This document shows, in pieces, positions 1 to 64,000 of a stretch of 64,000 nucleotides of DNA. Numbering within the stretch: position 1 is the stretch's first letter; every line of letters starts with the position of its first letter. Origin of the DNA: Candidatus Latescibacterota bacterium (GTDB lineage: Bacteria; Latescibacterota; UBA2968; UBA8231); NCBI GenBank assembly GCA_029941565.1, contig JAPYRN010000001.1, positions 97,255 to 161,254 on the forward strand, read 5' to 3'. The notes below the pieces were generated by a model, which ran no database searches, had not been told where the DNA came from, and saw only the letters and a list, made by a program, of their open reading frames with translations. Position numbers and translations under genes: made by a program.

Positions 1-164
1 AACAATCCAGGGACAGCCTGCCTCAGCCAGCCCCTACGCAGACGTGTTGCGCACATCGTTTGAGGTCCGCCGCGACCACCACAATCTGATCCTTCTGCGC
101 AGCCCCTGATTCTACGTTGGAATGAGCCGGCTGAAGCCCTATCTTGGCCGCCACGCCTTATTGA

Positions 165-647
165 TTGGAGGCTGTCATGGCGTCTGCAGAAACGACGGCA
201 CAACAGATTCTTCAGGACAAGGGCGGTGTGTTGTACACGGTGGCTGGGGAAACAATGGTCCTGGAGGTATTGCGCATCATGGTGAAGAGCAAGGTCGGCT
301 CCGTCCTCATCAAGGAGAGCACTCGTGTGGTCGGCATCTACACGGAGCGAGACCTGATGCGTAACACCATCGATCCTGAGTTTGATCCGGCGAGCACACC
401 GATCTCACAGGTCATGACCCGGGGGCTGCGCTTCGCACCACACACTGACACCGCCTTCGAGTTGATGGACAAGTTTCTCGGGCTACGTCTGCGGCACCTG
501 TTGATCGACCAGGATGACGAGTTCATCGGCCTGCTGTCCATCGGTGACGTGGTACGTAGCGCCTTACGGCAACGGACGCGCGAACTCGAGGAGCTGCAGC
601 AGGTCGCCAACTGGGAGTATTACGCCGAATGGAAACCACGGCAGTGA
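165..647 (+). CDS. CBS domain-containing protein
   Basis: 160-aa ORF with tandem CBS-like segments (VGIYTERDLMRN ... LLSIGDVVRSAL). Confidence 0.55.
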   Translation: MEAVMASAETTAQQILQDKGGVLYTVAGETMVLEVLRIMVKSKVGSVLIKESTRVVGIYTERDLMRNTIDPEFDPASTPISQVMTRGLRFAPHTDTAFELMDKFLGLRLRHLLIDQDDEFIGLLSIGDVVRSALRQRTRELEELQQVANWEYYAEWKPRQ

Positions 648-657
648 GCGCAACAGG

Positions 658-1233
658 GTGAGTGTCGACCTCGTATTGATCGGCGATTCGATCCGCATGG
701 GGTACCAGAGCAGGGCCCGGGAATGCCTCGACAGCATCGACATCTGGAGCCCCGAGGCCAATGGCGGCGACTCCGCCAACATCCTGGGGCATCTCGACGA
801 GTGGGTTGACACCCACACCCCGTATCTGGTGCATCTCAACTGCGGCTTGCACGACCTCAAGAAGCCCTTTGACAGCGGTCTGGCGCAGGTGGGGTTGGCC
901 GCCTATCGCCACAATGTGGAGCAGGTCTTCGAGCGGGTTCTGCGTAGCGGTGCACAGCTCGTATGGGCCAACACGACCCCCGTCGATGAGGATCTCCATC
1001 ACCGCAACAAAGGTTTCGACCGCTTTGGTGCCGACATCGACGCCTACAACGCAGCGGCTGCTGAAGTGGCGGTGGCGCACGATGTCCCGGTGAACGACCT
1101 GCATGCCGTCATCGAGCAGGCCGGTCGATCCCGGCTACTGCGGGAGGACGGCGTGCACTTCTCGGAAGAGGGTAGCCGTCTGTTGGGCGAAGCGGTCGCC
1201 GCCTTCGTCAGCCCGCTGCTGAAGCGCCGATGA
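658..1233 (+). CDS. SGNH/GDSL family hydrolase
   Basis: GTG start at 658 gives VSVDLVLIGDSI (GDS block I). Later blocks GLHDL and DGVHFSEEG match SGNH blocks III and V. Starts 11 nt after the CBS gene stop. Confidence 0.6.
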   Translation: MSVDLVLIGDSIRMGYQSRARECLDSIDIWSPEANGGDSANILGHLDEWVDTHTPYLVHLNCGLHDLKKPFDSGLAQVGLAAYRHNVEQVFERVLRSGAQLVWANTTPVDEDLHHRNKGFDRFGADIDAYNAAAAEVAVAHDVPVNDLHAVIEQAGRSRLLREDGVHFSEEGSRLLGEAVAAFVSPLLKRR

Positions 1234-2276
1234 CCCCGCAGCAGGACCTGCGCCAGCGCGCGGGTCTGCTCGTGATGCGGGGGTTTCGCGGCTTTGCCAT
1301 CGACGATGACGATGCCGTCGTCACCGACCTGCGCGACCGCGGCCTGGGCAGCGTCATCCTCTTCGACACCGACGGACCGAGCGGCTCGAAAGAGCGCAAT
1401 GTTCAGTCACCACAGCAGGTGCGGGCACTGACAGACAGTCTGCGTGCTGCTGCCGGTGGCCTGCCCCCCTTGATCGCCGTCGACCAGGAGGGTGGTCTCG
1501 TCACCCGCTTCAAGGAACGGCACGGTTTCCCCGCCGTCCCAGGGGCACGACAGTTGGGAGACCGCGGTGACCCCGACATCACCGAAACAGCAGCCGGCGC
1601 GCTGGCCGACGCCCTGGTCGCCGCAGGCGTCAATCTGAATCTGGCGCCCGTCGTTGATGTCGACGTCTGGGGCGACAACCCCATCATCGCCGGCAAGGGA
1701 CGCAGCTACTCCTCGGACCCCGAAGAGGTCGCCGTCCACGCCGGTGCCTTCATCCGTGCCCACCGCGACCGTGGCATTCTAACGTGCCTGAAACACTTCC
1801 CCGGTCACGGCAGTTCCCGTAACGACTCACATGTGGGCTTCACAGACGTGACAAAGACCTGGTCCCGCGACGAGTTGATCCCCTTCCGCCGGCTGCTGGA
1901 ACATGGGCTTGTGGATGCCATGATGACGGCGCATGTATTCAATGGCGCCTTCGACGACAGCTATCCGGCGACCCTGTCTCCTGCGATGATCAACGGCTTG
2001 CTGCGCGACGAGTTGGGATTCGACGGCGTCGTCATCTCCGATGACATGGGCATGGGGGCCATTTCGAAGCAGTATGGATTCGAGGAGTCCGTCGCCCGCT
2101 GTCTTGGCGCCGGTGTCGACATTCTGACTCTCGCCAACCAGACATCGTACGAAGAGGACATCACCGAACGCACCGCCGATCTGATCGTCGACCTCGTCGC
2201 CAGCGGGCGATTGGCGGAACGCCGCGTCGATGAGTCGGCGCAACGAGTCCTGGAACTCAGGGCACGTTTGCCATGA
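1230..2276 (+). CDS. nagZ: glycoside hydrolase family 3 beta-N-acetylhexosaminidase (NagZ-like)
   Basis: KHFPGHG motif and GH3 N-terminal domain layout; 348 aa matches NagZ length. ATGA overlap with the upstream gene. Confidence 0.6.
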   Translation: MTPQQDLRQRAGLLVMRGFRGFAIDDDDAVVTDLRDRGLGSVILFDTDGPSGSKERNVQSPQQVRALTDSLRAAAGGLPPLIAVDQEGGLVTRFKERHGFPAVPGARQLGDRGDPDITETAAGALADALVAAGVNLNLAPVVDVDVWGDNPIIAGKGRSYSSDPEEVAVHAGAFIRAHRDRGILTCLKHFPGHGSSRNDSHVGFTDVTKTWSRDELIPFRRLLEHGLVDAMMTAHVFNGAFDDSYPATLSPAMINGLLRDELGFDGVVISDDMGMGAISKQYGFEESVARCLGAGVDILTLANQTSYEEDITERTADLIVDLVASGRLAERRVDESAQRVLELRARLP

Positions 2277-2288
2277 TGGGAGGATGAG

Positions 2289-3032
2289 ATGGGTAGACTG
2301 CAGGACAGGATCACCGTCGTCACCGGTGGCGCCACGGGCATTGGCGGCGCCACCTCTGCAATGTATGCTTCAGAAGGCGCCGTGAGCATCATCATCGACT
2401 ACAACAAGACCGAAGGGGAAGCGGCAGCCCAGCGGATCCGCGACACCGGTGGCCGCGCTGAGTTTCACGCCCTCGACGTACGCTCTGCCGAACAGACGGC
2501 ACAGGTCTTTGAGCGCATCGGCACCACCCATGGCCACATCGACACGCTGGTCTGCTCCGCCGGCGTACTGATGGGCGCCTACAGTGGCATCGCCGACCTT
2601 GAGGAAGAGGCCTGGGACACCACGATCGACACCAACCTGAAAGGCACGTATCTGACGACGAAATACGCCGCGCCGTGGTTACGCAGGGCGGAGCACTCGG
2701 TACTGTTGCTCATCGCCTCGGGTGCGGGCGTGCGTGGTGGTTCCTCGTCCTTCGCCTATGCTGCCAGCAAGGCGGGCATCCACGGTATGCAGTACAACTT
2801 CGCCAGCGATCTGAGCACCACGCGCGTGCACGTGATCTGCCCTGGCGGTATCGCCACACCCTTGAAGCTGCTCAACATCGCCCAGGGTGCCAGCGCTCGT
2901 GGTGAGGACTCCGACGCTGCGATCAAGGACGCACGTAAATCCCTCGGTGACCCGGCAGGCGTAGCTAAGGTCCTCACCTTCCTCGCCTCCGACGACGGCG
3001 ACTACGTGCGCGGCACCATTTTCACGCGTTAG
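2289..3032 (+). CDS. SDR family oxidoreductase
   Basis: N-terminal VTGGATGIGGA Rossmann motif and YAASKAG catalytic YxxxK. Confidence 0.65.
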   Translation: MGRLQDRITVVTGGATGIGGATSAMYASEGAVSIIIDYNKTEGEAAAQRIRDTGGRAEFHALDVRSAEQTAQVFERIGTTHGHIDTLVCSAGVLMGAYSGIADLEEEAWDTTIDTNLKGTYLTTKYAAPWLRRAEHSVLLLIASGAGVRGGSSSFAYAASKAGIHGMQYNFASDLSTTRVHVICPGGIATPLKLLNIAQGASARGEDSDAAIKDARKSLGDPAGVAKVLTFLASDDGDYVRGTIFTR

Positions 3033-3039
3033 CCACGAC

Positions 3040-3945
3040 TTACGGCAAAATCCCCTTCGACACCACCGCCCTCGTCGTCACGGGAAACTCACCCGGCTCG
3101 CAGCACTGACAGATCTGCACATCCACGGTGGCGCTCATCAGCATGTAGGCGTCTTCGAAGCTCATCTCCAGGCGCGTCTGCAGCAGATCCACCATCTCCC
3201 CCGCCGCCATACGTGCCGCCCCTGCCAACGACTCGCCGTCCCCCGTCGTCACCCAGTGCTCGGCCGTCTCGATGAGTGGCCGCTGAAATCCGGCCTCTTT
3301 GAGCAACTTAACCCGGATCGTGACCTGCGCCTGAATCTCCAGACCGATGAAGGTGATCTCGCCATCCCCCATGGCTCCGTGCACGTCACCCAATCCCAAC
3401 CCGGCGCCGGGAACACTCACCGGTAGATAGACCGTAGCGCCTACGCCGATGTGCTTGTTGTCCATGTTGCCACCATGAGCGCCAGCGTAACCGGTTGAGA
3501 TCCCGTCTCCGGCAGGGGCGGTGCCGATGACGCCTACCATGGGATTTGCGGGAAATCGAAGCTCACCGAAGTGCACGGTGCCATCGACGATGGGCACAAT
3601 GCGCGTGGCGAACTCGGTGGCACGTGAGGCCAACAGACCTTCACCCTTTTTGACGGCCAGAAATCCGGATGGCGCCAGCTCGATGGCCTCAATGTGAACG
3701 GCGAGTCCGTCGCCGGGTTCTGCGCCGCGTACACGAATCGGTCCCGTCGCTGGATTCGAACCCACGGGATGGGGCCGCAACAATAGATCTGCTGTGGAGT
3801 TGATCGTGCCACTGCGCGCATCCCAGGTGTCGAGCAGGACGCGGTCTCCAGATTCAATCTCAAGAACTGGCTCGTGGCTGGAATCCAGACTGTAAACGAC
3901 GAAGTCGCGGGAGATGTGATGCACGGTGGACGAATCCTTTGCCAA
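3040..3945 (-). CDS. acetamidase/formamidase (FmdA/AmdA) family protein
   Basis: 301 aa with HGGNMDNKHIGVGATVYLPV, a region characteristic of the FmdA_AmdA family. Confidence 0.5.
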   Translation of the reverse strand: MAKDSSTVHHISRDFVVYSLDSSHEPVLEIESGDRVLLDTWDARSGTINSTADLLLRPHPVGSNPATGPIRVRGAEPGDGLAVHIEAIELAPSGFLAVKKGEGLLASRATEFATRIVPIVDGTVHFGELRFPANPMVGVIGTAPAGDGISTGYAGAHGGNMDNKHIGVGATVYLPVSVPGAGLGLGDVHGAMGDGEITFIGLEIQAQVTIRVKLLKEAGFQRPLIETAEHWVTTGDGESLAGAARMAAGEMVDLLQTRLEMSFEDAYMLMSATVDVQICQCCEPGEFPVTTRAVVSKGILP

Positions 3946-3957
3946 GTGGGTGCCGCC

Positions 3958-4740
3958 CTAAGCTAAGGACTGGGATGTAGGGAAAAAAACGGATTGCCGG
4001 CCTGGGGCGATCACGATCGAAGTGCAGCCCGCCGGAAGGGTGGCCCGGCCTAGCTGTCTGGAATGCCGTGAAAAAGCAACGGCCCGCCGCTGGCGAACGG
4101 GGCTGGTCAGGCTCGGTGCGGCGGCATTCTGTAGCTCGCGCACATTACCTGGCCACGCGTAGGGCTCCAGTTGATCGAGCGTCGCCTTGGCGAGGCCCTG
4201 CACTTTTTTCTGTCCAACCTCGTTCAGCCGGTCGATGAAGTGCTGCGCCAGGTGGACGACACTCAAGCGGTAGAACAGATCCTGCGGAAATGTCCAGCAT
4301 TCATCGCCTCTTCGAGACTCTCGTTCGCCGCACTGACCAGGCGGAAATCCACATCGAAGTCCTCTTGTCCACCCAGACGCCGGACCCAGCGCTCCTGCAG
4401 GTCCAACGACAGATTGGCGACTTCGTCGAGAAAGACCGTACCACCCTGGGCCGATTCCAACAGCCCTGGCGTCGCTTCCGCGTGAAGGCTCGATACCGAT
4501 CGAACTCCTTGCCACTGGTTACCGATGCAAGGCTGATCCCCACCAGCGCGCCCGGGCCAAAGCCGAGCATCTCCTCGAGGGCAGTGTTGGCTAGAGTGAA
4601 TGTCTCCTCGGCGTCGGTGAGGCCAATGCCGGCGAAGGCCGTCAGGATTCGGGCTCGTTCCTCTTCGAGGGCTATGCCCAGCTTTGTTCGTGATCCGTCC
4701 AGTACCTTTAGCAGTATATCATATGATGAATAGGTGCCCC
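3958..4740 (-). pseudogene. decayed sigma-54-dependent transcriptional activator (AAA+ plus HTH remnants)
   Basis: Minus-strand fragments in different frames. One has a degenerate Walker A (LVGISLASVTSGKEF). Another reads GGTVFLDEVANLSLDLQERWVRRLGGQEDFDVDFRLVSAANESLEEAMNAGHFRR (Walker B/sensor II region). A third reads LFYRLSVV...AWPGNVRELQNAA followed by a degenerate Fis-type HTH. There is no receiver or N-terminal domain. Confidence 0.5.
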
Positions 4741-4813
4741 CCGGGGAGCATCAAATTCGGCATAAGGTCGTTAACTCGTTGCGCGTCGCCCTGTCTCATC
4801 GTATTCAATAGGG

Positions 4814-5863
4814 ATGAGCATCGAACGCAAGCCCCAGCGCATCATCCACAGCGTCGCGCCAATCCGCATCTGCGACAACGGCGGTTGGACGGATACATGG
4901 TTCGCCGAACATGGAACGATTTTCAACATCGGCGTCTACCCCTACGCCGAAGTGCAGATCCAGATCTTCGACCGCGCCGAAGTAGAAAACCGCATCGTCA
5001 TTCATGCCGAAAACTACGGCGAACGCTTCGCCGTAGCCCCCGTGGGTGGTACGTGGACGCACCATCCATTGCTCGAAGCGGCGGTGGAATACATGACGGT
5101 CCCCGACGACGCCGCCTTCGAGCTGACGATCTATTGTGACGCACCTGCCGGCTGCTCCACCGGAACATCAGCTGCCGTCACCGTCGCCGTCATCGGCGCC
5201 CTGGACATGTTGTCGCCAGGACGCATGACACCATACGAAGTTGCGTTGACGGCCCAGCGAATCGAAACGGAGATGCTCGGACAGCAGTGTGGCATCCAGG
5301 ACCAACTGTGCTCCGCCTTCGGCGGCATCAACTACATCGAGATGTTCCAGTATCCGCACGCCGCCGTGTCGCAGATCCAGGTAAACAACAACATCTGGTG
5401 GGAATTGGAACGACGTCTCGTGCTCATCTTCCTCGGCAAGGCACACTCCTCCTCGGCGGTTCACGAAAAGGTCATCGCCGAGCTGGAAGGCGCGGGCCCG
5501 GACAACCCGAAGCTGGATGCCCTACGCAACACCGCCCGTACGTCACGCGACGCCGTTTATGCTGGGGATTTCGCCAGCCTCGGTCAGGCCATGAGCGACA
5601 ATACGGCGGCGCAGGCTGACCTGCACTCTGAGCTCGTAGGCGCCGACGCCCAGATCATCATCGATCTGGCACGAGCCCATGGGGCGCTGGGTTGGAAGGT
5701 GAATGGCGCTGGCGGGGACGGCGGCTCGTTGACCTTGCTCACCGGTAACCTCTCATGGCAGAAGCGCGAACTCATCCGCGCCATCGAAGCCGCCAGTCCC
5801 GGCTTCAAGAGTCTACCCATCTACTTGAGCCGCCACGGGTTGCGACTGTGGGAAGCGGCTTGA
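4814..5863 (+). CDS. GHMP-family sugar kinase (HddA/fucokinase-like)
   Basis: N-terminus IHSVAPIRICDNGGWTD resembles heptose-7-P kinase/fucokinase. GHMP motif PAGCSTGTSAAVTVAVIGAL. Confidence 0.6.
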   Translation: MSIERKPQRIIHSVAPIRICDNGGWTDTWFAEHGTIFNIGVYPYAEVQIQIFDRAEVENRIVIHAENYGERFAVAPVGGTWTHHPLLEAAVEYMTVPDDAAFELTIYCDAPAGCSTGTSAAVTVAVIGALDMLSPGRMTPYEVALTAQRIETEMLGQQCGIQDQLCSAFGGINYIEMFQYPHAAVSQIQVNNNIWWELERRLVLIFLGKAHSSSAVHEKVIAELEGAGPDNPKLDALRNTARTSRDAVYAGDFASLGQAMSDNTAAQADLHSELVGADAQIIIDLARAHGALGWKVNGAGGDGGSLTLLTGNLSWQKRELIRAIEAASPGFKSLPIYLSRHGLRLWEAA

Positions 5864-5889
5864 ACCCGACTCTTCCAGAGCTTATATGA

Positions 5890-6204
5890 ATGGGATTGCA
5901 CTGCAAGTCCAGTGACACCTCGTCCACTGTCAATCTGGAGATTTTTTTGCCTGACCGGAGCCCCGCTCGCCCCTGGTATCCGGGCCGTACGCCTCCGTCG
6001 GAAGAGGTGTTGTCCATATTCGACGAGGTCGGTGAGCCCGAGGTTCTGTACAACCAGGCCAATCCCGAAGACATCGAGGGCGAATTCGCCAGCCTGATGC
6101 GGTCCGTCTACAGCAAGATGGACATCCTCAAACGATCTCCGGACGATTCTTGCACGAAGGAACGAGGAGGACGGCTACGCCACATTCTACGAGGCGCTCC
6201 TTGA
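5890..6204 (+). CDS. hypothetical protein (possibly frameshifted; alternative frame continues to ~6300 with a K/R-rich tail)
   Basis: ORF with protein-like composition (EVLSIFDEVGEPEVLYNQANPEDIEGEFASLMRSVYSKMDILK). A second frame downstream reads EDGYATFYEALLDIAPSHIKTRVGILLRLATFKF... up to the terminator. Confidence 0.2.
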   Translation: MGLHCKSSDTSSTVNLEIFLPDRSPARPWYPGRTPPSEEVLSIFDEVGEPEVLYNQANPEDIEGEFASLMRSVYSKMDILKRSPDDSCTKERGGRLRHILRGAP

Positions 6205-6339
6205 TATTGCCCCATCGCATATCAAAACGCGGGTCGGTATCCTGCTGCGGTTGGCGACCTTCAAGTTCCGCTCCACCGCCGAAAAAAGAAGAATAAAAAA
6301 AAGCCGTCGCCGGCTCCAAGAAAAAGGTGATCGAGAAAA

Positions 6340-6381
6340 GGGAAAAGGGGTAGGCTTGTTAGCCTACCCCTTCTTTTTTCA
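6340..6381. terminator. bidirectional rho-independent terminator
   Basis: Perfect 10-bp stem GGGGTAGGCT / AGCCTACCCC with TGTT loop. An A-run lies upstream and TTCTTTTTTC downstream on the plus strand, so it terminates both the plus-strand unit and the minus-strand BMC operon. Confidence 0.7.
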
Positions 6382-6405
6382 CCTCGAAGTTTTTTTATTC
6401 GTTGG

Positions 6406-6765
6406 TCAAGTCCCCAAAGGGGCCTCCCGCTCCGCGTCCGTCGTATCCTCGTCGTCATCCGCCTGCAGCTGGCGACGTACGTGCTCGAATTTCTCTTCCG
6501 AAGCGGTCAACGTGACGACGGCCTCACGGATTTGGTCGCACAGAGCCCGGATCTCGGCGTCCTCAGCGATCGCACTCCCCTCGCCGGCCTCCAACCGTGT
6601 GAAAACGTCGGCACCCAGCTCGCCTTTCAGCCGCATCAGACGTGTCTTCGCTGCCGCGATATCGAGGCGCGCCCGACCGACTTGTGTGAGCCCTTCGGCC
6701 TTGTCGAAAGCGATGGCGGCGCCGTCCTGAAGGCTGCGTTTGATCGAGTCCCACATTCGTTCCAT
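6406..6765 (-). CDS. small coiled-coil protein, weak PspA/IM30 N-terminal-like (hypothetical)
   Basis: About 120 aa, helical and acidic. MWDSIKRSLQDGAAIAFDKAEGL resembles the PspA/Vipp1 N-terminal helix (..LLDKAEDP..). Begins a few nt after the BMC-H stop, so likely co-transcribed. Confidence 0.35.
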   Translation of the reverse strand: MERMWDSIKRSLQDGAAIAFDKAEGLTQVGRARLDIAAAKTRLMRLKGELGADVFTRLEAGEGSAIAEDAEIRALCDQIREAVVTLTASEEKFEHVRRQLQADDDEDTTDAEREAPLGT

Positions 6766-6769
6766 ACTG

Positions 6770-7255
6770 CTATCTCCTGTCTGCATCCGACGCACCGCGA
6801 GCGGCGGCGCGCAGCGCTGCGAGAAGCTGATCCTTGTTAGCCCGCGAGATCTGTCGTCCTTGGAGAAGTACCCCAGGCGTCTTGCGTGCCAGTTGCCTGA
6901 GTCGCGTCACGGGAAGAGCCTCCAGTTCTGCCACGGAGGAAGGTGCCTCCGGGGAGACCGGGGGTGCAACCGGTTGTGAAGAAGTGGTAGCCAGGGCGGC
7001 CTCCACATCGATTGCCGGAGAGGGAATGACGTGGGCGCTGACGAGCTGAGAGACCTGCCGCACCGCCTCGCTTGCGGCACTGACGGCAGCCTGCACCGAG
7101 GCGGTATCACCCCGAAAACGCACCGAAACGAGACCGCCGCCAACACGCTCGACGCCCAACAGTTGGACATCGGCCGCTTTGGCGGCGGTATCGGCGGCTG
7201 CCAAGACGCCGATCAGACCGTGCGTCTCGATGAGCCCGATGGCGGTATCGGACAT
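6770..7255 (-). CDS. bacterial microcompartment shell protein (BMC-H, PduA/EutM-type) with ~70-aa C-terminal extension carrying a Rho_N/HeH-like motif
   Basis: Residues 5-85 read AIGLIETHGLIGVLAAADTAAKAADVQLLGVERVGGGLVSVRFRGDTASVQAAVSAASEAV...LVSAHVIPSP, a near-textbook Pfam BMC (PF00936) domain. The tail ELEALPVTRLRQLARKTPGVLLQGRQISRANKDQLLAALRAA fits the Rho N-terminal / SAP-like helix-extended-helix pattern. Confidence 0.8.
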   Translation of the reverse strand: MSDTAIGLIETHGLIGVLAAADTAAKAADVQLLGVERVGGGLVSVRFRGDTASVQAAVSAASEAVRQVSQLVSAHVIPSPAIDVEAALATTSSQPVAPPVSPEAPSSVAELEALPVTRLRQLARKTPGVLLQGRQISRANKDQLLAALRAAARGASDADRR

Positions 7256-7285
7256 GTCGGCGCCGACCTTACGACGCGAAGCGAA

Positions 7286-7516
7286 TCAGCGTGTATCGTT
7301 GATCGTGTACGGCAGCAACCCGAGATAACGGGCGCGCTTGATGGCTCGTACGATGCGCGTCTGTTGAGTGCGACTGGCACCCGTGCGGCGAGCGGGCTCG
7401 ATCTTGCCGATCGGCGTAAGAAACCGGGACAGCACGTCGAGACGCTTGTAATCGATCTCTTCGGCCTTAAGCTTCGCCGTAAATTCTTTGCGATTGACCC
7501 TGGCGATGTCGGACAC
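7286..7516 (-). CDS. rpsR: 30S ribosomal protein S18
   Basis: 76 aa, RFLTPIGKIEPARRTGASRTQQTRIVRAIKRARYLGLLPYT matches the conserved bS18 core. Confidence 0.85.
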   Translation of the reverse strand: MSDIARVNRKEFTAKLKAEEIDYKRLDVLSRFLTPIGKIEPARRTGASRTQQTRIVRAIKRARYLGLLPYTINDTR

Positions 7517-7559
7517 TCCTGCAAGGACGTGGAATAGGATTAAATTAGACTATCAAGAT

Positions 7560-8903
7560 ATGCCTGATCGGATGCAAAAGCAACGCCACACAGGAGTCGG
7601 TTGGCTGAGTTCGACCACCGGGGCAGGTCTGATTCTGATCGCCCTGGCGCACCCCGTGCTCGCCGATCGCGCCACTGTCGCATTGGTTGTCGGTCTCATC
7701 GCCATCACGGTCGCCATTGCGGGCACCGCGCGTCAGGGCTCCGCCCAGGCGCTACCGAGACCCGTCGGGGCATTGGCCATCTTGTGGCTGGTTGCCATGC
7801 TGGCATCGGCGGCGACGCACGACGTCTGGCATCCAAGTGCACTGCTGCCTCCTGTTCTGGCGGTGGCGCTGATCTGGCTGGGTGGCCGTCTTGCGGCCAC
7901 CGGGCAACAACAGCCGGTTATCACCAGCATCGTGATTGCCGCAGTCATCGTCGCCATCCATGCAGGGCTCCAGCACTTCGGCCTCGACCCACTTTCCCGA
8001 TTGGACGACTTCCCCAAGCGTGCCGTGGGGCCCTTCCTCAATCCAAACCACCTGGGCAGTCTCGTCGCCTGCGTTTTGCCCCTCGCACTCTCGGCGTATT
8101 TGATCCTGTGTGACCGAGACGTACAACATCCCTGGACGCTGCGCCTGGGTTTGGGTGCTGCCGTTGTGGCGATCTACTCCGGCCTTTTGTTGGCAGGCAG
8201 CCGGGGCGCCATCTGGGCGGCCCTCGCCGGCAGTCTCGTGGTGCTCGCCTGCTTCGCCCGCACGCTTGCCTTGCGCACGCGCTGGCCAGCCTGGCTGCCT
8301 CTGGTCGTACTCGCCATGAGCCTGATGGGGGTAACCCGCCTGCTCCAGGAGCGAGCCATCATGGAGGGTCCTGCCGGGAAGGTATCCGTCGGCGAGCGCC
8401 TGCAGGCCCTGTCCAACATGACTGGCGAGGCGGCGCAGACCGATCTGACCGTGTTGCATCGGCGAATCCTCTGGCGGGCGGCGTTGCAGGTCTTCGTCCA
8501 GGATCCGGTTCTGGGTGCCGGTCCCGGAAGTTATCAGCAGGCCGGTGCCGCAATCCTCGACGGCATGCCGGAGGATCCCATCGTTGTCCTGCTGCAGCGA
8601 CTGCATCGACTGGAAGTGCCACGTTTTGCCCACAACGAGTGGTTGCACTCCCTTGCCGAGACCGGGATCGCAGGCACACTGCCCTGGAGTCTGTTGGTGA
8701 TGTTTTGGGCTCTGACCGGTCTGCTTGGGGCCTGGCGGGAGTCGACAACGATCCAGCGGGGCGCCCTCGGGGCGTGTGCAGCCGTTCTTGTACACGGATT
8801 GGTGAGTTATCCGTTGTATCTTCCTGCAACAGCGGGGACTTTCTGGATACTACTTGGCATCTCTACATATTGTTGTAAGAGGCCCACGCGGATAACTATA
8901 TAA
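7560..8903 (+). CDS. O-antigen ligase / Wzy_C domain membrane protein
   Basis: Polytopic membrane protein with LGAAVVAIYSGLLLAGSRGAIWAALAGSLVVLA (Wzy_C signature) followed by a periplasmic loop. Start chosen at ATG 7560 (MPDRMQKQ); ATG 7572 is an alternative. Confidence 0.6.
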   Translation: MPDRMQKQRHTGVGWLSSTTGAGLILIALAHPVLADRATVALVVGLIAITVAIAGTARQGSAQALPRPVGALAILWLVAMLASAATHDVWHPSALLPPVLAVALIWLGGRLAATGQQQPVITSIVIAAVIVAIHAGLQHFGLDPLSRLDDFPKRAVGPFLNPNHLGSLVACVLPLALSAYLILCDRDVQHPWTLRLGLGAAVVAIYSGLLLAGSRGAIWAALAGSLVVLACFARTLALRTRWPAWLPLVVLAMSLMGVTRLLQERAIMEGPAGKVSVGERLQALSNMTGEAAQTDLTVLHRRILWRAALQVFVQDPVLGAGPGSYQQAGAAILDGMPEDPIVVLLQRLHRLEVPRFAHNEWLHSLAETGIAGTLPWSLLVMFWALTGLLGAWRESTTIQRGALGACAAVLVHGLVSYPLYLPATAGTFWILLGISTYCCKRPTRITI

Positions 8904-9158
8904 TATGTTGTAGAACAGGCATGTAGGGCAATGTTTTCAGAGCTCGTTCGAATTAGTCCTAAAGGAATTCGGAGAGACTCCGATAACTTCCAATGAGATT
9001 ACTTGATACTAAGTCAGCCACCCTTGATACCCTATTCCGATCGACTGGCTCAATAGTCTGCCTTAGCCGGAACCCACAGAGCTACCCACTCTGCCGGCGA
9101 CATGCCACGCCCATCCAGGCGCATCTCTTTTCCTTTTTGGTTTTTAGTCGAACCTAGC

Positions 9159-9199
9159 GACGCCCCGTCCGATCTTACTGGCGGGGCGTCACTTTTTTT
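9159..9199 (+). terminator. rho-independent terminator
   Basis: GACGCCCCG / CGGGGCGTC stem followed by ACTTTTTTTG. It closes an AT-rich 250-nt segment downstream of the O-antigen ligase gene. Confidence 0.6.
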
Positions 9200-9212
9200 G
9201 CCTGACAGGAAA

Positions 9213-10028
9213 TTAGCTGCAATGGCTGCCAAATTGACGATAGTGACGAACGGGGAGGTCGTGGTACTGTCTCGTCAACGCTTCGAGTCGGTCGCATGCC
9301 AGATCGAAGATGCGTTTCCCCTTCGCCGCTGATGCGGCCAGGGCATCCCCCATGATGCCTGTTCCTTCGGCGGTATCTCGTCGACGCTCGGCAAAATTCG
9401 CGAAGGCCAGTGCGCCACCGAATGGTGCTGTCAGCGTGTCGTCCGCCTGGGCCCTGGCCATGTCGACCATGTGCGCCCGCAGATGCAACTGCACCGCCGT
9501 CTCCCACTCACCTCCGTGACCGACGCCTTCATCGGTAGCACTCCATTCGTGTAGTTCTGTCTCGACGGCATCCCACCAGCTGAAGCTGAGGGTAAAGATG
9601 TCTTCTTCCGCCAGCTGCCAGCTTACGGCCCGGCATGGGGCGGCGTTGCCACCGTGGCCATTGACCGTGATGATGCGCTCAAAACCGTTGGCGTGGATAC
9701 TGCGACAAACATCGGCGACAAGAGCCTGGAAAGTTTCCAGGCGCAGGGAGATGGTGCCGGCGAAACCCATGTTGTAGTGCGTGAACCCCGACCAGATCGG
9801 CGGCGCCACCAGGACCGGGGAGTCTTCGACACGACGGGCGACTTCTACGGCCATGTGGAAGGGAGCGGAGATATCGACATCCATCGGGCAATGCGGACCG
9901 TGTTGCTCGACGGAGCCGATGGGGAGGATGACCACTGGGGCTTGCTCGAGGGCGGCCTCGAACTCATGCCGCAAAAGTTCCTGCCACAGCACCTTCTTGT
10001 TGTTGCCATCAAAAGAAACCGAATACAT
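9213..10028 (-). CDS. creatininase (creatinine amidohydrolase) family protein
   Basis: ILPIGSVEQHGPHCPMDVD and ITVNGHGGNAAP match creatininase family motifs. Confidence 0.65.
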   Translation of the reverse strand: MYSVSFDGNNKKVLWQELLRHEFEAALEQAPVVILPIGSVEQHGPHCPMDVDISAPFHMAVEVARRVEDSPVLVAPPIWSGFTHYNMGFAGTISLRLETFQALVADVCRSIHANGFERIITVNGHGGNAAPCRAVSWQLAEEDIFTLSFSWWDAVETELHEWSATDEGVGHGGEWETAVQLHLRAHMVDMARAQADDTLTAPFGGALAFANFAERRRDTAEGTGIMGDALAASAAKGKRIFDLACDRLEALTRQYHDLPVRHYRQFGSHCS

Positions 10029-10032
10029 CGAG

Positions 10033-11214
10033 CTACCCCTCCCCTTTCTCTAACTCCACATGGATCTGACGCATGATCTGAGAGTGCCCCTTGCCCTCGG
10101 CAGCCAGCTCTTTGTAGCGCGCCGGATCGACACCATCCCAACTGAGGAATGCCCGGATGTCGTAGCGGCCCTCCACTTCCACCGGCAAGCCATCCTCGGC
10201 GATCATCAGTTCGAGAGGATACCCCTTCTCCGTGAGCGGAAAGTTGACGACGTGCTGACGCCTGGCCGACTCATACAACCCCATCATGATCTCCACCGTG
10301 ACCCGCGCCTGACGTCCAGACCCACGATGTTCCTCCACCTCCCCCTGCAACCACTCCAACAACTCGCGCACTTGGGCGGCATTGGTATTGCCACCGATGG
10401 CGCGGTCTGCCTCGCCGGCACCGATCTCGACGTCGAGCCAGCCGTTGGAGCTGGCATTCATCAGTCGTACCCGGCTTTCGCTCACCTCCATCATGCCCTC
10501 GGTGCCCTTGATCTGGAAAGAGCCGGCCGTCGCACCCTCGCGCATCAGGTCGGATTGAATAAAGAGTTGAATGTCCCCCTCGAAGTGGACCAACCCCAGA
10601 CAGGCGTCCTCGATGGCGGTATCCCGTTCGAAACGGTCCGTACGCCGTTCGACGGCACCCATCACCCATTGTGGCTGCGGATCTCCGAGCACAAATCGGG
10701 AGCCATCGATGGAGTGAGTGCCCCAGTTTGTCAGGCCCTCCGCGACTTTGTTGGTCACGAACAAGGGCTGACCGATGACACCTTGTTGCATCAACTCCCG
10801 TGCCTTTACCCAACCCTTGGTGAAGCGGCGTTGATGGCTGATCACCAGTTTTGTCCCACTCGCCTGGCAGGCATCGATCATACTGTCAGCGGCACCCATG
10901 CCAATGGCCATGGGCTTTTCGCAGATCACGGCCTGCACCCCGGCTTTGGCAGCGGCGATGGTCGGCGCCGGATGCAGCAGATGCCAGGTGCAGACGCTGA
11001 CGATGTCTGGTTTTGCCGTGACCAGCATCTGCTCGACTGAATCGAACTGCTGCAGATGCAGATCTGCATACGTATCTGCATATTGGCTCCGCGCATGAGC
11101 TACAGGGTCAGCGATGGCGATAACGTCGATATCGTCAACGAGGGCATAACCATCCATGTGGGCATGGGCGATGGAACCACAACCGACGATAGCAGCCGTA
11201 TACCTGGCGGGCAT
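10033..11214 (-). CDS. Gfo/Idh/MocA family oxidoreductase
   Basis: N-terminal AIVGCGSIAHAHMDGY Rossmann fold, 393 aa. Lies 4 nt upstream of the creatininase gene, so likely an operon. Confidence 0.7.
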   Translation of the reverse strand: MPARYTAAIVGCGSIAHAHMDGYALVDDIDVIAIADPVAHARSQYADTYADLHLQQFDSVEQMLVTAKPDIVSVCTWHLLHPAPTIAAAKAGVQAVICEKPMAIGMGAADSMIDACQASGTKLVISHQRRFTKGWVKARELMQQGVIGQPLFVTNKVAEGLTNWGTHSIDGSRFVLGDPQPQWVMGAVERRTDRFERDTAIEDACLGLVHFEGDIQLFIQSDLMREGATAGSFQIKGTEGMMEVSESRVRLMNASSNGWLDVEIGAGEADRAIGGNTNAAQVRELLEWLQGEVEEHRGSGRQARVTVEIMMGLYESARRQHVVNFPLTEKGYPLELMIAEDGLPVEVEGRYDIRAFLSWDGVDPARYKELAAEGKGHSQIMRQIHVELEKGEG

Positions 11215-11267
11215 ATTCCTGTCTCTTTCCTTGGTAAGAATCGGGGGCCATAAGTATACTGCCTACC

Positions 11268-11714
11268 ATGTCCTCTCTCCATCTTCCAGACGCCGTCGAT
11301 CTGCCCGGGGGTGTACGCATCCCACTTGCCGAACTGGACTTTGCCTTCGTGCGCAGTCCTGGACCGGGTGGACAACATGTGAACAAGACGAGTACGCGCG
11401 TCGAGTTGCGTTTCGATCTGGCTCGGAGTCCCTCCCTGCCACAGAGTCTGCGCGACCGAGCCCACAATCGGTTGCAGTCTCGGCTCAATTCCCACGGCGA
11501 ACTCGTGATCGCCTCTTCGCAGCACCGGTCCCAGATGCGCAATCGACTCGACTGTATCGCGCGTTTCGCCGAGACGATGGCCACCGCCCTGCGACCACCG
11601 GCCCGACCCCGGCGCAAGACACGTCCCGGTCGTTTGGCCATCAAACGTCGCCTCGACACCAAAAAGAGACAGTCCCAGAAGAAAACTCAGCGCCGCCGCC
11701 CTGGTCTCGACTGA
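11268..11714 (+). CDS. arfB: alternative ribosome rescue factor ArfB (peptidyl-tRNA hydrolase, RF-1 domain)
   Basis: GGQ motif (SPGPGGQHVNKTSTRVELRFDL) and a basic C-terminal tail (RRKTRPGRLAIKRRLDTKKRQSQKK) typical of ArfB/YaeJ. Confidence 0.75.
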   Translation: MSSLHLPDAVDLPGGVRIPLAELDFAFVRSPGPGGQHVNKTSTRVELRFDLARSPSLPQSLRDRAHNRLQSRLNSHGELVIASSQHRSQMRNRLDCIARFAETMATALRPPARPRRKTRPGRLAIKRRLDTKKRQSQKKTQRRRPGLD

Positions 11715-11858
11715 ATCCAAAAACACGTTGCGGCGTCTGCACATAAAGACGCTTGCCAGCGTTGTGGGTCCCACCTATATTGCACCTTAACGTTGACGTC
11801 AAAGTTACTGCGAGATTCATATCGGTGACGATGAAATTCGATAACTACATATACATCA

Positions 11859-12731
11859 ATGGGTTACGTGGAGATTTGGCGAATGGCTACTGTCAGAAGT
11901 CACAATGCGGTGGACGCCGTGGAGCTCTACTGGAAAGAGATCAAAGACTCCGAGCCCCTCAGTCGTTCGCAAGAATTCGAGTTGTTCACACGCGCCAAAG
12001 CTGGCGACGAGAATGCCAGGCAGGAGATCATCACAGCGAATCTCCGCTTTGTCGTCAGTGTCGCGCGCAGCTACAAGGAGTACGGTCTGTCGCTCGTCGA
12101 ATTGATCTCCGAGGGCAACGTCGGTCTCCTCGAGGCGGTCAAACGTTTCGACGAAACCCGCGGCTTCAAATTCATCACCTATGCCGTATGGTGGATCCGC
12201 CAGGCGATCCTGAAGGCCCTTGCCGAACAGGGGAAAATCGCTCGTCCACCCATGAGTCAGATCAATGACCTGCAGAAGATCGAGAAGGAGACCAGCGCCC
12301 TGGCGCAAACCCTCGGTCGAAGTCCTACCTATGCCGAGATCGCTGAGCGCGTCGACATCAGCGCCGAGCGCACACACAACGCCATGGTCGTCAGCCAGAC
12401 GGACGTTTCCTTCGACGCCCCAGCTTACCCCGACGAAGACACCCCCCTGCAAGCGGTGTTCGCCATTCCTGAGGATATCGGCATCGAAGGCCGCTTCGAT
12501 GATGACGAGCGGCGCAATACGATCTCCTCCTGCCTCGGCGTGCTCGACGCCCGGGAGAATAAGATTGTCAGCGCCTACTTTGGTCTCGGCGAAGACGATC
12601 CGAAGACGCTGGAAGAGATCGGCGATGAGATGGGCGTCACGCGTGAGCGGATCCGCCAGTTGCGCAATCGTGCCCTCAGCAAGTTGCGCGACAGCTGCGG
12701 CGATCTGCTCGGCGAGTTCTGCAGAAACTGA
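11859..12731 (+). CDS. RNA polymerase sigma factor, sigma-70 family (group 3-like)
   Basis: Region 2 is ANLRFVVSVARSYKEYGLSLVELISEGNVGLLEAVKRFD...FITYAVWWIRQAI. A region 4 HTH sits near the C-terminus. 290 aa. Confidence 0.75.
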   Translation: MGYVEIWRMATVRSHNAVDAVELYWKEIKDSEPLSRSQEFELFTRAKAGDENARQEIITANLRFVVSVARSYKEYGLSLVELISEGNVGLLEAVKRFDETRGFKFITYAVWWIRQAILKALAEQGKIARPPMSQINDLQKIEKETSALAQTLGRSPTYAEIAERVDISAERTHNAMVVSQTDVSFDAPAYPDEDTPLQAVFAIPEDIGIEGRFDDDERRNTISSCLGVLDARENKIVSAYFGLGEDDPKTLEEIGDEMGVTRERIRQLRNRALSKLRDSCGDLLGEFCRN

Positions 12732-12748
12732 CAAGGACATCGTTCACA

Positions 12749-12789
12749 CCGCCAGCTCTTCTCGATTGGAAGGGCTGGCGGTTTTTTTA
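12749..12789 (+). terminator. rho-independent terminator after the sigma factor gene
   Basis: CCGCCAGC / GCTGGCGG stem, 17-nt loop, then TTTTTTTA. Confidence 0.65.
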
Positions 12790-14094
12790 TCGCAGTCGCA
12801 GCCTCTGCGCCCGCATCTTCGAAAACGAGGCGAAGTGAATCGCCCAACCTGCCTCACCATAACCCACTTCCAGTCGCGTCATATCGACCGCCGGCAGCAG
12901 CAGGCGTAGACCAGCACCGACACCGATGCGCATGCGGCCGAGCTCGAAATCACGCCCGCGTGTCCAGGCGAGCCCACCGTCGGCAAACAGCGTGCCCCCA
13001 AGGCCTATATCGGCAGTCAGGCCGAATAGAGTGACCTCCGACGGCGCCACCAGCGGCACGCGATACTCCATCGTCGTCAACAGCTGTTGCTTGCCGAACA
13101 GGCTATGTCCCAGGTCGTCAACGGTGTAGCCACGCAGCGAGTTGGCTCCCCCGAGGTGATAGTCCATATACTGAGGCAGATCGCGGCCGACTCGACCCGA
13201 TTGCACCGAAAGCAGGCTCGCCAACACGAGGGTTTGCCCGGCGACGACGGGCTGGAAGCGGCGACTGTCGAGGTGTAGCGTCCAGAAATCCCCCTCACCC
13301 GGTATCACCCCTCCTGTCTTCCAAGTCTCCACTTCGGCCAACCAACCGACGGCGGGATTGGACCAGTCGTCGCGGGAATCGTAGCCGACGCTGCCACCGA
13401 TACGGAGCAGATCGTCCGTGTCTGTCGCTGATAGCGTGTGACCGGCAAGGTCCGATTCAAACCGCAGCAAGGAGACGGCCACCGACGCTCGGCCATGATC
13501 GCCGATCCACGTACCCAGTCTTGGCGTGAACTCCGTCGATCTCTCCTCAAAACCGTCGAACTCGTTCTGCCGAACGATACGCAACGCGTCGAGATCGAAA
13601 GAGACATGATCGCCGAACATCCACGGATGGGTCAGATCAAGGAGATAGCTGGTGCGACCCCCGAATAACGCATACCCCGCTAGAAAGATGTCTTTGCCAA
13701 AAAGATTTACCGATTTGACTGCCGGTCCGAAAGACCAGCCGTCCTGATCTGTAACATCGTAAGTGATATAGGGCACCACCGGTGGCAATTCCCGCAGGTG
13801 GTAGACGACGCGGACGGCTTCGCCGTCACTGACGAGTTCCACACGAACAGAGCTGAAAATGTCGAGATTCTGTAACCGCTGCACATCGGCGGTGAGCGTC
13901 GAGGGATCCAGCGGTTGACCCACGAGGGTGCGCAACTCGCGCATGATCACATGCGCTTGTGTGTAACGATTGCCAGACAGATCGATGTCTGCCACCCGAC
14001 GCCCCGCCAGATCGCCCTGGGTATCGCTGCCAGCGACCGGAGCAGCCGGCAGCAGCATGAGCGTACACCAAGTCCATAGAAAAAGCCGCCACAT
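12787..14094 (-). CDS. Omp85 (bacterial surface antigen / BamA-TamA-like) outer-membrane protein with single POTRA
   Basis: Signal peptide, then DLSGNRYTQAHVIMRELRTLVGQPLD (POTRA-like), then a long beta-rich C-terminal region typical of the Bac_surface_Ag barrel. 435 aa. Confidence 0.55.
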   Translation of the reverse strand: MWRLFLWTWCTLMLLPAAPVAGSDTQGDLAGRRVADIDLSGNRYTQAHVIMRELRTLVGQPLDPSTLTADVQRLQNLDIFSSVRVELVSDGEAVRVVYHLRELPPVVPYITYDVTDQDGWSFGPAVKSVNLFGKDIFLAGYALFGGRTSYLLDLTHPWMFGDHVSFDLDALRIVRQNEFDGFEERSTEFTPRLGTWIGDHGRASVAVSLLRFESDLAGHTLSATDTDDLLRIGGSVGYDSRDDWSNPAVGWLAEVETWKTGGVIPGEGDFWTLHLDSRRFQPVVAGQTLVLASLLSVQSGRVGRDLPQYMDYHLGGANSLRGYTVDDLGHSLFGKQQLLTTMEYRVPLVAPSEVTLFGLTADIGLGGTLFADGGLAWTRGRDFELGRMRIGVGAGLRLLLPAVDMTRLEVGYGEAGWAIHFASFSKMRAQRLRLR

Positions 14095-14637
14095 GCGTCA
14101 GGACGCGAGACGCCGTAGCGGCTGCAGATACTCAGCCGAGCAAGTCCAGAAGCTGTCCCGCGTCGGCGCCATCGTCTGCCTCCTGCGCGGCCCCAGTACC
14201 GGGTGCTTGTGCAACGCCCTCTTGTGTTTCGGTTTGCTCGCTGCTGCCGGTCCCGCTGCCAGCGACCTCGATCTTTTACTGCGACAACTCCCGACGCGCC
14301 TCCATCTCCATTGACTTCGCCTGTGAGGCGATACTACGATCCTGGCCAGATGGTTCGGGAGACTCAACACCGTGGCGCTCCAGCACCGATGCCGGCGGCA
14401 GCGTCGCACCGATGGCCGACAGTGGAGACAGTTGCTCTGCAAGGGTGAACGCCTCTTCGAGGCCGGGGACTACGCCAGGCACAGATGGCGCGACAGTTGA
14501 TCCCCCACCTGCTTGTGCAGGGAAACCAGCCTTCTGCAACAGCTGGGAACCGACTGTGGGATCTATGCGCAAGGCGATTGGGTCGCGACGTGAGAGGGAT
14601 GGCTTCTCCTCTTTTATCGGCCTCGCAGACCCGGACT

Positions 14638-15462
14638 TTAATGGCTCGGCGAAAAATTTTCGCTCGCACTGGTGAAAACGGTTTCCGGGAGTTCGTCATA
14701 GACAGCGATTTCCGTATGACGACTCTGGCCAAAATCATCGTTTAGGAGAATATCTCCATAGGCCTGCCAGTTGCCCCAGGGTCGGATGAAGCGGGGCTCT
14801 TCGTCGGCCGCTTCGCGATAGAATGACCACTGGCGCACGAGGCTCTTGTCGATATCTACCCACACCTGGTATCGGTTCTGTGGTGTGCGCCCCACGTCTC
14901 TGAACGTCAGGTCGAGGATATGGGCGGGCAAACCCTCCTCCGTCATGCCGTCCCCGACATATTTCAGAGTTACCCCTGAGTCCTTGAGTTTGTATGGCAT
15001 GACGAGCCAATAGGAATCATTGACCCAGGCGCTATATGCCTTTTGCAGTCTTGCCTCCAGGGTGTCCGGATCGGTGACCTCCACACCTGCCTCCCAGGCA
15101 CGACCACTCTGATCATGAATGTTCGACAGCACCGTCAGATCACCATCCTCCAAACGATGGTTGCCCATCCACTTGTCCCAGACGTGGCGACGACCACCAA
15201 AGAAGCGCCAGGTGATATACCTCGTTCCGTCCCACGCAGCACGACCGCCAAGACGGTCCATGACACGGTCCGCCAGTTCGATGGCGCGCCGGTCGGATCC
15301 GAGTTCATCGAATCCAGCAGCGGCGGGATTGCCAACAACCGGGGGCGCCGGCGCCACTGCACTCTCGCCCGCGGGCCTTGTTCTTGCGGCGATCTTCGGA
15401 CCGCACGCCATCGCACTCAGCACGAGGGCGGCGAGCATGAGGAAGCTGACGAGTCGGATCAT
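14638..15462 (-). CDS. secreted/lipoprotein-like hypothetical protein
   Basis: N-terminal signal MIRLVSFLMLAALVLSAMACG with a lipobox-like AMAC|G. No recognisable domain. Confidence 0.4.
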   Translation of the reverse strand: MIRLVSFLMLAALVLSAMACGPKIAARTRPAGESAVAPAPPVVGNPAAAGFDELGSDRRAIELADRVMDRLGGRAAWDGTRYITWRFFGGRRHVWDKWMGNHRLEDGDLTVLSNIHDQSGRAWEAGVEVTDPDTLEARLQKAYSAWVNDSYWLVMPYKLKDSGVTLKYVGDGMTEEGLPAHILDLTFRDVGRTPQNRYQVWVDIDKSLVRQWSFYREAADEEPRFIRPWGNWQAYGDILLNDDFGQSRHTEIAVYDELPETVFTSASENFSPSH

Positions 15463-15478
15463 GGTTTCGTCTCCACTT

Positions 15479-17365
15479 TCAGGCCATGCGTATGGACTTC
15501 ACGTCCTTCTTGCTCAGTTGTACGCCACTCGCCTTCGCCCCCTGTATGGGATATTCGCTGATCGGGAACTGCTCCTCGAGCACGCGCAGGCGTGTCGCCG
15601 GTTTGTACTCCAACTCCACTGTCGCTTCGTTGTCCAGAGTGAACTTGAGGAGCGTGGCGCCATCAGGGACAAGTGCATAGGCGCGATTGAGGATCAATCC
15701 CCCGACCTTACAACGTTTGATCTTAATCGCCCCCTTCTTATCGCGGAAGACGACATTGAAGACCTGCTCCTTGTCGGGAAAACCGCAATGCAACATACCC
15801 TTCCCGATAAACAACTTTTCGGGCGCATCGACCATCGAATACGTGCCATCCTTGCGGATCACGAGAATTCGATCATACAGTGACACCTCGGCGATATTCG
15901 TACCCACCACCTGGTGGCCCAGGTATCCAGTGGCCTTGTCGTAACACAACTTCTGATCCCGTTTGGCCGCCTCACGCACATCCACCTGCTCAAATGAGGT
16001 AATCTCCGTACGCCGAACAAAATCCTCCCGATTCTTCTCGATCAGCCTTTCCAGGTAGCTGATCGTAAAAGGGACGATCTCCTTGAGATCGTGGCGGATC
16101 TGCTTGAGCCGCGACTTCAGATCGCGCATGTCTTTCTTGGCGCGCTCGATGTCGTAGAGAGAGATCCGGCGAATTGGGATGCGTAGCAGTGTGTCCACAT
16201 CCTCCCGCGTAATCTCGCGCTTGATCTCCTTGTGGTGCTCCTTCAGGCCATCAAATACAGCCTGCACAACACCCTCCTGCGTCTTCTGTTCTTCGATCCT
16301 CTGGTAGATCCGTTGCTCGATGAAGATCTGCTCCAGCGTCCGGGCATGGATCCGGTCTTCGATCTCCCCTTCTTCGACACGCAACTGCGCCTTGAGGATA
16401 TCGACGAGACGATCGACGTTGTGCTCAAGCACCTCGGTGACGGTCATGATCCGCGGCATGTCCCCGTCGATGACGAGCAACGCCACGGAGATCGACATCT
16501 CACAATCGGTGAAGGCATAGAGGGAGTCGACCACGTCAGCTGCATAGATACCACGGGGCAGCTTGATTTCGATCTCGACACTTTCGGCGGTGAAGTCCTG
16601 GATGGCGGCAACCTTCACCTTGTTCTTCCGTGCTGCATCTTCGATGGAGCTGATCAACGCTTCCGTCGTCGTGCCGTAAGGAATCTCGGTGACGACAATG
16701 CGTTTCTCGTCCGACGTATCCAACTTTGCCCGCACAAGAATCTTGCCGTTGCCATCCTCGTAGTTCGACACATCAACCATGCCCCCCGTCGGAAAATCAG
16801 GGAACACGGCAAAAGACTCATCCCGCATGTATCCGACCTGCGCCTTGAGCAACTCGATCAGATTGTGGGGCATGATCTTCGTCGTCATCGTCGGCGCGAT
16901 ACCTTCCGCCCCCTGGGACAACAACAGCGGGATTCGCACGGGCAGAACCACCGGCTCCTTGTTCCGCCCATCATACGATTCGACATACTCGGTAACCTTC
17001 GGATCGAAGATCACCTCCCGCGCCATCGGACTCAGACGGCACTCGATATACCGCGCCGCCGACGCCATGTCTCCCGTATAGATGTTGCCGAAATTCCCCT
17101 GCCTATCGATGGCGACCTCTTTGTTGGCCAGAACGATCAGAGCAGAAAAAATCGACGCATCACCATGCGGGTGATACTTCATACACTGCCCGACGACATT
17201 GGCCACCTTGTGAAAGCGCTCGTCATCGAGCTCATGCAGCGTATGCAGAATACGCCGCTGAACCGGCTTCAACCCATCATCAAGATGCGGAATCGCCCGC
17301 TCCTTGATCGCATAGGACGAGTACTCGATGTAGTTCTTGTCATAAAGCTGTTTTATGAAAGCCAA
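15479..17365 (-). CDS. type IIA DNA topoisomerase subunit A (GyrA/ParC-like, short C-terminal domain)
   Basis: GLKPVQRRIL and ASAARYIECRL (active-site Tyr context AAMRYTE) are present. Only 628 aa, so most of the beta-pinwheel CTD is absent. TTG start. Confidence 0.8.
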   Translation of the reverse strand: MAFIKQLYDKNYIEYSSYAIKERAIPHLDDGLKPVQRRILHTLHELDDERFHKVANVVGQCMKYHPHGDASIFSALIVLANKEVAIDRQGNFGNIYTGDMASAARYIECRLSPMAREVIFDPKVTEYVESYDGRNKEPVVLPVRIPLLLSQGAEGIAPTMTTKIMPHNLIELLKAQVGYMRDESFAVFPDFPTGGMVDVSNYEDGNGKILVRAKLDTSDEKRIVVTEIPYGTTTEALISSIEDAARKNKVKVAAIQDFTAESVEIEIKLPRGIYAADVVDSLYAFTDCEMSISVALLVIDGDMPRIMTVTEVLEHNVDRLVDILKAQLRVEEGEIEDRIHARTLEQIFIEQRIYQRIEEQKTQEGVVQAVFDGLKEHHKEIKREITREDVDTLLRIPIRRISLYDIERAKKDMRDLKSRLKQIRHDLKEIVPFTISYLERLIEKNREDFVRRTEITSFEQVDVREAAKRDQKLCYDKATGYLGHQVVGTNIAEVSLYDRILVIRKDGTYSMVDAPEKLFIGKGMLHCGFPDKEQVFNVVFRDKKGAIKIKRCKVGGLILNRAYALVPDGATLLKFTLDNEATVELEYKPATRLRVLEEQFPISEYPIQGAKASGVQLSKKDVKSIRMA

Positions 17366-17612
17366 GGCAGATTCACTCTTTCAGATCCAAGTCCACCATC
17401 AGACCACTGACAGTCTTTCCCCACTCCAATGGGCCAAAATGTTGGCCCCACTATGGTCTCTGGGGGGGTTCGTCCCGCCGTGACCCCGTAGCGCTTTCAG
17501 TCGCCGAAAAGGAGCCACAGGGACGTGGCGACTGTCGTCGGAGCAACGCCGGGACGGCGTTGCGAGAATGAAGCGAAGGGGTCACGGCGGGACGACCCCT
17601 TCCACCAAAATC
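17366..17612 (-). promoter_or_regulatory. highly structured intergenic spacer between the topoisomerase B and A genes
   Basis: Contains perfect hairpins GGGCCAAAATGTTGGCCC, GTCGCC..GGCGAC and CAACGCCGGGACGGCGTTG. A ~20-nt long-range inverted repeat (GTTCGTCCCGCCGTGACCCC ... GGGGTCACGGCGGGACGACC) brackets ~90 nt. Confidence 0.4.
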
Positions 17613-19589
17613 TCACAACATGTTCTCCATGATATACTCACGTCGCTCAGGCGTATTCTTCCCCATATAGAATTCAAGCGTCTGCGGGACCTCCGACATC
17701 TTGTCGATGGCAACCTTTACGAGCTTGATATCCTCGCCGATGAATTGGGAGAACTCCTTCGGTGAGATTTCCCCGAGACCTTTGAAACGAGTCACCTCGG
17801 CGCCCTTCACCTTCTTCAATCCCGCGTCGCGCTCCTTCTCGGAATAGCAGTAGATGGTATCTCTCTTGTTGCGCACCCGGAACAGGGGCGTCTCCAGAAT
17901 GTACACGTGACCTGCCACCACCAGATCTTCGAAGTAGGTGAGAAAAAACGTGAGCAGCAGATTGCGAATGTGGAAACCATCGACATCCGCGTCGGTAGCC
18001 AGCACGACCCGGTTGTAGCGCAACCCGTCGATCCCCTCTTCGACGCCGAGAGCCATCATCAGATTGTACAACAGCTCATTCTTGTAGACCTCAGCCTTGC
18101 CCCGTCCGTAGGCATTCTGCGGTTTCCCCGTCATCACGAAGATGGCCTGCGTATTTGGATCGCGAGAAGAGACGATGGAACCTGCCGCCGATTGGCCCTC
18201 GGTGATAAATACCGTCGACTCATCGCCGCGCTTGCGATCGCCGAAGTGGTATTTGCAGTCGCGCAGATTCGGATTCTTGAATGCGATCTTCCGTGCGTTC
18301 TCCTTGGCCTCTTTCTTCACCGCATTGAGATCTTTGCGCAGCTTTTCGTTGTTGATGATGCGCTGTTCCAAACGCTTTGCCGCTTCGCGATTCTTGTGAA
18401 GGAAGTCGACGACGGCCTCTTTCACATCGTTGACGATCCAACCGCGCACATCGGTGTTACCAAGTTTGTTCTTGGTCTGCGACTCGAACACGGGTTCCTG
18501 CAACTTCACCGCTACGGCGCCGGCGATGCCGTCACGCACATCAACACCACCATAACTCTTGCGGTAGAACTCGTTCACCCCCTTGAGCATGCCCTCACGG
18601 AAAGCGGACTGGTGCGTGCCGCCGTCGGAGGTATACTGGCCATTGACGAAGGACCAGTAGGTCTCACCATACCCCTCGACATGGGTGAAGGCGAACTCGA
18701 GTCGTTCGCCGCGGAAGTGGGCCGGCGGGTAAGTCACCTTGGTATCGTCCGTGCCGACCTCCCGTTCCAGCAGATCGAGGAGACCGCGCTTTGATTCGTA
18801 TTTCTGTCCATTGAGGAACAGGGCGAGGCCACTGTTGAGACAGGCATAGTTCCACAGTCGCCGCTGCACGAACTCGATGTTGTATCCGTACTCGCCGAAG
18901 ATCTCGACATCAGGACGAAATTCGACGAGGGTGCCATCCGATTCGCCTGGGGCCTTGCCCTTCTTCGTCTCTTTGATCAGATCGCCGCGCTCGAACAATG
19001 CCTCGGCGTATTGCCCACCGCGATAGGAGACGACGCGGAATTTTTCGGACAGCGCATTCACCGCCTTGGTGCCGACACCGTTGAGACCGACGGAGAACTG
19101 GTAGACGTCGTCGTTGTACTTGGCTCCCGTGTTGATCACGGACACACACTCTACCAGCTTGCCAAGGGGTATACCGCTGCCGAAGTCACGCGCACGCACG
19201 TTGTTGCCATCGATCTCCACCTCAACTTTGCGGCCGTGCCCCGTGATGAATTCATCGATAGAGTTGTCGATTACCTCCTTGAGCAGCACGTAAATACCAT
19301 CATCGAGGTCACTGCCATCCCCAAGGCGACCGATATACATGCCGGTGCGCAGACGGATGTGCTCCAGCGACGACAGCGTCTTGACCTTGCTCTCGTCGTA
19401 GACACCGTTGCCATTCCGTTTGCTGGGAGCCTTGCCCTTGCGGGCTTTCACCGCCACCGTCTTCGGTGTATTCGCGGCAGCAGAGAACAAGTCGGTAGTC
19501 GTCGTCATCGTCTGATCACATCCATCGGAACGAGCCGGACGGCCTCCAGATAAATGGCAACCGCTCATCGGCGCAGATTTGGGATTCAA
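17613..19589 (-). CDS. type IIA DNA topoisomerase subunit B (GyrB/ParE-like)
   Basis: GHKL ATPase motif LLKEVIDNSIDE, Toprim VFITEGQSAAGS (EGDSAGG equivalent), 658 aa. The ~55-aa basic N-terminal extension is unusual. Confidence 0.8.
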   Translation of the reverse strand: MNPKSAPMSGCHLSGGRPARSDGCDQTMTTTTDLFSAAANTPKTVAVKARKGKAPSKRNGNGVYDESKVKTLSSLEHIRLRTGMYIGRLGDGSDLDDGIYVLLKEVIDNSIDEFITGHGRKVEVEIDGNNVRARDFGSGIPLGKLVECVSVINTGAKYNDDVYQFSVGLNGVGTKAVNALSEKFRVVSYRGGQYAEALFERGDLIKETKKGKAPGESDGTLVEFRPDVEIFGEYGYNIEFVQRRLWNYACLNSGLALFLNGQKYESKRGLLDLLEREVGTDDTKVTYPPAHFRGERLEFAFTHVEGYGETYWSFVNGQYTSDGGTHQSAFREGMLKGVNEFYRKSYGGVDVRDGIAGAVAVKLQEPVFESQTKNKLGNTDVRGWIVNDVKEAVVDFLHKNREAAKRLEQRIINNEKLRKDLNAVKKEAKENARKIAFKNPNLRDCKYHFGDRKRGDESTVFITEGQSAAGSIVSSRDPNTQAIFVMTGKPQNAYGRGKAEVYKNELLYNLMMALGVEEGIDGLRYNRVVLATDADVDGFHIRNLLLTFFLTYFEDLVVAGHVYILETPLFRVRNKRDTIYCYSEKERDAGLKKVKGAEVTRFKGLGEISPKEFSQFIGEDIKLVKVAIDKMSEVPQTLEFYMGKNTPERREYIMENML

Positions 19590-19792
19590 CTATGGTGATA
19601 CGAATACGGAATCGCCGCTTACCACCCTCGGTACATAGTAAGGGCGGGGGATTCGTTAACCACAAGGGAGAGTTGTCTGAGTGTTACGTCCAGCCACCTG
19701 GGGGGAGATTCGGTGACCTGCAGGCAAGATATGACCAACATGCGACCGGTGCCAGCGACATCTCGCGGCACCGGCCGTACTATACTAGCAGA

Positions 19793-21154
19793 TCAGCGTG
19801 ATCGTGCCCTCGAGGGCCCGCGGTGTGATTTCGCTCCATGCGCCTCCGGCCGCCGACCTGCCGGTGCGCCATTGCTCTTGCCCTGGGCCCCGGCCCGACG
19901 GCGTCCACCGCCGCTGCGTGCCTTCACATTGGTCAGATCAGGTTCGCGGCCACGCCATTCAGGGCTGATTTCCCGCACTTTCAGCAGACGCTTCAGATTT
20001 CCCAGATCGCGATCGGTGACCATCGTCATCGCCGTCCCTATGCGTCCCATACGACCGGTGCGGCCCGTGCGGTGCGCGTAAATTTCGGGATTGAAGGGAA
20101 AATCAAAGTTGATGACGTGCGTGACATGGGAGAAATCGAGTCCACGGCCAGCGACATCGGTGGCGATCATGAACTTGATCTTTCGATCCTTGAAGCGATC
20201 GAAGATTGAAATACGCCGATCCTGGTCGAGCCCGCCGTGGATGTATTCCGTATTGCGGAAGGTGCGCCGGAATGTTCGGTAGAGTTCGCCCCCTTTGTCT
20301 CGCGAATTGCAGAATACGATGACCTGATCGACACCCTCCTCTTCGCCGAGGAAGTCGAGCAGCCGCTGGGTGCGGTCACCCCGCACATGCAGAAAATGAT
20401 GCTGCAGCGAACTGGGCGCGCCCTGCTCCCGATTCAACACGATTTTGACCGGGTCAGTGAGATACTTCGAGGTGAGTTTCTCGATCTCAGGGGGCATCGT
20501 CGCCGAGAACAGCAACACCTGGTATTGCTGCAGCATGCAGGAGAGAATGAAGTCGACATCCTCGATGAACCCCATATCGAGCATCTCGTCCGCCTCATCG
20601 AGCACGACGGTGCGAACTTGCTGCATATCGATCTTTGTGTTCCAGATCAGGTCGATCAGGCGTCCCGGCGTGGCCACCAGGATATGGACCCCATGGTTGA
20701 GCTTGGCCTTCTGCACGCCGATGTCAAAGCCGCCAAATACGGCGAAAGGCACGACATCCGAATTCTTGGCGACATCGTCGATCTCCTGCACGTATTGCAG
20801 GGCCAGTTCGCGGGTGGGGACGAGGATCAGATGTTGGATGACACGATTCTCCGTGTCTGTCCGGTTCACCATCGGGATGGCACAGGCTGAGGTCTTGCCG
20901 GATCCGGTCTCGGCTAAGCCCACCACGTCGCGTCCTGCCAGAACGTGGGGGATGGCTTGCTCCTGGATGGGCGTCATGTCTTCGTAGCCCATCTCGGCAA
21001 GCCCGGATAGGATTTCGGGCTTTAGGTCGGTTTCGGTAAACTTCAAGTTGCGGGAATCCTCCGTGAGAGGTAGGTGGGTGAACGACTCGCTCGAACGTCC
21101 CGCGGCGTCATCGAGCGGGTACGGAGCGGGGAATGGAAGTACCTGCGACGTCAA
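19793..21154 (-). CDS. DEAD-box ATP-dependent RNA helicase with RG-rich C-terminal tail
   Basis: Q-motif TPIQ, Walker A AETGSGKT, DEAD (VLDEADEMLDMGF), SAT, HRTGRTGRMG. The C-terminus reads RSGGGRRRAGAQGKSNGAPAGRRPEAHGAK. Confidence 0.8.
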   Translation of the reverse strand: MTSQVLPFPAPYPLDDAAGRSSESFTHLPLTEDSRNLKFTETDLKPEILSGLAEMGYEDMTPIQEQAIPHVLAGRDVVGLAETGSGKTSACAIPMVNRTDTENRVIQHLILVPTRELALQYVQEIDDVAKNSDVVPFAVFGGFDIGVQKAKLNHGVHILVATPGRLIDLIWNTKIDMQQVRTVVLDEADEMLDMGFIEDVDFILSCMLQQYQVLLFSATMPPEIEKLTSKYLTDPVKIVLNREQGAPSSLQHHFLHVRGDRTQRLLDFLGEEEGVDQVIVFCNSRDKGGELYRTFRRTFRNTEYIHGGLDQDRRISIFDRFKDRKIKFMIATDVAGRGLDFSHVTHVINFDFPFNPEIYAHRTGRTGRMGRIGTAMTMVTDRDLGNLKRLLKVREISPEWRGREPDLTNVKARSGGGRRRAGAQGKSNGAPAGRRPEAHGAKSHRGPSRARSR

Positions 21155-21346
21155 GAAGCAGGTGTGGCGCGCCGCTTGGCGGATGGTAGGGCCAGCGGCA
21201 GGTAATGGGCTAAAGGTATGAATTTTCTGAAATTACGCAAACTATACATGGTCGTGATACGGTTCCATCGTTGCCGCATCCTGCCCTGTACCTATCTTAG
21301 AAATTTCCATATGTAATCGTCACTTACGTCATTTCCCAGGCCTTAC

Positions 21347-22843
21347 ATGATGTCCACCGTCCGAGTTCGAGTCGCGCCCTCGCCAACAGGCGCACCCCAT
21401 GTGGGCACCGCCTACATCGCCTTGTTCAATCTGGCCTTTGCACGCAAACATGGCGGCCAGATTCTGCTCCGCATCGAGGACACCGACCAGGTGCGCTCAA
21501 AACCGGAGCACGAAGAGCGACTGATCTCGGCCCTGCGCTGGCTTGGGCTTGAATGGGACGAGGGACCAGACATCGGCGGCGACACGGGGCCCTTTCGGCA
21601 GAGCGAGCGTCTCGATCTGTATCGGCCACATGCGCAGCAACTCGTCGATGCAGGACATGCCTACTATTCCTTCGCCACCGCCGCTGAATTGGCCCAGTGG
21701 CGCGCCAGCGGACAGTCTTCCGGTGTGCCGGCTCCCTTCGATGTGGAGCGCGACGCCGATCCGGCCCAGGCTCGTGAGCGGGCCGAAGCTGGCGAGGACC
21801 ACGTGATTCGCATGAAGATGCCACGCCAGGGCATCTGCATCGTCGACGACATGCTGCGCGACCCGATCTCGATCGACTATGCCGGACTCGACGACCAGGT
21901 CTTGCTCAAATCGGACGGTTTTCCCACCTACCATCTCGCCGTCGTCGTCGATGATCACCTTATGGGCATCACCCACGTGATCCGTGGCGAGGAGTGGATC
22001 AACTCCACACCCAAACACCTGCTGCTGTATGAGTGGTTCGGTTGGGAGGTCCCACAGCACGCCCATCTGCCCCTGTTGCTGAACACGGATCGTTCGAAAA
22101 TGTCGAAACGACGCAATCCGACATCGATCGACTACTATCGGCGCGCCGGCTATCTCCCCTCCGCCCTGCTCAACTACCTGGCATTGATGGCCTACCCGCC
22201 AAACAAGGCCGCCGATGGCACGGAGCAGGAAAAGGAGCCATTTGCCGATCTCGTCAACCGCTTCGACCTGCAGCGGATCAGCCTTGGGGGCTCCGTCTTC
22301 GATCCGGAGAAACTGAACTGGCTGAACGGGCGCTACCTGCGCGAAGAGTTGTCGCCGGACCAGTTATTGACGGCACTTCGGGAATGGGCGTTGAACGATG
22401 ATTTCCTTGCCCAGGTGCTGCCACTGATGCAACCACGCATGGAGACCCTGGGTGATTTCATGCCCAGGTGCGCTTTCTTCTTCAGCCGGCGTGTCGAAGC
22501 ACAGATCGAGGACCTGCTACCAAAGGGTCGGGAAGCGGCGGATGTGGCAGCCTTGTTGCAGACGGCGGTGTGGTCCCTGGAGAATGTCGCGCCCTGGCAG
22601 GCAGAGGCTGTCGAGGCGGCGATCAAACGAACGAGCGAGTTCTGGGACTGGCCGATCCGCGACGTTACACGACCACTCTACACTGCGATCATGGGTCAAC
22701 CCATGGGGCCACCGCTGTACGAATCGATCGTCCTGCTCAATGTGGATCTTACGCGAATGCGCCTGCTCGAGGCAATTGACACCCTCGGGGGTCTGTCGAA
22801 GAAAAAAGCCAGGAAATTGGAGAAGGATTGGGGCGGAGCCTGA
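21347..22843 (+). CDS. gltX: glutamate--tRNA ligase
   Basis: RVAPSPTGAPHVGTAY (HIGH-class motif), LRIEDTD, KMSKRRNP (KMSKS). 498 aa. Confidence 0.85.
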   Translation: MMSTVRVRVAPSPTGAPHVGTAYIALFNLAFARKHGGQILLRIEDTDQVRSKPEHEERLISALRWLGLEWDEGPDIGGDTGPFRQSERLDLYRPHAQQLVDAGHAYYSFATAAELAQWRASGQSSGVPAPFDVERDADPAQARERAEAGEDHVIRMKMPRQGICIVDDMLRDPISIDYAGLDDQVLLKSDGFPTYHLAVVVDDHLMGITHVIRGEEWINSTPKHLLLYEWFGWEVPQHAHLPLLLNTDRSKMSKRRNPTSIDYYRRAGYLPSALLNYLALMAYPPNKAADGTEQEKEPFADLVNRFDLQRISLGGSVFDPEKLNWLNGRYLREELSPDQLLTALREWALNDDFLAQVLPLMQPRMETLGDFMPRCAFFFSRRVEAQIEDLLPKGREAADVAALLQTAVWSLENVAPWQAEAVEAAIKRTSEFWDWPIRDVTRPLYTAIMGQPMGPPLYESIVLLNVDLTRMRLLEAIDTLGGLSKKKARKLEKDWGGA

Positions 22844-22872
22844 TCTACGCTTCGGGGCCGCTTTTGGGATGA

Positions 22873-24579
22873 TTATTTTCTGTTCTGCAAATTCGCCCAG
22901 ACGTCGCGCAGCGTCACGGTACGGTTGAAGACAGGCGTCTCATCTGTCGAATCCGGGTCGACACAGAAGTAACCCAGTCGTTCAAATTGGCACGTCGTCC
23001 CCGTGCCCAGGCGTGCTGCCTCCGGTTCGATGTAACAGGTGGGTAGCACCTGCAACGAATCCGGATTAAGGTTGTCCAGCCAGTCCTCTCCCTCGGCAAC
23101 ATCGGTGGGATTCTCGACGCGGAACAGTCGATCGTACAGTCTGACCTCAGTCTGCACCGCGTGTGCCGCTGATACCCAGTGTAATGTCGCTTTCACCTTG
23201 CGCCCGTCTGGTGCGTCCCCACCCTTGGTCGCCGGATCGTAGCTGCAGCGCAATTCGATGACATTGCCGTTGACGTCCTTCACCACCTCTTCGCAGGTCA
23301 CAAAGTAGGCATAACGGAGTCGCACCTCCCGTCCCGGCGCCAGGCGGAAGAACTTCTTCGGCGGCTCCTCCATGAAGTCCTCCGCTTCGATCCACAGCTC
23401 GCGTCCGAAGGGAACCTTACGTATCCCCGCCGATTCGTCTTCGGGGTTGTTGACGGCGTCCAATTCCTCGCTCTCACCCTCGGGGTAGTTGGTGATCGTC
23501 AATTTGAGCGGATTGATCACCCCCATGACCCGGCGTGCGCTCTTGTTAAGCTGATCTCGAATGCAGAACTCCAGCAGCGACACCTCGACATTGTTCTCCC
23601 GCTTGGCGATGCCGACCTCTTTCCAGAATCGCCGGATCGCCTCGGGAGGGACACCGCGACGGCGCAAGCCGTTCAAAGTGGGCATCCTGGGATCGTCCCA
23701 GCCCGACATGTGCCCACTCTCCATCAACTGCAACAGGCGGCGCTTGCTCGTGACCGTGTAGGTGATGTTGCCACGCGCATATTCGATCTGCCGCGACGGG
23801 AAGATGCCGAGTTGCTCAATGAACCAGTCGTACAGAGGGCGGTGGTCCTCAAATTCCAACGTACACATGGAATGGGTCACACCCTCGATGGAGTCACCCT
23901 GACCGTGGGCCCAATCGTACATCGGGTAGATGCACCAGTCGTCTCCTGTACGGTGGTGGTAGGCGTGCAGGATCCGGTACATCACGGGATCGCGCAGGTT
24001 CACATTCGGTGACCCCATGTCGATCTTGGCCCGCAATACCTTGTCGCCATCGGCGAACTCACCGGCACGCATGCGCGTGAAAAGATCGAGATTTTCTTTC
24101 GGCGAACGATCGCGAAAAGGGCTGTCACGCCCGGGCTCAGTCAGCGTTCCACGCTGGGCACGGATCTCGTCGGCCGACTGATCATCGACATAGGCCAGAC
24201 CCTTACCGATCAGCTCACAGGACCAATCGTACAGCTGATCGAAGTAGTCCGAAGCGTAGAGCGCCTCGCCAAAGTCGAATCCAAGCCAGTGGATGTCCTC
24301 GATCATGGAATCGACGTACTCCTGCTCCTCCTTGACGGGATTTGTGTCATCGAAGCGCAGGTTGTAGCGTCCACCGAACTCCTCAGCGATGCCGTAGTTG
24401 ACGCAAATCGCCTTGGCATTGCCGATGTGCAAGTAAGCATTCGGCTCGGGGGGAAAGCGGGTGATCACTTCACTGTTGGTGCCGGCAGCCAGATCCGCGG
24501 CGATCGCCACGCGTAGAAAATCTCGGGGGCGGTCAGACGTATCAGCTGTCTCGGAGTTATCTGTCTTAGGACTCATCAT
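22873..24579 (-). CDS. glnS: glutamine--tRNA ligase
   Basis: [23 protein letters not shown] and LRFDDTNP match the GlnRS catalytic core; TVTSKRRL is the KMSKS equivalent. 568 aa. Confidence 0.8.
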
Positions 24580-24630
24580 GGACCTGTGGTAGTTAGTTGA
24601 TTGCAGGTGTGAGCCTGGAGCGAACCGGTG

Positions 24631-25563
24631 TCAGCGGATGCGCCAGGCGTCCTTCGCCGGCTGGAACTGCCCGGCGTCTGGCAACAATTGTCGCAGATGT
24701 CGTCCGCCATAGGCGAAACCCGCAAGGCCGGGCATGCCACGATCCTCGTTCTCCACATCGAGCACGTAGTTGTAGCCGGACTCGCTCAGGGCGTGGATCA
24801 CCGTCGCCCAGTTCAGATCCCCTCGGCCACAGACCCGATACTGCCACCACCAGTTGCCGATGACGCCCTGACGATAGCGCATGCGAGGGCTGACTTCACA
24901 ATCCTTCAGGTCGGCGAAGTACCAGCGGCCGGCGTACTCGCGGATGACATCCTCCGCCGGCATGATCCCCATCCAGACCCAATGGGAGGGATCACAGGAA
25001 AGCCCGATGGACTCATCCGGTACTGCGTCGAGCAGCTTGTCCCACATCTCCGGATTGCAGCCGATATTGCCCATGCGCACAGCGACATCCAGGGCGATGC
25101 GGATACCGAGTCCGCTCGCGTGTTCGGCCACCGGAGTGAACATCTCTTTGTAGCGTGCGACCAACTCGTCGCTGCGGTCCGACCCATTTCCAGGGGGCGA
25201 GGAGTACATGCCGTAGAAGGTGCCGTTGCGCACCGGACACCCGGAACCGGTCAGTACCACCGGACATTCCAGCAAAGCGGCGGCCTCGATGGCGCGCAGC
25301 AGACGCTCCTGTTCTGCACCCCGCTGGCTCTCGTCATCATCCAGCAGATTGCAGTGGGCGGTCAGACACGCCAGATAGATGTCATGCTGCGCCAGGCCAT
25401 CTCGTAGTTCGTTGGGGCCCTGATCGAGAATCCTGTTGGTGTCCGCCACGCCGCTGTCGGCGAGCCGGACGCAGTCGAAATCATTCGCCTTCGCCCAGCT
25501 GCCGCACTCGTCAAGACTCCAGTTGGTCTCTGCGCCTGCGTTGGTAAAAAATCCGATGTCCAT
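24631..25563 (-). CDS. sugar phosphate isomerase/epimerase (xylose isomerase-like TIM barrel) family protein
   Basis: 310 aa with alternating beta/alpha pattern and conserved acidic/His residues typical of the AP_endonuc_2 TIM barrel fold. Assigned by overall similarity only. Confidence 0.5.
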   Translation of the reverse strand: MDIGFFTNAGAETNWSLDECGSWAKANDFDCVRLADSGVADTNRILDQGPNELRDGLAQHDIYLACLTAHCNLLDDDESQRGAEQERLLRAIEAAALLECPVVLTGSGCPVRNGTFYGMYSSPPGNGSDRSDELVARYKEMFTPVAEHASGLGIRIALDVAVRMGNIGCNPEMWDKLLDAVPDESIGLSCDPSHWVWMGIMPAEDVIREYAGRWYFADLKDCEVSPRMRYRQGVIGNWWWQYRVCGRGDLNWATVIHALSESGYNYVLDVENEDRGMPGLAGFAYGGRHLRQLLPDAGQFQPAKDAWRIR

Positions 25564-25669
25564 ATTCGATGATCCGTCCTGTTGCTGATTGCAGTCGGTG
25601 GTTTAGATTCGGTCTGTTATTCCAAAGTGCTTCTGATCACCCGAAACAAACTAAGAAGAAACGAGAACC

Positions 25670-26896
25670 ATGGCCCTGCTGAACGAAAACTATCTCAAGC
25701 TCAAGGCCGGCTACCTGTTCCCTGAAATCGGACGCCGCACGGCAACCTTTGCCGAGGCCAACCCGGAAGCATCGATCATTAAGATGGGGATCGGCGATGT
25801 CGTACGGGGGGTTCCGCGACCCGTGATAGAGGCCATGAAACAGGCCTGCGAAGAACTGGCGCACGATGAAAGTTTCCAGGGGTATCCCCCGGCTCAAGGG
25901 CACGACTTTCTGCTGGAGAGCATCGCCGAGCACGAATTCGGCAGCCGCGGGGTTGCCGTCGCAACGGATGAGATCTTTCTGTCGGATGGCGCCAAGTGCG
26001 ACTCCGCCAACATCCAGGAGATCTTTGCCATCGATCAGATCGTGGCCCTTACCGATCCGGTGTATCCCGTCTACTGTGACTCCAACGTCATGGCAGGGCG
26101 CACCGGTGAGGCTGATCATGCCGGGCGCTACGAGGGTTTGGTCTACCTGCCATGCACGGCCGAAAATGGCTTCTCACCGGCATTGCCGGAGACCCACGTG
26201 GACCTCATCTACCTGTGTTCGCCGAACAATCCCACCGGTGCCGTCATGTCCAAGCAGGTATTGGCGAGTTGGGTCGAATATGCCCGGAGAGAGCAGGCGA
26301 TCATCATCTTTGACTCCGCCTATGAAGCCTACATCAGCGATCCTGAGATCCCGCACTCGATCTACGAGATCGATGGTGCTCGTGAGGTCGCCATCGAGAT
26401 GCGATCCTACTCCAAGACGGCGGCGTTCACCGGCGTGCGTTGCGCCTTTACCGTCGTGCCCAGGCAACTTCTCGGCAGCACGCTGAATGGCGCCGACATA
26501 TCGCTTCACGATCTCTGGAGCCGACGCCAGTCAACGAAGTACAACGGCGTCTCCTATCCGGTGCAGAAGGGCGCCGTTGCCTGCTACGGCCCTGAAGGTA
26601 AGGCTGCCATCCGCGATTTGGTCGGATTCTACATGGCCAACGCCGCCCTCATGAAGAAAGAATTGACCGCCGCTGGCTACATCGTCTACGGTGGCGACAA
26701 TGCCCCATATCTGTGGATCGTCTGTCCTGCCGGCAACGACAGCTGGGGGTTCTTCGATGTCCTGTTGCAGCAAGCCCATGTGGTCAGCACGCCCGGTGCT
26801 GGATTCGGCTCGGCCGGAGAGGGTTATGTGCGGCTTTCAGCCTTCCAACATCGCGACCGCGTGGAAGAAGCAATGGAACGGATCCGTCAGCTGTAA
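25670..26896 (+). CDS. dapL: LL-diaminopimelate aminotransferase
   Basis: N-terminus MALLNENYLKLKAGYLFPEIGRR is the hallmark DapL start. PLP aminotransferase class I fold with SYSKTAAFTG Lys region. 408 aa. Confidence 0.8.
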   Translation: MALLNENYLKLKAGYLFPEIGRRTATFAEANPEASIIKMGIGDVVRGVPRPVIEAMKQACEELAHDESFQGYPPAQGHDFLLESIAEHEFGSRGVAVATDEIFLSDGAKCDSANIQEIFAIDQIVALTDPVYPVYCDSNVMAGRTGEADHAGRYEGLVYLPCTAENGFSPALPETHVDLIYLCSPNNPTGAVMSKQVLASWVEYARREQAIIIFDSAYEAYISDPEIPHSIYEIDGAREVAIEMRSYSKTAAFTGVRCAFTVVPRQLLGSTLNGADISLHDLWSRRQSTKYNGVSYPVQKGAVACYGPEGKAAIRDLVGFYMANAALMKKELTAAGYIVYGGDNAPYLWIVCPAGNDSWGFFDVLLQQAHVVSTPGAGFGSAGEGYVRLSAFQHRDRVEEAMERIRQL

Positions 26897-27039
26897 CGCT
26901 TCCCCAAGCGGATCTTACACACCGTCTCTGTGCAGTCCACCCGCAACCGCGCATCCATCCGCTCAGCCCCGAACGACAATAATGTCGTTTTTCATGGCGC
27001 GCGGGACATTACTATAATGGCATAAATTTGAGAACTGAG

Positions 27040-27068
27040 CCAAACAGTCCTTGACTCTCGTCTAATTT
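27040..27068 (+). promoter_or_regulatory. putative sigma-70-type promoter in AT-rich spacer
   Basis: TTGACT - 17 nt - TACACT, about 85 nt upstream of the RHH ORF. The surrounding 150 nt are strongly AT-rich relative to the genome. Confidence 0.3.
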
Positions 27069-27152
27069 CCGAGTACACTATACGCCTTGCTTAATCAATA
27101 ATTAATAATTTCTTACCAATACCACCTATACTCCTTCATTACGTGAGTTCCC

Positions 27153-27371
27153 ATGTCCGCAACAGCAAAGCCCGAGAGTGATCGCGCCCGTCCCCGTACA
27201 TTTTCCTCGACAGACCGAGATTTCCAGATGTTGGAGGCGATCTCACGTTACCACGGCACCAGCAAGAGTGCCATGGTCACCGGCCTGATTCGGAAGGAAT
27301 TCTGGCGCGTCTTTCCCAATGGCACAGACACGGTCCCTCTGGATGCGGGGGCAAAGGTGAGCGAATCATGA
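27153..27371 (+). CDS. ribbon-helix-helix (CopG/Arc/MetJ-like) DNA-binding protein
   Basis: 72 aa. RTFSSTDRDFQMLEAISRYHGTSKSAMVTGLIRKEF fits the RHH beta-strand, helix A, helix B layout. Stop overlaps the nadA start (ATGA). Confidence 0.45.
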   Translation: MSATAKPESDRARPRTFSSTDRDFQMLEAISRYHGTSKSAMVTGLIRKEFWRVFPNGTDTVPLDAGAKVSES

Positions 27372-28345
27372 CGCAGGTCTCGCAGCCCATCCCCAACCAG
27401 TTCAATCACCTGCCAGAGGCGGAGTTGATCACCCAGATCAACCGACTGCGCAAGGAGAAGAACGCCGTCATCCTTGCGCATAACTATCAGATCCCACAGA
27501 TCCAGGATCTGGCCGACGTCACCGGTGATTCCCTCGGTCTGTCGATCGAGGCATCACAGACCGACGCCGATATCATCCTCTTCTGTGGTGTCCATTTCAT
27601 GGCCGAATCGGCCAAGATCCTCAGCCCGGGCAAGCGTGTCTTTCTGCCCCACCTGGGCGCGGGCTGCGCCCTTGCTGATTCGATCACGGTAGAGAGCTTG
27701 TATGAGTGGAAGGAACGGTACCCCGATCACAAAGTCGTCACCTATGTCAATTCGTCGGCTGAAGTAAAGGCAGAGTCCGATATCTGCTGCACCTCAGCCA
27801 ATGCCGTCTCCGTCGTGCGCAGCCTGGACACGGACAAGGTGCTGTTCACGCCGGACAAGAATCTCGCTCGCTGGGTGGCCGAGCAGGTGCCAGAAAAGCA
27901 AGTCATCGCCTACGATGGCGTCTGCCCCACACATGACGTGCTGCGGTATGCCAGTGTCGACCGCACTCGCACCGAATATCCTGACGCCGTTATCATCGCC
28001 CACCCCGAGTGCCGCGAAGACGTCATTGCCGCCGCCCACGAGGTCTGCTCGACGACAGGAATGCTCAGCGCTGTTGGCAGATACCCCGATGCCAAGACCT
28101 TCATCATCGCCACCGAAGAAGCGATGATCCACCAGTTACAGAAGCGCTACCCCGGCAAGGAGTTCGTTGCCGCAGATGGCTGCATTGGCTGCCGACTGCA
28201 CTGCCCTTACATGAAGGTCACAGGCCTGCAGGATGTCTACTTCTCCCTGGCGGACGAACGGTTCGAGATCGAACTCGACGACGATGTCATCGAAGGTGCG
28301 CGTCGAGCCCTGGATCGGATGCTTGCCGTGCCTCGGGACGACTGA
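27368..28345 (+). CDS. nadA: quinolinate synthase
   Basis: VILAHNYQIPQIQDLADVTGDSLGLS and conserved Cys ligands; 325 aa. Confidence 0.85.
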   Translation: MTQVSQPIPNQFNHLPEAELITQINRLRKEKNAVILAHNYQIPQIQDLADVTGDSLGLSIEASQTDADIILFCGVHFMAESAKILSPGKRVFLPHLGAGCALADSITVESLYEWKERYPDHKVVTYVNSSAEVKAESDICCTSANAVSVVRSLDTDKVLFTPDKNLARWVAEQVPEKQVIAYDGVCPTHDVLRYASVDRTRTEYPDAVIIAHPECREDVIAAAHEVCSTTGMLSAVGRYPDAKTFIIATEEAMIHQLQKRYPGKEFVAADGCIGCRLHCPYMKVTGLQDVYFSLADERFEIELDDDVIEGARRALDRMLAVPRDD

Positions 28346-28352
28346 GCTTAGT

Positions 28353-29390
28353 CTATTTTTTTCCAGGCTCCTTGAGTCGGCCCCAGCTGCTCATCTCCAC
28401 GGCGGTCGGACTCGTCGGGTCTGTGGCGATCTTGCCAAACATCAGCGATTGCCGTGACCACTCTGAGTTGGTGATCCGATAGCTCCACATGGGATCACCT
28501 TCGCCATCGCCATCTACGTCGAAGGCCTCGTTTGCCTGCGCCTCGTCGGCGGGAACATTCAGCTTGAAAAAACCGTCATCCGATCCAGTGAGCTCCACGT
28601 AGGATCGATACCCGAGACAGTTGTCACCTGTCACATCCACTCCGTGTTGGCGGGCAGCGGCGAAGAGTGACTCGGGGATAAAAGCGGTGAAGTTAGCCTG
28701 GCCTCCAGAGGCGGAGACCCCACGCGCTGCAAGACCGGTGGTAAAGCCGCTGATATCGGCGGGATCTCGCAGTTGTGGCAACTCGCTCAGGTTGAGCGGT
28801 TCGAGATCGGTCCAGACCATGTCGGTGATGAAGGTCGTGCCGCGAAAGTTGTACAGTTCGTCCGCCCCCTCGGCGACTTGCACAATCAGACCAAAGGCAG
28901 CGTCGAGATCATCCGGTTCGTTCGTTTCTGACAGGATGGGATCGACGATCGTCGCCGTCACCTGAAAGCGAGTCGGTGACAACACCCTGACGCCGACGTT
29001 GCCTGGCTGCGAGGCATCGGCGAGCATGGCGACAAAACTGATGTGATCCTGCTCTGCCTTGTCAAACTGCAGCACGAGTTTCGTCCCCGCCTGCAGATCC
29101 GAGCCTCCCAGCTCCATCTGTTCGATCGTCGGACCCTCCGCATCCAGCACCTGGGTCGCGAATCCGAAGAGATACACCGGACCCGTACCGGCGCCGGCCC
29201 CCGCGGGGTTTGAGGACCCAGGCAGGCCAAACTTGGCCAGACCGACACCGTCGGCGATCTCGGTAAATTTCCTCCCGTCGTAGGTGGAATTCGACGGCCG
29301 CCACACAATTGACCCGGGGCCTTGAGCCGAGACGGTGGCGGCAAATAAGACCAGCCATACACATGCGCCGCGTAACGGGAGTCTGAACAT
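28353..29390 (-). CDS. secreted hypothetical protein
   Basis: Start chosen at the internal Met giving signal peptide MFRLPLRGACVWLVLFAATVSAQG. No recognisable domain. Confidence 0.4.
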   Translation of the reverse strand: MFRLPLRGACVWLVLFAATVSAQGPGSIVWRPSNSTYDGRKFTEIADGVGLAKFGLPGSSNPAGAGAGTGPVYLFGFATQVLDAEGPTIEQMELGGSDLQAGTKLVLQFDKAEQDHISFVAMLADASQPGNVGVRVLSPTRFQVTATIVDPILSETNEPDDLDAAFGLIVQVAEGADELYNFRGTTFITDMVWTDLEPLNLSELPQLRDPADISGFTTGLAARGVSASGGQANFTAFIPESLFAAARQHGVDVTGDNCLGYRSYVELTGSDDGFFKLNVPADEAQANEAFDVDGDGEGDPMWSYRITNSEWSRQSLMFGKIATDPTSPTAVEMSSWGRLKEPGKK

Positions 29391-29497
29391 TGGATTCTCT
29401 CTCTTTTTTGGCATGATTTGCAGGTGTTGTGCACGTCCCTGACGATAACTTCTATATAGGACCGAAAGTTTCCGAGAGCCCCGGCGAAAGCAACACC

Positions 29498-30178
29498 ATG
29501 GCACAGTATCAGGACCGCGAAAAAGGCGACGAAGAAGAAGGTGAGGCCGAACTCCCGGCGATGCAGAAGATAGCGATTCTGTTCGTCGCTCTCGGCCAGG
29601 AGACCAGTGGAGAGGTGATGAAGTTCCTCTCCGACTACGAGATCGAAGAGATCACGCAGGCCGTGGCCAGTCCCAAGGCAGTCTCCGTCGAAATGCAGGA
29701 CAAGGTCCTCGACGAATTCGAGCCGCATCTGCTTGCCGGCGAGTGGGTGAGTCAGGGCGGCGTGGACTTCGCCCGTGGCGCCCTTGAGCGGGCCGTGGGG
29801 CCGCGCAAGGCGCAGGAGATCCTGGATCGCGTCGCCAGCACGGTCTCCTCTGGTTTCTATATGCTGAAAAATGTCGCGCCAGAACAAGTCGCCCCGTTCA
29901 TCAGCCATGAGCATCCACAGACCATCGCGCTGATCCTGTCTCAGTTGGACCCAGCCCAGGCCTCAGGTATTCTCGGCCAGCTGCCTGAGCGCATGCAGGC
30001 CGATGTCGCCTACCTCATCGCTGGTGGACTCAGCAACCGCGAGACCGCCGGCAGGTTGGCACTCAGTGTGCATACTATCGAAACTCACAGACAACATGTG
30101 ATGGACAAGCTGAACATCCATTCGGTGGCGGGACTAACGAAATACGCCATCGCGGAAGGACTGACACACATTGGCTAG
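29498..30178 (+). CDS. FliG N-terminal+middle domain fused to LuxR/GerE-type HTH (putative transcriptional regulator)
   Basis: Collinear with FliG residues ~1-200: KIAILFVALGQETSGEVMKFLSDYEIEEIT ... ISHEHPQTIALILSQLDPAQASGILGQLPERMQADVAYLIAGG, which includes the EHPQ motif. It is followed directly by LSNRETAGRLALSVHTIETHRQHVMDKLNIHSVAGLTKYAIAEGL (LuxR HTH). There is no FliG C-terminal torque domain. Confidence 0.65.
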   Translation: MAQYQDREKGDEEEGEAELPAMQKIAILFVALGQETSGEVMKFLSDYEIEEITQAVASPKAVSVEMQDKVLDEFEPHLLAGEWVSQGGVDFARGALERAVGPRKAQEILDRVASTVSSGFYMLKNVAPEQVAPFISHEHPQTIALILSQLDPAQASGILGQLPERMQADVAYLIAGGLSNRETAGRLALSVHTIETHRQHVMDKLNIHSVAGLTKYAIAEGLTHIG

Positions 30179-31034
30179 AGTAGGCTCAGGGGCATTCACA
30201 TATGACGTGGAGGAAGGCTGGGGTCAGCTGCCGGAGGGCATCGCCCTCGGCTGGGTTGCCGCCGTCGCCTGCGACAGCGATGACCGCGTCTACGTTTACA
30301 GTCGCAGTGATCTACCGATGATCATCTTCGATCGCGATGGCACCTTTGTCTCGACTTGGGGCATCGAATTTCTCGAAGATGCGCATGGACTGTTCATCGA
30401 CGGCGACGACAACCTGTGGTGCACGGAACGGGAGACACATTGTGTGCGACACTGCACGGCAGCGGGTGATCTGTTGATGACCATCGGTACGCCGCACAAA
30501 GCCGGCGCCACTGGTGCGCCATTCAACCTGCCGACGGATCTGGGCATCGACAGTCTGGGTTGCCTTTATGTCACCGACGGTTACGGTAATGCTCGCGTGC
30601 ATAAATATTCACCCAAGGGGGATCATCTGTTCTCCTTCGGCGAACCAGGCGTTGGCCCGGGGCAATTCGATCTACCCCACTGCGTTCGGGTCGATGCCGA
30701 CGACCGTGTGCTGGTGGCGGATCGGACAAACAACCGCATCCAGATTTTTGATACCGATGGCCGCTATCTGCAACAGTGGGGTGATCTGCGTCAGCCGGAC
30801 ACCATTCACATCGACGCAGAGGGCGTGATCTACGTCGCCGAACTGGAGCAGCGAGTCTCCATCCTGGACAGTTCAGGGGATGTGCTCGCCCGCTGGGGCT
30901 GTGGCGAACGTGTCGACAGACCGGGTGAATTCCTTGGGTGCCCCCATGGAATATGGACCGATTCGCGGGGTGATCTCTATGTCTCGGAGGTACAGACAGA
31001 CGGTCGCTTCCAGAAGTTCGTCCGCAGCCGGTGA
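30171..31034 (+). CDS. NHL repeat-containing beta-propeller protein
   Basis: Repeated motifs LYVTDGYGNARVHKY / VADRTNNRIQIFDTDG / IYVAELEQRVSILD, 287 aa. Confidence 0.6.
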   Translation: MARVGSGAFTYDVEEGWGQLPEGIALGWVAAVACDSDDRVYVYSRSDLPMIIFDRDGTFVSTWGIEFLEDAHGLFIDGDDNLWCTERETHCVRHCTAAGDLLMTIGTPHKAGATGAPFNLPTDLGIDSLGCLYVTDGYGNARVHKYSPKGDHLFSFGEPGVGPGQFDLPHCVRVDADDRVLVADRTNNRIQIFDTDGRYLQQWGDLRQPDTIHIDAEGVIYVAELEQRVSILDSSGDVLARWGCGERVDRPGEFLGCPHGIWTDSRGDLYVSEVQTDGRFQKFVRSR

Positions 31035-32010
31035 CCGATCCCGTTCTCATCACCGGCGCCAGTGGCTTTATCGGCCGACACCTGGTTCGTCGGCTCGCCG
31101 CCGACGGACTTGCCCTGCGTGCCCTCGTGCGTCCCTCAAGCGACGTCGCCGAACTGGAGCGCCTCGGTGTTGAACTCGTCGTCGGTGATGTCACCGACTG
31201 GACGGCCGTCAGTGCCGCCGTCAAAGGCTGTCGCCGCGTCGTGCACCTGGCCAACGTCTATTCCATGTGGGAACGCGACCCTTCCATCTACCGGCGCATC
31301 AACGTGGAGGGCACGCGGCGGGTCGCGCAGGCGGCGGCAGAGTCGGGGGTAGACCTGTTCCTGCACGTCAGCAGTGTCGTCGTCTTCGGCCGTCCTGATG
31401 AGGTCCCCTTTCGCGAGCGCTGTGCCCCTGGACCGGAGCGGTTCAGCGAATACGCCCGCACCAAGTTTGAAGCGGACCGCGTGGTCGAGGAATTCACCAT
31501 CAGCCACCGGTTGCCACTGGCCATCATCTATCCTGCTATGGTTCTGGGACCTGGAGATCCGAAGTCGTCAGGCCGCTACGTAGATGACATCGTCCATCGA
31601 CGGCTACCGATGGCCGTGTTCAGCGACAATGTCATGACGTGGGTCCACGTGCACGATGTCGCTGAGGCCATGGCGCGCCTGCTGGGCCGTCAGGACGCCG
31701 CCGGCGCCCGTTATGTGATTGGCCGCCACCGGCTGACGTGGCACCAGATCAACGAGGTGATTCGCGAAGTCAGCGGCGTACAGCCCCCTCGGCTCGAAAT
31801 GCCGGACTGGATGGCACGACTTACCGCCCGGATTCTTACCGGGCTGTCCACCATCACCGGTCACCCGCCCCACTGGGGACTGTCCGCCGATGCCGCTCGT
31901 ACCGTGACCAATAGTATCCAGGCTGACGGCACGCGGGCGGAGCGAGAACTGGGATTACAGTACACCGATATTCTCACGACAGTGGAGAATACCATTCACG
32001 GCACCGACGG

Positions 32011-32020
<10 letters not shown>
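31031..32020 (+). CDS. NAD-dependent epimerase/dehydratase (extended SDR)
   Basis: ITGASGFIGRHLVRRL and a downstream YxxxK; 329 aa. Confidence 0.65.
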
Positions 32021-33324
<1,304 letters not shown>

Positions 33325-33349
33325 CTCTCTTCTCCCCTACTCCAGTTTG

Positions 33350-34018
33350 TCATACCAGATCCATCAGTTGATCGGGTGAATCGATAATTCGATGGGCGCC
33401 ATGGGCGACCAATTCGTCACGCTCGCGGAAGCCCCAGGTAACACCCACCGTATACATACCTGCCGACGTCCCCGTCTTCATGTCCGTCGCCGTGTCGCCC
33501 ACGTACACCGTCTGGGCCGCGTCGATCCCGAGGCTTCCGGCAACGGCGATGGCCCCGGCGGGATCTGGTTTGGCCGGGGTATCGGCTCGCATGCCGCGGA
33601 CCTCGGCGAAGTTCCACCTCGGCAACAGGGTCTGCACCGTGAGGCAGGTGAATTCCTCTGGTTTGTTCGACAGCACCGCCACAGGCACCCGGCGCTCGGC
33701 CAATCCATCCAGCATTTCAGGCACACCATCGTAGGGTCGCGAGGTCTCCGCCCAACGTTTGCCATACTCGGTGCGCATGTCCGCCAGACGAGCTGCCACT
33801 TCTTCGTCACCTCGGCAGGAGGGCGGCAAGGTGCGTTGCACGAGCATCTCCATGCCTTCACCGACGAAATACCGATAGGCCGTCTCAGGGTGCGTTGCAT
33901 AGCCACTTGCGGCGAGCACGGCATTCATACAATTGGCGAGATCAGCCAAGGTATCGAGCAAGGTCCCGTCCAGATCAAAGATCACCGCTGCCGCACGAGT
34001 AGGAGGAGACATACTCAC
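33350..34018 (-). CDS. HAD family hydrolase (phosphatase)
   Basis: AVIFDLDGTLLDT motif I; 222 aa. Confidence 0.65.
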   Translation of the reverse strand: MSMSPPTRAAAVIFDLDGTLLDTLADLANCMNAVLAASGYATHPETAYRYFVGEGMEMLVQRTLPPSCRGDEEVAARLADMRTEYGKRWAETSRPYDGVPEMLDGLAERRVPVAVLSNKPEEFTCLTVQTLLPRWNFAEVRGMRADTPAKPDPAGAIAVAGSLGIDAAQTVYVGDTATDMKTGTSAGMYTVGVTWGFRERDELVAHGAHRIIDSPDQLMDLV

Positions 34019-34806
34019 GTCGCATCCTCGGGGGTCACATAGGCGGCGGTAATACCACCGTCGACGGTGAAACTCGTACCCGTCACATAGGAGGCCTCGT
34101 CTGAAGCCAGGTAGAGTACGGCGTTGGCGATCTCCTCCGCCTGCCCGAAACGACCCATCGGCACGTGCACGAGGCGGCGCTGTTTCTTGGCCTCGGTGTC
34201 GAGGTATTTCATCAACATCTCCGTGTGTTGGGGGCCGGGACAGAGGGCGTTGACACGGATGCCCTCACGAGCATGGATCACGGCCAGTTCACGGGACATG
34301 GCCAGCACGCCCCCTTTCGAAGCGGTATATGCCAGCTGCGGTGTCGCCGCACCGAGCAGGGCGACAAAGGAGGCCATATTGATGATCGACCCACCCCCGG
34401 CCCGGCGCAGTGCTGGGATGCCAAATTTGCAGCCCAGAAATACCCCCTTGAGGTTGATCGCCATCGTCAGGTCCCACACCCCTTCTTCGGTCTCGACTGC
34501 ATCCGCATCATCGATGTGGGAAATACCCGCGTTGTTGAACAGAACATGCAGCGCGCCATAGGAGGCTTCGGCGGCCTCGATCATGGCGGCACAGTCGGCG
34601 GCACGGGAAACATCGGCATGCACATACATGCCTCGACCGCCAAGCTGTTGCATCCGCTGCACGACATCCTGGCCGGCGTCATCGTTGACATCGGCGATGA
34701 CGACAGTGGCGCCCTCGCTGACAAAGCGCAGTGCCGTCTGGCGCCCGATGCCGTTGGCCCCTCCGGTGATCAGGGCGATCTTGCCCGCCAGGCGGGTGCC
34801 GCTCAC
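34015..34806 (-). CDS. SDR family oxidoreductase
   Basis: ALITGGANGIGRQTA and YTASKGG; 263 aa; 4-nt overlap with the HAD gene. Confidence 0.7.
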   Translation of the reverse strand: MSGTRLAGKIALITGGANGIGRQTALRFVSEGATVVIADVNDDAGQDVVQRMQQLGGRGMYVHADVSRAADCAAMIEAAEASYGALHVLFNNAGISHIDDADAVETEEGVWDLTMAINLKGVFLGCKFGIPALRRAGGGSIINMASFVALLGAATPQLAYTASKGGVLAMSRELAVIHAREGIRVNALCPGPQHTEMLMKYLDTEAKKQRRLVHVPMGRFGQAEEIANAVLYLASDEASYVTGTSFTVDGGITAAYVTPEDAT

Positions 34807-34843
34807 GCGGACACGGTGCAGGTAATGGTTGCCGTCACGTCGT

Positions 34844-36250
34844 TCAGCCGCGCTCGAAGTAGCGCGCCCGCTCCCAGTTGGTCACGGCTTGGTCTGCCTT
34901 ACGCTGTTCGGTTTGAAAGAAGTGCACATAGTGCTCGATGACATCCACACCGAAAGCATCGCGCAACATGGCAGAATTCGCCAACGCCGACGTCGCTTCG
35001 GCCAGATTGGCCGGTACGCGGGTGAGATCGGCGCCCTCGTAGACATCGCCGACAAACTCCGCCGGTGGCTCCGTGTGTTGTCGTATGCCATCCAGGCCGG
35101 CGGCGAGGGTTGCTGCCAGCGCCAGATACGGATTGGCGTCGGCACCCGGAATACGTGACTCGATACGCAGGGAGTCGCCGCTGCCCACGACCCGAAACCC
35201 AGCGGTCCGATTGTCCCGGCTCCAGGCGATCGCCGTCGGCGCCCAGGATTGGTAGACGTACCGTTTGTAAGAGTTGGGGTAAGGGGCATAAAAGGGCGCG
35301 ATCGCGCGGGTGTGGGCCATCCACCCACCGAGAAAGTGACGGAACGTCTCCGACTCGGAGCTCCCGTCGCCGTTAGCGAAAAGATTTGTCCGCCCTTCGG
35401 CATCCCACAGACTCACATGCAGATGTGCGCTGGAGCCGGCCAGGTCCGTATGCCACTTGGCCATGAAGGTCACCGAGCAGTCCTGCTGGATAGCGATCTC
35501 TTTGCAGCCATGTTTGAGCAGGGCGGCACGGTCCGCCATTTCCAGCGCCTCGCTATAGCGGAAGTTGATCTCATGCTGGCCGGGAGCCCACTCCCCCTTG
35601 CTGGACTCCACCGGCACACCCGAGGCGCTCATGTGACGCCGAACGGCGCCGTGATACCCTTCAGCTTTTGTTGCCGCCAGCAGATGATAGTCCTCGATGT
35701 AAGCGCCCCAGGTCTGCAACTCCTCATCATCGTACTTCTTCTTGCGTGCTTCGTCGTATGAGTCGTGGAACAGGTAGTACTCCAGCTCTGTAGCACATCG
35801 AGCCTGCAGTCCCACCTCGGCGAGTCGCTCGATCTGTGCCGTCAACAGTGTCCGGGGTGCCACCGCGACCGGTTCATGGTCTGGCCCCCGTTGCAGATCA
35901 CAGAACACGAGAGCCGAGCGCTCGAGCCAGTCTGCCCGGCGCAGGGTCGACCAGTCGGGCACACAGTGTACATCCCCATAACCCCGGTGCCAGTTGGCGA
36001 AGGCGTAGCCGTCGACGACATCCATTTCCATATCGACGGTGAGCAGATAATCGCAGGCATGCATACCGGCGCCCACCGTCTCCTCGAGGAAGAAGGAGCC
36101 GGTGACCCGTTTGCCCACGAGACGACCATAGAGGTCGGGGAAACAGACGAGAACCGTATCCACCTCACCGGTTCGGACCTGCTCCCGCAGCTCGTCGAGG
36201 GTTAACATTCCGTGCGTGGAGGAAGAAGGCATGAGGGTCAGTGTACGCAC
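34844..36250 (-). CDS. glutamine synthetase family protein (GlnA-like; possibly gamma-glutamyl-amine ligase)
   Basis: 468 aa with a GS catalytic-domain C-terminal region (…DLTRVPANLAEATSALANSAMLRDAFGVDVIEHY). Sits in an operon with catabolic enzymes, so the specific substrate is inferred only. Confidence 0.65.
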   Translation of the reverse strand: MRTLTLMPSSSTHGMLTLDELREQVRTGEVDTVLVCFPDLYGRLVGKRVTGSFFLEETVGAGMHACDYLLTVDMEMDVVDGYAFANWHRGYGDVHCVPDWSTLRRADWLERSALVFCDLQRGPDHEPVAVAPRTLLTAQIERLAEVGLQARCATELEYYLFHDSYDEARKKKYDDEELQTWGAYIEDYHLLAATKAEGYHGAVRRHMSASGVPVESSKGEWAPGQHEINFRYSEALEMADRAALLKHGCKEIAIQQDCSVTFMAKWHTDLAGSSAHLHVSLWDAEGRTNLFANGDGSSESETFRHFLGGWMAHTRAIAPFYAPYPNSYKRYVYQSWAPTAIAWSRDNRTAGFRVVGSGDSLRIESRIPGADANPYLALAATLAAGLDGIRQHTEPPAEFVGDVYEGADLTRVPANLAEATSALANSAMLRDAFGVDVIEHYVHFFQTEQRKADQAVTNWERARYFERG

Positions 36251-36307
36251 CCTTTCGGGGCAGCCGCAAGCTGGTGGGGACCTGCATGATTCCCTTTCTT
36301 CGACTGC

Positions 36308-37561
36308 ATGTCAGAGCCCAGGATCAGAGTCGGAGTCATCGGTGTGGGCCGCGGTCGTTCCTTTGCCGGCGGTGCCTCGGAGAGAGTGGGTATGGAGCTT
36401 GTCGCTCTATGTGATAGCTGGGAGAAAAAGCTCGAAGAGGCGGGCCGGGAATTTGGCGTGCCGACCTATACCGACTACGAGCGGTTTTTGCAGCACGACA
36501 TGGATGCCGTCGTGCTGGCCAACTATTTCCACGAGCACGCCCCCTTTGCGATCCGTGCCCTGCGGGCCGGCAAGCATGTGATGAGTGAGACCGCCGCCAA
36601 CACCACCCTCGCCGAGGGCGTCGCTCTCTGTCGCGCCGTCGAGGAGACCGGTCGCACCTACATGTTCGCCGAAAACTACCCGTATACCGTGTTCAATCAG
36701 GAGATGCGACGCCTCTACCGGACGGGCGAGATCGGCGCAGCAACCTACGCTGAGGGCGAGTATAATCACCCGATGACGCAGGATTCGCGTCTCCGTCTGT
36801 CCCCTGGTCGCAATCATTGGCGCAACTGGATACCCTCCACCTACTACTGCACCCACGCCCTGGCGCCCCTGGTCTACATCACCGACACGATGCCAGTCCG
36901 CGTCAACGCCCTGTCCATCCCCTGCGACCGGGTTGAGCGGGATGTGGCACGCGTATCCGACGCCGGCTCCGTCATCCTCTGTCGCATGGACAATGGCGCC
37001 GTCTTCCGCCTCTTCGGTCTGAGTCTGCCGGGACATAGCTGTTGGTATCGTGTACACGGCGACAGGGGGGCGATGGAGATCACCCGCGGGGACGGCTACT
37101 ATGGATCAGGGCAGGTCCGCGTCTGGCACGAAGAATGGGACACGCCGGAGGGCGTCGAAACCGAGCGTGTGTACAAGCCGGAATGGCCGGAACATGGCGA
37201 CTTCGCCAGCAAGGCCGGCCACGGTGGTGGGGATTTCTGGACCCCTTTTCATTTCGCCAACGCCATCCGCTCTGGGGAGCCCCCATTTCTCGACGTCTAC
37301 CGTGGTGTCGCCATGTCGTCGGTGGGCATCGTCGCCTGGAAAAGCGCACTCGAAGAGGGCACACCCGTAGCCCTGCCCGATTTCCGTGACGAAACGAGTC
37401 GCGCTGCATTCGAAAACGACCACTGGTCCCCCTGGCCTGCGGATGCCGGTCCGGGACAGCCACCCCCCAGTATCCGCGGATTCCGGGATCCGGACCCGCA
37501 GGGACTGGCCAAGGGCCAGCAGATCTGGCGCGAGATGGGATATGGCGGCGATGACCTGTAA
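36308..37561 (+). CDS. Gfo/Idh/MocA family oxidoreductase
   Basis: IRVGVIGVGRGRSFAGGA Rossmann N-terminus; 417 aa. Confidence 0.7.
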   Translation: MSEPRIRVGVIGVGRGRSFAGGASERVGMELVALCDSWEKKLEEAGREFGVPTYTDYERFLQHDMDAVVLANYFHEHAPFAIRALRAGKHVMSETAANTTLAEGVALCRAVEETGRTYMFAENYPYTVFNQEMRRLYRTGEIGAATYAEGEYNHPMTQDSRLRLSPGRNHWRNWIPSTYYCTHALAPLVYITDTMPVRVNALSIPCDRVERDVARVSDAGSVILCRMDNGAVFRLFGLSLPGHSCWYRVHGDRGAMEITRGDGYYGSGQVRVWHEEWDTPEGVETERVYKPEWPEHGDFASKAGHGGGDFWTPFHFANAIRSGEPPFLDVYRGVAMSSVGIVAWKSALEEGTPVALPDFRDETSRAAFENDHWSPWPADAGPGQPPPSIRGFRDPDPQGLAKGQQIWREMGYGGDDL

Positions 37562-37579
37562 CAGGAGGAGGCAAGACCG

Positions 37580-38248
37580 TTGGACATTGGCACGACGCTC
37601 ACCCGTTTCCTAGTCGAACAACGACGCCGCTTCCCCGGTGTCTCGGGCAGATTCACTGCCCTGCTCGAAGAGATCGCCACCGCTGCCAAGCTCATCGGTT
37701 CTGCACCCCGGTCGCCAGCAGTTGTGCGCTGGGTACATTATCTACGGCTCCAGTACCATGCTCTCGTGTATACCACGGGCTCCGGCGTCCACGGTTTCAC
37801 CCTCGATCCGACAATCGGTGAATTCCTCCTGTCCCACCATGACATCCAGATGCCGGAGCAAGGTACCATCTACAGCGTCAACGAAGCACATGCCCCTGGG
37901 TGGGGCCCGCGCGTGCGTGCCTTCGCTGACGGCCTGAAAGGAAGCGGGCGAGCGGCGCGTTACGTCGGCTCCCTCGTCTCCGACTTTCATCGGAATCTGT
38001 TGAAAGGGGGTCTGTTCCTCTACCCGACTGAAGAACGGCTGCCGGCGGGCAAGCTGCGGCTGGTCTACGAGGCAAATCCCCTCGGCTTCATCGCGGAACA
38101 GGCTGAGGGCTCAGCAAGCACAGGAACCGGGCCGATCCTCGATCTCGTGCCAGCGATGCATCAGCGCGTGCCACTCGCCATCGGCAGCCGCCAGGACATC
38201 GCCGACTACGAAGCGGCCCTCGCCGCACCCGAGGAAACAGGTCCATGA
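37580..38248 (+). pseudogene. fbp: fructose-1,6-bisphosphatase class 1 remnant (internal ~125-codon deletion plus local frameshift)
   Basis: The N-terminal 40 aa (TLTRFLVEQRRRFPGVSGRFTALLEEIATAAK) and C-terminal ~165 aa (ARYVGSLVSDFHRNLLKGGLFLYP...KLRLVYEANPLGFIAEQAEG) are FBPase-like. The segment with the DPLDGSSN metal-binding motif is missing. AGYIIYGSSTML is encoded in a different frame (37706-37765), and a CTCTC site at 37761-37765 restores the C-terminal frame. Confidence 0.55.
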
Positions 38249-38970
38249 GCGACGCCACCGTGCGCTACAGCGACCTGCGCCCACACCAGTTCAGGGCCCG
38301 TCTCGCCGAGCGCCCCGTCGCCTACCTGCCGCTGGGCACCCTGGAATGGCACGGAGAACACCTGCCCCTCGGTGCAGACGCCATCATCAGCGAGGGACTG
38401 ATGTGCGAATGCGCCAGTCGCTTCGGCGGCATCGTCATGCCCCCCATACACCTCGGCCCCGACCGCGCGACGCTACAGTCCGATGGCGGACTCCTTGTCG
38501 GTATGGACACGGCGGAAGGCGTCACCGATCCGCACCGACAACTCGATGGCAGCTGCTACTGGCTCAGCCAGGGGCTGTTCCTGCAACTCGTTGACGCCAT
38601 ACTGGCACAATTGAAGCGTGCCGGATTCCGTGCCGTCTTCGCCGATGGCCACGGTCCATCTCGCAGTTCGTGGGTCGCCAATCTGCCCGAGCGGGAACAA
38701 CGTTTTGGCATGAACCTTCTTGGTGTTACCGCTGAGGTGCGCCAACATTGGCGCAGCCAGATGGATCACGCCGCCCGTAATGAGACGTCGCTGGTCATGG
38801 CGCTGCGCCCGAAGCTGGCCGATCTGGGGCAGTTGGACGAGGACCGCAGCGTGTGGCCTCAGGGCGTCGGTGGACAGGACCCCCGCGATGCCAGCGCTGA
38901 CGAGGGCCGCCAATTGCTTGATGCCTCCATCCCGATTGTCGGCCGTCTGCTCGACGCTGCCGGCGTATAA
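38245..38970 (+). CDS. creatininase family protein
   Basis: LPLGTLEWHGEHLPLGAD motif; 241 aa. Confidence 0.6.
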   Translation: MSDATVRYSDLRPHQFRARLAERPVAYLPLGTLEWHGEHLPLGADAIISEGLMCECASRFGGIVMPPIHLGPDRATLQSDGGLLVGMDTAEGVTDPHRQLDGSCYWLSQGLFLQLVDAILAQLKRAGFRAVFADGHGPSRSSWVANLPEREQRFGMNLLGVTAEVRQHWRSQMDHAARNETSLVMALRPKLADLGQLDEDRSVWPQGVGGQDPRDASADEGRQLLDASIPIVGRLLDAAGV

Positions 38971-38980
38971 AGGAGATTCG

Positions 38981-39766
38981 ATGACCGTTCAAATGCATGA
39001 GATGACTCGTGAGCAGATCAAGGCCATCGCCCCCACGGCGATCGCTGTGCTCTGCACCGCCGCCACCGAGCAGCACGGGCCACACATGGCGGTAGGTACC
39101 GACACGCTGCTGGTGAGTACTGTCGCCGAGCGTGCAGCACTGGCGGCGGCTGATACCGTGCCGGTGGTGATCACGCCGCCGCTGGCTTTCGGAAGCTCGC
39201 ATCATCACTATCCCTTTGGCGGCACGATCTCGCTGACGAGTCAGACCTTTGCGGGTGTTGTCGTGGAAGTTCTCGAGGGTTTGGTGCGCACCGGTTTCCG
39301 CCATCTCGTCGTGCTCAACGGTCACGGTGGCAACAAAGATCTGGTCGGCATGGCCAGCCAGGATCTCGTCAACCGTCTCGACTTTCCGGCGACCGTCGCC
39401 TCCGCCAACTACTGGGATATCGCCAAACCGGCTATGGTCGAAGCAGGTCTGCTGCCAGCACCGAGAATCCCAGGACATGCCGGTCACTTCGAGACCTCCG
39501 CCATTCTCTCGTTGCGCCCCGATTGGGTCGACGAGACCGCACGCGCTGGCGTACGGGACATGGAGGGTGAAGGCTCCGGCCTCGATGTCGATCTCACGGG
39601 CGCCGTCGTGCAGACCTACGGCGCCTGGGGCAAGGGCCCGGGCCACACCGACAATCCTGCCGCCGCCACCGCCGAGTTGGGGGAAAAATTGCTCGACATC
39701 GCCGCCACTGAAGTCGCCCGTTTCCTGCGCGACTTCAGCAAGGTTCCCGGCCCGGTCACCGATTGA
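38981..39766 (+). CDS. creatininase family protein (second tandem paralog)
   Basis: Start at ATG 38981 with AAAGGAG RBS. TEQHGPHMAVGTD and VLNGHGGNKDL motifs. Confidence 0.65.
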   Translation: MTVQMHEMTREQIKAIAPTAIAVLCTAATEQHGPHMAVGTDTLLVSTVAERAALAAADTVPVVITPPLAFGSSHHHYPFGGTISLTSQTFAGVVVEVLEGLVRTGFRHLVVLNGHGGNKDLVGMASQDLVNRLDFPATVASANYWDIAKPAMVEAGLLPAPRIPGHAGHFETSAILSLRPDWVDETARAGVRDMEGEGSGLDVDLTGAVVQTYGAWGKGPGHTDNPAAATAELGEKLLDIAATEVARFLRDFSKVPGPVTD

Positions 39767-41043
39767 CTATGGAACGGGACACCGCTTTTGAAATGGCCGC
39801 CTCCGCCATTCGTTTTGGCGCCGGCATCACAGCAGAAGTCGGCATGGATCTGGCCGACATGGGTCTGGGTCGCGTCCTCGTCGTCACCGACGCCAACCTC
39901 GCCGCGCTACCACCGGTCGCCGTAGTCCGTCAATCACTCGACGACGCCGGTGTCAGCCACGACCTCTACGATGGCGTCCATGTGGAGCCCACCGACGCTT
40001 CCTTCAAGGACGCCATCCGGATCGCCACCGAGGGCGACTACGAAGGGTACGTCGCCGTCGGCGGCGGCTCCAGCATCGATACGGCAAAAGCGGCCAATCT
40101 GTACGCCTCGCACCCACCGGCGGACTTCCTCGACTACGTCAACGCCCCTATCGGCAAAGGACTGCCCGCTCCCGGACCACTCAAACCACTGATCGCCATC
40201 CCGACCACGGCGGGAACGGGCTCGGAGACGACGGGTGTCGCCATCTTTGATTTTGTGGAGATGAAGGCGAAAACCGGTATCGCCCATCGTCGCCTGAAGC
40301 CGACACTGGGACTCATCGATCCCGACAATACGAAAAGCCTGCCACCGGCGGTGGCTGCCTCGACCGGACTCGATGTGCTCAGCCACGCCCTGGAATCGTA
40401 TACCGCAATTCCCTTCGACCAGCGACCACGCCCCGAGCGTCCGATCCTGCGACCCTCCTACCAGGGCTCCAATCCGATCTCGGATCTGTGGGCACTTGAA
40501 GCGCTGCGTATGATGGCCCAGTATCTACCCCGCGCCGTCGCCGGCGATGACGAGGCCCGCGGTCAGATGCTGCTGGCGGCAGCCTTTGCCGGCATCGGCT
40601 TCGGCAACGCCGGCGTCCATCTCCCCCATGGCATGTCCTATCCCGTCGCCGGCATGGTGCGCCACTACATGCCCCCTGGTTATGACGTCGATCACGCCAT
40701 GGTGCCACACGGCAACGCCGTCATCGTCAATGCCCCCGCCGTCTTTCGTTTCACCGCTGAGGCCAACCCACAACGACACCTGCACGCCGCCGGCATCCTT
40801 GGCGCGGATCTATCCTCGGCGACCCCGGAGGATGCAGGCAAGGTGTTGGCCGATACGATCATCGACTTCATGCGGCGACTCGATGTGCCGAATGGACTGC
40901 AGGCACTGGGCTACACCGCCGATGACATTCCCGCCTTGGTGGAAGGCACGCTACCGCAGCATCGGGTGACGAAGTTGTCGCCACGGGCAGCCGAGGCCCA
41001 GGAGTTGACCGCCCTGTTCGAGGATGCGATGCACTACTGGTAG
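39763..41043 (+). CDS. iron-containing alcohol dehydrogenase family protein
   Basis: VAVGGGSSIDTAKAANL (GGGSxxD) and downstream His metal ligands; 426 aa. Confidence 0.75.
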   Translation: MTMERDTAFEMAASAIRFGAGITAEVGMDLADMGLGRVLVVTDANLAALPPVAVVRQSLDDAGVSHDLYDGVHVEPTDASFKDAIRIATEGDYEGYVAVGGGSSIDTAKAANLYASHPPADFLDYVNAPIGKGLPAPGPLKPLIAIPTTAGTGSETTGVAIFDFVEMKAKTGIAHRRLKPTLGLIDPDNTKSLPPAVAASTGLDVLSHALESYTAIPFDQRPRPERPILRPSYQGSNPISDLWALEALRMMAQYLPRAVAGDDEARGQMLLAAAFAGIGFGNAGVHLPHGMSYPVAGMVRHYMPPGYDVDHAMVPHGNAVIVNAPAVFRFTAEANPQRHLHAAGILGADLSSATPEDAGKVLADTIIDFMRRLDVPNGLQALGYTADDIPALVEGTLPQHRVTKLSPRAAEAQELTALFEDAMHYW

Positions 41044-41093
41044 CAGACAACTCCGCCTCGACCACGGATCAAAATTCCCCAAAGGAGCAGATC

Positions 41094-42107
41094 ATGTACA
41101 TCGGAACACAGGGCAGATTCGCCGAAGATCACGATCTGGAGATGCTCGCACAGCTTGGCGTGAACAATATCGACACGACGCCCAGCGAGCCCCTCAGCGA
41201 ATGGACCACAGAACTGCTGACCAGTTATCGCGAACGCTGCGCCAAATACGGGATCGACCTCGAGATGATGCACCTGATCGGCTCGGGGAGTGCCCTCAAG
41301 GACGAGGCGACGGGTGCCATCTTTCTGCAACCCAGTGATGCGCGTCAGCGCCAACTCGACCTGGTCTGCGACGTGATTCGTATGGCGGGACAAGCGGGGC
41401 TTCGCGGCTTCAACTACAACATCACCATCCTCGGCCATCTGCGCACCGAATCAACGACGGGCCGCGGTGGCGCCCGCCTGTCGACTTTCGACTACGAAGA
41501 ACTGATCACGAAGGGCAGTCCGCGAGAGAAAGGGGCGACGGGTTCCTCGGAGTTCGAGGATGGCCCTGCCGACGCCGACGAAATGTGGGAGCGGATCGAC
41601 TACTGGTTGAAGCGGGTGATTCCCGTAGCCGAAGAATACAATGTCCAGCTGGCATGCCATCCTTCCGACCCGGGGATCGGTATGGGCAACACCTACCGAG
41701 GCGTCGATCGGGTGCTGGGGATGTCGGAAGGCTTCAAGAAACTGATCAGCCTGTACGACAGTCCCTGCAATGGTCTGAACTTCTGCGTCGGTTGCATGTC
41801 GGAGTGTCTGGAAAACCCGGCGGAAGAGGTGTATGATGTCATCCGCTACTTCGGCGAGCGCAAGAAGATCTTCAACATCCACTACCGGAACATCAAAGGC
41901 GGTCTGCGCAAATTTGTCGAGGTCTTCCCCGACGAGGGGGATGTGGACATGATCAAAGTCCTACGCACGCTGAAAGAGGTCGACTATCCGTACATGATCA
42001 TGCCAGATCACGTACCGGGGATCTCCGGTCCGGAACCGGGTCGCGTCGGCTACGCTTATGTCTTTGGCTACATCCACGCAGCCTTGGCTGCGGTCAACTC
42101 GAACTGA
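41094..42107 (+). CDS. mannonate dehydratase (UxuA) family protein
   Basis: Collinear with UxuA: VIPVAEEYNVQLACHPSDPG ... FCVGCMSE ... IFNIHYRNIKG ... MIMPDHVP. Confidence 0.55.
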   Translation: MYIGTQGRFAEDHDLEMLAQLGVNNIDTTPSEPLSEWTTELLTSYRERCAKYGIDLEMMHLIGSGSALKDEATGAIFLQPSDARQRQLDLVCDVIRMAGQAGLRGFNYNITILGHLRTESTTGRGGARLSTFDYEELITKGSPREKGATGSSEFEDGPADADEMWERIDYWLKRVIPVAEEYNVQLACHPSDPGIGMGNTYRGVDRVLGMSEGFKKLISLYDSPCNGLNFCVGCMSECLENPAEEVYDVIRYFGERKKIFNIHYRNIKGGLRKFVEVFPDEGDVDMIKVLRTLKEVDYPYMIMPDHVPGISGPEPGRVGYAYVFGYIHAALAAVNSN

Positions 42108-43224
42108 GTAAACGCGCTCGACCTGCGATCAGATCATCGAACAATTTATCGAAGAGATCGCGATCCACCGGTAGGCGGATCACCTCGCGTCGGATACCAG
42201 CCAGCAGGATGGCACAGATCAATTCCGTCGTCACTCGGGCACTGCGGCCGTCGGTGATGGGTATGCCACCATCGAGGGCGGCGTCGATAAAGCTGTCGAG
42301 TAGACTCGGCGACGCCACCTGGCCACAGTCGACATCTTCCCACGCGGGCACCGCACGACCGGTGAGGGCGGCGTCCTTACGACCGATCAATTCCGTCAGA
42401 GGCCGCTCGTAGCGACCGATGCGGAACACCTCGGGTCTGTCCGGCACGTTGGCATTGCGCTCATCCTGCCACAGGATACTGCCACTCTCCCCGGCGATCT
42501 GTCGGTAGTTGAGGCATCGGTCCCAGGTGCTGAATTGTAGACTCGCCAGTGCGCCGGAGGCGAAACGGACCGTCGCCACAGCTGTGTCCTCCACCTCATG
42601 ACGGTGTCCGCGATTCATGAGAGTCGCCGAGACCTCCTCTGGGGGGCCCAGGAGCCAGCAGAGCAGATCGATATCATGACTGGCCTGGTTCAATAACACG
42701 CCCCCACCGGCATGGGCCCAACTGCTGCGCCACGGATCACGGTCGTAGTAGGATTCGGGGCGGGTTTCCAGCCACTGCCAGACGACGCGTTGCACCTGAC
42801 CGATGGCGCCGCTGTCGATGATCTGCTTGAGCCGGTGGTTTCCCGCATACGTGCGATACTGATGTCCCACGGCCAACACCCGCTGCGCCCGATCGGCGGC
42901 CTCCACCATACGGTCTGCATCGCTGATGCGGATGGCGATCGGCTTCTCGACATAGACGTGCAGGCCCCGCTCGAGTGCAGCCAGCGACATCGGCGCATGC
43001 AGGTAATGGGGAGTGGCGATGATGACCGCGTCGAGTCCATCCACGTCATCGAGAAGTTCGTCGAGGCTGGCACAGACACGAGCATCGACCGCATCGACCA
43101 GGGCGCTGGCGGCGGTGGTGTCGATGTCGGCGACGGCGACGAGATTTGCCCGAGCGTGCCTGGTGAGTGCCTGCACATGGCCACGTCCGACCCCTCGAAC
43201 TCCGACGACTGCAGTCTTGAGCAT
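42094..43224 (-). CDS. Gfo/Idh/MocA family oxidoreductase
   Basis: MLKTAVVGVRGVGRGHVQAL N-terminal Rossmann; 376 aa. Confidence 0.7.
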   Translation of the reverse strand: MLKTAVVGVRGVGRGHVQALTRHARANLVAVADIDTTAASALVDAVDARVCASLDELLDDVDGLDAVIIATPHYLHAPMSLAALERGLHVYVEKPIAIRISDADRMVEAADRAQRVLAVGHQYRTYAGNHRLKQIIDSGAIGQVQRVVWQWLETRPESYYDRDPWRSSWAHAGGGVLLNQASHDIDLLCWLLGPPEEVSATLMNRGHRHEVEDTAVATVRFASGALASLQFSTWDRCLNYRQIAGESGSILWQDERNANVPDRPEVFRIGRYERPLTELIGRKDAALTGRAVPAWEDVDCGQVASPSLLDSFIDAALDGGIPITDGRSARVTTELICAILLAGIRREVIRLPVDRDLFDKLFDDLIAGRARLLSSS

Positions 43225-43263
43225 TGGGCTATCTCAGGTAAAGGGCGAAACACCTCGTGTCGA

Positions 43264-44394
43264 TCATCTGGGCACGTAGACGGGTTCACGTTCGAGGGTG
43301 ACACCGAAGGTTGTCTCGACGGTGGTGACGATCTCGGCCGCCAGTCCGAGCAGGTCTGCCGCCGAGTCACCGTGGTTGACGAGGGCGAGGGCGTGGTTCT
43401 GCGAAATTCCTGCACTTCCTCGACGTGTACCCCGGGCAAATCCCGAGCGCTCCACGAGCCAGGCGGCGGCAACCTTGTATCCTTGCACGTTGGCAAACGT
43501 GGGAATATCGGTGGCCTCTCCGCCCTGATCTTCCCAACGCTCCTGCAGTGATTCCAATTGTACCTCTGACAACGTCGGATTGAGGAAGAACGAGCCCGCC
43601 GAACGCGTGTTGGCGTCGCCTTCGTCAAGCACCATTGACTTGCTGCGACGCACGGCGATAACCGCATCTCGCACAGCGCCGGAAGCCACCCGGCCGGGGG
43701 CAAGTGCCTGCAGATCGACACCATCCACCTGCAGACGACGGGTCAGTTCCGGGTAGCGGATCTCGGGGCGAGATCGAGACAAGCGGTAAGTGACCCGGGT
43801 GATGATGTAGCGGTCACGATCCGCCCCCTTGAAGCGACTCGTGCGATAAGCGAAATCGCAGTCGACATTGCTGAAGGTGACCTCTTCGAGCGTGCTTCGT
43901 TCGAGAGTTCGGACCTCGACGATGGAGTCCGCCACCTGCTGACCGTAGGCACCCACATTCTGAATCGGCGTCGCCCCCACCAGACCGGGGATCCCGGAGA
44001 GGCATTCGATACCGGACAGATCATCAGCCACGCAGTGAGCGACCAGACCGTCCCAGTCTTCACCGGCGCCGGCGGTGACGAGGGCTGCCTCATCTGCCCG
44101 GAGGATGTCGACACCCTGAAGCCCGACGTGCAGGACGAGACCGTCGAAGCCGGCGTCATCGAACAGGGTGTTGCTCCCACCCCCCAGCACATGCACGGAG
44201 ACACCACGCTCCGCCGCCCACACCAGTGCCTCCCGCAGGTCCCCGTTACTGGTGCAGCGTGCCAGATAACGGGCGGGTCCCCCGAGACGCAGACTGGTCA
44301 GCGGCGCCAGTGGCTGATCTTGTTCGATATTCACCGGCTCGCAATCCCTTGTGAACGTGCTGCCCCGGCGGTAGGTTTCCGGGACGTCTCTCAC
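43264..44394 (-). CDS. murB: UDP-N-acetylmuramate dehydrogenase
   Basis: FAD-binding N-terminus SLRLGGPARYLARCTSNGDLREALVWAAERGVSVHVLGGGSNTLF; 376 aa. Confidence 0.75.
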   Translation of the reverse strand: MRDVPETYRRGSTFTRDCEPVNIEQDQPLAPLTSLRLGGPARYLARCTSNGDLREALVWAAERGVSVHVLGGGSNTLFDDAGFDGLVLHVGLQGVDILRADEAALVTAGAGEDWDGLVAHCVADDLSGIECLSGIPGLVGATPIQNVGAYGQQVADSIVEVRTLERSTLEEVTFSNVDCDFAYRTSRFKGADRDRYIITRVTYRLSRSRPEIRYPELTRRLQVDGVDLQALAPGRVASGAVRDAVIAVRRSKSMVLDEGDANTRSAGSFFLNPTLSEVQLESLQERWEDQGGEATDIPTFANVQGYKVAAAWLVERSGFARGTRRGSAGISQNHALALVNHGDSAADLLGLAAEIVTTVETTFGVTLEREPVYVPR

Positions 44395-44410
44395 CGAACT
44401 ATACGAGGAG

Positions 44411-45778
44411 TTGTCGATCGCCGCAGGTCACAGATGGCGATTCCCCTTCCCTCTCTGCGCGGGTGCGACGACATTGCGTACCGATATCCCTGAAGCGAGC
44501 CGCACCGATGCCGCAGTGCGCGATGCCGAGACCGTGCTGCGCACCTGCGTACACTGTGGCTTCTGCAATGCCACCTGTCCGACCTATCTGCTCACTGGCA
44601 ACGAGTTGGAAGGTCCACGGGGGCGCATCTATCTGCTGAAGAATCTGCTCGAGGGCAGCATCGACGCCTCGTCGGCGACGGCGCAACACATCGACAACTG
44701 CCTCGGTTGTCTGTCGTGTGAGACGACCTGCCCCAGCGGCGTCGACTACTCGAGACTGCTCGACCACGGTCGCCCGCTGCTGGAGCGTCTGCACAAACGC
44801 AGCTGGTTCGATCGCTGGCAGCGCAACCTGCTCACCCGGCTGCTGCCTGACGCGGCGCGCTTTCGCAAGGCTCTGCGAATCGGCGTTCTCGCCCGTCCGT
44901 TGATAGGATTGCTGCCACGACGGCTGCGCCGACTTGCCAGCATGGTGCCTGAGCGCATGCCGGCGACGGCACGACTCTCGAGCCATGGCGTATTCCCTGC
45001 CGTGGGACATCGTCGCCTGCGCCTGGCCCTGCTTACGGGCTGCGCTCAGTCCGTCGTCGGCACCTCAATCAACGATGCCGCCATCCGCGTACTGACCCGT
45101 CACGGCGCCGATGTCATCGTCGGGAAGAGCGTCACCTGCTGCGGCGCCTTGCCCTACCACATGGGCGAACGAGACCACAGCAGGCGCCACATGGAGAGCG
45201 CCGTTGATAGCTGGCACGAGCAGCTGGAACAGGGCGTCGATGCCATCGTCTCAACGACCTCAGGCTGCACGACGGCGATACGGGAGTATGGCCATATATT
45301 CGCCGGCACATCGCGCGCTGCTGCCGCCACCCGCGTCAGCGACTGCACGCGCGATATCTCGCAGGTGCTGACCGAACTCGGGTTCGGCGGCACGATCGAC
45401 CTGCCACAGCTGCAGGTCGCCTATCATGACGCCTGCTCCCTGCAGCACGGCCTGGGTGTAACCGACGAACCGCGGCAACTGTTGCGCCATGCCGGTTTCG
45501 AGATTCTCGAGGTCCCTGAAGGGCATATCTGCTGTGGCAGCGCCGGCACCTACAACATGCTCCAGCCCCACCTGGCCGATGCTCTCAAGCAGCGCAAGGT
45601 TCAACACATCGAGAGTCTGCGGCCAGACATTGTCGCCGCCGGCAATATCGGCTGTATCGAGCAGATTGCCGCCGCCACGACAGTGCCCGTGATCCACACC
45701 GTCGAGTTGCTCGATTGGGCGACGGGCGGTCCCAGACCCGCCTCTCTGGCCATCAGCCAACGGGAGGATCGCTGGTGA
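44411..45778 (+). CDS. glcF: glycolate oxidase iron-sulfur subunit GlcF-like (Fe-S oxidoreductase)
   Basis: CVHCGFCNATCPTY and CLGCLSCETTCPSGV ferredoxin-type clusters plus two CCG domains, collinear with E. coli GlcF. Confidence 0.7.
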   Translation: MSIAAGHRWRFPFPLCAGATTLRTDIPEASRTDAAVRDAETVLRTCVHCGFCNATCPTYLLTGNELEGPRGRIYLLKNLLEGSIDASSATAQHIDNCLGCLSCETTCPSGVDYSRLLDHGRPLLERLHKRSWFDRWQRNLLTRLLPDAARFRKALRIGVLARPLIGLLPRRLRRLASMVPERMPATARLSSHGVFPAVGHRRLRLALLTGCAQSVVGTSINDAAIRVLTRHGADVIVGKSVTCCGALPYHMGERDHSRRHMESAVDSWHEQLEQGVDAIVSTTSGCTTAIREYGHIFAGTSRAAAATRVSDCTRDISQVLTELGFGGTIDLPQLQVAYHDACSLQHGLGVTDEPRQLLRHAGFEILEVPEGHICCGSAGTYNMLQPHLADALKQRKVQHIESLRPDIVAAGNIGCIEQIAAATTVPVIHTVELLDWATGGPRPASLAISQREDRW

Positions 45779-46749
45779 AACGACTGTGTTCCCACGTAGC
45801 CCTCGCTGGCCTTTTGCTCGCGCTCCCCACCGCCCTGCATCTGGGACGCTGGTCTCATCACCCTATCGGTGTCGATGCCGTTTCGGCGGTGACCCCCGGC
45901 TACGTCGCCGTCGTTGGCATCGGCACGACCTCCGGTCCGGGTGCCCCGGCATCACCGACGATCGAGGATCTCGTGCGCGGCGCTTTTTACCTATCGGGGG
46001 GACTACATAGAGCAATCGACCCATCCGCCCGACAAGTGCTGGTGCGGCCTGGACACACGCCGATGAAAGCAGGCGCCCTGGCTCAGCATCTGGAGGTGGT
46101 TCGCGCCATCGTTCTGCTATTGCACGACATCGCTCCGGAGGCGCAAATCTCGCTCCTTGTGGGGGGGGTCTCAGGATCAGGCGGAACAGCGCCTGAGGGC
46201 TTGATCGCAGGCCTACAGGCGCTGATCGCGACGGAGAGCTTCACATCGATGGGGGTCCACCTGTTGGCTCTGGAACAGGAGGAGGTCGAAACCATCGAAG
46301 TACCTGATGGTGGGGAGGTAGCGGACCTGTACCCTATGCCCATCTCGTTGCTTGAGTGCGACGCCGTGATCAATGTCGCGCGCTATCAGGACGGGTTGAG
46401 TGGTCTGAAAAATCTGCGGGGGTTGGTTGCCCCACCGGCGGGGGACGTCGACGAAGACCATGCCGGGCGCCTCGTTGATCTGGCCCTGCTCGTGGAGGTG
46501 GAGTATACGGTCCTCGACCTGCTCGGAGACGAACATCCTCTGCACCCTCTCATCCTGGCCAGCGATGATGGCATCGCCGTGGACCGCCTCGCCGGAGCCC
46601 TCGCTGGTATTTTCGCAGCACCAGAAGCACTGCAACGTGCGGGCAGTCGTCAGCTGGGGATGTCGACTCTGCGTGGCATCAAAGCGACCGGTCTCGACGC
46701 ACCGGGCACGTGGAGACCCGAGCCCGAAAGCAAACCGCAGGAAGAGTGA
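45775..46749 (+). CDS. hypothetical secreted protein (DUF362-like)
   Basis: GTG start overlapping the glcF stop (GTGA). N-terminal hydrophobic signal. Weak resemblance to DUF362 only. Confidence 0.35.
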   Translation: MKRLCSHVALAGLLLALPTALHLGRWSHHPIGVDAVSAVTPGYVAVVGIGTTSGPGAPASPTIEDLVRGAFYLSGGLHRAIDPSARQVLVRPGHTPMKAGALAQHLEVVRAIVLLLHDIAPEAQISLLVGGVSGSGGTAPEGLIAGLQALIATESFTSMGVHLLALEQEEVETIEVPDGGEVADLYPMPISLLECDAVINVARYQDGLSGLKNLRGLVAPPAGDVDEDHAGRLVDLALLVEVEYTVLDLLGDEHPLHPLILASDDGIAVDRLAGALAGIFAAPEALQRAGSRQLGMSTLRGIKATGLDAPGTWRPEPESKPQEE

Positions 46750-46751
46750 GC

Positions 46752-47423
46752 TCAGCCCTGCTTGCGGGCTTTCCATTTGGCGAAGGAAAAGCCGTCGGAG
46801 TGTATGAAGCCGTGGATTTCGGCTTCCATCTTACGTACTCCCGCCGCCGCTGTAGCGACTGCCGCGGCTTGGGCCACCGGGATCCGCACACAGCCGTCAG
46901 CATCGGCAAACATCAGGTCCCCCGTGTGCACCCGCAGTTGACCCACCGTCGTCGACTCACCAAAACGCAGGATGGAAAAGACCCCGTGGCCGGGTACGGT
47001 GCCCCACGCCCAGATCGGCAGACCGACACGCTCGATGCCGGGCACGTCGCGCACCGTACCATCGATGACGGCACCGACGACACCTAACCGCTGGTGCAAC
47101 CCAGCCATGCCATCGCCAAAACTGGCACCGCGTCCGGGGCGGGAGTCGACATCCTTCATCACAGCCAGCAGCGGCCCCTCCAGCCCATTGAGCCATTCGT
47201 AATAATCATCCCATGGCAACTGCGATGAGTCCGGGTCATTGGTCGTAATCTCGGCGGTCACCACATACCCCAGAGCCGACCCCAGCCCGGGGAGCAGTGA
47301 GCGGATCGTATAGTCCGTGTACTCCTCGTTGGGCAACCCATTGAGTTCTACGAGCGCATTGAAGAGCGTGGGTGAATCGAACTGTTCCAGTTCTTCCAGC
47401 ACAGCGGGTTCGACGCGTTCCAT
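46752..47423 (-). CDS. RraA family protein (RraA/HMG-CHA aldolase-like)
   Basis: VPGHGVFSILRFGESTTVGQLRVHTGDLMFADADGCVRIP matches the RraA-like fold signature; 223 aa. Confidence 0.6.
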   Translation of the reverse strand: MERVEPAVLEELEQFDSPTLFNALVELNGLPNEEYTDYTIRSLLPGLGSALGYVVTAEITTNDPDSSQLPWDDYYEWLNGLEGPLLAVMKDVDSRPGRGASFGDGMAGLHQRLGVVGAVIDGTVRDVPGIERVGLPIWAWGTVPGHGVFSILRFGESTTVGQLRVHTGDLMFADADGCVRIPVAQAAAVATAAAGVRKMEAEIHGFIHSDGFSFAKWKARKQG

Positions 47424-47443
47424 TAAAGTCTATCTCCGGGGCT

Positions 47444-48004
47444 TTAGAGTACCATCTCCACGAGGCCGAGGCTCTTCTTGTCCAATATACCCAGGTCGGG
47501 GATTTCGAATCGGTTGCCATCCACATCAACCAGCAACAATCGATGATCGCCCAACCACTGGGCATTTTCGGCGACATTCTGCACAACAAACTCACGACGA
47601 CCTCGGTTCGATTCCACGTCCCAGTACGACGTGCCGAACTCGTTGCGAATCGACAACACCGACTCGATCGTCGATGTCAGGTACCGACGGTCCAACTCCT
47701 GCTGCACGATGCCCCGCATCTCGTCATCCATCTGTTTCATATCTGGGATCATGCACACCTCCACGTCCTTGGCGTCGAGGAGACAGATGTAGCGAGATGG
47801 ATGAGACAACGGCGCGGCGCGCACGACCTTGACATGGATGTAAGAGCGGTCCCCTTCGATAGTGAGTCGCAACTTCCACTCCGGCTCACGATAGAGTCGT
47901 ACCTTGCGGATGTCGACATTCTCTGGATGGGTAACGGTGATCGGCGTTGGTGTGTGCTTCTTCACGTCGCCGTTGCTACTGGCTTTGGCTTGTTCGTCGG
48001 TCAC
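47444..48004 (-). CDS. DUF1854 domain protein
   Basis: C-terminal 150 aa read [75 protein letters not shown]...[18 protein letters not shown]...[26 protein letters not shown], matching the DUF1854 consensus. GTG start overlaps the stop of the upstream ABC remnant (GTGA). Confidence 0.55.
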
Positions 48005-48956
48005 TTCACCGCTCCATTCTTCGTTGTCGTCAGCGCCGAGGACTGCTGCTGCGTCTGTACAAGCTTGTAGAAAAATCCCTGTTGTGCCATCAGTTCTTCG
48101 TGCGTGCCCACCTCGACGATTCGCCCCGCGTCGAGCACGACCAGGCGATCCGCCGAGCGCAACTTCGATAGTCGATGGGCGATAGCAAAGGTAGTGCGTC
48201 CCACAACAAGACGCCCACAACCACAAGAGCAGGCTAAGGTTGGCCGCTGGAATGAGGACATCGTCGATGATATGTTCGGTGATCAGTGGTGGCAGCAGGT
48301 CGAGACCAGTCTCGGCGACCTCGGCGAACTTCGGGGCCAGGCTGTTGGAATAGTACACATGCGCCGGTTCGCCGGTCTTGCGCTCCACTTCGAGTCTGCC
48401 ACCACCTACCAGTGGCTCGACGCGAGCCAAATGCACTTCGCTCAGCGGAAACTGCTGCACTGTAGCTGTTGTCGCGCCATTTGTGGCGTGTGCCTCATTG
48501 GCATGAAGGATCGGCAGACGTCGGTCGGTGACCACCAGCTAGCGTTCGGAGAATACGTCGATCTCAGCCATGTCCGTAGCGATGCGGATCCACACACGCT
48601 CATCGCTGTCGGTGGCAGCATCTCCGAGGATACCTTGATCTGTGTCTGTGTCGTCACCCGTGGTTTCCTTACTCAGCGATGGCGATGATCTTCGACGCTT
48701 GCTGCTGCATCTCGACCAAACCGTAGAACACCCCTTTGCGCTGCATCATTTCATCGTGCGTGCCCTGTTCGACGATTCGGCCTTCTTCCATGACGACGAG
48801 TCGTTGAGCCGTTAGAGCCAACCATCGCTCGCCATAACAAGCGCCGTCCTCAGCGATGTCCGTCGATACCATGACGAGGACATCCTCATCGGTGGGTACG
48901 ACGGCGGCGACTCTCGCCGCCACGTCGGCGGGTGCTGTCTCCAGCAGTTTCGACAT
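48001..48956 (-). pseudogene. decayed ABC exporter ATPase genes (two C-terminal NBD remnants, no transmembrane domains)
   Basis: 48001-48261 reads [50 protein letters not shown]. 48669-48956 reads ...LVVMEEGRIVEQGTHDEMMQRKGVFYGLVEMQ. Between them an out-of-frame NBD N-terminal region has a degenerate P-loop (GEPAHVYYSNSLAPKF). A heterodimeric exporter pair would need ~3.6 kb, but only ~1 kb is present. Confidence 0.5.
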
Positions 48957-48992
48957 GCCCGACCGCTACGCCCACTGTCACTGTCACTGCGA

Positions 48993-49175
48993 TCATGATG
49001 CCCTGCGCGCCCGGCTAAGGGCACTCCGCTGGCGTGCAAAGGGAGTTTCGATACCATACTGACGACACAGGCGACCAAAGGTGCCTCCCGCGATCCCCAG
49101 AGCCTTGCAGGCGTCGGAGTTGCTGTGGTAAACCCGAGCGGCACGCTCGATCCATTCAACGGGAACTTTCTGCAT
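48993..49175 (-). CDS. Fis-type HTH fragment (possible remnant of an NtrC-family regulator C-terminus)
   Basis: 60-aa ORF; IERAARVYHSNSDACKALGIAGGTFGRLCRQYGI matches the Fis/NtrC HTH pattern (..GN.s.AA..LGI.R.TL.RKL..yGI). Confidence 0.3.
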   Translation of the reverse strand: MQKVPVEWIERAARVYHSNSDACKALGIAGGTFGRLCRQYGIETPFARQRSALSRARRAS

Positions 49176-49474
49176 CTGTTCCTTCCTTCTTTCTCATGCG
49201 CCGGGAAAGCGGCCCAAAGTGGCCGGTCTCCCTGGTTGGGCGGACACTTCGGCGGCTTCCTCAAGCCACCGGTTATCCACCGGGTCGGTTGTTGTAGCGT
49301 GGGAAATCGATGTGCGGCCCGGGGCGCCCTACTCTTGCGACCAACAGCATCATTTCCCTTGGGACCCCGCCGATCAGGACCTGTCCGATTGTGTCGGGCT
49401 GGTGCCGATGGGCGTCTCGCACGGCGTCTCCCGTACCGTGTTCATCGGGAGCGTCTGCGCTGGCCAACAAAAAA

Positions 49475-49550
49475 GGCCGGCTGCAAATCTCTGATACTTC
49501 CAGAGCCTGCAGCCGGCCAAAAAAAAGCCGTAGGGATCCGATCCCTACGG
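49475..49550 (-). terminator. tandem rho-independent terminators (minus-strand orientation)
   Basis: On the minus strand, hairpin CCGTAGGGATC/GATCCCTACGG is followed by T8, then GGCCGGCTGCA...TGCAGCCGGCC followed by T6. Both sit immediately downstream of ORF 49576..49899. Confidence 0.5.
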
Positions 49551-49575
49551 CTGGTGTCGCTGGTATTTCAGCGAT

Positions 49576-49899
49576 TCATCCGCCGGGATCTTCTTTCCCT
49601 GCCGCAGGCCCCGTATGGGGCTTCATGGCCGCTACATCCGTTTGTAGGATGGTCGCCATGGGGGCCAGTTTTTTGCGTTCAGTCGCCTCGGTAGCCTGTA
49701 CCGGTTCAGCATTCAGCTTCGTAGCACACCCGAGCCGTGTCATTGTCTGCCAGACGCCGAAGGCGCCAGAGAAGCGCGCCATGGCGCCGTCCATATTCCG
49801 GTGCCGGGAAATGCCAGCGCTGAAGGCAGAATGACCCGTACCAGAGAGAACTCTCATCGCAGAGAGGGTCGTGCCGAGATGGTTGCGGGTTCTCGACAT
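49576..49899 (-). CDS. hypothetical small protein
   Basis: 107-aa ORF with no recognisable domain. Supported only by the strong tandem terminators directly 3' of it. Confidence 0.25.
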   Translation of the reverse strand: MSRTRNHLGTTLSAMRVLSGTGHSAFSAGISRHRNMDGAMARFSGAFGVWQTMTRLGCATKLNAEPVQATEATERKKLAPMATILQTDVAAMKPHTGPAAGKEDPGG

Positions 49900-50086
49900 C
49901 GTTAGCGAATGGCTTCGAATAGAATCAGCATGAGTCTTCGCTCGGGGTCCGGAAGCGGATTCCTCCTGACATGGATGAAAGTATCCGGGGGCCTTTTACA
50001 ATGTCAAGGAAAAAGTGCGCAGAATCCGTTTATGCTTTCGATTCGGCGCTCTGCCTCTATATTATATAGCTCTCCCGGATGAGCTA

Positions 50087-50902
50087 ATGACGCAGACACA
50101 ACCCACGACCAGTGCAGCTACGGACCCCGTCCACGAGTGGGACGCGCACAACGAGCACCTTGCAACCCTCCTTGACAGCCAGGACCTCGAGTCCATGGAC
50201 GCCCTTCCCGTGTTGCAGTGGGCGGCTGACACCTTCGACGTCGGTCGGGTCGTTCTCAGCACCAGCTTCCAGTATTCCGGCGTCGCCATGATCCACATGG
50301 CAGTCGAAGCAGGACTACAACTGCGTTACGCCACCATCGACACCCTGCGACTGCACTCCGAGACCTACGCTTTTCTGCGCGATGTCGAGGCGCGATACGA
50401 CATCGACATCGAGGTGTATCGACCCGATGCAGAGCAACTGCAGGGCATGGTACGCCGCTTTGGCGAATACCTGTTCTTCGACTCCAAGACCCTGCAGCAG
50501 TATTGCTGCCAGGTGCGCAAGGTCAAACCCAACGAGCAACTGCTGAAAACGGTGGACTGTTGGATCTCGGGGATGCGACGGGACCAGTCAGACTATCGCA
50601 AGGACACGGCGAAGGGCATGACAGTCGGCGAGTATGGCTCCCGCCGTCAGATCCTGAAGCTGAACCCCATGGCTGACTGGGGCGAGGATCGTCTGCTCGC
50701 TTACATCGCAGAAAATGACGTCCCCCGTCACCCACTCTATGATCAGGGGTACAAGAGTATCGGTTGTTTTGTCTGCTCCACGCCGGTGAGCGCCAACGAG
50801 GACCAGCGTGCCGGACGCTGGCGCTGGTTCAACTCCGACGACCGCATCGATCCCCAGGAGGCCAAGGAGTGCGGCCTCCATATCCCGATGTACAATATCT
50901 AG
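50087..50902 (+). CDS. cysH: adenylyl-sulfate (APS)/PAPS reductase, Fe-S cluster type
   Basis: PAPS_reduct fold with CC (QQYCCQVRK) and CxxC (SIGCFVCS) cluster ligands and a C-terminal KECGLH motif typical of assimilatory APS reductases. Confidence 0.75.
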   Translation: MTQTQPTTSAATDPVHEWDAHNEHLATLLDSQDLESMDALPVLQWAADTFDVGRVVLSTSFQYSGVAMIHMAVEAGLQLRYATIDTLRLHSETYAFLRDVEARYDIDIEVYRPDAEQLQGMVRRFGEYLFFDSKTLQQYCCQVRKVKPNEQLLKTVDCWISGMRRDQSDYRKDTAKGMTVGEYGSRRQILKLNPMADWGEDRLLAYIAENDVPRHPLYDQGYKSIGCFVCSTPVSANEDQRAGRWRWFNSDDRIDPQEAKECGLHIPMYNI

Positions 50903-50909
50903 CACGCCA

Positions 50910-52268
50910 CTACCTGTTCAGTGCCGCTCGGCGGAAGGCTTCACCCCGGTCCGCATAACTGGCAAACATGCCAAAACTGGCGCACGCCGGGGACAGCAAT
51001 ACGACATCTCCCGGCACCGCCCGCGCCGCTGCGGCCGCCACCGCCCGTGCCATCGTTGCACAGTCTTCGTCCATCGGCCCGGTGAAACCTGCCGCTCGCG
51101 CCGCCCGCGCGATCGCGGGTCCCTCCTGACCAATGGTGACCACAGCCGCCGCTGCGGCGACGATGGCGATTCCCAAGGGTTCAAAGTCTGCACCCTTTGA
51201 AGAGCCGCCGGCAATCAGAATCACCCGTTGCCCCGGCCAGGCTTGCAGACCGGCGGCAGCCGACTCCGGTGTCGTTGCCAGCGAGTCGTTCACGTAGAGG
51301 ACCCCGTCACCAGACCCCACCTGCTCGAGGCGGTGCGGCAGTCCACGGAAAGCCTGCAGCCCCTTGGGTACCACCTCTGCCGGCACCCCAGCCAGCAGCG
51401 ACGCCGCCACGGCGGCACAGGCGTTGTCGTGATTGTGATCACCACGCAGACGCACGTCCGACAGACTGGCAACAGCCTCCGCCTCGGGCTCGCCGTCACG
51501 CCACCAGACCTGCCCATCTTCGATCCAGCAACCATCTCCCCGGTCAGGTGACCGGCCACCAAAGGTCAGGTTCCGTCCCGCACTGCGTGCTGCCAGTGAT
51601 TCTGCCGTGGCACAACCGGCAGCGGCAAGCACCCAGTCGTCAGATCGCTGATGTCGGCAGATCTCACCCTTGGCTGCAACGTACTTCGAGCGGGATTCGT
51701 GGTAGTCCAGGTGATCTGTGGCGACGGGCAGCAGCACGGCGCCTTTCGGGCTGGCACCGAGATCCTGCAGCTGAAAGCTGGACAGTTCCAGCACGACGAG
51801 GTCGTGGGCGCTTAGTTCGTCGAGAAAGGTCACAGGCGGTATGCCGATATTGCCACCAATCCGGGCGGCGACGCCGGCTGCATCCAGAATCGACATGAGC
51901 AGAGATGCCGTCGTCCCCTTGCCCTTTGTCCCCGTCACAGCGATGACCGGCCCCGGGCAGCATTGCAGAAACAGCTCGGTGCCACTGGACAGTCGAACCC
52001 CCGCCGCCACTGCGGCATTCAGTTCCGTCTGTCGCGCGGAAATCCCGGGGGACCGGAACAGGACATCAAAGTCGGTGAGGTCAGCCAGCGCCGCTTCGCC
52101 GAGACGCCACTGTGTGACCGATCCATCCCACGCAGGATCGGTCACACGACTTTCAGGTCTGCGATCACACACCGAAAAAGAACAGCCTCGTGACGCCAGC
52201 CAGGCGCCGAGGGCCTGATTCTCGACACCAAAGCCGAGCAAGGCGAGTCGTTGTCCTTTGAGATCCAT
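50910..52268 (-). CDS. murD: UDP-N-acetylmuramoylalanine--D-glutamate ligase
   Basis: MDLKGQRLALLGFGVENQALGAWLASRGCSFSVCD, then VIAVTGTKGKGTTASLLMSIL (Mur ligase P-loop). Confidence 0.75.
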   Translation of the reverse strand: MDLKGQRLALLGFGVENQALGAWLASRGCSFSVCDRRPESRVTDPAWDGSVTQWRLGEAALADLTDFDVLFRSPGISARQTELNAAVAAGVRLSSGTELFLQCCPGPVIAVTGTKGKGTTASLLMSILDAAGVAARIGGNIGIPPVTFLDELSAHDLVVLELSSFQLQDLGASPKGAVLLPVATDHLDYHESRSKYVAAKGEICRHQRSDDWVLAAAGCATAESLAARSAGRNLTFGGRSPDRGDGCWIEDGQVWWRDGEPEAEAVASLSDVRLRGDHNHDNACAAVAASLLAGVPAEVVPKGLQAFRGLPHRLEQVGSGDGVLYVNDSLATTPESAAAGLQAWPGQRVILIAGGSSKGADFEPLGIAIVAAAAAVVTIGQEGPAIARAARAAGFTGPMDEDCATMARAVAAAAARAVPGDVVLLSPACASFGMFASYADRGEAFRRAALNR

Positions 52269-52273
52269 TGAAC

Positions 52274-53368
52274 CTAGTAGGATGCCACCCACTCACCGAG
52301 TGTGGCGGTGAGATGCTGGAAGACAGACCAGCGCACGACCTCGTAGCCATGCGAATTCTCTCGCGGATAGCCGATGGTGGCACAGCGCTCGGCACCACCC
52401 ACCTGCAGCACACCGGTGGCATCGGATGCCGCCGCAGAGTACACGGCATACTGCAGCTCCGTGCCGGCACGTCCTGCCGCAGCGGCAAGCTCGCCGATCA
52501 GGCCCTGATCGAAGTGCACCTGAGAATCGCGCGACCAAGTTCCGGGGCGGCCGTCCAGCGTCAGGTCTGTGCCTCTGGGCATCGGTGTGGAATCGACGGC
52601 AACGAAGGTTTCCACCTCGTTGCGCCGCACCCAGCCTTTGGCCCCAAGCAGCCCCGACTCTTCCTGCACCAGGAAACACAGATTCAGGCGGCGCAGGGGT
52701 GTCACGCCAGCGTCGCGCAACCAGCACCACAGCTGCAACAGGATCAGACTGCCGCCGCGATTGTCGAACAACCAGGCCGATACCAGCGGGTCATCGGCGG
52801 GACCGAACAGGTTGGGACCACGCCTGCCGGCGGCGGGCACGGCACAGGTGCCGACACGAACGCCGCTCTCTTGCAGCTGTGTCGGTGTCAGACCGGTGAG
52901 TAAGTGGCAGTCTCGCCAGGTGATGCCACGGCTACCACTGTTGAACTGCGCCACCGGATCCGTTGGGTCGTTTGTATGCCCCGAGCCAAAGCTGAGGTGG
53001 GCGGGGATATCCTGCCCGTCGCCGACGAGGACGACCGGGCCCTCACCGAGCTTGAACGGATAGAGCCCGCCGGAGCGCTGCACGCGCAGCTTGCCATCCG
53101 CCTCGATGGCCGTTACGACCATGGCGATCTCATCGATGTGGCTGGCGATGGCGACACCAGGCCCCGACTCGCGCCCGGGCAGCTCCACCCACAGGTTGCC
53201 CTGATTGTCCTTGCGGGGTTCAGCACCCAGCTGCTGCAACCGAGCCGTCAGGTGCGCCGCCATGCGTTCCTCCCGCCCCGAAGGGCAGGGGATCTGCAGC
53301 ATTCTGCTGAGCTCGCCGAGGCCTGGAAGCTCCTCTTTGTCAGGCATTGCGTCTGCGTCCATCGCCAT
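52274..53368 (-). CDS. M42 family metallopeptidase (FrvX-like aminopeptidase)
   Basis: LGELSRMLQIPCPSGREERMAAHL ... VAIASHIDEIAMVVTAIEADGKLRVQRSGG fits the M42 N-terminus. Start set at the internal Met (MAMDAD). Confidence 0.6.
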   Translation of the reverse strand: MAMDADAMPDKEELPGLGELSRMLQIPCPSGREERMAAHLTARLQQLGAEPRKDNQGNLWVELPGRESGPGVAIASHIDEIAMVVTAIEADGKLRVQRSGGLYPFKLGEGPVVLVGDGQDIPAHLSFGSGHTNDPTDPVAQFNSGSRGITWRDCHLLTGLTPTQLQESGVRVGTCAVPAAGRRGPNLFGPADDPLVSAWLFDNRGGSLILLQLWCWLRDAGVTPLRRLNLCFLVQEESGLLGAKGWVRRNEVETFVAVDSTPMPRGTDLTLDGRPGTWSRDSQVHFDQGLIGELAAAAGRAGTELQYAVYSAAASDATGVLQVGGAERCATIGYPRENSHGYEVVRWSVFQHLTATLGEWVASY

Positions 53369-53466
53369 TGTCCAACTCCCAGTTAGTCGTTTGCCGCAGC
53401 CGAAGGTATGCTCCCGAAACTGCGCCGGCCATTGACGCTGCGTCACCTGCTCACCAATCTCTGGCC

Positions 53467-54237
53467 ATGAGCCGCTCCCACAACCCTGTCTCGTGTGTCT
53501 CTGGAACGATCCTCCTGCTTGCTTTCAGCCTGCTCCCGGCGCGGGCAGAGAGGGTCACAGTTTTCGCGGCTGCAAGTCTCACCGGCGCTCTGCGCGAACT
53601 GTGGCCACGGGAGCGACACCCCGAGATGAGCCTGTCCTTTGGGGGTTCATCGATGCTGGCGCGCCAAATCGAAGCGGGCGCTCCCGCCGACCTCTACCTT
53701 TCCGCCAGCCTGGACTGGATGGACCACCTGCAGGCGCGGGGACATATCGACAGCACAACTCGAATCGACCTTCTCGGCAATCATCTCGTCGTCGTCGCTC
53801 CACGCGATGAAGGCTTCGCCCTGACACTGGCGCCGACCTTTGATATCGGCGGGGCTTTTGCAGGACGTCTCGCCTTGGGCGACCCCTCCCATGTACCGGC
53901 AGGGATCTACGCCATGCAGGCACTGCAGGCATTGGGTTGGTGGCCGGCACTGGCTCACCGGCTGGCACCGGCAGGGGATGTGCGGGCCGTTCTGGCCTGG
54001 GTTGAGCGGGGTGAATGTGCTGCCGGTATCGTCTACACCTCCGACGCCACCACCAACCCACGGGTGCAGATCGTGGCGACCATTCCAGACAGTCTACACA
54101 TACCGATCCGGTATCCGGTGGCCCTTGTCGCCGGGCCTACGACGGCGGCCGCCAGGCGCCGGCTGGACACATTACGATCGGCGGCGGCGCAGGCGGTCTT
54201 TCACCGTCATGGCTTCACCGTGCTGACGGCTCAGTAG
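53467..54237 (+). CDS. modA: molybdate ABC transporter substrate-binding protein
   Basis: Signal peptide, then VTVFAAASLTGALRELW...SFGGSSMLARQIEAGAPADLYLSAS (ModA signature). Confidence 0.8.
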   Translation: MSRSHNPVSCVSGTILLLAFSLLPARAERVTVFAAASLTGALRELWPRERHPEMSLSFGGSSMLARQIEAGAPADLYLSASLDWMDHLQARGHIDSTTRIDLLGNHLVVVAPRDEGFALTLAPTFDIGGAFAGRLALGDPSHVPAGIYAMQALQALGWWPALAHRLAPAGDVRAVLAWVERGECAAGIVYTSDATTNPRVQIVATIPDSLHIPIRYPVALVAGPTTAAARRRLDTLRSAAAQAVFHRHGFTVLTAQ

Positions 54238-54241
54238 CCAG

Positions 54242-54934
54242 GTGGAAATCCTCAGTCCCGCGGAGTGGGAGGTTCTCGGTCTGTCGCTGCGCGTCGCCCT
54301 CGCCAGCGTGACGCTGACCCTGCCCGTCGCGGTCGGCGTTGGCTGGTTGCTGGCTCGATGCGACTTTCGGGGCAAGCTGCTCGTCGATGGCCTCTGTCAC
54401 CTGCCCCTCGTATTGCCGCCTGTGGTTACCGGCTATCTACTACTGCTGGCTTTCGGCCGCCGAGGCTGGTTGGGCCCGGTGCTGGAGAGTCTCGGCATCC
54501 GACTTGCCTTCGATTGGAAAGGCGCCGTTTTGGCCTCCGCCGTCGTCGCATTTCCGCTATCCCTGCGTGCCGTCCGCCTCGCCATCGAGCACGTCGACCC
54601 GCGCCTGGAGGGGGTTGCCCGAACTCTGGGCGCAGGAGCATGGCGGGTCTTTTTCACCGTCACCCTGCCGTTGGCGGCACCGGGCTTGTGGGTCGGCGCC
54701 CTGCTCGCCTTCGCCCGCAGTCTCGGTGAGTTTGGTGCGACGATCACCTTCGTCGCCAACATCTCCGGTCAGACACGGACCATCCCCGCCGCGATCTATA
54801 CCTATCTGAATCAGCCCGCCGGAGAGGCCGCCGCTCTGCGCCTGGTTTGGATCGCCATCGGCCTGTCACTGGCGGCCCTGGTGGGTAGTGAATGGGCGGC
54901 ACGACGTAGCCACAACAGACAGGCGACCCCGTGA
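54242..54934 (+). CDS. modB: molybdate ABC transporter permease
   Basis: BPD transport permease with an EAA-like loop; 230 aa; adjacent to modA. Confidence 0.8.
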   Translation: MEILSPAEWEVLGLSLRVALASVTLTLPVAVGVGWLLARCDFRGKLLVDGLCHLPLVLPPVVTGYLLLLAFGRRGWLGPVLESLGIRLAFDWKGAVLASAVVAFPLSLRAVRLAIEHVDPRLEGVARTLGAGAWRVFFTVTLPLAAPGLWVGALLAFARSLGEFGATITFVANISGQTRTIPAAIYTYLNQPAGEAAALRLVWIAIGLSLAALVGSEWAARRSHNRQATP

Positions 54935-56007
54935 CGCTGACCCTGCGGTTGCAGCGCCAATTGCCCGAATTCCGCCTCGATGTTGATGTCATCTGCCAGG
55001 AGCCGGTGACAGCGATCTACGGGCCGTCCGGGGCGGGCAAGACGACATTGTTGAATCTGGTTTCTGGCCTCGCGCGACCAGACACCGGTTATGTGGAACT
55101 GGATGGCGATGTTCTGTACTGCTCCTCACAGGGCACGAATCGACCACCGGAGGCGCGTCGACTCGGCTTCGTATTCCAAGACGATCTGCTGTTCCCGCAC
55201 CTGTCGGTGGACGCCAATCTGCGCTTCGGATACGAGCGCGTGCAGCCCGCTGAGCGCCGCTTTGAACCTGGGCAGATTATCGACTTGCTCGAGATCGGTC
55301 CCCTGCTTGGACGGCCCTCGCAGCAACTGTCCGGCGGCGAGCGCCAACGCGTCGCCCTCGGTCGTGCCCTGTTGTCCTCACCACGTATGCTGCTGATGGA
55401 CGAACCATTGGCCTCTCTCGACCAGGGGCTAAAGAGCCGGATCATCCCGTATCTGCGTCATGTGCGCTCGGATCTGGGCATCCCCATCCTCTACGTCAGC
55501 CACTCTGTCGCCGAGATCCTGGAACTGACAAGGCAGGTGCTCGTGCTGCAGCAGGGCCAGGTTCTCGCCCATGGTGACTTTTCCGTCGTCTCCCGAGATC
55601 CGCGCGTGCTGCCATTGTTGGACGAGTTCGGCTTCGAGAATGTCCTGCCTGTGGAGATCCTCAACTGCAAGGAGAGCGCCTGCACGGCTCGTTGTGGTGA
55701 CCAGATGCTGCGCATCCCATTTTGCGACCGACCGGTGGGAACAAGGCTGTTCGTCGGCGTACGGGCGGATGATATCATTCTTGCGCGGCAGCCCCCCGAA
55801 GGGCTGAGTGTTCGCAACAGACTGCAAGGCATGATAACCGAGATCGCCGCAGTGGGCGCGACCCGCCTCGTCACCATCGATGTCGGCCACCCACTCGTGG
55901 TGAAGGTCACGCCGGAAGCGGTTGCCGATCTTGCACTGGCACCCGGTCTGGCGGCGTGGTGTCTGATAAAGACGCACTCCCTGCGACTGGGACCGGAGAT
56001 CGACTGA
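54931..56007 (+). CDS. modC: molybdenum ABC transporter ATP-binding protein
   Basis: Walker A YGPSGAGKTTLLN, signature LSGGERQRVALGRAL, C-terminal TOBE-like domain; 358 aa; GTGA overlap with modB. Confidence 0.8.
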   Translation: MTLTLRLQRQLPEFRLDVDVICQEPVTAIYGPSGAGKTTLLNLVSGLARPDTGYVELDGDVLYCSSQGTNRPPEARRLGFVFQDDLLFPHLSVDANLRFGYERVQPAERRFEPGQIIDLLEIGPLLGRPSQQLSGGERQRVALGRALLSSPRMLLMDEPLASLDQGLKSRIIPYLRHVRSDLGIPILYVSHSVAEILELTRQVLVLQQGQVLAHGDFSVVSRDPRVLPLLDEFGFENVLPVEILNCKESACTARCGDQMLRIPFCDRPVGTRLFVGVRADDIILARQPPEGLSVRNRLQGMITEIAAVGATRLVTIDVGHPLVVKVTPEAVADLALAPGLAAWCLIKTHSLRLGPEID

Positions 56008-56061
56008 GCGGCGCGGAGCTGGCGCATTGCCGGTATAGTCACAAACCGCTACCGTACGTGC

Positions 56062-56433
56062 ATGGCACTGACAATTCTGCGCACTGTGCGCCCGAGTCCC
56101 ACCTGGCAGGACAGCCTCATCGTCGTCAGCAAAACTCAGCGCCTCGTCTTCGACGTCGAGGAAACCTGGTCGCCGGACATGCGCGACCAGATCGCCTGGT
56201 GTGGCGCCGATGGCATTTATAGTCACCCCGCCGGCGAGGGTTACCTGCTCCCAGGCGCCAACGTCGGTGCCCTGATCGCCCGTATCGGCGATGGCCCCGT
56301 GTTCGCGGTGGGCAGTCGGCACGATATCATTGCAGATACGGCAGGCACCCTGATGCTGGCGATGAATGATCATCCGGATCACAACAATCAAGCCGGCAAG
56401 GTCGTCGCTCAGGTGATCCTCTTCGACGCGTGA
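56062..56433 (+). CDS. LecA/PA-IL-like galactophilic lectin domain protein
   Basis: 123 aa vs 121-aa PA-IL. Collinear blocks W.S...W..G (N-terminal), GALIARIGDG vs GALVMKIGNSG, and NDHPDHNN vs NDVPGTYGNN (Ca/galactose-binding loop region). Assigned from memory of the PA-IL sequence. Confidence 0.45.
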   Translation: MALTILRTVRPSPTWQDSLIVVSKTQRLVFDVEETWSPDMRDQIAWCGADGIYSHPAGEGYLLPGANVGALIARIGDGPVFAVGSRHDIIADTAGTLMLAMNDHPDHNNQAGKVVAQVILFDA

Positions 56434-57446
56434 CGCCGCGCCGGACAGCCTCCACGCCTCCCACGGACGCGCAGTGGAATGAGCAGGTCTGTGCGCGACT
56501 GATGGCCTGTATCCCCGACCTCGTCCCAGGTTCGCCCGCGGTTCTCTCCATCAACCGGTGGGTGGAAGACGTGTGGCTCGTGGAGTTGGCGGAGGGTGGA
56601 CGTATCATCGCCAAACAGCAGTTCTACGGCTTGCTGACCCGAGACGAACCACACGATCTACTACAGGTGGAATTCGACGCGCTGCGATACTTGCGACGAT
56701 GCGGTGCGGCTGTGCCCATGCCCTTTGGCATCGATCCGGAGGCGCAGATCATTCTGCTGGAGTATGCCGGACGTGAGACCGTCGCCGACGTGCTCGTCAC
56801 CCCCCTCGAGGCATCGACCCGGAGACAGCTGGCAGCACAGATTCTGCGGCAGCTGACACGAATCGAGACCCACCTACAGGAAGCGCAGATAGACTGGTCG
56901 AGCCGGGTCATACCCGGTGCCTCGGCCAAAGAGCTGACCACGGGCTGGGCAGACGTTCCCCGCTTGGCGACCAAGGCTCTGCTCGGGTTGTGGCGCAGAT
57001 CATGCGGCAGTGAGCCAGCGGAGGCCCTGGTGGCACAAGTGCTTCTTCTGTGCGAGCGGCTCGGCAGGCGCACACCGAAACTCGGTATCTCTGACTATCA
57101 ACCGGCAAATATCGTCGTCGATGAACAGCGCCGACGAGTCACGTTCCTCGAACTGTCCAAGCTCGGTTGGGACTGGACCGAGCGTCGAGCCGTTCAGTAT
57201 ACTACGAGCGTCGGTGACAGCGGCATCAGCCTTCTCGACGCCGATGTGGTTGCCCAATCACCTCTCGACGGTGACGCCCTCGATGGCCACCACATCCTGT
57301 TCTTGCTCCTGCTTGCAGGGCGCATGCTGGCCACCGACAAGGGAGATATCACCGGCCTTGCCCGAGCCCTGGGTACACCTCTTAGTCGCGATCCGATCAC
57401 GACGGAACTCCGCCGTGGTCTGCAACGACTCACCCTTGCTGAATAA
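56430..57446 (+). CDS. phosphotransferase (APH/kinase-like fold) family protein, possibly catalytically degenerate
   Basis: Kinase-like layout with ISDYQPANIVVD at the catalytic-loop position (HGDxxxxN pattern, D/N retained). GTGA overlap with the preceding lectin-like gene. Confidence 0.45.
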   Translation: MTPRRTASTPPTDAQWNEQVCARLMACIPDLVPGSPAVLSINRWVEDVWLVELAEGGRIIAKQQFYGLLTRDEPHDLLQVEFDALRYLRRCGAAVPMPFGIDPEAQIILLEYAGRETVADVLVTPLEASTRRQLAAQILRQLTRIETHLQEAQIDWSSRVIPGASAKELTTGWADVPRLATKALLGLWRRSCGSEPAEALVAQVLLLCERLGRRTPKLGISDYQPANIVVDEQRRRVTFLELSKLGWDWTERRAVQYTTSVGDSGISLLDADVVAQSPLDGDALDGHHILFLLLLAGRMLATDKGDITGLARALGTPLSRDPITTELRRGLQRLTLAE

Positions 57447-57481
57447 CAAGACTTGATGACGGCGAAAGAATCGGACCTGTA

Positions 57482-58360
57482 GTGGTGGACAAGGTCGATG
57501 TGCGGCGCAGGGTTCGCCAGATAGAGGCAACGGTCGCCGGCGTGCACCAGGAAACGCCCGATACGGCTTCGCTGTTTTTCGATATCGGGGATGAACCACA
57601 CGACTACAAGGCGGGTCAGTTCATCACGATCGATCCGCACCAGTTTGCCTTTCTCGAGCAGACCATCGCCTATCTCGAACAGATCAAAGAAGGCAAGGAA
57701 AAACCACGGGCCTACTCGATGGGTTCGGCGCCGCATGAAGAACATGTGCTGATCACGATCAAGGAAGAGCGCTTCTGGCCCGGAGAGTCGAAATATCCTC
57801 CGGTGCTGTCGCCATCGCTGACGCGCAACTGTGCCCTCGGCACTCCCGTCGTCATCAAGGGGTTCACCGGGGCCTATACGTTACCGGAGGACATACAGTC
57901 AAAGGCAGACAACATTTTGCATGTCTGCGCCGGCTCCGGCATCGTGCCGAACTTCGCCCTCATAAAACACAGTTTGCACGTTGCGGATGGCCTGCGTCAC
58001 GTATTGCTCTACAGCAGCAAGACGAAAGCTGATATCATCTATTACAATGAATTTGCCGATCTGGCACGGCGTCATCCTCAGCATCTCGAAATCGTCCATT
58101 GCCTGACTCGTGAGGACCCGGTTGATGTAGAACCGAGCAGTCGCCGCGGTCGGATCGACGCCGAGTTGATCTCAAAATACGTGCCGGATCCATCCAACTG
58201 CTTTGTCTACAGTTGTGGTCCCGGCATTCTGCCGTGGGAACGAAAAGAGGCCAGGCAGAATGGTGTCGAGCCGGAGCCGCGGTTTATCGAACACGTACTC
58301 GACCTGCTGCGCGACACGGGTCTCGACAAGTCACAGATCAAACAGGAGAGCTGGGGTTGA
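57482..58360 (+). CDS. ferredoxin-NADP reductase family FAD/NAD(P)-binding oxidoreductase
   Basis: RAYSMGS (RxYS FAD motif) and HVCAGSGIVP (NAD(P) GxGxxP); 292 aa. Confidence 0.6.
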   Translation: MVDKVDVRRRVRQIEATVAGVHQETPDTASLFFDIGDEPHDYKAGQFITIDPHQFAFLEQTIAYLEQIKEGKEKPRAYSMGSAPHEEHVLITIKEERFWPGESKYPPVLSPSLTRNCALGTPVVIKGFTGAYTLPEDIQSKADNILHVCAGSGIVPNFALIKHSLHVADGLRHVLLYSSKTKADIIYYNEFADLARRHPQHLEIVHCLTREDPVDVEPSSRRGRIDAELISKYVPDPSNCFVYSCGPGILPWERKEARQNGVEPEPRFIEHVLDLLRDTGLDKSQIKQESWG

Positions 58361-59334
58361 AACTGATCGTCCAAATCCCCTGCCTCAACGAGGAGGAGAC
58401 GCTGCCGGCGACACTGGCCGACATCCCACGTCAGGTCGAGGGACTTGACCGTGTCGAGATCCTCATCATCGACGACGGCTCCACGGATCGCACCGCCGAA
58501 GTTGCGCGGGAGTGCGGTGTCGACCACATCATCCGCTTTCCGCAGAATCGTGGCCTGGGGCACGCCTTCAAGGCGGGCTTCGACAACGCCCTGCGGCTCG
58601 GCGCCGACATCATCATCAATACCGATGGTGACAATCAGTACTTCGGCGGCGACATCCGTGAGCTGGTCAAACCGATCCTGGAAGGTCGCGCGGATCTTGT
58701 CATTGGCGATCGTCAGACCGGTGATATCGGCCACTTCGGCTGGCTCAAACGCACACTGCAGAAATTCGGCAGTCGCGTTATTTCCAGTCTCGGCGGGCTG
58801 GAGATTCCGGATGTCGCCTCCGGCTTTCGCGCCTACACTCGTGAGGCGGCGCTGAAGATTTCGATGTTCACCGACTTCGATCACACCGCTGAACATGTGG
58901 TACAAGCCGGGCAGGATGGTTGGGGTGTCGTCGTCGTGCCAATTCGCACCAATCCGAAAGCCCGGGAATCGCGGCTGTTTTCCAACGTTGGTGAGTTCGT
59001 TCTCAAATCGGGCTCGATCTCCCTGCGCACATACGCTCGTTACAAGGCACTGAAGATCTTCGCCACCTTCGGTGTGGTCACATTTCTATTGGGCGTTGCT
59101 CTGGGATTACGGTTTCTCTACTACCTCGCCTTTACCGAACAAGGTGAGCTGCACATCCAGTCCGTGATTCTGGCAGCTGTACTGCTATTGGCTGGTTTTC
59201 AGATGTTCCTTACCGGCATCGTCGCCGATCTGATCGCGACGAATCGCATGCTGATGGAAGACACCTTGACTCGCATCAAGAAGATCGAACTGGCTCAACC
59301 AGCAACGACTGAGCGCAACAACGACGGCGGCTGA
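58357..59334 (+). CDS. family 2 glycosyltransferase (polyprenyl-phosphate sugar transferase, GtrB/ArnC-like)
   Basis: TTG start with AGGAGAG RBS overlapping the upstream stop. LIVQIPCLNEEETL ... ILIIDDGSTDRT ... DGDNQY (DxD), plus C-terminal TM helices. Confidence 0.7.
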   Translation: MKLIVQIPCLNEEETLPATLADIPRQVEGLDRVEILIIDDGSTDRTAEVARECGVDHIIRFPQNRGLGHAFKAGFDNALRLGADIIINTDGDNQYFGGDIRELVKPILEGRADLVIGDRQTGDIGHFGWLKRTLQKFGSRVISSLGGLEIPDVASGFRAYTREAALKISMFTDFDHTAEHVVQAGQDGWGVVVVPIRTNPKARESRLFSNVGEFVLKSGSISLRTYARYKALKIFATFGVVTFLLGVALGLRFLYYLAFTEQGELHIQSVILAAVLLLAGFQMFLTGIVADLIATNRMLMEDTLTRIKKIELAQPATTERNNDGG

Positions 59335-60251
59335 CAGTAGAGAGAGATTTGGCCCCCGGTGACGGGGTGCGTCAGTAGCAGAGACATCGCGTGCAGGTGA
59401 TAGCCGATGTCCCCAGGACGGGCAGCTGACCGAACTGCCCCAGTGCGTGGTTTTCCTCCTACCCCATATAGGGGTTCCCCCACCAGTGGATGTCCCGCCA
59501 GCGCCAGGTGAATGCGGATCTGGTGCGGCCGCCCCGTGGGGATCTCAACATCGACGAGACTGGCGCCGGTCTCATGGCGCCGCTCGATGACCCGCACCAA
59601 AGAACGTGATGATCGCCCATCCCTATCGACGGCTGCGTGGATGCTGCCCATCGTCGGATCCGGGATGGCGCCGATCTCTGCATCCACCTCGAATCGATCC
59701 GCCAGATCCGTCCCCTGAACAAGGGCGCGATAGACCTTGACCAGACTGCCATCGTGAAAGGCGGCGGCAACGCCTCTGCGCACTGGGGCATCGCTGGCGA
59801 ACAGCACGAGCCCTGTCGTACCTCGTCCGAGTCGGTGGGCTGGCGCCCAATCGGGACCCCTTCGTTCGCGCACGACGTCGAGCAGCGTGTTCTGCAGATA
59901 ACCGGCCGCCGGCAGCACCTGCAGCCCCGCTGGTTTGGCGACGGCGAGCAGGCCATCTGCTTCATGCAATAGCGCAAACCAGCGGGGTGCCGCCGGCTCA
60001 GTCCAGGGGGCACGGTGATAGATCAGACGATCGCCGGCGGCCAACACCGTGTCGGCTGCAATTGCCTCGTCGCCACGCCGCATCCGCCCCGCCTGCAATC
60101 GTTGTCGCCATTCTTGCTCAGAAGAGTGGGTGAAACGACGGGCGTAGAACTCGAGACCGGTCCAACCCGTGGCGGCACCGTCGACGATATCGCGATATTG
60201 CCAACCACTGTTGCGGCGCTGACGCCAGCCCGTTGACGAAGGGAAGCTCAT
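59295..60251 (-). CDS. RluA family pseudouridine synthase
   Basis: S4-like N-terminus and catalytic HRLGRGTTGLVLFA (HRLDxxTSG); 318 aa. Confidence 0.75.
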   Translation of the reverse strand: MSFPSSTGWRQRRNSGWQYRDIVDGAATGWTGLEFYARRFTHSSEQEWRQRLQAGRMRRGDEAIAADTVLAAGDRLIYHRAPWTEPAAPRWFALLHEADGLLAVAKPAGLQVLPAAGYLQNTLLDVVRERRGPDWAPAHRLGRGTTGLVLFASDAPVRRGVAAAFHDGSLVKVYRALVQGTDLADRFEVDAEIGAIPDPTMGSIHAAVDRDGRSSRSLVRVIERRHETGASLVDVEIPTGRPHQIRIHLALAGHPLVGEPLYGVGGKPRTGAVRSAARPGDIGYHLHAMSLLLTHPVTGGQISLYCQPPSLLRSVVAG

Positions 60252-60300
60252 GAGTTAGTATTTATTCATCATGGTGTAATAATTATTCAAGAAAGTTGTC

Positions 60301-61281
60301 ATGACCGATCTTCCGACAATCTTCATCGACGGCCAGGAAGGTACCACCGGATTGCGCATCCGTGACCTGCTTGGCAACCGGCAGGATGTGAACATTCACC
60401 TCATCGCCCCAGACAAGCGTAAGGATAGGTCGGCGCGTCGGGAGTTGCTCAATGAAGTCGACCTGGCGATTCTCTGCCTGCCGGATGACGCCGCCGCTGA
60501 AGCCCTCGAACTGATCGAACCAGGCAGTGGCACACGGGTCATCGATACGAGTACGGTTCGGCGGGTGGACGACGACTGGGTCTATGGTATTCCCGAGTTG
60601 TCACCCTCCCAACGAAAGGCGATCCGCACAGCGGACCGAGTCGCCAATTGTGGCTGTTACCCGGTGGGATTTCTGCTCGCCGTACGGCCCTTGATCGAAG
60701 CAGGTCTATTGCGCGCCGACGCTCCACTCATCGTCAACGCCGTCTCCGGTTATTCGGGTGGCGGTCGCAAGATGATCGAGGCGTATCAGGGAATGCCACC
60801 AGGTCCCCAGGGGGATGCGGCTCAGGGCTTCTGTCTGTATGATCTGAACGGTGACCACAAGCACGTGGCGGAGATGCAGAAATTCAGCGGCACTCTACAC
60901 CCTCCCTTGTTTGTACCGTCGGTGAATCACAGCTACTGCGGTATGTTGACGAGCACCCCGATTTCAGCTGCCTCCTGGACGTCTTCGGGAACGACTGCTC
61001 AGCAGGTGTTCGATATCTGGCAGGATCGTTACGCCAGTGAGCCCTTTGTGCGTCCTGTAGCCCCTGCCGATGCATCAGGATTCATGCGGGAGGGTCGTTT
61101 TCTCGACCTCGACGGCGCCAATCTGACGAACCGTCTCGACTTGTTCGTCTTTGGCGATCCAGGTATCGGTCTGGTACTGGTGGGCCGCCAGGACAACCTC
61201 GGCAAAGGCGCCTCCGGAAATGCGGTGCAGTGCCTCAACCTCATGCTCGGCTTCGATGAGGCCACCGGTTTGAAGAGCTGA
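60301..61281 (+). CDS. argC: N-acetyl-gamma-glutamyl-phosphate reductase (short type 2 form)
   Basis: TIFIDGQEGTTGLRIRDLL N-terminus and active-site VANCGCYPVG; 326 aa. Confidence 0.75.
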   Translation: MTDLPTIFIDGQEGTTGLRIRDLLGNRQDVNIHLIAPDKRKDRSARRELLNEVDLAILCLPDDAAAEALELIEPGSGTRVIDTSTVRRVDDDWVYGIPELSPSQRKAIRTADRVANCGCYPVGFLLAVRPLIEAGLLRADAPLIVNAVSGYSGGGRKMIEAYQGMPPGPQGDAAQGFCLYDLNGDHKHVAEMQKFSGTLHPPLFVPSVNHSYCGMLTSTPISAASWTSSGTTAQQVFDIWQDRYASEPFVRPVAPADASGFMREGRFLDLDGANLTNRLDLFVFGDPGIGLVLVGRQDNLGKGASGNAVQCLNLMLGFDEATGLKS

Positions 61282-61289
61282 GTCCCCCC

Positions 61290-62069
61290 TTGGACAGTCT
61301 CTTACCATTTGCCGACAGCCACTGCCATCTTGATCAGCTGGCGGAAGATGCCGTCGGCGAAGCCGCAGCCGACGGTGTCTCTCCCATCGTCGCCGTCTCC
61401 CAGGATGTCGACTCCATGAGCGCCGTCCTTGCCCTGGCCGGGCGCTACCCCGGTCAGGTTCTTCCCGGGCTCGGTATCCACCCCTGCACTGTCACGGAAC
61501 GCGGCTTCGACAGACTGGCGCCAGACTTGGCATTGCTGTCAGAACGAGCCGCCGACGTCGCCGTCATCGGTGAGACCGGCCTCGACTACAAATGGGCGAC
61601 GTCAGAACAACAACAGGCCGAACAACTGCGCGTCCTCGAATTGCACTTTGCCACCGCCGCCCGTCATCACAAGCCGGTCAACCTGCATTCCCGTCGCTGC
61701 CTGCGACAGACATTGGAGCACGCCGTCGCCTTCCATCGTGATACCGGTCTGGCGGTGCAGATGCACTGGTTCACCGAGTCGAAAAAGTTGGCACGTATCT
61801 GCAACGACGAGGGGATCTATGTCTCTGTGGGACCGACCATTCTGGCCAACGAACAGGCAGCAACCGTCGCCTGTGAAGTCAATGACGATCTGCTGTTGCT
61901 GGAGAGTGACGCTCCTGTTGCGGTCGACGGCATCCCGGGGCACCCCCGGCGGGTGCGCGAAGTTGCGGAGAAACTAGCCGGCCTTCGGGGCGTCTCACTG
62001 GAGGGTCTCGCCAAGCAGTTGTTGGCCAACCTGCAACGATATCTGACAGGTGACAGCACCGACGCCTGA
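61290..62069 (+). CDS. tatD: TatD family hydrolase
   Basis: ADSHCHLD metal-binding start and TIM-barrel TatD layout; 259 aa. Confidence 0.7.
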   Translation: MDSLLPFADSHCHLDQLAEDAVGEAAADGVSPIVAVSQDVDSMSAVLALAGRYPGQVLPGLGIHPCTVTERGFDRLAPDLALLSERAADVAVIGETGLDYKWATSEQQQAEQLRVLELHFATAARHHKPVNLHSRRCLRQTLEHAVAFHRDTGLAVQMHWFTESKKLARICNDEGIYVSVGPTILANEQAATVACEVNDDLLLLESDAPVAVDGIPGHPRRVREVAEKLAGLRGVSLEGLAKQLLANLQRYLTGDSTDA

Positions 62070-62279
62070 GCGTTGACTCAACAGAGGTCTGGGGTTACCC
62101 TCTACTGTTCGGTTTTTTCCCGCATAACCTGTTGTGCGGCAAGTCGGTCGGCACTGCCGCCTTCCTCCACGGAGGGCGCTTTACTGTAGAGATTCCACGA
62201 CGGCGATTGGGCGGTGTGTGGGCAGGGATTCGCATCGTCGTGATGCTTCGACCACCGATGGCGACGGAGTTGTAACCCA

Positions 62280-63653
62280 GTGAAACGAATTTGTGTGATG
62301 GGCTCCGGGTATGTCGGTCTCGTATCCGGTGCCTGCCTGGCCGACTTCGGTAACACCGTCGTCTGCGTCGATATCGACGAACCACGGATCGCGAGACTGC
62401 GTGGCGGCGAGGTTCCGATCTACGAGCCCGGCCTCGGGGAGTTGATGGAACGCAATCGCGAGCGGGGGCGCCTGTCCTTCTCCTCCGATGTAGCCTTTGC
62501 CATCAAGTCCAGTGACATCGTTTTTATCTGCGTGGGCACACCCTCTCTGCCATCCGGTGAAGTCGACATGTCGTACGTACATGCCGCCGCCCGCTCCATC
62601 GGCCAATGCATGGAGGACTACAAGATCGTCGTCAACAAGTCGACGGTCCCCGTCGGTACCGGTGATGAAGTTGGGGCTTTGATCGTCGAGGTCCGGCCGG
62701 ATGCAGATATCGATGTCGTCTCCAATCCGGAGTTTCTGCGCGAGGGTTCGGCAATCGACGACTTCATGCACCCCAGTCGCGTCGTCATTGGCGCCTCGAG
62801 TCGACGTGCCCTCGAGGCCATCATCGACGTCTACCGTCCGCTCTATCAGAGTGACGTGCCCATGGTGCTTACCGACGTACAGAGCGCGGAGATGATCAAA
62901 TACGCCTCCAATGCCATGCTGGCGACAAAGATTTCTTTCATCAACGAGATCGCCAACATCTGTGAAGCCTTCGGTGCCGACGTCACCGCCGTCGCTCGTG
63001 GCATGGGTCTGGATGAACGCATCGGTCCGCGCAATCTGTACGCTGGCGCCGGATATGGTGGCAGTTGCTTCCCGAAGGACGTGCAAGGTCTGGCGGCGAC
63101 CGCCCGCCAGGCGGGTGTCGATGCACCTCTGCTACAGTCCATCGACCCGAGCAACGTGCGGCAGCGGCGACACATGATCGAGAAACTGCGTGACCTGATC
63201 GGTGATTTCGATCAGCAGAGCGTCTGTCTGCTGGGCCTGTCCTTCAAACCCGATACCGACGACCTACGTGAGGCGCCAGCGATGGAGATGGTCGATGTGC
63301 TGCTACGCGAGGGGGCAACTGTGCGCGCCTACGACCCCGTCGCCATGGACCAGGCAAGAGCACAGTTTCCGGATCTGGTCTGCTTCGACGATCCCTATTC
63401 TGCCGCTGCCGGCGCGGATGTCCTGGTATTGATGACGGAATGGAACGAGTTCCGCAACATGGACCTGCCCCGCATCCAGTCAGCTCTTGGATCACCGCGA
63501 CTGCTCGATTGCCGCAATGTCTATGACCCACGCGAGATGGCCGAACTCGGCTTTGACTACGTCAGCATCGGTCGCCCACGGCGAAGTCCCCGTGATACGG
63601 TGGAGACCGCCGCCGACTGGATCTTGCCGGTCGTTTTCACGCCTGTAGGGTAA
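62280..63653 (+). CDS. ugd: UDP-glucose 6-dehydrogenase (nucleotide-sugar dehydrogenase)
   Basis: MKRICVMGSGYVGLVSGACLADFGNTVVCVDID, catalytic Cys region GGSCFPKD; 457 aa. Confidence 0.8.
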   Translation: MKRICVMGSGYVGLVSGACLADFGNTVVCVDIDEPRIARLRGGEVPIYEPGLGELMERNRERGRLSFSSDVAFAIKSSDIVFICVGTPSLPSGEVDMSYVHAAARSIGQCMEDYKIVVNKSTVPVGTGDEVGALIVEVRPDADIDVVSNPEFLREGSAIDDFMHPSRVVIGASSRRALEAIIDVYRPLYQSDVPMVLTDVQSAEMIKYASNAMLATKISFINEIANICEAFGADVTAVARGMGLDERIGPRNLYAGAGYGGSCFPKDVQGLAATARQAGVDAPLLQSIDPSNVRQRRHMIEKLRDLIGDFDQQSVCLLGLSFKPDTDDLREAPAMEMVDVLLREGATVRAYDPVAMDQARAQFPDLVCFDDPYSAAAGADVLVLMTEWNEFRNMDLPRIQSALGSPRLLDCRNVYDPREMAELGFDYVSIGRPRRSPRDTVETAADWILPVVFTPVG

Positions 63654-63666
63654 CCCAGAGAGTCCG

Positions 63667-64000
63667 ATGACGAAAAGCCTGCTGATCACCGGTGGTTGTG
63701 GTTTTATTGGCGCCAACTTCGTGCGCCATATTCTCGCCCGCTATGCCGATTACCGGGTGGTCAATCTCGACAAGCTGACCTACGCGGGGAACCCGGCCAA
63801 CCTCGCCGACATCGCTGACGACGAACGCTATCGTTTCGTCCATGGCGACATCACGGACATCGATGTCGTCGACCCACTCGTGGCCGAGGCCGACTGGGTG
63901 GTAAATTTCGCCGCCGAGAGCCACGTGGATCGCAGCATCCTTGGTAGCGCTAACTTTCTGCACACCAATGTGAACGGTACCTACGTCCTGCTCGACGCGG
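63667..64000 (+). CDS. rfbB: dTDP-glucose 4,6-dehydratase (5' partial; continues beyond window)
   Basis: MTKSLLITGGCGFIGANFVRHIL...VVNLDKLTYAGN is the canonical RmlB N-terminus. Confidence 0.75.
   Translation, partial: MTKSLLITGGCGFIGANFVRHILARYADYRVVNLDKLTYAGNPANLADIADDERYRFVHGDITDIDVVDPLVAEADWVVNFAAESHVDRSILGSANFLHTNVNGTYVLLDA

What the first reader, a model, noticed from the sequence alone, without database searches (positions are those of the whole stretch)
15479..19589. Compact type IIA topoisomerase pair: 658-aa B subunit with basic N-terminal tail and 628-aa A subunit lacking most of the C-terminal DNA-wrapping domain
Both subunits carry the catalytic signatures (GHKL ATPase, Toprim, active-site Tyr in ASAARYIE). 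The A subunit stops about 100 aa after the breakage-reunion core, so the GyrA-box/beta-pinwheel that defines gyrase versus topo IV behaviour is mostly missing. The B subunit has a ~55-residue Lys/Arg-rich N-terminal extension not seen in canonical GyrB/ParE. This resembles non-canonical bacterial type II enzymes (TopoNM-like) or a eukaryote/phage-like architecture more than standard gyrase or topo IV.
Basis: partly seen in the sequence, partly recalled or inferred. Interest (0 to 1): 0.5.

Follow-up and report, generated by a model that had tools for sequence, protein, structure and literature searches.

The report
Ordinary short-form topoisomerase IV gene pair
The two genes encode the ParE and ParC subunits of a known, widespread "short" bacterial topoisomerase IV, so the compact size is normal for this lineage rather than a truncation or a phage- or eukaryote-like oddity.

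Summary
Both ORFs are real and intact. The window comes from a Candidatus Latescibacterota MAG.

- **A subunit (15479-17365, minus strand, 628 aa).** It matches the curated NCBIfam equivalog NF007209 "DNA topoisomerase IV subunit A" end to end. More than 120 homologs are 628-638 aa. Three independent assemblies give the identical protein and stop codon.
- **B subunit.** It really starts at the ATG at 19508 and is 631 aa, not 658. Its N-terminal tail is 36 aa, basic, predicted disordered, and hypervariable among relatives.

Side observations:
- Many ParE tails begin with a conserved [Q/T]x[D/E][L/M][F/L] motif that resembles a sliding-clamp-binding motif.
- The 247-nt parE-parC spacer holds a covarying, single-copy structured RNA of ~160 nt with no Rfam match.

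I could not test whether gyrase is encoded elsewhere in the genome.

The parts
15479..17365 (-). parC: topoisomerase IV subunit A, 628 aa, TTG start, short form
   Evidence: ORF. NF007209 equivalog matched end to end at 885.6 bits. 120 homologs are 628-638 aa. The identical protein occurs in 3 independent assemblies. Relatives use a TTG or GTG start at the same position.
16079..17299 (-). Breakage-reunion core (PF00521, residues 23-429)
   Evidence: Pfam E = 2.3e-107. Solved GyrA/ParC structures align over residues 8-457.
17048..17050 (-). Catalytic Tyr106 codon, preceded by Arg105
   Evidence: 'AARY' begins at residue 103. R105 and Y106 are invariant in 22 homologs.
15482..16003 (-). C-terminal domain (residues 455-628): three-bladed, basic half beta-pinwheel with no GyrA box
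17453..17613 (-). Conserved structured RNA-like element in the parE-parC spacer: a long closing helix around three inner helices
   Evidence: MFE -121.6 kcal/mol, z = -5.06. 50 pairs, 16 with compensatory changes, 94% of cells paired against 36-44% in the slid controls. Covariance-model hit of 185 bits on the minus strand against 39 bits on the plus strand, and single copy in the window. No Rfam match.
17613..19508 (-). parE: topoisomerase IV subunit B, 631 aa from the ATG at 19508 (stop at 17613-17615)
   Evidence: Pfam HATPase_c, DNA_gyraseB, Toprim and GyrB_C. Gene calls of 631 aa. An in-frame stop lies upstream of the same start in L084.
19509..19589 (-). Upstream 27 codons of the longest ORF, most likely not translated
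   Evidence: Relatives start at 'MTTT'. L084 and L086 have in-frame stops in this stretch.
19401..19508 (-). ParE N-terminal tail (residues 1-36): 'MTTTTDLF' motif followed by a basic low-complexity linker
   Evidence: 7 K/R, 1 D/E, pI 11.2. pLDDT about 27-33 across these residues (below 50 through residue 45), so predicted disordered. Tail length and motif survey.
18969..19301 (-). GHKL ATPase domain (EVIDNSIDE, DFGSGIP and GLNGVG boxes)
   Evidence: Pfam PF02518. Motif positions.
17892..18215 (-). Toprim domain (E437 in 'EGQSA', D506xD508 in 'DADVDG')
   Evidence: Pfam PF01751. Motif positions.

Best explanation
The two genes encode ParE (631 aa) and ParC (628 aa) of an ATP-dependent, heterotetrameric type IIA topoisomerase. 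It belongs to the 'short ParC' topoisomerase IV family (NCBIfam NF007209) found in FCB-group, PVC-group and spirochaete lineages. The host here is a Candidatus Latescibacterota bacterium.

**Shown here.**
- The domain architecture is complete: GHKL, transducer and Toprim in ParE; winged-helix/tower/coiled-coil core in ParC.
- The catalytic residues are present: Arg105-Tyr106 in ParC, the Toprim Glu and DxD, the ATP-binding boxes and the QTK loop in ParE.
- The ParC CTD is a basic three-blade half beta-pinwheel without a GyrA box.
- ParC length and stop position are conserved across phyla.
- The gltX - DEAD-box helicase - parE - parC gene order is conserved in relatives.

**Inferred from established knowledge of the family.**
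- The enzyme cleaves a G-segment with Tyr106 and Mg2+ and passes a T-segment through the ATP-closed N-gate.
- Because it lacks the GyrA box and a closed six-blade wrap, it cannot introduce negative supercoils.
- It therefore acts as a decatenase/relaxase alongside a separately encoded gyrase.

The 36-aa disordered basic ParE tail is lineage-specific. It most likely adds DNA or partner affinity near the N-gate. This last point is speculative.
For: - **Family membership.** NF007209 is matched end to end above its cut-off. Treponema and Waddliaceae short forms hit the same model, and the Chryseobacterium long form hits NF009397.
- **Homologs.** 120 homologs are 628-638 aa, are named topoisomerase IV subunit A, and include a 100%-identical NCBI protein from a Latescibacteria MAG. 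ParE homologs are named topoisomerase IV subunit B.
- **Gene arrangement.** Among the fetched related loci where parE was found, it always lies upstream of parC on the same strand, and in many it is directly adjacent.
- **CTD fold.**
- **Catalytic motifs.**
[quoted passage not shown] Cultured Bacteroidetes, spirochaetes and Chlamydia, phyla in which this ParC family was found here, have gyrA and gyrB at separate loci (PMC8359277).
- **Context.** The flanks are housekeeping genes and GC content is even, so this is not a mobile element.
Against: - I found no biochemical characterisation of any member of this family in the searched literature. 'Topo IV' is an annotation, not a tested activity.
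- HMM scores place the A subunit no closer to canonical ParC (190-215 bits) than to GyrA (245-253 bits).
- ParE passes no NCBIfam cut-off.
- Whether this genome encodes gyrase could not be checked. No second type IIA gene lies in the 64-kb window.
- It is unknown whether three blades are enough for the chirality sensing typical of topo IV.
Confidence: 0.85

Rival explanations
1. The pair is a generic, chirality-blind ATP-dependent relaxase that behaves like eukaryotic topo II. It would not be a topo IV-like enzyme that prefers positive supercoils and catenanes, because half the CTD is missing.
For: Only three blades remain. In E. coli ParC, different blades handle different substrates, with blades 4 and 5 among the main DNA-binding sites (PMC8216471).
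Against: The retained module is basic (pI 9.2). It is strongly conserved across phyla, which points to a selected DNA-binding role. There are no activity data either way.
Confidence: 0.1
2. The short A subunit is an artefact: a frameshift, assembly error or pseudogene hides a longer CTD.
For: None. One other assembly (L081) does split parE by a frameshift, so errors do occur in these MAGs.
Against: Three independent assemblies give the identical 628-aa protein and stop. A separate 274-aa gene starts 17 nt downstream. Relatives with a different downstream gene (peptidase M3) stop at the same residue. The curated family profile is 635 positions long.
Confidence: 0.01
3. The pair is a horizontally acquired atypical type II enzyme, either TopoNM-like or derived from phage or eukaryotic topo II.
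For: It diverges from the canonical ParC/GyrA models. Weak similarity to T4 gp52 and gp39 exists.
Against: Bacterial GyrA/ParC match at E ~1e-55 over the whole core, against 6e-22 for T4 gp52 (residues 4-245) and about 1e-15 for eukaryotic topo II (residues 15-235) over part of it. The best 'phage' records are unannotated 4-5-kb faecal contigs at 41% identity, the same level as Bacteroidales parC. Annotated phage hits cover only the core at ~30%. Synteny with housekeeping genes is conserved, GC is even, and inheritance looks vertical across phyla.
Confidence: 0.03
4. The pair is the organism's only type IIA topoisomerase and substitutes for gyrase.
For: No gyrA or gyrB lies in the 64-kb window. 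Aquifex shows that a single type IIA enzyme with topo IV activity can exist (PMC8216471).
Against: Gyrase is reported as present in all bacteria with one exception. Cultured members of phyla carrying this family have gyrA and gyrB. A 64-kb window is about 1-2% of a genome.
Confidence: 0.02

Closest known systems
NCBIfam NF007209 (PRK09631), DNA topoisomerase IV subunit A, short form (e.g. Treponema lecithinolyticum, Waddliaceae)
   Same: End-to-end match above the cut-off, the same ~630-aa length, the same three-blade CTD module, and parE upstream.
   Different: Nothing architectural. Identity is 45-56% to members from other phyla.
NCBIfam NF009397 (PRK12758), Bacteroidota ParC, about 820-960 aa
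   Same: The core and the first CTD module are collinear with the window protein (residues 4-627, ~40-43% identity).
   Different: The Bacteroidota proteins carry a second tandem copy of the ~160-aa three-blade module at roughly residues 645-805 (independent E-value down to 1e-15 against the short-form CTD profile). The window protein scores 692 bits, below the 780 cut-off.
Canonical ParC (E. coli 1ZVU/1ZVT, five blades; B. stearothermophilus 1WP5, six blades) and ParE
   Same: The breakage-reunion core, a beta-pinwheel CTD without a GyrA box, and a two-subunit organisation.
   Different: Only ~3 blades. CTD sequence similarity is undetectable. Scores are far below the TIGR01062 and TIGR01061 cut-offs. 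ParE has an extra disordered basic N-terminal tail.
DNA gyrase GyrA/GyrB
   Different: No GyrA box, half the blades, no acidic C-terminal tail. Below the TIGR01063 and TIGR01059 cut-offs.
Chlamydia-type ParC without a CTD (NF007208/PRK09630, 479 aa)
   Same: The same divergent core: residues 3-462 align to profile positions 3-469 of 479.
   Different: The window protein keeps a three-blade CTD and scores 454 bits, below the 598 cut-off.
Phage T4 topo II (gp39/gp52/gp60), eukaryotic topo II, and M. smegmatis TopoNM
   Same: The shared type IIA catalytic core.
   Different: Much weaker matches, and only to part of the core. TopoNM could not be compared.

Membership tests
Type IIA topoisomerase, A subunit | PF00521 breakage-reunion domain with a catalytic Tyr preceded by Arg | tested here: met
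   PF00521 at E = 2.3e-107. R105 and Y106 are invariant.
Type IIA topoisomerase, B subunit | GHKL ATP-binding boxes, the QTK loop, and the Toprim Glu and DxD | tested here: met
   Four Pfam domains. EVIDNSIDE, DFGSGIP, GLNGVG, QTKNK, EGQSA and DADVDG are all found and lie in invariant columns.
NCBIfam NF007209 short ParC (topo IV subunit A) | Whole-protein score above the curated cut-off, with end-to-end coverage | tested here: met
   885.6 bits against a cut-off of 644. Residues 3-627 align to profile positions 3-633 of 635.
NCBIfam NF009397 Bacteroidota long ParC | Score of at least 780 bits and the second CTD module | tested here: not met
   692.6 bits, covering profile positions 23-658 of 870 only. 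There is one CTD module, not two.
DNA gyrase (GyrA) | GyrA box Q(R/K)RGG(R/K)G in blade 1 | tested here: not met
   Neither a strict nor a loose regular expression finds one.
DNA gyrase (GyrA) | Six-bladed closed beta-pinwheel, and a TIGR01063 score above the cut-off | tested here: not met
   About 3 blades. 245.5 bits against a cut-off of 877.
Canonical topo IV ParC (TIGR01062 Gram-negative, TIGR01061 Gram-positive) | Equivalog score above the cut-off | tested here: not met
   189.8 bits against 628.9, and 215.2 bits against 813.
Canonical ParE/GyrB equivalogs (TIGR01055, TIGR01058, TIGR01059) | Equivalog score above the cut-off | tested here: not met
   292, 326 and 380 bits, all below their cut-offs. 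NCBI names close homologs 'topoisomerase IV subunit B' or 'type IIA DNA topoisomerase subunit B'.
Topoisomerase IV (functional definition) | ATP-dependent decatenation and relaxation, with no negative supercoiling | not testable with these tools
   Requires an enzyme assay. Inferred only from the absence of the GyrA box and from paralogy.
Topoisomerase IV (genomic definition) | Coexists with a separate gyrase in the same genome | not testable with these tools
   No second type IIA gene in the window.
TopoNM (M. smegmatis atypical topo II) | Orthology to TopoN/TopoM | not tested
   No TopoNM sequence was available in the tools. The review searched does not mention it.
Phage or eukaryotic topo II | Closer to T4 gp52/gp39 or eukaryotic topo II than to bacterial enzymes | tested here: not met
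   E = 6e-22 for T4 gp52 and about 1e-15 for eukaryotic topo II over part of the core, against ~1e-55 over the whole core for bacterial enzymes. gp39 matches at 2.5e-32 against 4e-76 for GyrB.
Beta-clamp-binding motif (for the ParE tail) | Q-phi-x-[L/M]-[F/L] in a disordered region, plus demonstrated clamp binding | tested here: inconclusive
   26 of 118 homologs have Q.[DE][LM][FL] near the N-terminus, including QADMF and QLDLL. The window copy is TTDLF, with no Gln and no aliphatic residue at the phi position. The consensus is taken from PMC13254535. The tail is predicted disordered. Binding was not testable.

The most novel reading that the evidence does not exclude
The disordered N-terminal tail of ParE in this Latescibacterota/Gemmatimonadota clade may be a functional tether. 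It would combine an N-terminal sliding-clamp-binding-type motif ([Q/T]x[D/E][L/M][F/L], for example QADMF, QPDLF or QLDLL, and TTDLF in the window) with a variable basic linker. Together these would recruit a topo IV with a minimal CTD to the replisome or to DNA. Alongside this, a covarying ~160-nt RNA structure between parE and parC may tune the relative expression of the two subunits. Neither feature has been described for topoisomerase IV in the literature I could search.
Probability: 0.12. Interest if true: 0.6.

Novelty: already known. Interest (0 to 1): 0.2.

Why it matters
The main finding matters little. It is a correctly annotatable topo IV pair from a curated family, and variation in ParC CTD blade number from 0 to 8 is textbook.

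Some modest points could guide experiments.
- No member of this divergent FCB/PVC/spirochaete ParC family seems to have been characterised biochemically.
- The three-blade module, which is duplicated in Bacteroidota, is a natural minimal CTD. It could be used to ask how many blades topo IV needs to discriminate between substrates.
- The ParE tail motif and the structured parE-parC spacer are untested leads on how topo IV is recruited and how the two subunits are balanced.

Tried and rejected
- **Sequence searches on the CTD.** A profile search of the CTD against PDB sequences found nothing meaningful. Pfam PF03989 reached only E = 0.031, and it does not hit the Bacteroidota extensions either. 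The fold had to be established by structure.
- **Literature.** Three searches for this specific ParC clade returned only general reviews. A search for a topo IV / sliding-clamp link found no such report.
- **Libraries and scans.** The afdb50 fold library was unavailable. The representative-library search returned mostly fragments and added only a rough family size: 699 clusters at E <= 1e-3. The metagenome scan for the spacer RNA core gave only 3 loci, 2 of them new and close relatives.
- **Rfam.** No match for the spacer.
- **ParE model.** AF2 of full-length ParE was mediocre (pLDDT 68.9). It showed only that the tail is disordered and does not dock onto the protein.
- **Phage search.** The top hits are unannotated faecal 'Bacteriophage sp.' fragments that look like Bacteroidales parC, so they are not evidence of phage origin.
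- **Gyrase elsewhere in the genome.** This could not be tested.
- **Reference phylogeny.** None was built, because GyrA, ParC and TopoNM reference sequences were not retrievable in bulk. HMM and PDB scores were used as a proxy instead.


Full report
**Observation**

The ORF listing confirms two adjacent minus-strand ORFs: 15479-17365 (628 aa, TTG start) and 17613-19589 (658 aa as the longest ORF).

Pfam finds PF00521 at residues 23-429 of the A ORF. In the B ORF it finds HATPase_c, DNA_gyraseB, Toprim and DNA_gyraseB_C.

The catalytic signatures are all present.
- The A subunit has Arg105-Tyr106 in 'ASAARYIE'.
- The B subunit has the GHKL boxes EVIDNSIDE, DFGSGIP and GLNGVG, the QTK loop, the Toprim Glu in 'EGQSA', and 'DADVDG'.
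- These residues are invariant among homologs.

No second type IIA gene lies in the 64-kb window. GC content is even across the region.

**Identity**

The A subunit matches the NCBIfam equivalog NF007209 (PRK09631, 'DNA topoisomerase IV subunit A') at 885.6 bits against a cut-off of 644. The match is end to end: residues 3-627 on profile positions 3-633 of 635.

All gyrase and canonical ParC models fall far below their cut-offs. gyrA scores 245-253 bits, parC_Gpos 215 and parC_Gneg 190.

A search of 5.8 billion proteins returns a 100%-identical protein named 'DNA topoisomerase IV subunit A [Candidatus Latescibacteria bacterium]'. Of the 120 best hits, 118 are 628-638 aa and two are truncated fragments. 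They come from Latescibacterota, Gemmatimonadota and Chitinispirillia.

A scan of one genome per GTDB species finds the same protein, collinear over residues 1-627, in many groups:
- Latescibacterota, Gemmatimonadota, Treponema and other spirochaetes;
- Verrucomicrobiota, Waddliaceae, Sedimentisphaerales and Kiritimatiellia;
- a Thermodesulfobacteriota MAG;
- Bacteroidota, where it carries an extension.

Treponema and Waddliaceae proteins hit NF007209. A Chryseobacterium protein hits NF009397.

So the length is normal for a curated, multi-phylum family.

**Not a truncation**

- Three independent assemblies (NCBI GCA_029936015.1, GCA_029936055.1 and a Logan assembly) carry the identical 628-aa gene followed by the same 274-aa gene. 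In the window that gene starts 17 nt after the parC stop.
- Relatives at 85-90% identity have a different downstream gene (peptidase M3) yet stop at the same residue.

**What the C-terminus is**

The breakage-reunion core ends at about residue 460, because solved GyrA/ParC N-terminal domains align up to residue 457.

Residues 455-628 have no significant sequence match to any PDB chain, even as a profile. The Pfam blade model PF03989 reaches only E = 0.031.

AlphaFold2 on a 29-sequence alignment gives a confident all-beta model: pLDDT 88.6, pTM 0.79, 13 strands.
- The top 17 Foldseek hits are the same fold, led by full-length E. coli ParC.

Thirteen strands, and about half the residues of a six-blade CTD aligned, mean about three blades.

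The domain is basic (pI 9.2), has no GyrA box, and has no C-terminal tail.

About half a pinwheel is retained and strongly conserved.

**The Bacteroidota long form**

A profile of the short CTD matches Bacteroidota ParC twice. The first match is at about residues 455-635. The second is in register at about residues 645-805, with independent E-values down to 1e-15. Two-stretch hits in the representative library agree.

The long form is therefore a tandem duplication of the three-blade module. The alternative is that the short form is a half-deletion.

The two copies recognise each other by sequence, while canonical CTDs do not. The short form also spans many more phyla. Both points make a duplication in Bacteroidota the more likely direction. 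This is an inference.

**The B subunit**

Homology to GyrB/ParE begins at ORF residue ~61-64.

Gene calls on identical or 99%-identical DNA give 631 aa, starting at the ATG at 19508. In relative L084 an in-frame stop lies 8 codons upstream of the conserved 'MTTT' start, and L086 also has upstream stops. The first 27 codons of the 658-aa ORF are therefore most likely untranslated.

The real tail is 36 aa: MTTTTDLFSAAANTPKTVAVKARKGKAPSKRNGNGV. It has 7 K/R, 1 D/E and pI 11.2. AlphaFold predicts it disordered, with pLDDT about 27-33 over these residues, and it does not dock on the ATPase domain.

Among 118 ParE homologs the tail ranges from almost nothing to ~100 aa of N/G/K/R-rich low-complexity sequence.

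ParE passes no NCBIfam equivalog cut-off. It is equidistant from solved GyrB and Gram-positive ParE (E ~1e-76 to 1e-74), with T4 gp39 at 2.5e-32.

**Phage, eukaryote or TopoNM affinity**

- T4 gp52 matches only residues 4-245 at E = 6e-22, and eukaryotic topo II matches at ~1e-15. Bacterial enzymes match at ~1e-55 across the whole core.
- In the phage collection, the only near-full-length hits are unannotated 4-5-kb faecal 'Bacteriophage sp.' contigs at ~41% identity. That is the same level as Bacteroidales parC. Annotated phage genes cover only the core at ~30%.
- Flanking genes are housekeeping: gltX, a DEAD-box helicase, an Omp85/POTRA protein, a sigma-70 factor and an RF-1-domain protein. 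The order gltX - DEAD - parE - parC is conserved in relatives.
- TopoNM could not be compared.

**Mechanism**

From established type IIA enzymology, summarised in PMC8216471:
- ParE dimerises on ATP to close the N-gate.
- ParC Tyr106 and the ParE Toprim/Mg2+ site cleave the G-segment.
- A T-segment is then passed through the break.

Negative supercoiling requires the GyrA box and a DNA wrap around a closed six-blade CTD. Both are absent here, so a decatenase/relaxase (topo IV-like) activity is inferred.

The same review states two further points. ParC CTDs range from zero blades in Chlamydia to eight in Clostridium. Gyrase is essentially universal, while topo IV is an optional paralog.

Cultured Bacteroidetes, spirochaetes and Chlamydia, phyla in which this ParC family was found here, have separate gyrA and gyrB genes (PMC8359277).

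I could not check for gyrase in this MAG. No enzyme of this family appears to have been assayed in the literature I could search.

**Side observation 1: a motif at the ParE N-terminus**

Although the linker is unalignable, 35 of 118 ParE homologs keep a short motif within the first ~20 residues.
- 26 have Q.[DE][LM][FL], for example QPDLF, QNDLF, QSDLF, QADMF and QLDLL.
- 9 more, including the window's near-identical homolog, have T[TPSA]DLF or a related DLF (TTDLF in the window).

A Gemmatimonadota genome has QLDLL. Some Chitinophagales and Cytophagales ParE proteins have KDLF or SNLF directly before the conserved Tyr arm.

The motif resembles the beta-clamp-binding consensus QL[S/D]LF, or Q-phi-x-[L/M][F/L] (PMC13254535). 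QADMF is identical to the internal Pol III alpha motif cited there.

The second position is usually not aliphatic, however, and the window copy lacks the Gln. I found no report of a topo IV / clamp link. I rate this a lead with a probability of about 0.1.

**Side observation 2: a structured spacer**

The 247-nt parE-parC spacer folds far better than shuffled sequence (-121.6 kcal/mol, z = -5.06).

Five distinct relatives share a highly conserved core closed by a 21-bp helix whose sequence differs between species while staying complementary.
- There are 50 pairs in total, 16 of them with compensatory changes.
- 94% of cells are paired, against 36-44% when the partners are slid.
- 0 of 500 shuffles reach the observed values.

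A covariance model finds the element once in the window, at 17453-17613, scoring 185 bits on the minus strand against 39 bits on the plus strand. In relatives it is found only between parE and parC. Two relatives keep only the inner hairpins. Relatives whose parE and parC abut lack it altogether.

One very close relative (L093) has three non-compensated changes in the closing helix, so the constraint is not absolute.

There is no Rfam match. The function is unknown. An RNase III processing site or a translational control element that balances ParC (TTG/GTG start) against ParE (ATG start) is the most natural guess.

**Verdict**

The finding is a real but ordinary gene pair from a known family, already annotated as such in public records. 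The compactness is lineage-normal. The B-subunit tail is shorter than claimed. The CTD is a retained three-blade half pinwheel. Interest is low, and the two side observations are the only parts that might repay further work.

Noticed in passing
window 17453-17613 (minus strand), within the 247-nt parE-parC spacer 17366-17612: A conserved, single-copy structured RNA-like element with a covarying 21-bp closing helix around three invariant inner helices. Folding z-score is -5.06; 16 of 50 pairs show compensatory changes; there is no Rfam match. In relatives it is found only between parE and parC, and it is absent where the two genes abut.
   Followed up: yes
window 19401-19508 (minus strand); ParE homologs P0121-P0240; loci L002, L028, L053, L062, L073: The hypervariable basic ParE tails often begin with a conserved [Q/T]x[D/E][L/M][F/L] motif (QPDLF, QADMF, QLDLL; TTDLF in the window). 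It resembles a beta-clamp-binding motif. The tail is predicted disordered.
   Followed up: partly
loci L014-L080 (Bacteroidota parC), roughly residues 645-805 of each protein: The ~200-aa C-terminal extension of Bacteroidota ParC (NF009397) is a second tandem copy of the same three-blade CTD module that ends the short form (independent E-value down to 1e-15). Pfam's blade model does not detect either copy.
   Followed up: partly
window parC residues 65-77 (YHPHGDASIFSAL) and parE residues 437-463 (EGQSA ... MTGKPQN): The residues at the classical quinolone-resistance positions differ from sensitive enzymes. The GyrA Ser83 and Asp87 equivalents are Ala and Ser. The GyrB Asp426 and Lys447 equivalents are Gln and Thr. 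This suggests intrinsically low fluoroquinolone sensitivity. It is an inference from sequence and general knowledge.
   Followed up: no
window 17363-17365; L084, L094: parC starts with TTG in the window and in L084, and with GTG in L094, whereas parE starts with ATG. This may matter for subunit stoichiometry, together with the structured spacer.
   Followed up: no
L081 5064-6959 (NCBI GCA_029936015.1): In this public assembly of the same organism, parE is split into 524-aa and 97-aa genes by an apparent frameshift. The window and the Logan assembly have it intact.
   Followed up: no
phage collection records MT839023.1, MT838716.1, MT839257.1 and others: Unannotated 4-5-kb 'Bacteriophage sp.' contigs from human faeces encode near-full-length parC at ~41% identity to the window protein. 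They are probably Bacteroidales chromosomal fragments misfiled as phage.
   Followed up: no
window 12787-22843; L084, L086, L088-L091: The gene order gltX (divergent) - DEAD-box helicase - parE - parC is conserved in relatives. The gene after parC varies: a 274-aa putative lipoprotein in the window and a peptidase M3 in relatives.
   Followed up: partly

Follow-up and report, generated by a model that had tools for sequence, protein, structure and literature searches.

A putative young chimera of a fliG paralogue and a NarL-type regulator gene, formed by in-frame deletion in a Latescibacterota population

A gene in a 64,000-nt stretch of Latescibacterota DNA (the window) joins the front half of the flagellar rotor protein FliG to the helix-turn-helix (HTH) of a LuxR/GerE-type regulator. 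Sequence comparison with unfused relatives shows that it is a young chimera, made when one in-frame deletion fused an orphan fliG paralogue to a neighbouring NarL-type regulator gene. On balance we lean towards the view that its product, if active, would be a receiver-less, unregulated LuxR-type DNA binder with the FliG N/M portion as a passenger. A sequence-only reading had raised the idea of a rotor fold recruited as a transcription factor; the architecture stands, but a recent deletion, a cut FliG_M domain and relaxed constraint leave the recruitment only partly supported.

Results

Architecture of the chimeric gene

The mechanically called ORF starts with a GTG at 29429, and the ATG at 29498 gives 226 aa. 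All FliG homologues start (MAQ...) where this ATG lies, which makes it the right start, in agreement with the coordinates given by the sequence-only reading (Table 1). Pfam, NCBIfam and alignment with Salmonella FliG confirmed the proposed join of a FliG front half to a LuxR/GerE HTH. FliG_N (PF14842) matched residues 19-115 (profile positions 2-98 of 104, E=2.7e-29, 102 bits), FliG_M (PF14841) matched residues 128-175 (E=7.9e-24, 84.1 bits), and Salmonella FliG residues 5-162 (8umd_B) aligned to residues 20-175, with the FliG-derived part corresponding to Salmonella 5-159. Residues 1-172 are 75-90% identical to hundreds of full-length FliGs (342-349 aa). Judged from the profile, FliG_N, which in FliG binds the C-terminus of FliF, is complete in the chimera, and this binding is predicted. 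FliG_M is cut: the match covers only positions 1-48 of 76, as against 1-71 to 1-74 in full-length paralogues. The fliG-derived part thus comprises FliG_N (residues 19-115) and the FliG_M helices to two-thirds of helix D (residues 128-172). Collinearity with FliG, first thought to extend over some 200 residues, stops at residue 172, so that of the two FliG domains originally read only the first is whole. Against the NCBIfam fliG model TIGR00207, residues 17-175 align to model positions 7-167 of 338 and score 155.8 bits, under the equivalog cut-off of 226.7, whereas an intact fliG paralogue (L042) passes with 350.3 bits.

Table 1 Coordinates of the chimeric gene, its parts and its neighbours in the window
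Feature	Position	Strand	Basis or remark
Chimeric ORF, 226 aa	29498..30178 (including stop codon)	+	FliG(1-172)::NarL-type regulator HTH(173-226)
fliG-derived part, codons 1-172	29498..30013	+	blastn block against L049, Pfam, Salmonella FliG alignment
EHPQ motif, E138 H139 P140 Q141	29909..29920	+	Part of the FliM-binding EHPQR surface
Gene-conversion tract in the fliG part	29761..30012	+	97.6% identical to the Wzz-adjacent fliG paralogue (L007)
Deletion junction, TAC(Y172)/CTC(L173) ATC GC	30011..30021	+	Both parents align across 30013-30021
Response-regulator-derived part, LuxR/GerE HTH helices 2-4 (LIAGGLSNRETAGRLALSVHTIETHRQHVMDKLNIHSVAGLTKYAIAEGLTHIG)	30014..30178	+	Pfam, identity to regulators
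NHL-repeat beta-propeller gene	30171..31034	+	Start overlaps the chimera's stop by 8 nt
NAD-dependent epimerase/dehydratase gene	31031..32020	+	4-nt overlap with the NHL gene
Divergent intergenic region	29307..29497		Derived from the fliG paralogue; presumably holds the chimera's promoter
Conserved hypothetical gene, divergent from the chimera	28353..29306	-	Adjoins the full-length fliG paralogue in L049 too
NadA (quinolinate synthase)	27368..28345	+	Left synteny anchor common to L001, L049, L059 and L092

The EHPQ motif is present, as had been noticed from the sequence. It belongs to EHPQR, the FliM-binding surface of FliG (PMC6290876), and the arginine that completes this surface (Salmonella R160) is replaced by Leu173 exactly at the junction. 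In Vibrio, FliG R179H gives a Fla- phenotype (PMC6290876). The break falls where the last FliG_M helix ends, not far from the hinge between M and helix E and near a domain boundary, and the remainder of helix D, helix E, ARM_C and the torque-generating C-terminal subdomain of FliG are missing from the chimera. Pfam found no match to FliG_C (PF01706), the torque-generating domain, and what follows residue 172 is a response-regulator HTH. Residues 173-226 are 87-89% identical to the C-terminal HTH of intact 220-aa NarL-family regulators, and GerE (PF00196) matched residues 168-217 (E=3.3e-10, 39.9 bits against a gathering threshold of 23.5). This match spans profile positions 8-57 of 57. The earlier description of a GerE/LuxR HTH standing in place of the FliG C-domain therefore needs one amendment: the HTH's native helix 1 has been lost, and its place is taken by FliG helix D with one residue inserted. 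There was also no Pfam match in the chimera to a receiver domain (Response_reg, REC, PF00072) with its phospho-acceptor Asp, which the parental regulators have.

The fliG-derived part lies in its ancestral position, adjoining the divergent hypothetical gene and NadA. The chimera is the first gene of a unit with the NHL and epimerase genes, as had been suggested; relatives show the same arrangement behind the intact regulator, including the 8-nt overlap with the NHL gene. The divergent intergenic region contains one ATAGGACC unit (29456-29463), while another fused contig (L001) has four in tandem. A promoter and terminator scan of 29200-32200 gave counts equal to shuffle expectation, no better than chance. 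The divergent hypothetical gene and the conserved unknown neighbours of fliG paralogues had no Pfam or NCBIfam match. Among the 46 of the window's 59 ORFs of at least 110 aa that were examined, no flagellar family was found, in line with the sequence-only reading; within this set the chimera adjoins neither fliF, fliH nor any other flagellar gene, and no FliM/FliN neighbours were seen. A HisKA_3 kinase gene beside the chimera is absent from the window; it is present in three relatives (L049, L059 and L092).

Origin by deletion

The unfused gene order is NadA – (hypothetical) – orphan full-length fliG – PAS/HisKA_3 kinase – NarL-type regulator – NHL – epimerase – xylA. L059 carries NadA, a fliG of 354 aa, a PAS+HisKA_3 kinase of 399 aa and a REC+GerE regulator of 232 aa, and L049 carries NadA, the hypothetical gene, fliG, a 608-aa kinase, a 220-aa regulator, the epimerase and xylA. 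L063, L092 and a 35.8-kb JGI contig show regulator–NHL–epimerase–xylA–HAD, again with the 8-nt overlap. The window is collinear with both flanks. In blastn comparison with L049, window positions 28427-30021 correspond to 8934-10529 and positions 30013-30176 to 14098-14261; for L059, positions 29525-30021 correspond to 10034-10527 and 30018-30151 to 12890-13023. The segment missing from the window, ~3.6 kb (2.4 kb against another relative), lies between fliG codon 172 and helix 1 of the regulator's HTH. Exact microhomology at the junction amounts to 1-2 nt, within an imperfect GCC..C.CATCGC match, and the reading frame continues across the join. Intact members of the regulator family are numerous (orthologues P0233-P0249), and the window's HTH reaches 89% identity with its best match among intact regulators.

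The ancestor thus carried, on one strand, an orphan full-length fliG, the PAS/HisKA_3 kinase gene, a 220-aa NarL-type regulator gene (REC plus LuxR HTH), the NHL gene and the epimerase gene, and to the left of the fliG paralogue stood NadA followed by the divergent hypothetical gene. A microhomology-mediated deletion of ~3.6 kb removed fliG from codon 173 onwards, the whole kinase gene and, from the regulator, the receiver domain together with the first helix of the HTH, joining ...LPERMQADVAY to LIAGGLSNRE.... Relative to an unfused relative the window lineage shows other losses: a REC-only gene and a GATase gene are missing and FBPase is truncated. Within the fliG part, the stretch resembling the Wzz-adjacent paralogue (Table 1) is a tract of gene conversion between paralogues; the 198 nt before it are only 86% identical to that paralogue of L007.

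Distribution of the fusion

Four contigs of separate assembly (the window, L001, L002 and L091), 93-96% identical to one another, carry the junction, which is therefore real. A search of 5.8 billion clustered proteins gave, within its best 120 matches, just two near-identical proteins with the architecture. No species-representative genome has the FliG–LuxR architecture, a junction scan of metagenomes yielded one further contig, and an exact-sequence look-up of the window protein returned no record. By these sequence searches the fusion is apparently limited to one species-level population and represents one allele rather than a regulator family; the architecture itself is real and rare. Within this population 4/4 sampled contigs carry the fusion and an unfused allele was not found, which would also fit a selected allele.

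Six genome-scan matches that seemed to span residues ~110-222 (L066, L067, L077, L082, L083 and L085) were rejected as independent FliG_M–HTH fusions, being ordinary REC–HTH regulators or hybrid kinases. L002 was likewise set aside as a second, independent context: in its 5' part it follows the Wzz-adjacent paralogue (99% identity), in its 3' part L001 (99.4%). Because the crossover falls in a 252-nt stretch common to both paralogues, this contig is taken as a recombinant or an assembly chimera.

Predicted fold of the C-terminal part

Structure was modelled for the C-terminal 77 residues. AF2 placed helices at 164-175, 180-187, 191-205 and 210-220 of residues 150-226 with a mean pLDDT of 71.7, in a model built on an alignment of intact regulators and hence biased toward the canonical fold. 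As the regulator-derived part has only 54 residues, helix 1 of the model is the FliG-derived helix. Foldseek matched the model to whole LuxR-type DNA-binding domains, with LiaR (4wt0_A) over 63/66 columns at TM 0.79 and further matches to NarL-C, DosR-C, GerE and EL222; by sequence, EL222 (8a5r, residues 159-222) is the best solved-structure match to the HTH part. In sequence the cut helix D (L-P-E-R-M-Q-A-D-V-A-Y) is similar to the HTH helix 1 that was lost (L-S-T-R-E-R-Q-V-L-A). FliG helix D can probably take over from helix 1, in which case the product may still build a LuxR-type domain of four helices. AF2 of the whole chimera on 11 near-identical rows was unusable (mean pLDDT 50.5). Mixed alignments were left out, since MAFFT set REC under FliG columns and the FliG C-terminus under the HTH when full-length FliGs and regulators were combined, and put HTH fragments on FliG_N or ARM_M when trimmed fragments were used.

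Selection on the chimeric ORF

Between the window and L001, the chimeric ORF differs by 10 nonsynonymous and 6 synonymous changes (Nd=10, Sd=6, pN/pS 0.50), and six neighbouring genes have pN/pS of 0.07-0.17. Constraint on the ORF is thus relaxed relative to its neighbours (Fisher p=0.0085), a comparison that rests on 16 substitutions in all, and its pN/pS is indistinguishable from neutrality (p=0.14). The window allele has private replacements at otherwise conserved sites, Q76P, M89V, D185G and R192H, the last two in the HTH. The frame is open in 4/4 alleles, one of which has a clean 5-codon in-frame deletion. At 76 FliG N/M columns that are at least 97% conserved, fused alleles depart at 1-2, within the range of intact FliGs; the FliG part accordingly shows no decay yet, by a test that is non-discriminating because the fused alleles lie inside that range. 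The ORF is under weak constraint and may be heading for loss.

These data bear directly on the first alternative, which we judge possible though rather unlikely: that the gene is a dead relic, left by a deletion that knocked out a redundant fliG paralogue and two-component system, that the protein is unstable or inert, and that the frame is open only for lack of time since the event. A pN/pS indistinguishable from neutrality and the private changes would fit such a relic. The cut helix D would moreover have to belong to two domains simultaneously, deletions are truncating sister fliG paralogues of close relatives as well, and the window lineage has undergone several further deletions and truncations. 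Against this, the frame is intact in four alleles, including the one with the in-frame indel, changes at conserved FliG sites are not in excess, the HTH part is predicted to form a complete four-helix domain, and the 8-nt translational overlap with the NHL gene has been kept. These points are not decisive, because so few substitutions (16) would be expected to leave the frame open under neutrality as well.

Discussion

We favour a young deletion chimera whose main consequence would have been the loss of a two-component system. Its product would be expressed from the fliG paralogue's promoter and co-transcribed with the NHL and epimerase genes and, if active, would be a LuxR-type DNA-binding protein beyond phosphorylation control, since both the receiver domain and the cognate PAS/HisKA_3 kinase gene are gone. 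The FliG N/M portion would be a passenger or, at most, an oligomerising appendage. With FliG (TIGR00207; PF14842, PF14841, PF01706) the chimera shares FliG_N, EHPQ and FliG_M helices n, A-C and most of D; it differs in having no FliG_C, a Leu for the EHPQR Arg, a score under the TIGR00207 cut-off and no flagellar neighbours among the ORFs examined. With the NarL/FixJ regulators it shares a nearly identical HTH (87-89%), the same place and the same 8-nt overlap before the NHL–epimerase pair, but it has lost the receiver, the linker, HTH helix 1 and the cognate kinase. An active chimera would therefore be comparable to GerE, the EL222 LOV–HTH protein, LuxR solos and MalT-type proteins as a LuxR-type HTH without REC. 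It departs from these receiver-less proteins in that its N-terminal domain is a rotor fragment without known ligand or signal, and its conservation is seen in one population.

It has also been considered that the chimera is a neo-functional regulator, whose FliG N/M part docks on FliF, FliM or FliG paralogues so that HTH output follows assembly of the FliG/FliM/FliN ring. We hold this improbable, and give the same low credence to its specific form, in which the HTH would be sequestered or released by the state of the ring and transcription of the NHL–epimerase unit (or of other genes) thereby coupled to it. In this form the protein would be a one-component counterpart of the clade's FliG–kinase hybrids and of the Campylobacter FlgS checkpoint. 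A complete FliG_N, the retained EHPQ, a break near a domain boundary and fixation in the four contigs sampled speak for such a function, as does a clade that has FliM/FliN paralogues with conserved FliG_N+FliG_M–HisKA–HATPase–REC kinases beside them. There is also a precedent for transcription coupled to FliF/FliG rotor assembly in the Campylobacter jejuni FlgS/FlgR checkpoint, where activation of FlgS needs the FliF/FliG rotor (PMC3760246); this is an analogy for the rotor-linked function only, and FlgS, unlike the fused chimera, is a separate kinase that senses the rotor (PMC3760246). On the other side, the EHPQR Arg is lost at the junction and R179H in Vibrio is Fla-, the fusion has no independent or older occurrence beyond one species-level population, constraint is relaxed, no flagellar gene was found among the 46 of 59 window ORFs examined, and a chance deletion between neighbours fully explains the origin. 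Support for recruitment of the FliG part to regulation is partial.

Far less credence is due to an artefact of sequencing or assembly that fused fliG with a LuxR gene in a chimeric contig. Long near-identical stretches among fliG paralogues could mislead assemblers, and L002 resembles such a join, but the 1-2 nt shared at the fliG/HTH junction are far too few for a k-mer join, the junction recurs in different samples on contigs 4-6% apart, and both flanks are syntenic with relatives. Least credible of all, and ruled out by the FliG model scores, the FliG identity and TIGR00207, is an N-terminal part of MgtE_N type or a generic ARM repeat, for its weak MgtE_N match (PF03448, residues 139-170, E=1.5e-4) scores 22.6 bits, below the cut-off of 25.9, against 102 bits for FliG_N and 84 bits for FliG_M, hundreds of full-length FliGs share 75-90% identity with this part, and full-length paralogues pass the TIGR00207 fliG cut-off (350 bits).

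Each genome of the Latescibacterota/Gemmatimonadota-like clade carries 2-4 dispersed fliG paralogues, several of them intact, and the literature states that some Latescibacteria encode flagella. Truncated sister paralogues occur as well, with a 168-aa product in L003-L006 and, in L007, a C-terminus fused to part of a glycosyltransferase. P0003, a FliG of 200 aa from a 620-kb contig, was discarded as a truncation case because frameshifts riddle its long-read assembly and split the neighbouring genes as well. The clade also encodes FliG(N+M+ARM_C)–HisKA–HATPase–REC hybrid kinases (P0121-P0128; L055, L057, L095 and L096), which show 41-55% identity over 80-99% of the query and lie beside FliM/FliN paralogues; partner-switching genes also adjoin these hybrids, together with the FliM/FliN paralogues. 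The hybrid family is old and conserved, and with such a family in the clade a functional FliG input domain in the chimera is not far-fetched. Chimera and hybrids alike fuse FliG N/M without the torque domain to a signal-transduction output. In the hybrids, however, FliG_M is complete, the break lies at an MFxF-type hinge after ARM_C and the output is a kinase, whereas the chimera has no kinase domains, a cut FliG_M and none of their signs of age. Literature searches found no description of the FliG–kinase hybrids; those on FliG paralogues, FliG–LuxR or FliG–kinase fusions and Latescibacteria with FliG gave nothing relevant beyond general FliG structure papers.

Taken together, the chimera offers a clean, datable natural example of a new domain architecture born by one microhomology-mediated in-frame deletion, in which a helix of one parent probably stands in for the first helix that the DNA-binding domain of the other has lost, with parents and flanks visible in relatives. 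It turns a two-component system into a receiver-less LuxR-type protein and does not establish a FliG-based transcription-factor family. Were the improbable link to the rotor true, the gene would be a new regulator caught in birth by a single deletion, and the latest instance of a clade-specific tendency to employ the FliG N/M module for signalling input. The clade context may matter more than the chimera, and the side finding of FliG paralogues and kinase hybrids is the more surprising one. Dispersed fliG paralogues, together with FliG–kinase hybrids beside FliM/FliN paralogues and partner-switching genes, suggest that a switch-complex-like assembly is wired into signalling in this clade; if such an assembly does serve signalling, roles of rotor proteins outside torque generation become testable.

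FliG and LuxR modules in the chimera

The product of the chimeric ORF gave Pfam matches to FliG_N, FliG_M and GerE (Table), which confirms the sequence-only reading of FliG N and M domains, with an EHPQ motif, joined to a LuxR-type helix-turn-helix (HTH). MgtE_N was rejected as the identity of the N-terminal part, scoring 22.6 bits against a Pfam cut-off of 25.9, and the FliG models match there. Residues 17-175 aligned with positions 7-167 of 338 in the NCBIfam fliG equivalog at 155.8 bits, below the cut-off of 226.7 that full-length fliG paralogues of the clade exceed. In a search of solved structures, residues 20-175 aligned with Salmonella FliG 5-162, and the best match to the C-terminal part, starting at residue 159, was the LOV–HTH protein EL222. 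Collinearity with FliG had been claimed for the first ~200 residues; it holds through residue 172 and not beyond. The HTH lacks its own first helix, and the break falls inside the last FliG_M helix, which is helix D in the nomenclature where FliG_M comprises helices n and A-D and helix E is a linker (PMC3091841). EHPQR is the FliM-binding motif, its fifth residue being R160 in Salmonella and R179 in Vibrio, where R179H causes a Fla- phenotype (PMC6290876). In the chimera, Leu173 occupies the site of this arginine.

Origin of the chimera

It is very probable that the chimera arose by deletion. In unfused relatives fliG, a kinase and a REC+GerE regulator are separate genes, and three contigs with an intact regulator (L063, L092 and a 35.8-kb JGI contig) share with the window an 8-nt overlap between the regulator stop and the NHL start. 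The window is collinear with two unfused loci, L049 and L059, on either side of a gap; the missing stretch, ~3.6 kb relative to L049 and 2.4 kb relative to L059, holds the 3' half of fliG, the kinase gene, the receiver domain and HTH helix 1. The join is in frame, with an exact microhomology of 1-2 nt within an imperfect match. The joined helices are alike, L-P-E-R-M-Q-A-D-V-A-Y-(R-I-A) in FliG and L-S-T-R-E-R-Q-V-L-A-(L-I-A) in the regulator, and MAFFT repeatedly placed LuxR HTH fragments (LSTRERQVLALIAGGLS...) on FliG_N (ELPAMQKIAILFVALGQ...) or ARM_M (ISHEHPQTIALILSQLD...). FliG helices locally resemble LuxR helix 1 and turn in sequence, possibly by coincidence, and the junction exploits this very resemblance. 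The intact parental regulator family is ordinary and well populated, with HTH identity to the window of at most 89%.

In L059, which lacks the NHL and epimerase genes, the response regulator is separated from xylA by a DDE_3 transposase that has HTH_23/HTH_32 domains, suggesting that the region is prone to rearrangement.

Rarity and reality of the fusion

Of the 120 best matches in a collection of 5.8 billion protein clusters, two unite FliG_N, FliG_M and GerE, namely P0001 (96% identical) and P0002 (94%). The remainder are ordinary FliGs (342-349 aa) that match the first 77% of the query at 75-90% identity. When one genome from each of 185,579 species was scanned, the hits were FliG loci and REC–HTH regulators, with no fusion among them; matches that seemingly spanned both halves were ordinary response regulators. 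A metagenome scan with a degenerate DNA pattern spanning the junction yielded one further contig, L091 (37 kb). The junction is identical in all four carriers (the window, L001, L002 and L091), and their flanking genes differ by 4-6% pairwise. This shows that the junction exists in real DNA and that its occurrence is limited to a single species-level population; a chimeric contig or assembly artefact is scarcely credible. L002 was rejected as an independent genomic context: its upstream gene and 5' end come from the Wzz-adjacent fliG paralogue of related genomes (99%), followed by the junction and the NHL gene (99.4% to L001); either recombination or misassembly joined the two parts within the stretch shared with that paralogue. 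As far as our searches reach, the FliG–LuxR architecture is undescribed. The gene is one young chimeric allele, whose origin by deletion has been reconstructed in full, and does not represent a regulator family.

Table. Positions of features in the window and in related loci.
Feature	Location	Detail
Chimera ORF	29498-30178 (+)	226 aa
FliG_N	residues 19-115	Pfam, E=2.7e-29
FliG_M	residues 128-175	Pfam, E=7.9e-24; profile 1-48 of 76 only
EHPQ	residues 138-141	
GerE	residues 168-217	Pfam, E=3.3e-10; profile 8-57 of 57
AF2 helices	residues 164-175, 180-187, 191-205, 210-220	model of residues 150-226
Break, fliG parent		...GCCTACC/GCATCGC...
Break, regulator parent		...CTGGCCC/TGATCGC...
Break, window		...GCCTACC/TCATCGC...
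Collinear, before gap	28427-30021	L049 8934-10529
Collinear, after gap	30013-30176	L049 14098-14261
Collinear, L059	L059 10034-10527 and 12890-13023	around gap
Gene order	L059	NadA – fliG (354 aa) – PAS/HisKA_3 kinase (399 aa) – REC+GerE regulator (232 aa) … xylA
Gene order	L049	NadA – hypothetical (divergent) – fliG – kinase (608 aa) – regulator (220 aa) – epimerase – xylA
Gene order	L063, L092, 35.8-kb JGI contig	kinase – regulator (220 aa) – NHL – epimerase – xylA – HAD – SDR …
DDE_3 transposase	L059 14387-15529 (-)	
Matched by L091	22576-31098	96.1% identical
Mosaic L002 locus	L002 1-1980	left flank of Wzz-adjacent paralogue plus fusion junction
Octamer	29456-29463; L001 2752-2783	
Low synonymous divergence	28353-30178	chimera and divergent hypothetical gene
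Last 252 nt of fliG part	29761-30012	
Gene-loss sites	between 32020-32011 and 34806-34847	
FBPase fragment	37580-38245	222 aa
AAA_lid_14 ORF	3961-4515 (-)	185 aa
fliG lesion	L003-L006 10001-10507	168-aa product ending ...ERMQAAVTFS; 3' half deleted; before Wzy_C; 5 contigs
fliG lesion	L007 10001-11083	360-aa copy, 3' end fused to glycosyltransferase remnant
fliG lesion, another lineage	L008-L011 (L008 10001-11034)	1-nt deletion giving 182 + 163 aa; 8 contigs
Multi-copy fliG loci	L012, L017, L018 (one 3.18-Mb contig); L014, L015, L021, L026; L013, L016, L049, L056; L030, L034, L040	
FliG–kinase hybrid loci	L095 6432-12691; L096 6122-17627; L055 8543-10801; L057 9584-12676	

Activity or decay

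For the whole chimera, AF2 gave a pLDDT of 50.5, too low for a usable model. Residues 150-226, modelled with an alignment of 69 intact regulators that biases the result, formed four helices (pLDDT 71.7), and since the regulator part is only 54 residues, helix 1 of the model comes from FliG. Foldseek matched this model to whole LuxR-type DNA-binding domains, LiaR (4wt0_A) over 63 of 66 columns with a TM of 0.79 and further NarL-C, DosR-C, VraR-C, DegU, GerE and EL222. The C-terminal domains of NarL/FixJ regulators, like GerE itself, need no receiver domain in order to bind DNA. On the basis of this fold and this precedent, the chimera, if active at all, is most likely a LuxR-type DNA binder that has no receiver, is unregulated and carries FliG as a passenger, a reading to which we give roughly even odds.

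The main rival, that the chimera is a dead relic, is possible but rather unlikely. Between the window and L001 it carries 10 non-synonymous and 6 synonymous changes (pN/pS 0.50), compared with 0.07-0.17 in six neighbouring genes (Fisher p=0.0085 vs neighbours; p=0.14 vs neutrality). Private replacements of the window allele are Q76P, M89V, D185G and R192H, the last at the start of the recognition helix, and the L091 allele has a 5-codon in-frame deletion within the acidic N-terminal tail. Deletional decay also finds support in the damage to other fliG copies of close relatives and in the window itself, which, compared with an unfused relative, lacks a REC-only gene (epimerase–xylA gap) and a Peptidase_C26/GATase gene (SDR–GlnA gap) and retains an FBPase without most of its N-domain; the window lineage has gone through several deletions. 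Across 76 strongly conserved FliG N/M columns, fused alleles depart no more than intact FliGs; too little time has passed since the fusion for decay to be visible. Elsewhere in the window, an ORF whose sole Pfam match is AAA_lid_14 may be what is left of a sigma-54 enhancer-binding protein after loss of its REC and AAA+ core.

When the window is compared with L001, the chimera and the adjacent divergent hypothetical gene show a synonymous divergence of 0.04-0.07, versus 0.24-0.32 for NadA, epimerase, xylA and HAD. A recombination tract or a sweep that carried the deletion allele may account for this, or it may be ordinary mosaicism: in GlnS, the window and L091 are 99.4% identical. Within the fliG part, the final 252 nt share 97.6% identity with the Wzz-adjacent paralogue and the preceding 198 nt 86%, a step that indicates gene conversion between paralogues. 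Upstream of the chimera start, the window has a single octamer ATAGGACC and L001 has four perfect copies in tandem, a copy-number variation in the presumed promoter region.

FliG expansion and FliG–kinase hybrids in the clade

Single MAGs of the clade (labelled Candidatus Latescibacterota or Gemmatimonadetes) hold 2-4 dispersed full-length fliG copies of 342-362 aa with a strongly conserved C-terminus, alike only across the ~1-kb coding sequence (76-92% nt identity). They lie among non-flagellar genes (LptF/G, SelA, LysM amidase, enolase, APH, PCMT, Wzz/Wzy, NadA), the order LptFG – two unknown genes – fliG – SelA is kept in about 10 genomes, and fliF or fliH lies beside fliG in none of about 50 loci. 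Three fliG lesions, the window junction among them, lie about 10 codons or less from FliG_M helix D. This may be chance, a hotspot, or the survival of lesions that happen to sit at a domain boundary.

The clade also encodes an old, conserved family of FliG_N+FliG_M(+ARM_C)–HisKA–HATPase–REC kinases (P0121-P0128, 41-55% identical), for which a literature search found no description. Their N-terminal module reaches through ARM_C and is broken at an MFxF-type hinge. They neighbour FliM, several FliN paralogues, an N-extended FliG (536 aa) and a REC–SpoIIE phosphatase, as well as STAS/HATPase_c_2 (anti-sigma-type) partner-switching genes and a PAS–cyclase or sigma-54 activator; fliF, fliI, flhA and motAB were not found within 10 kb. 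These hybrids give the FliG N/M module a precedent as a signalling input in the clade, which keeps alive, at low probability, the original proposal of a rotor fold recruited as a regulator. The fusion itself is real; a rotor-linked neo-regulator is improbable. Judging by their gene content, the hybrid clusters look like a switch-complex-like assembly wired to signalling, and together with the clade-wide FliG expansion, these FliG–kinase/FliM/FliN clusters merit study of their own.
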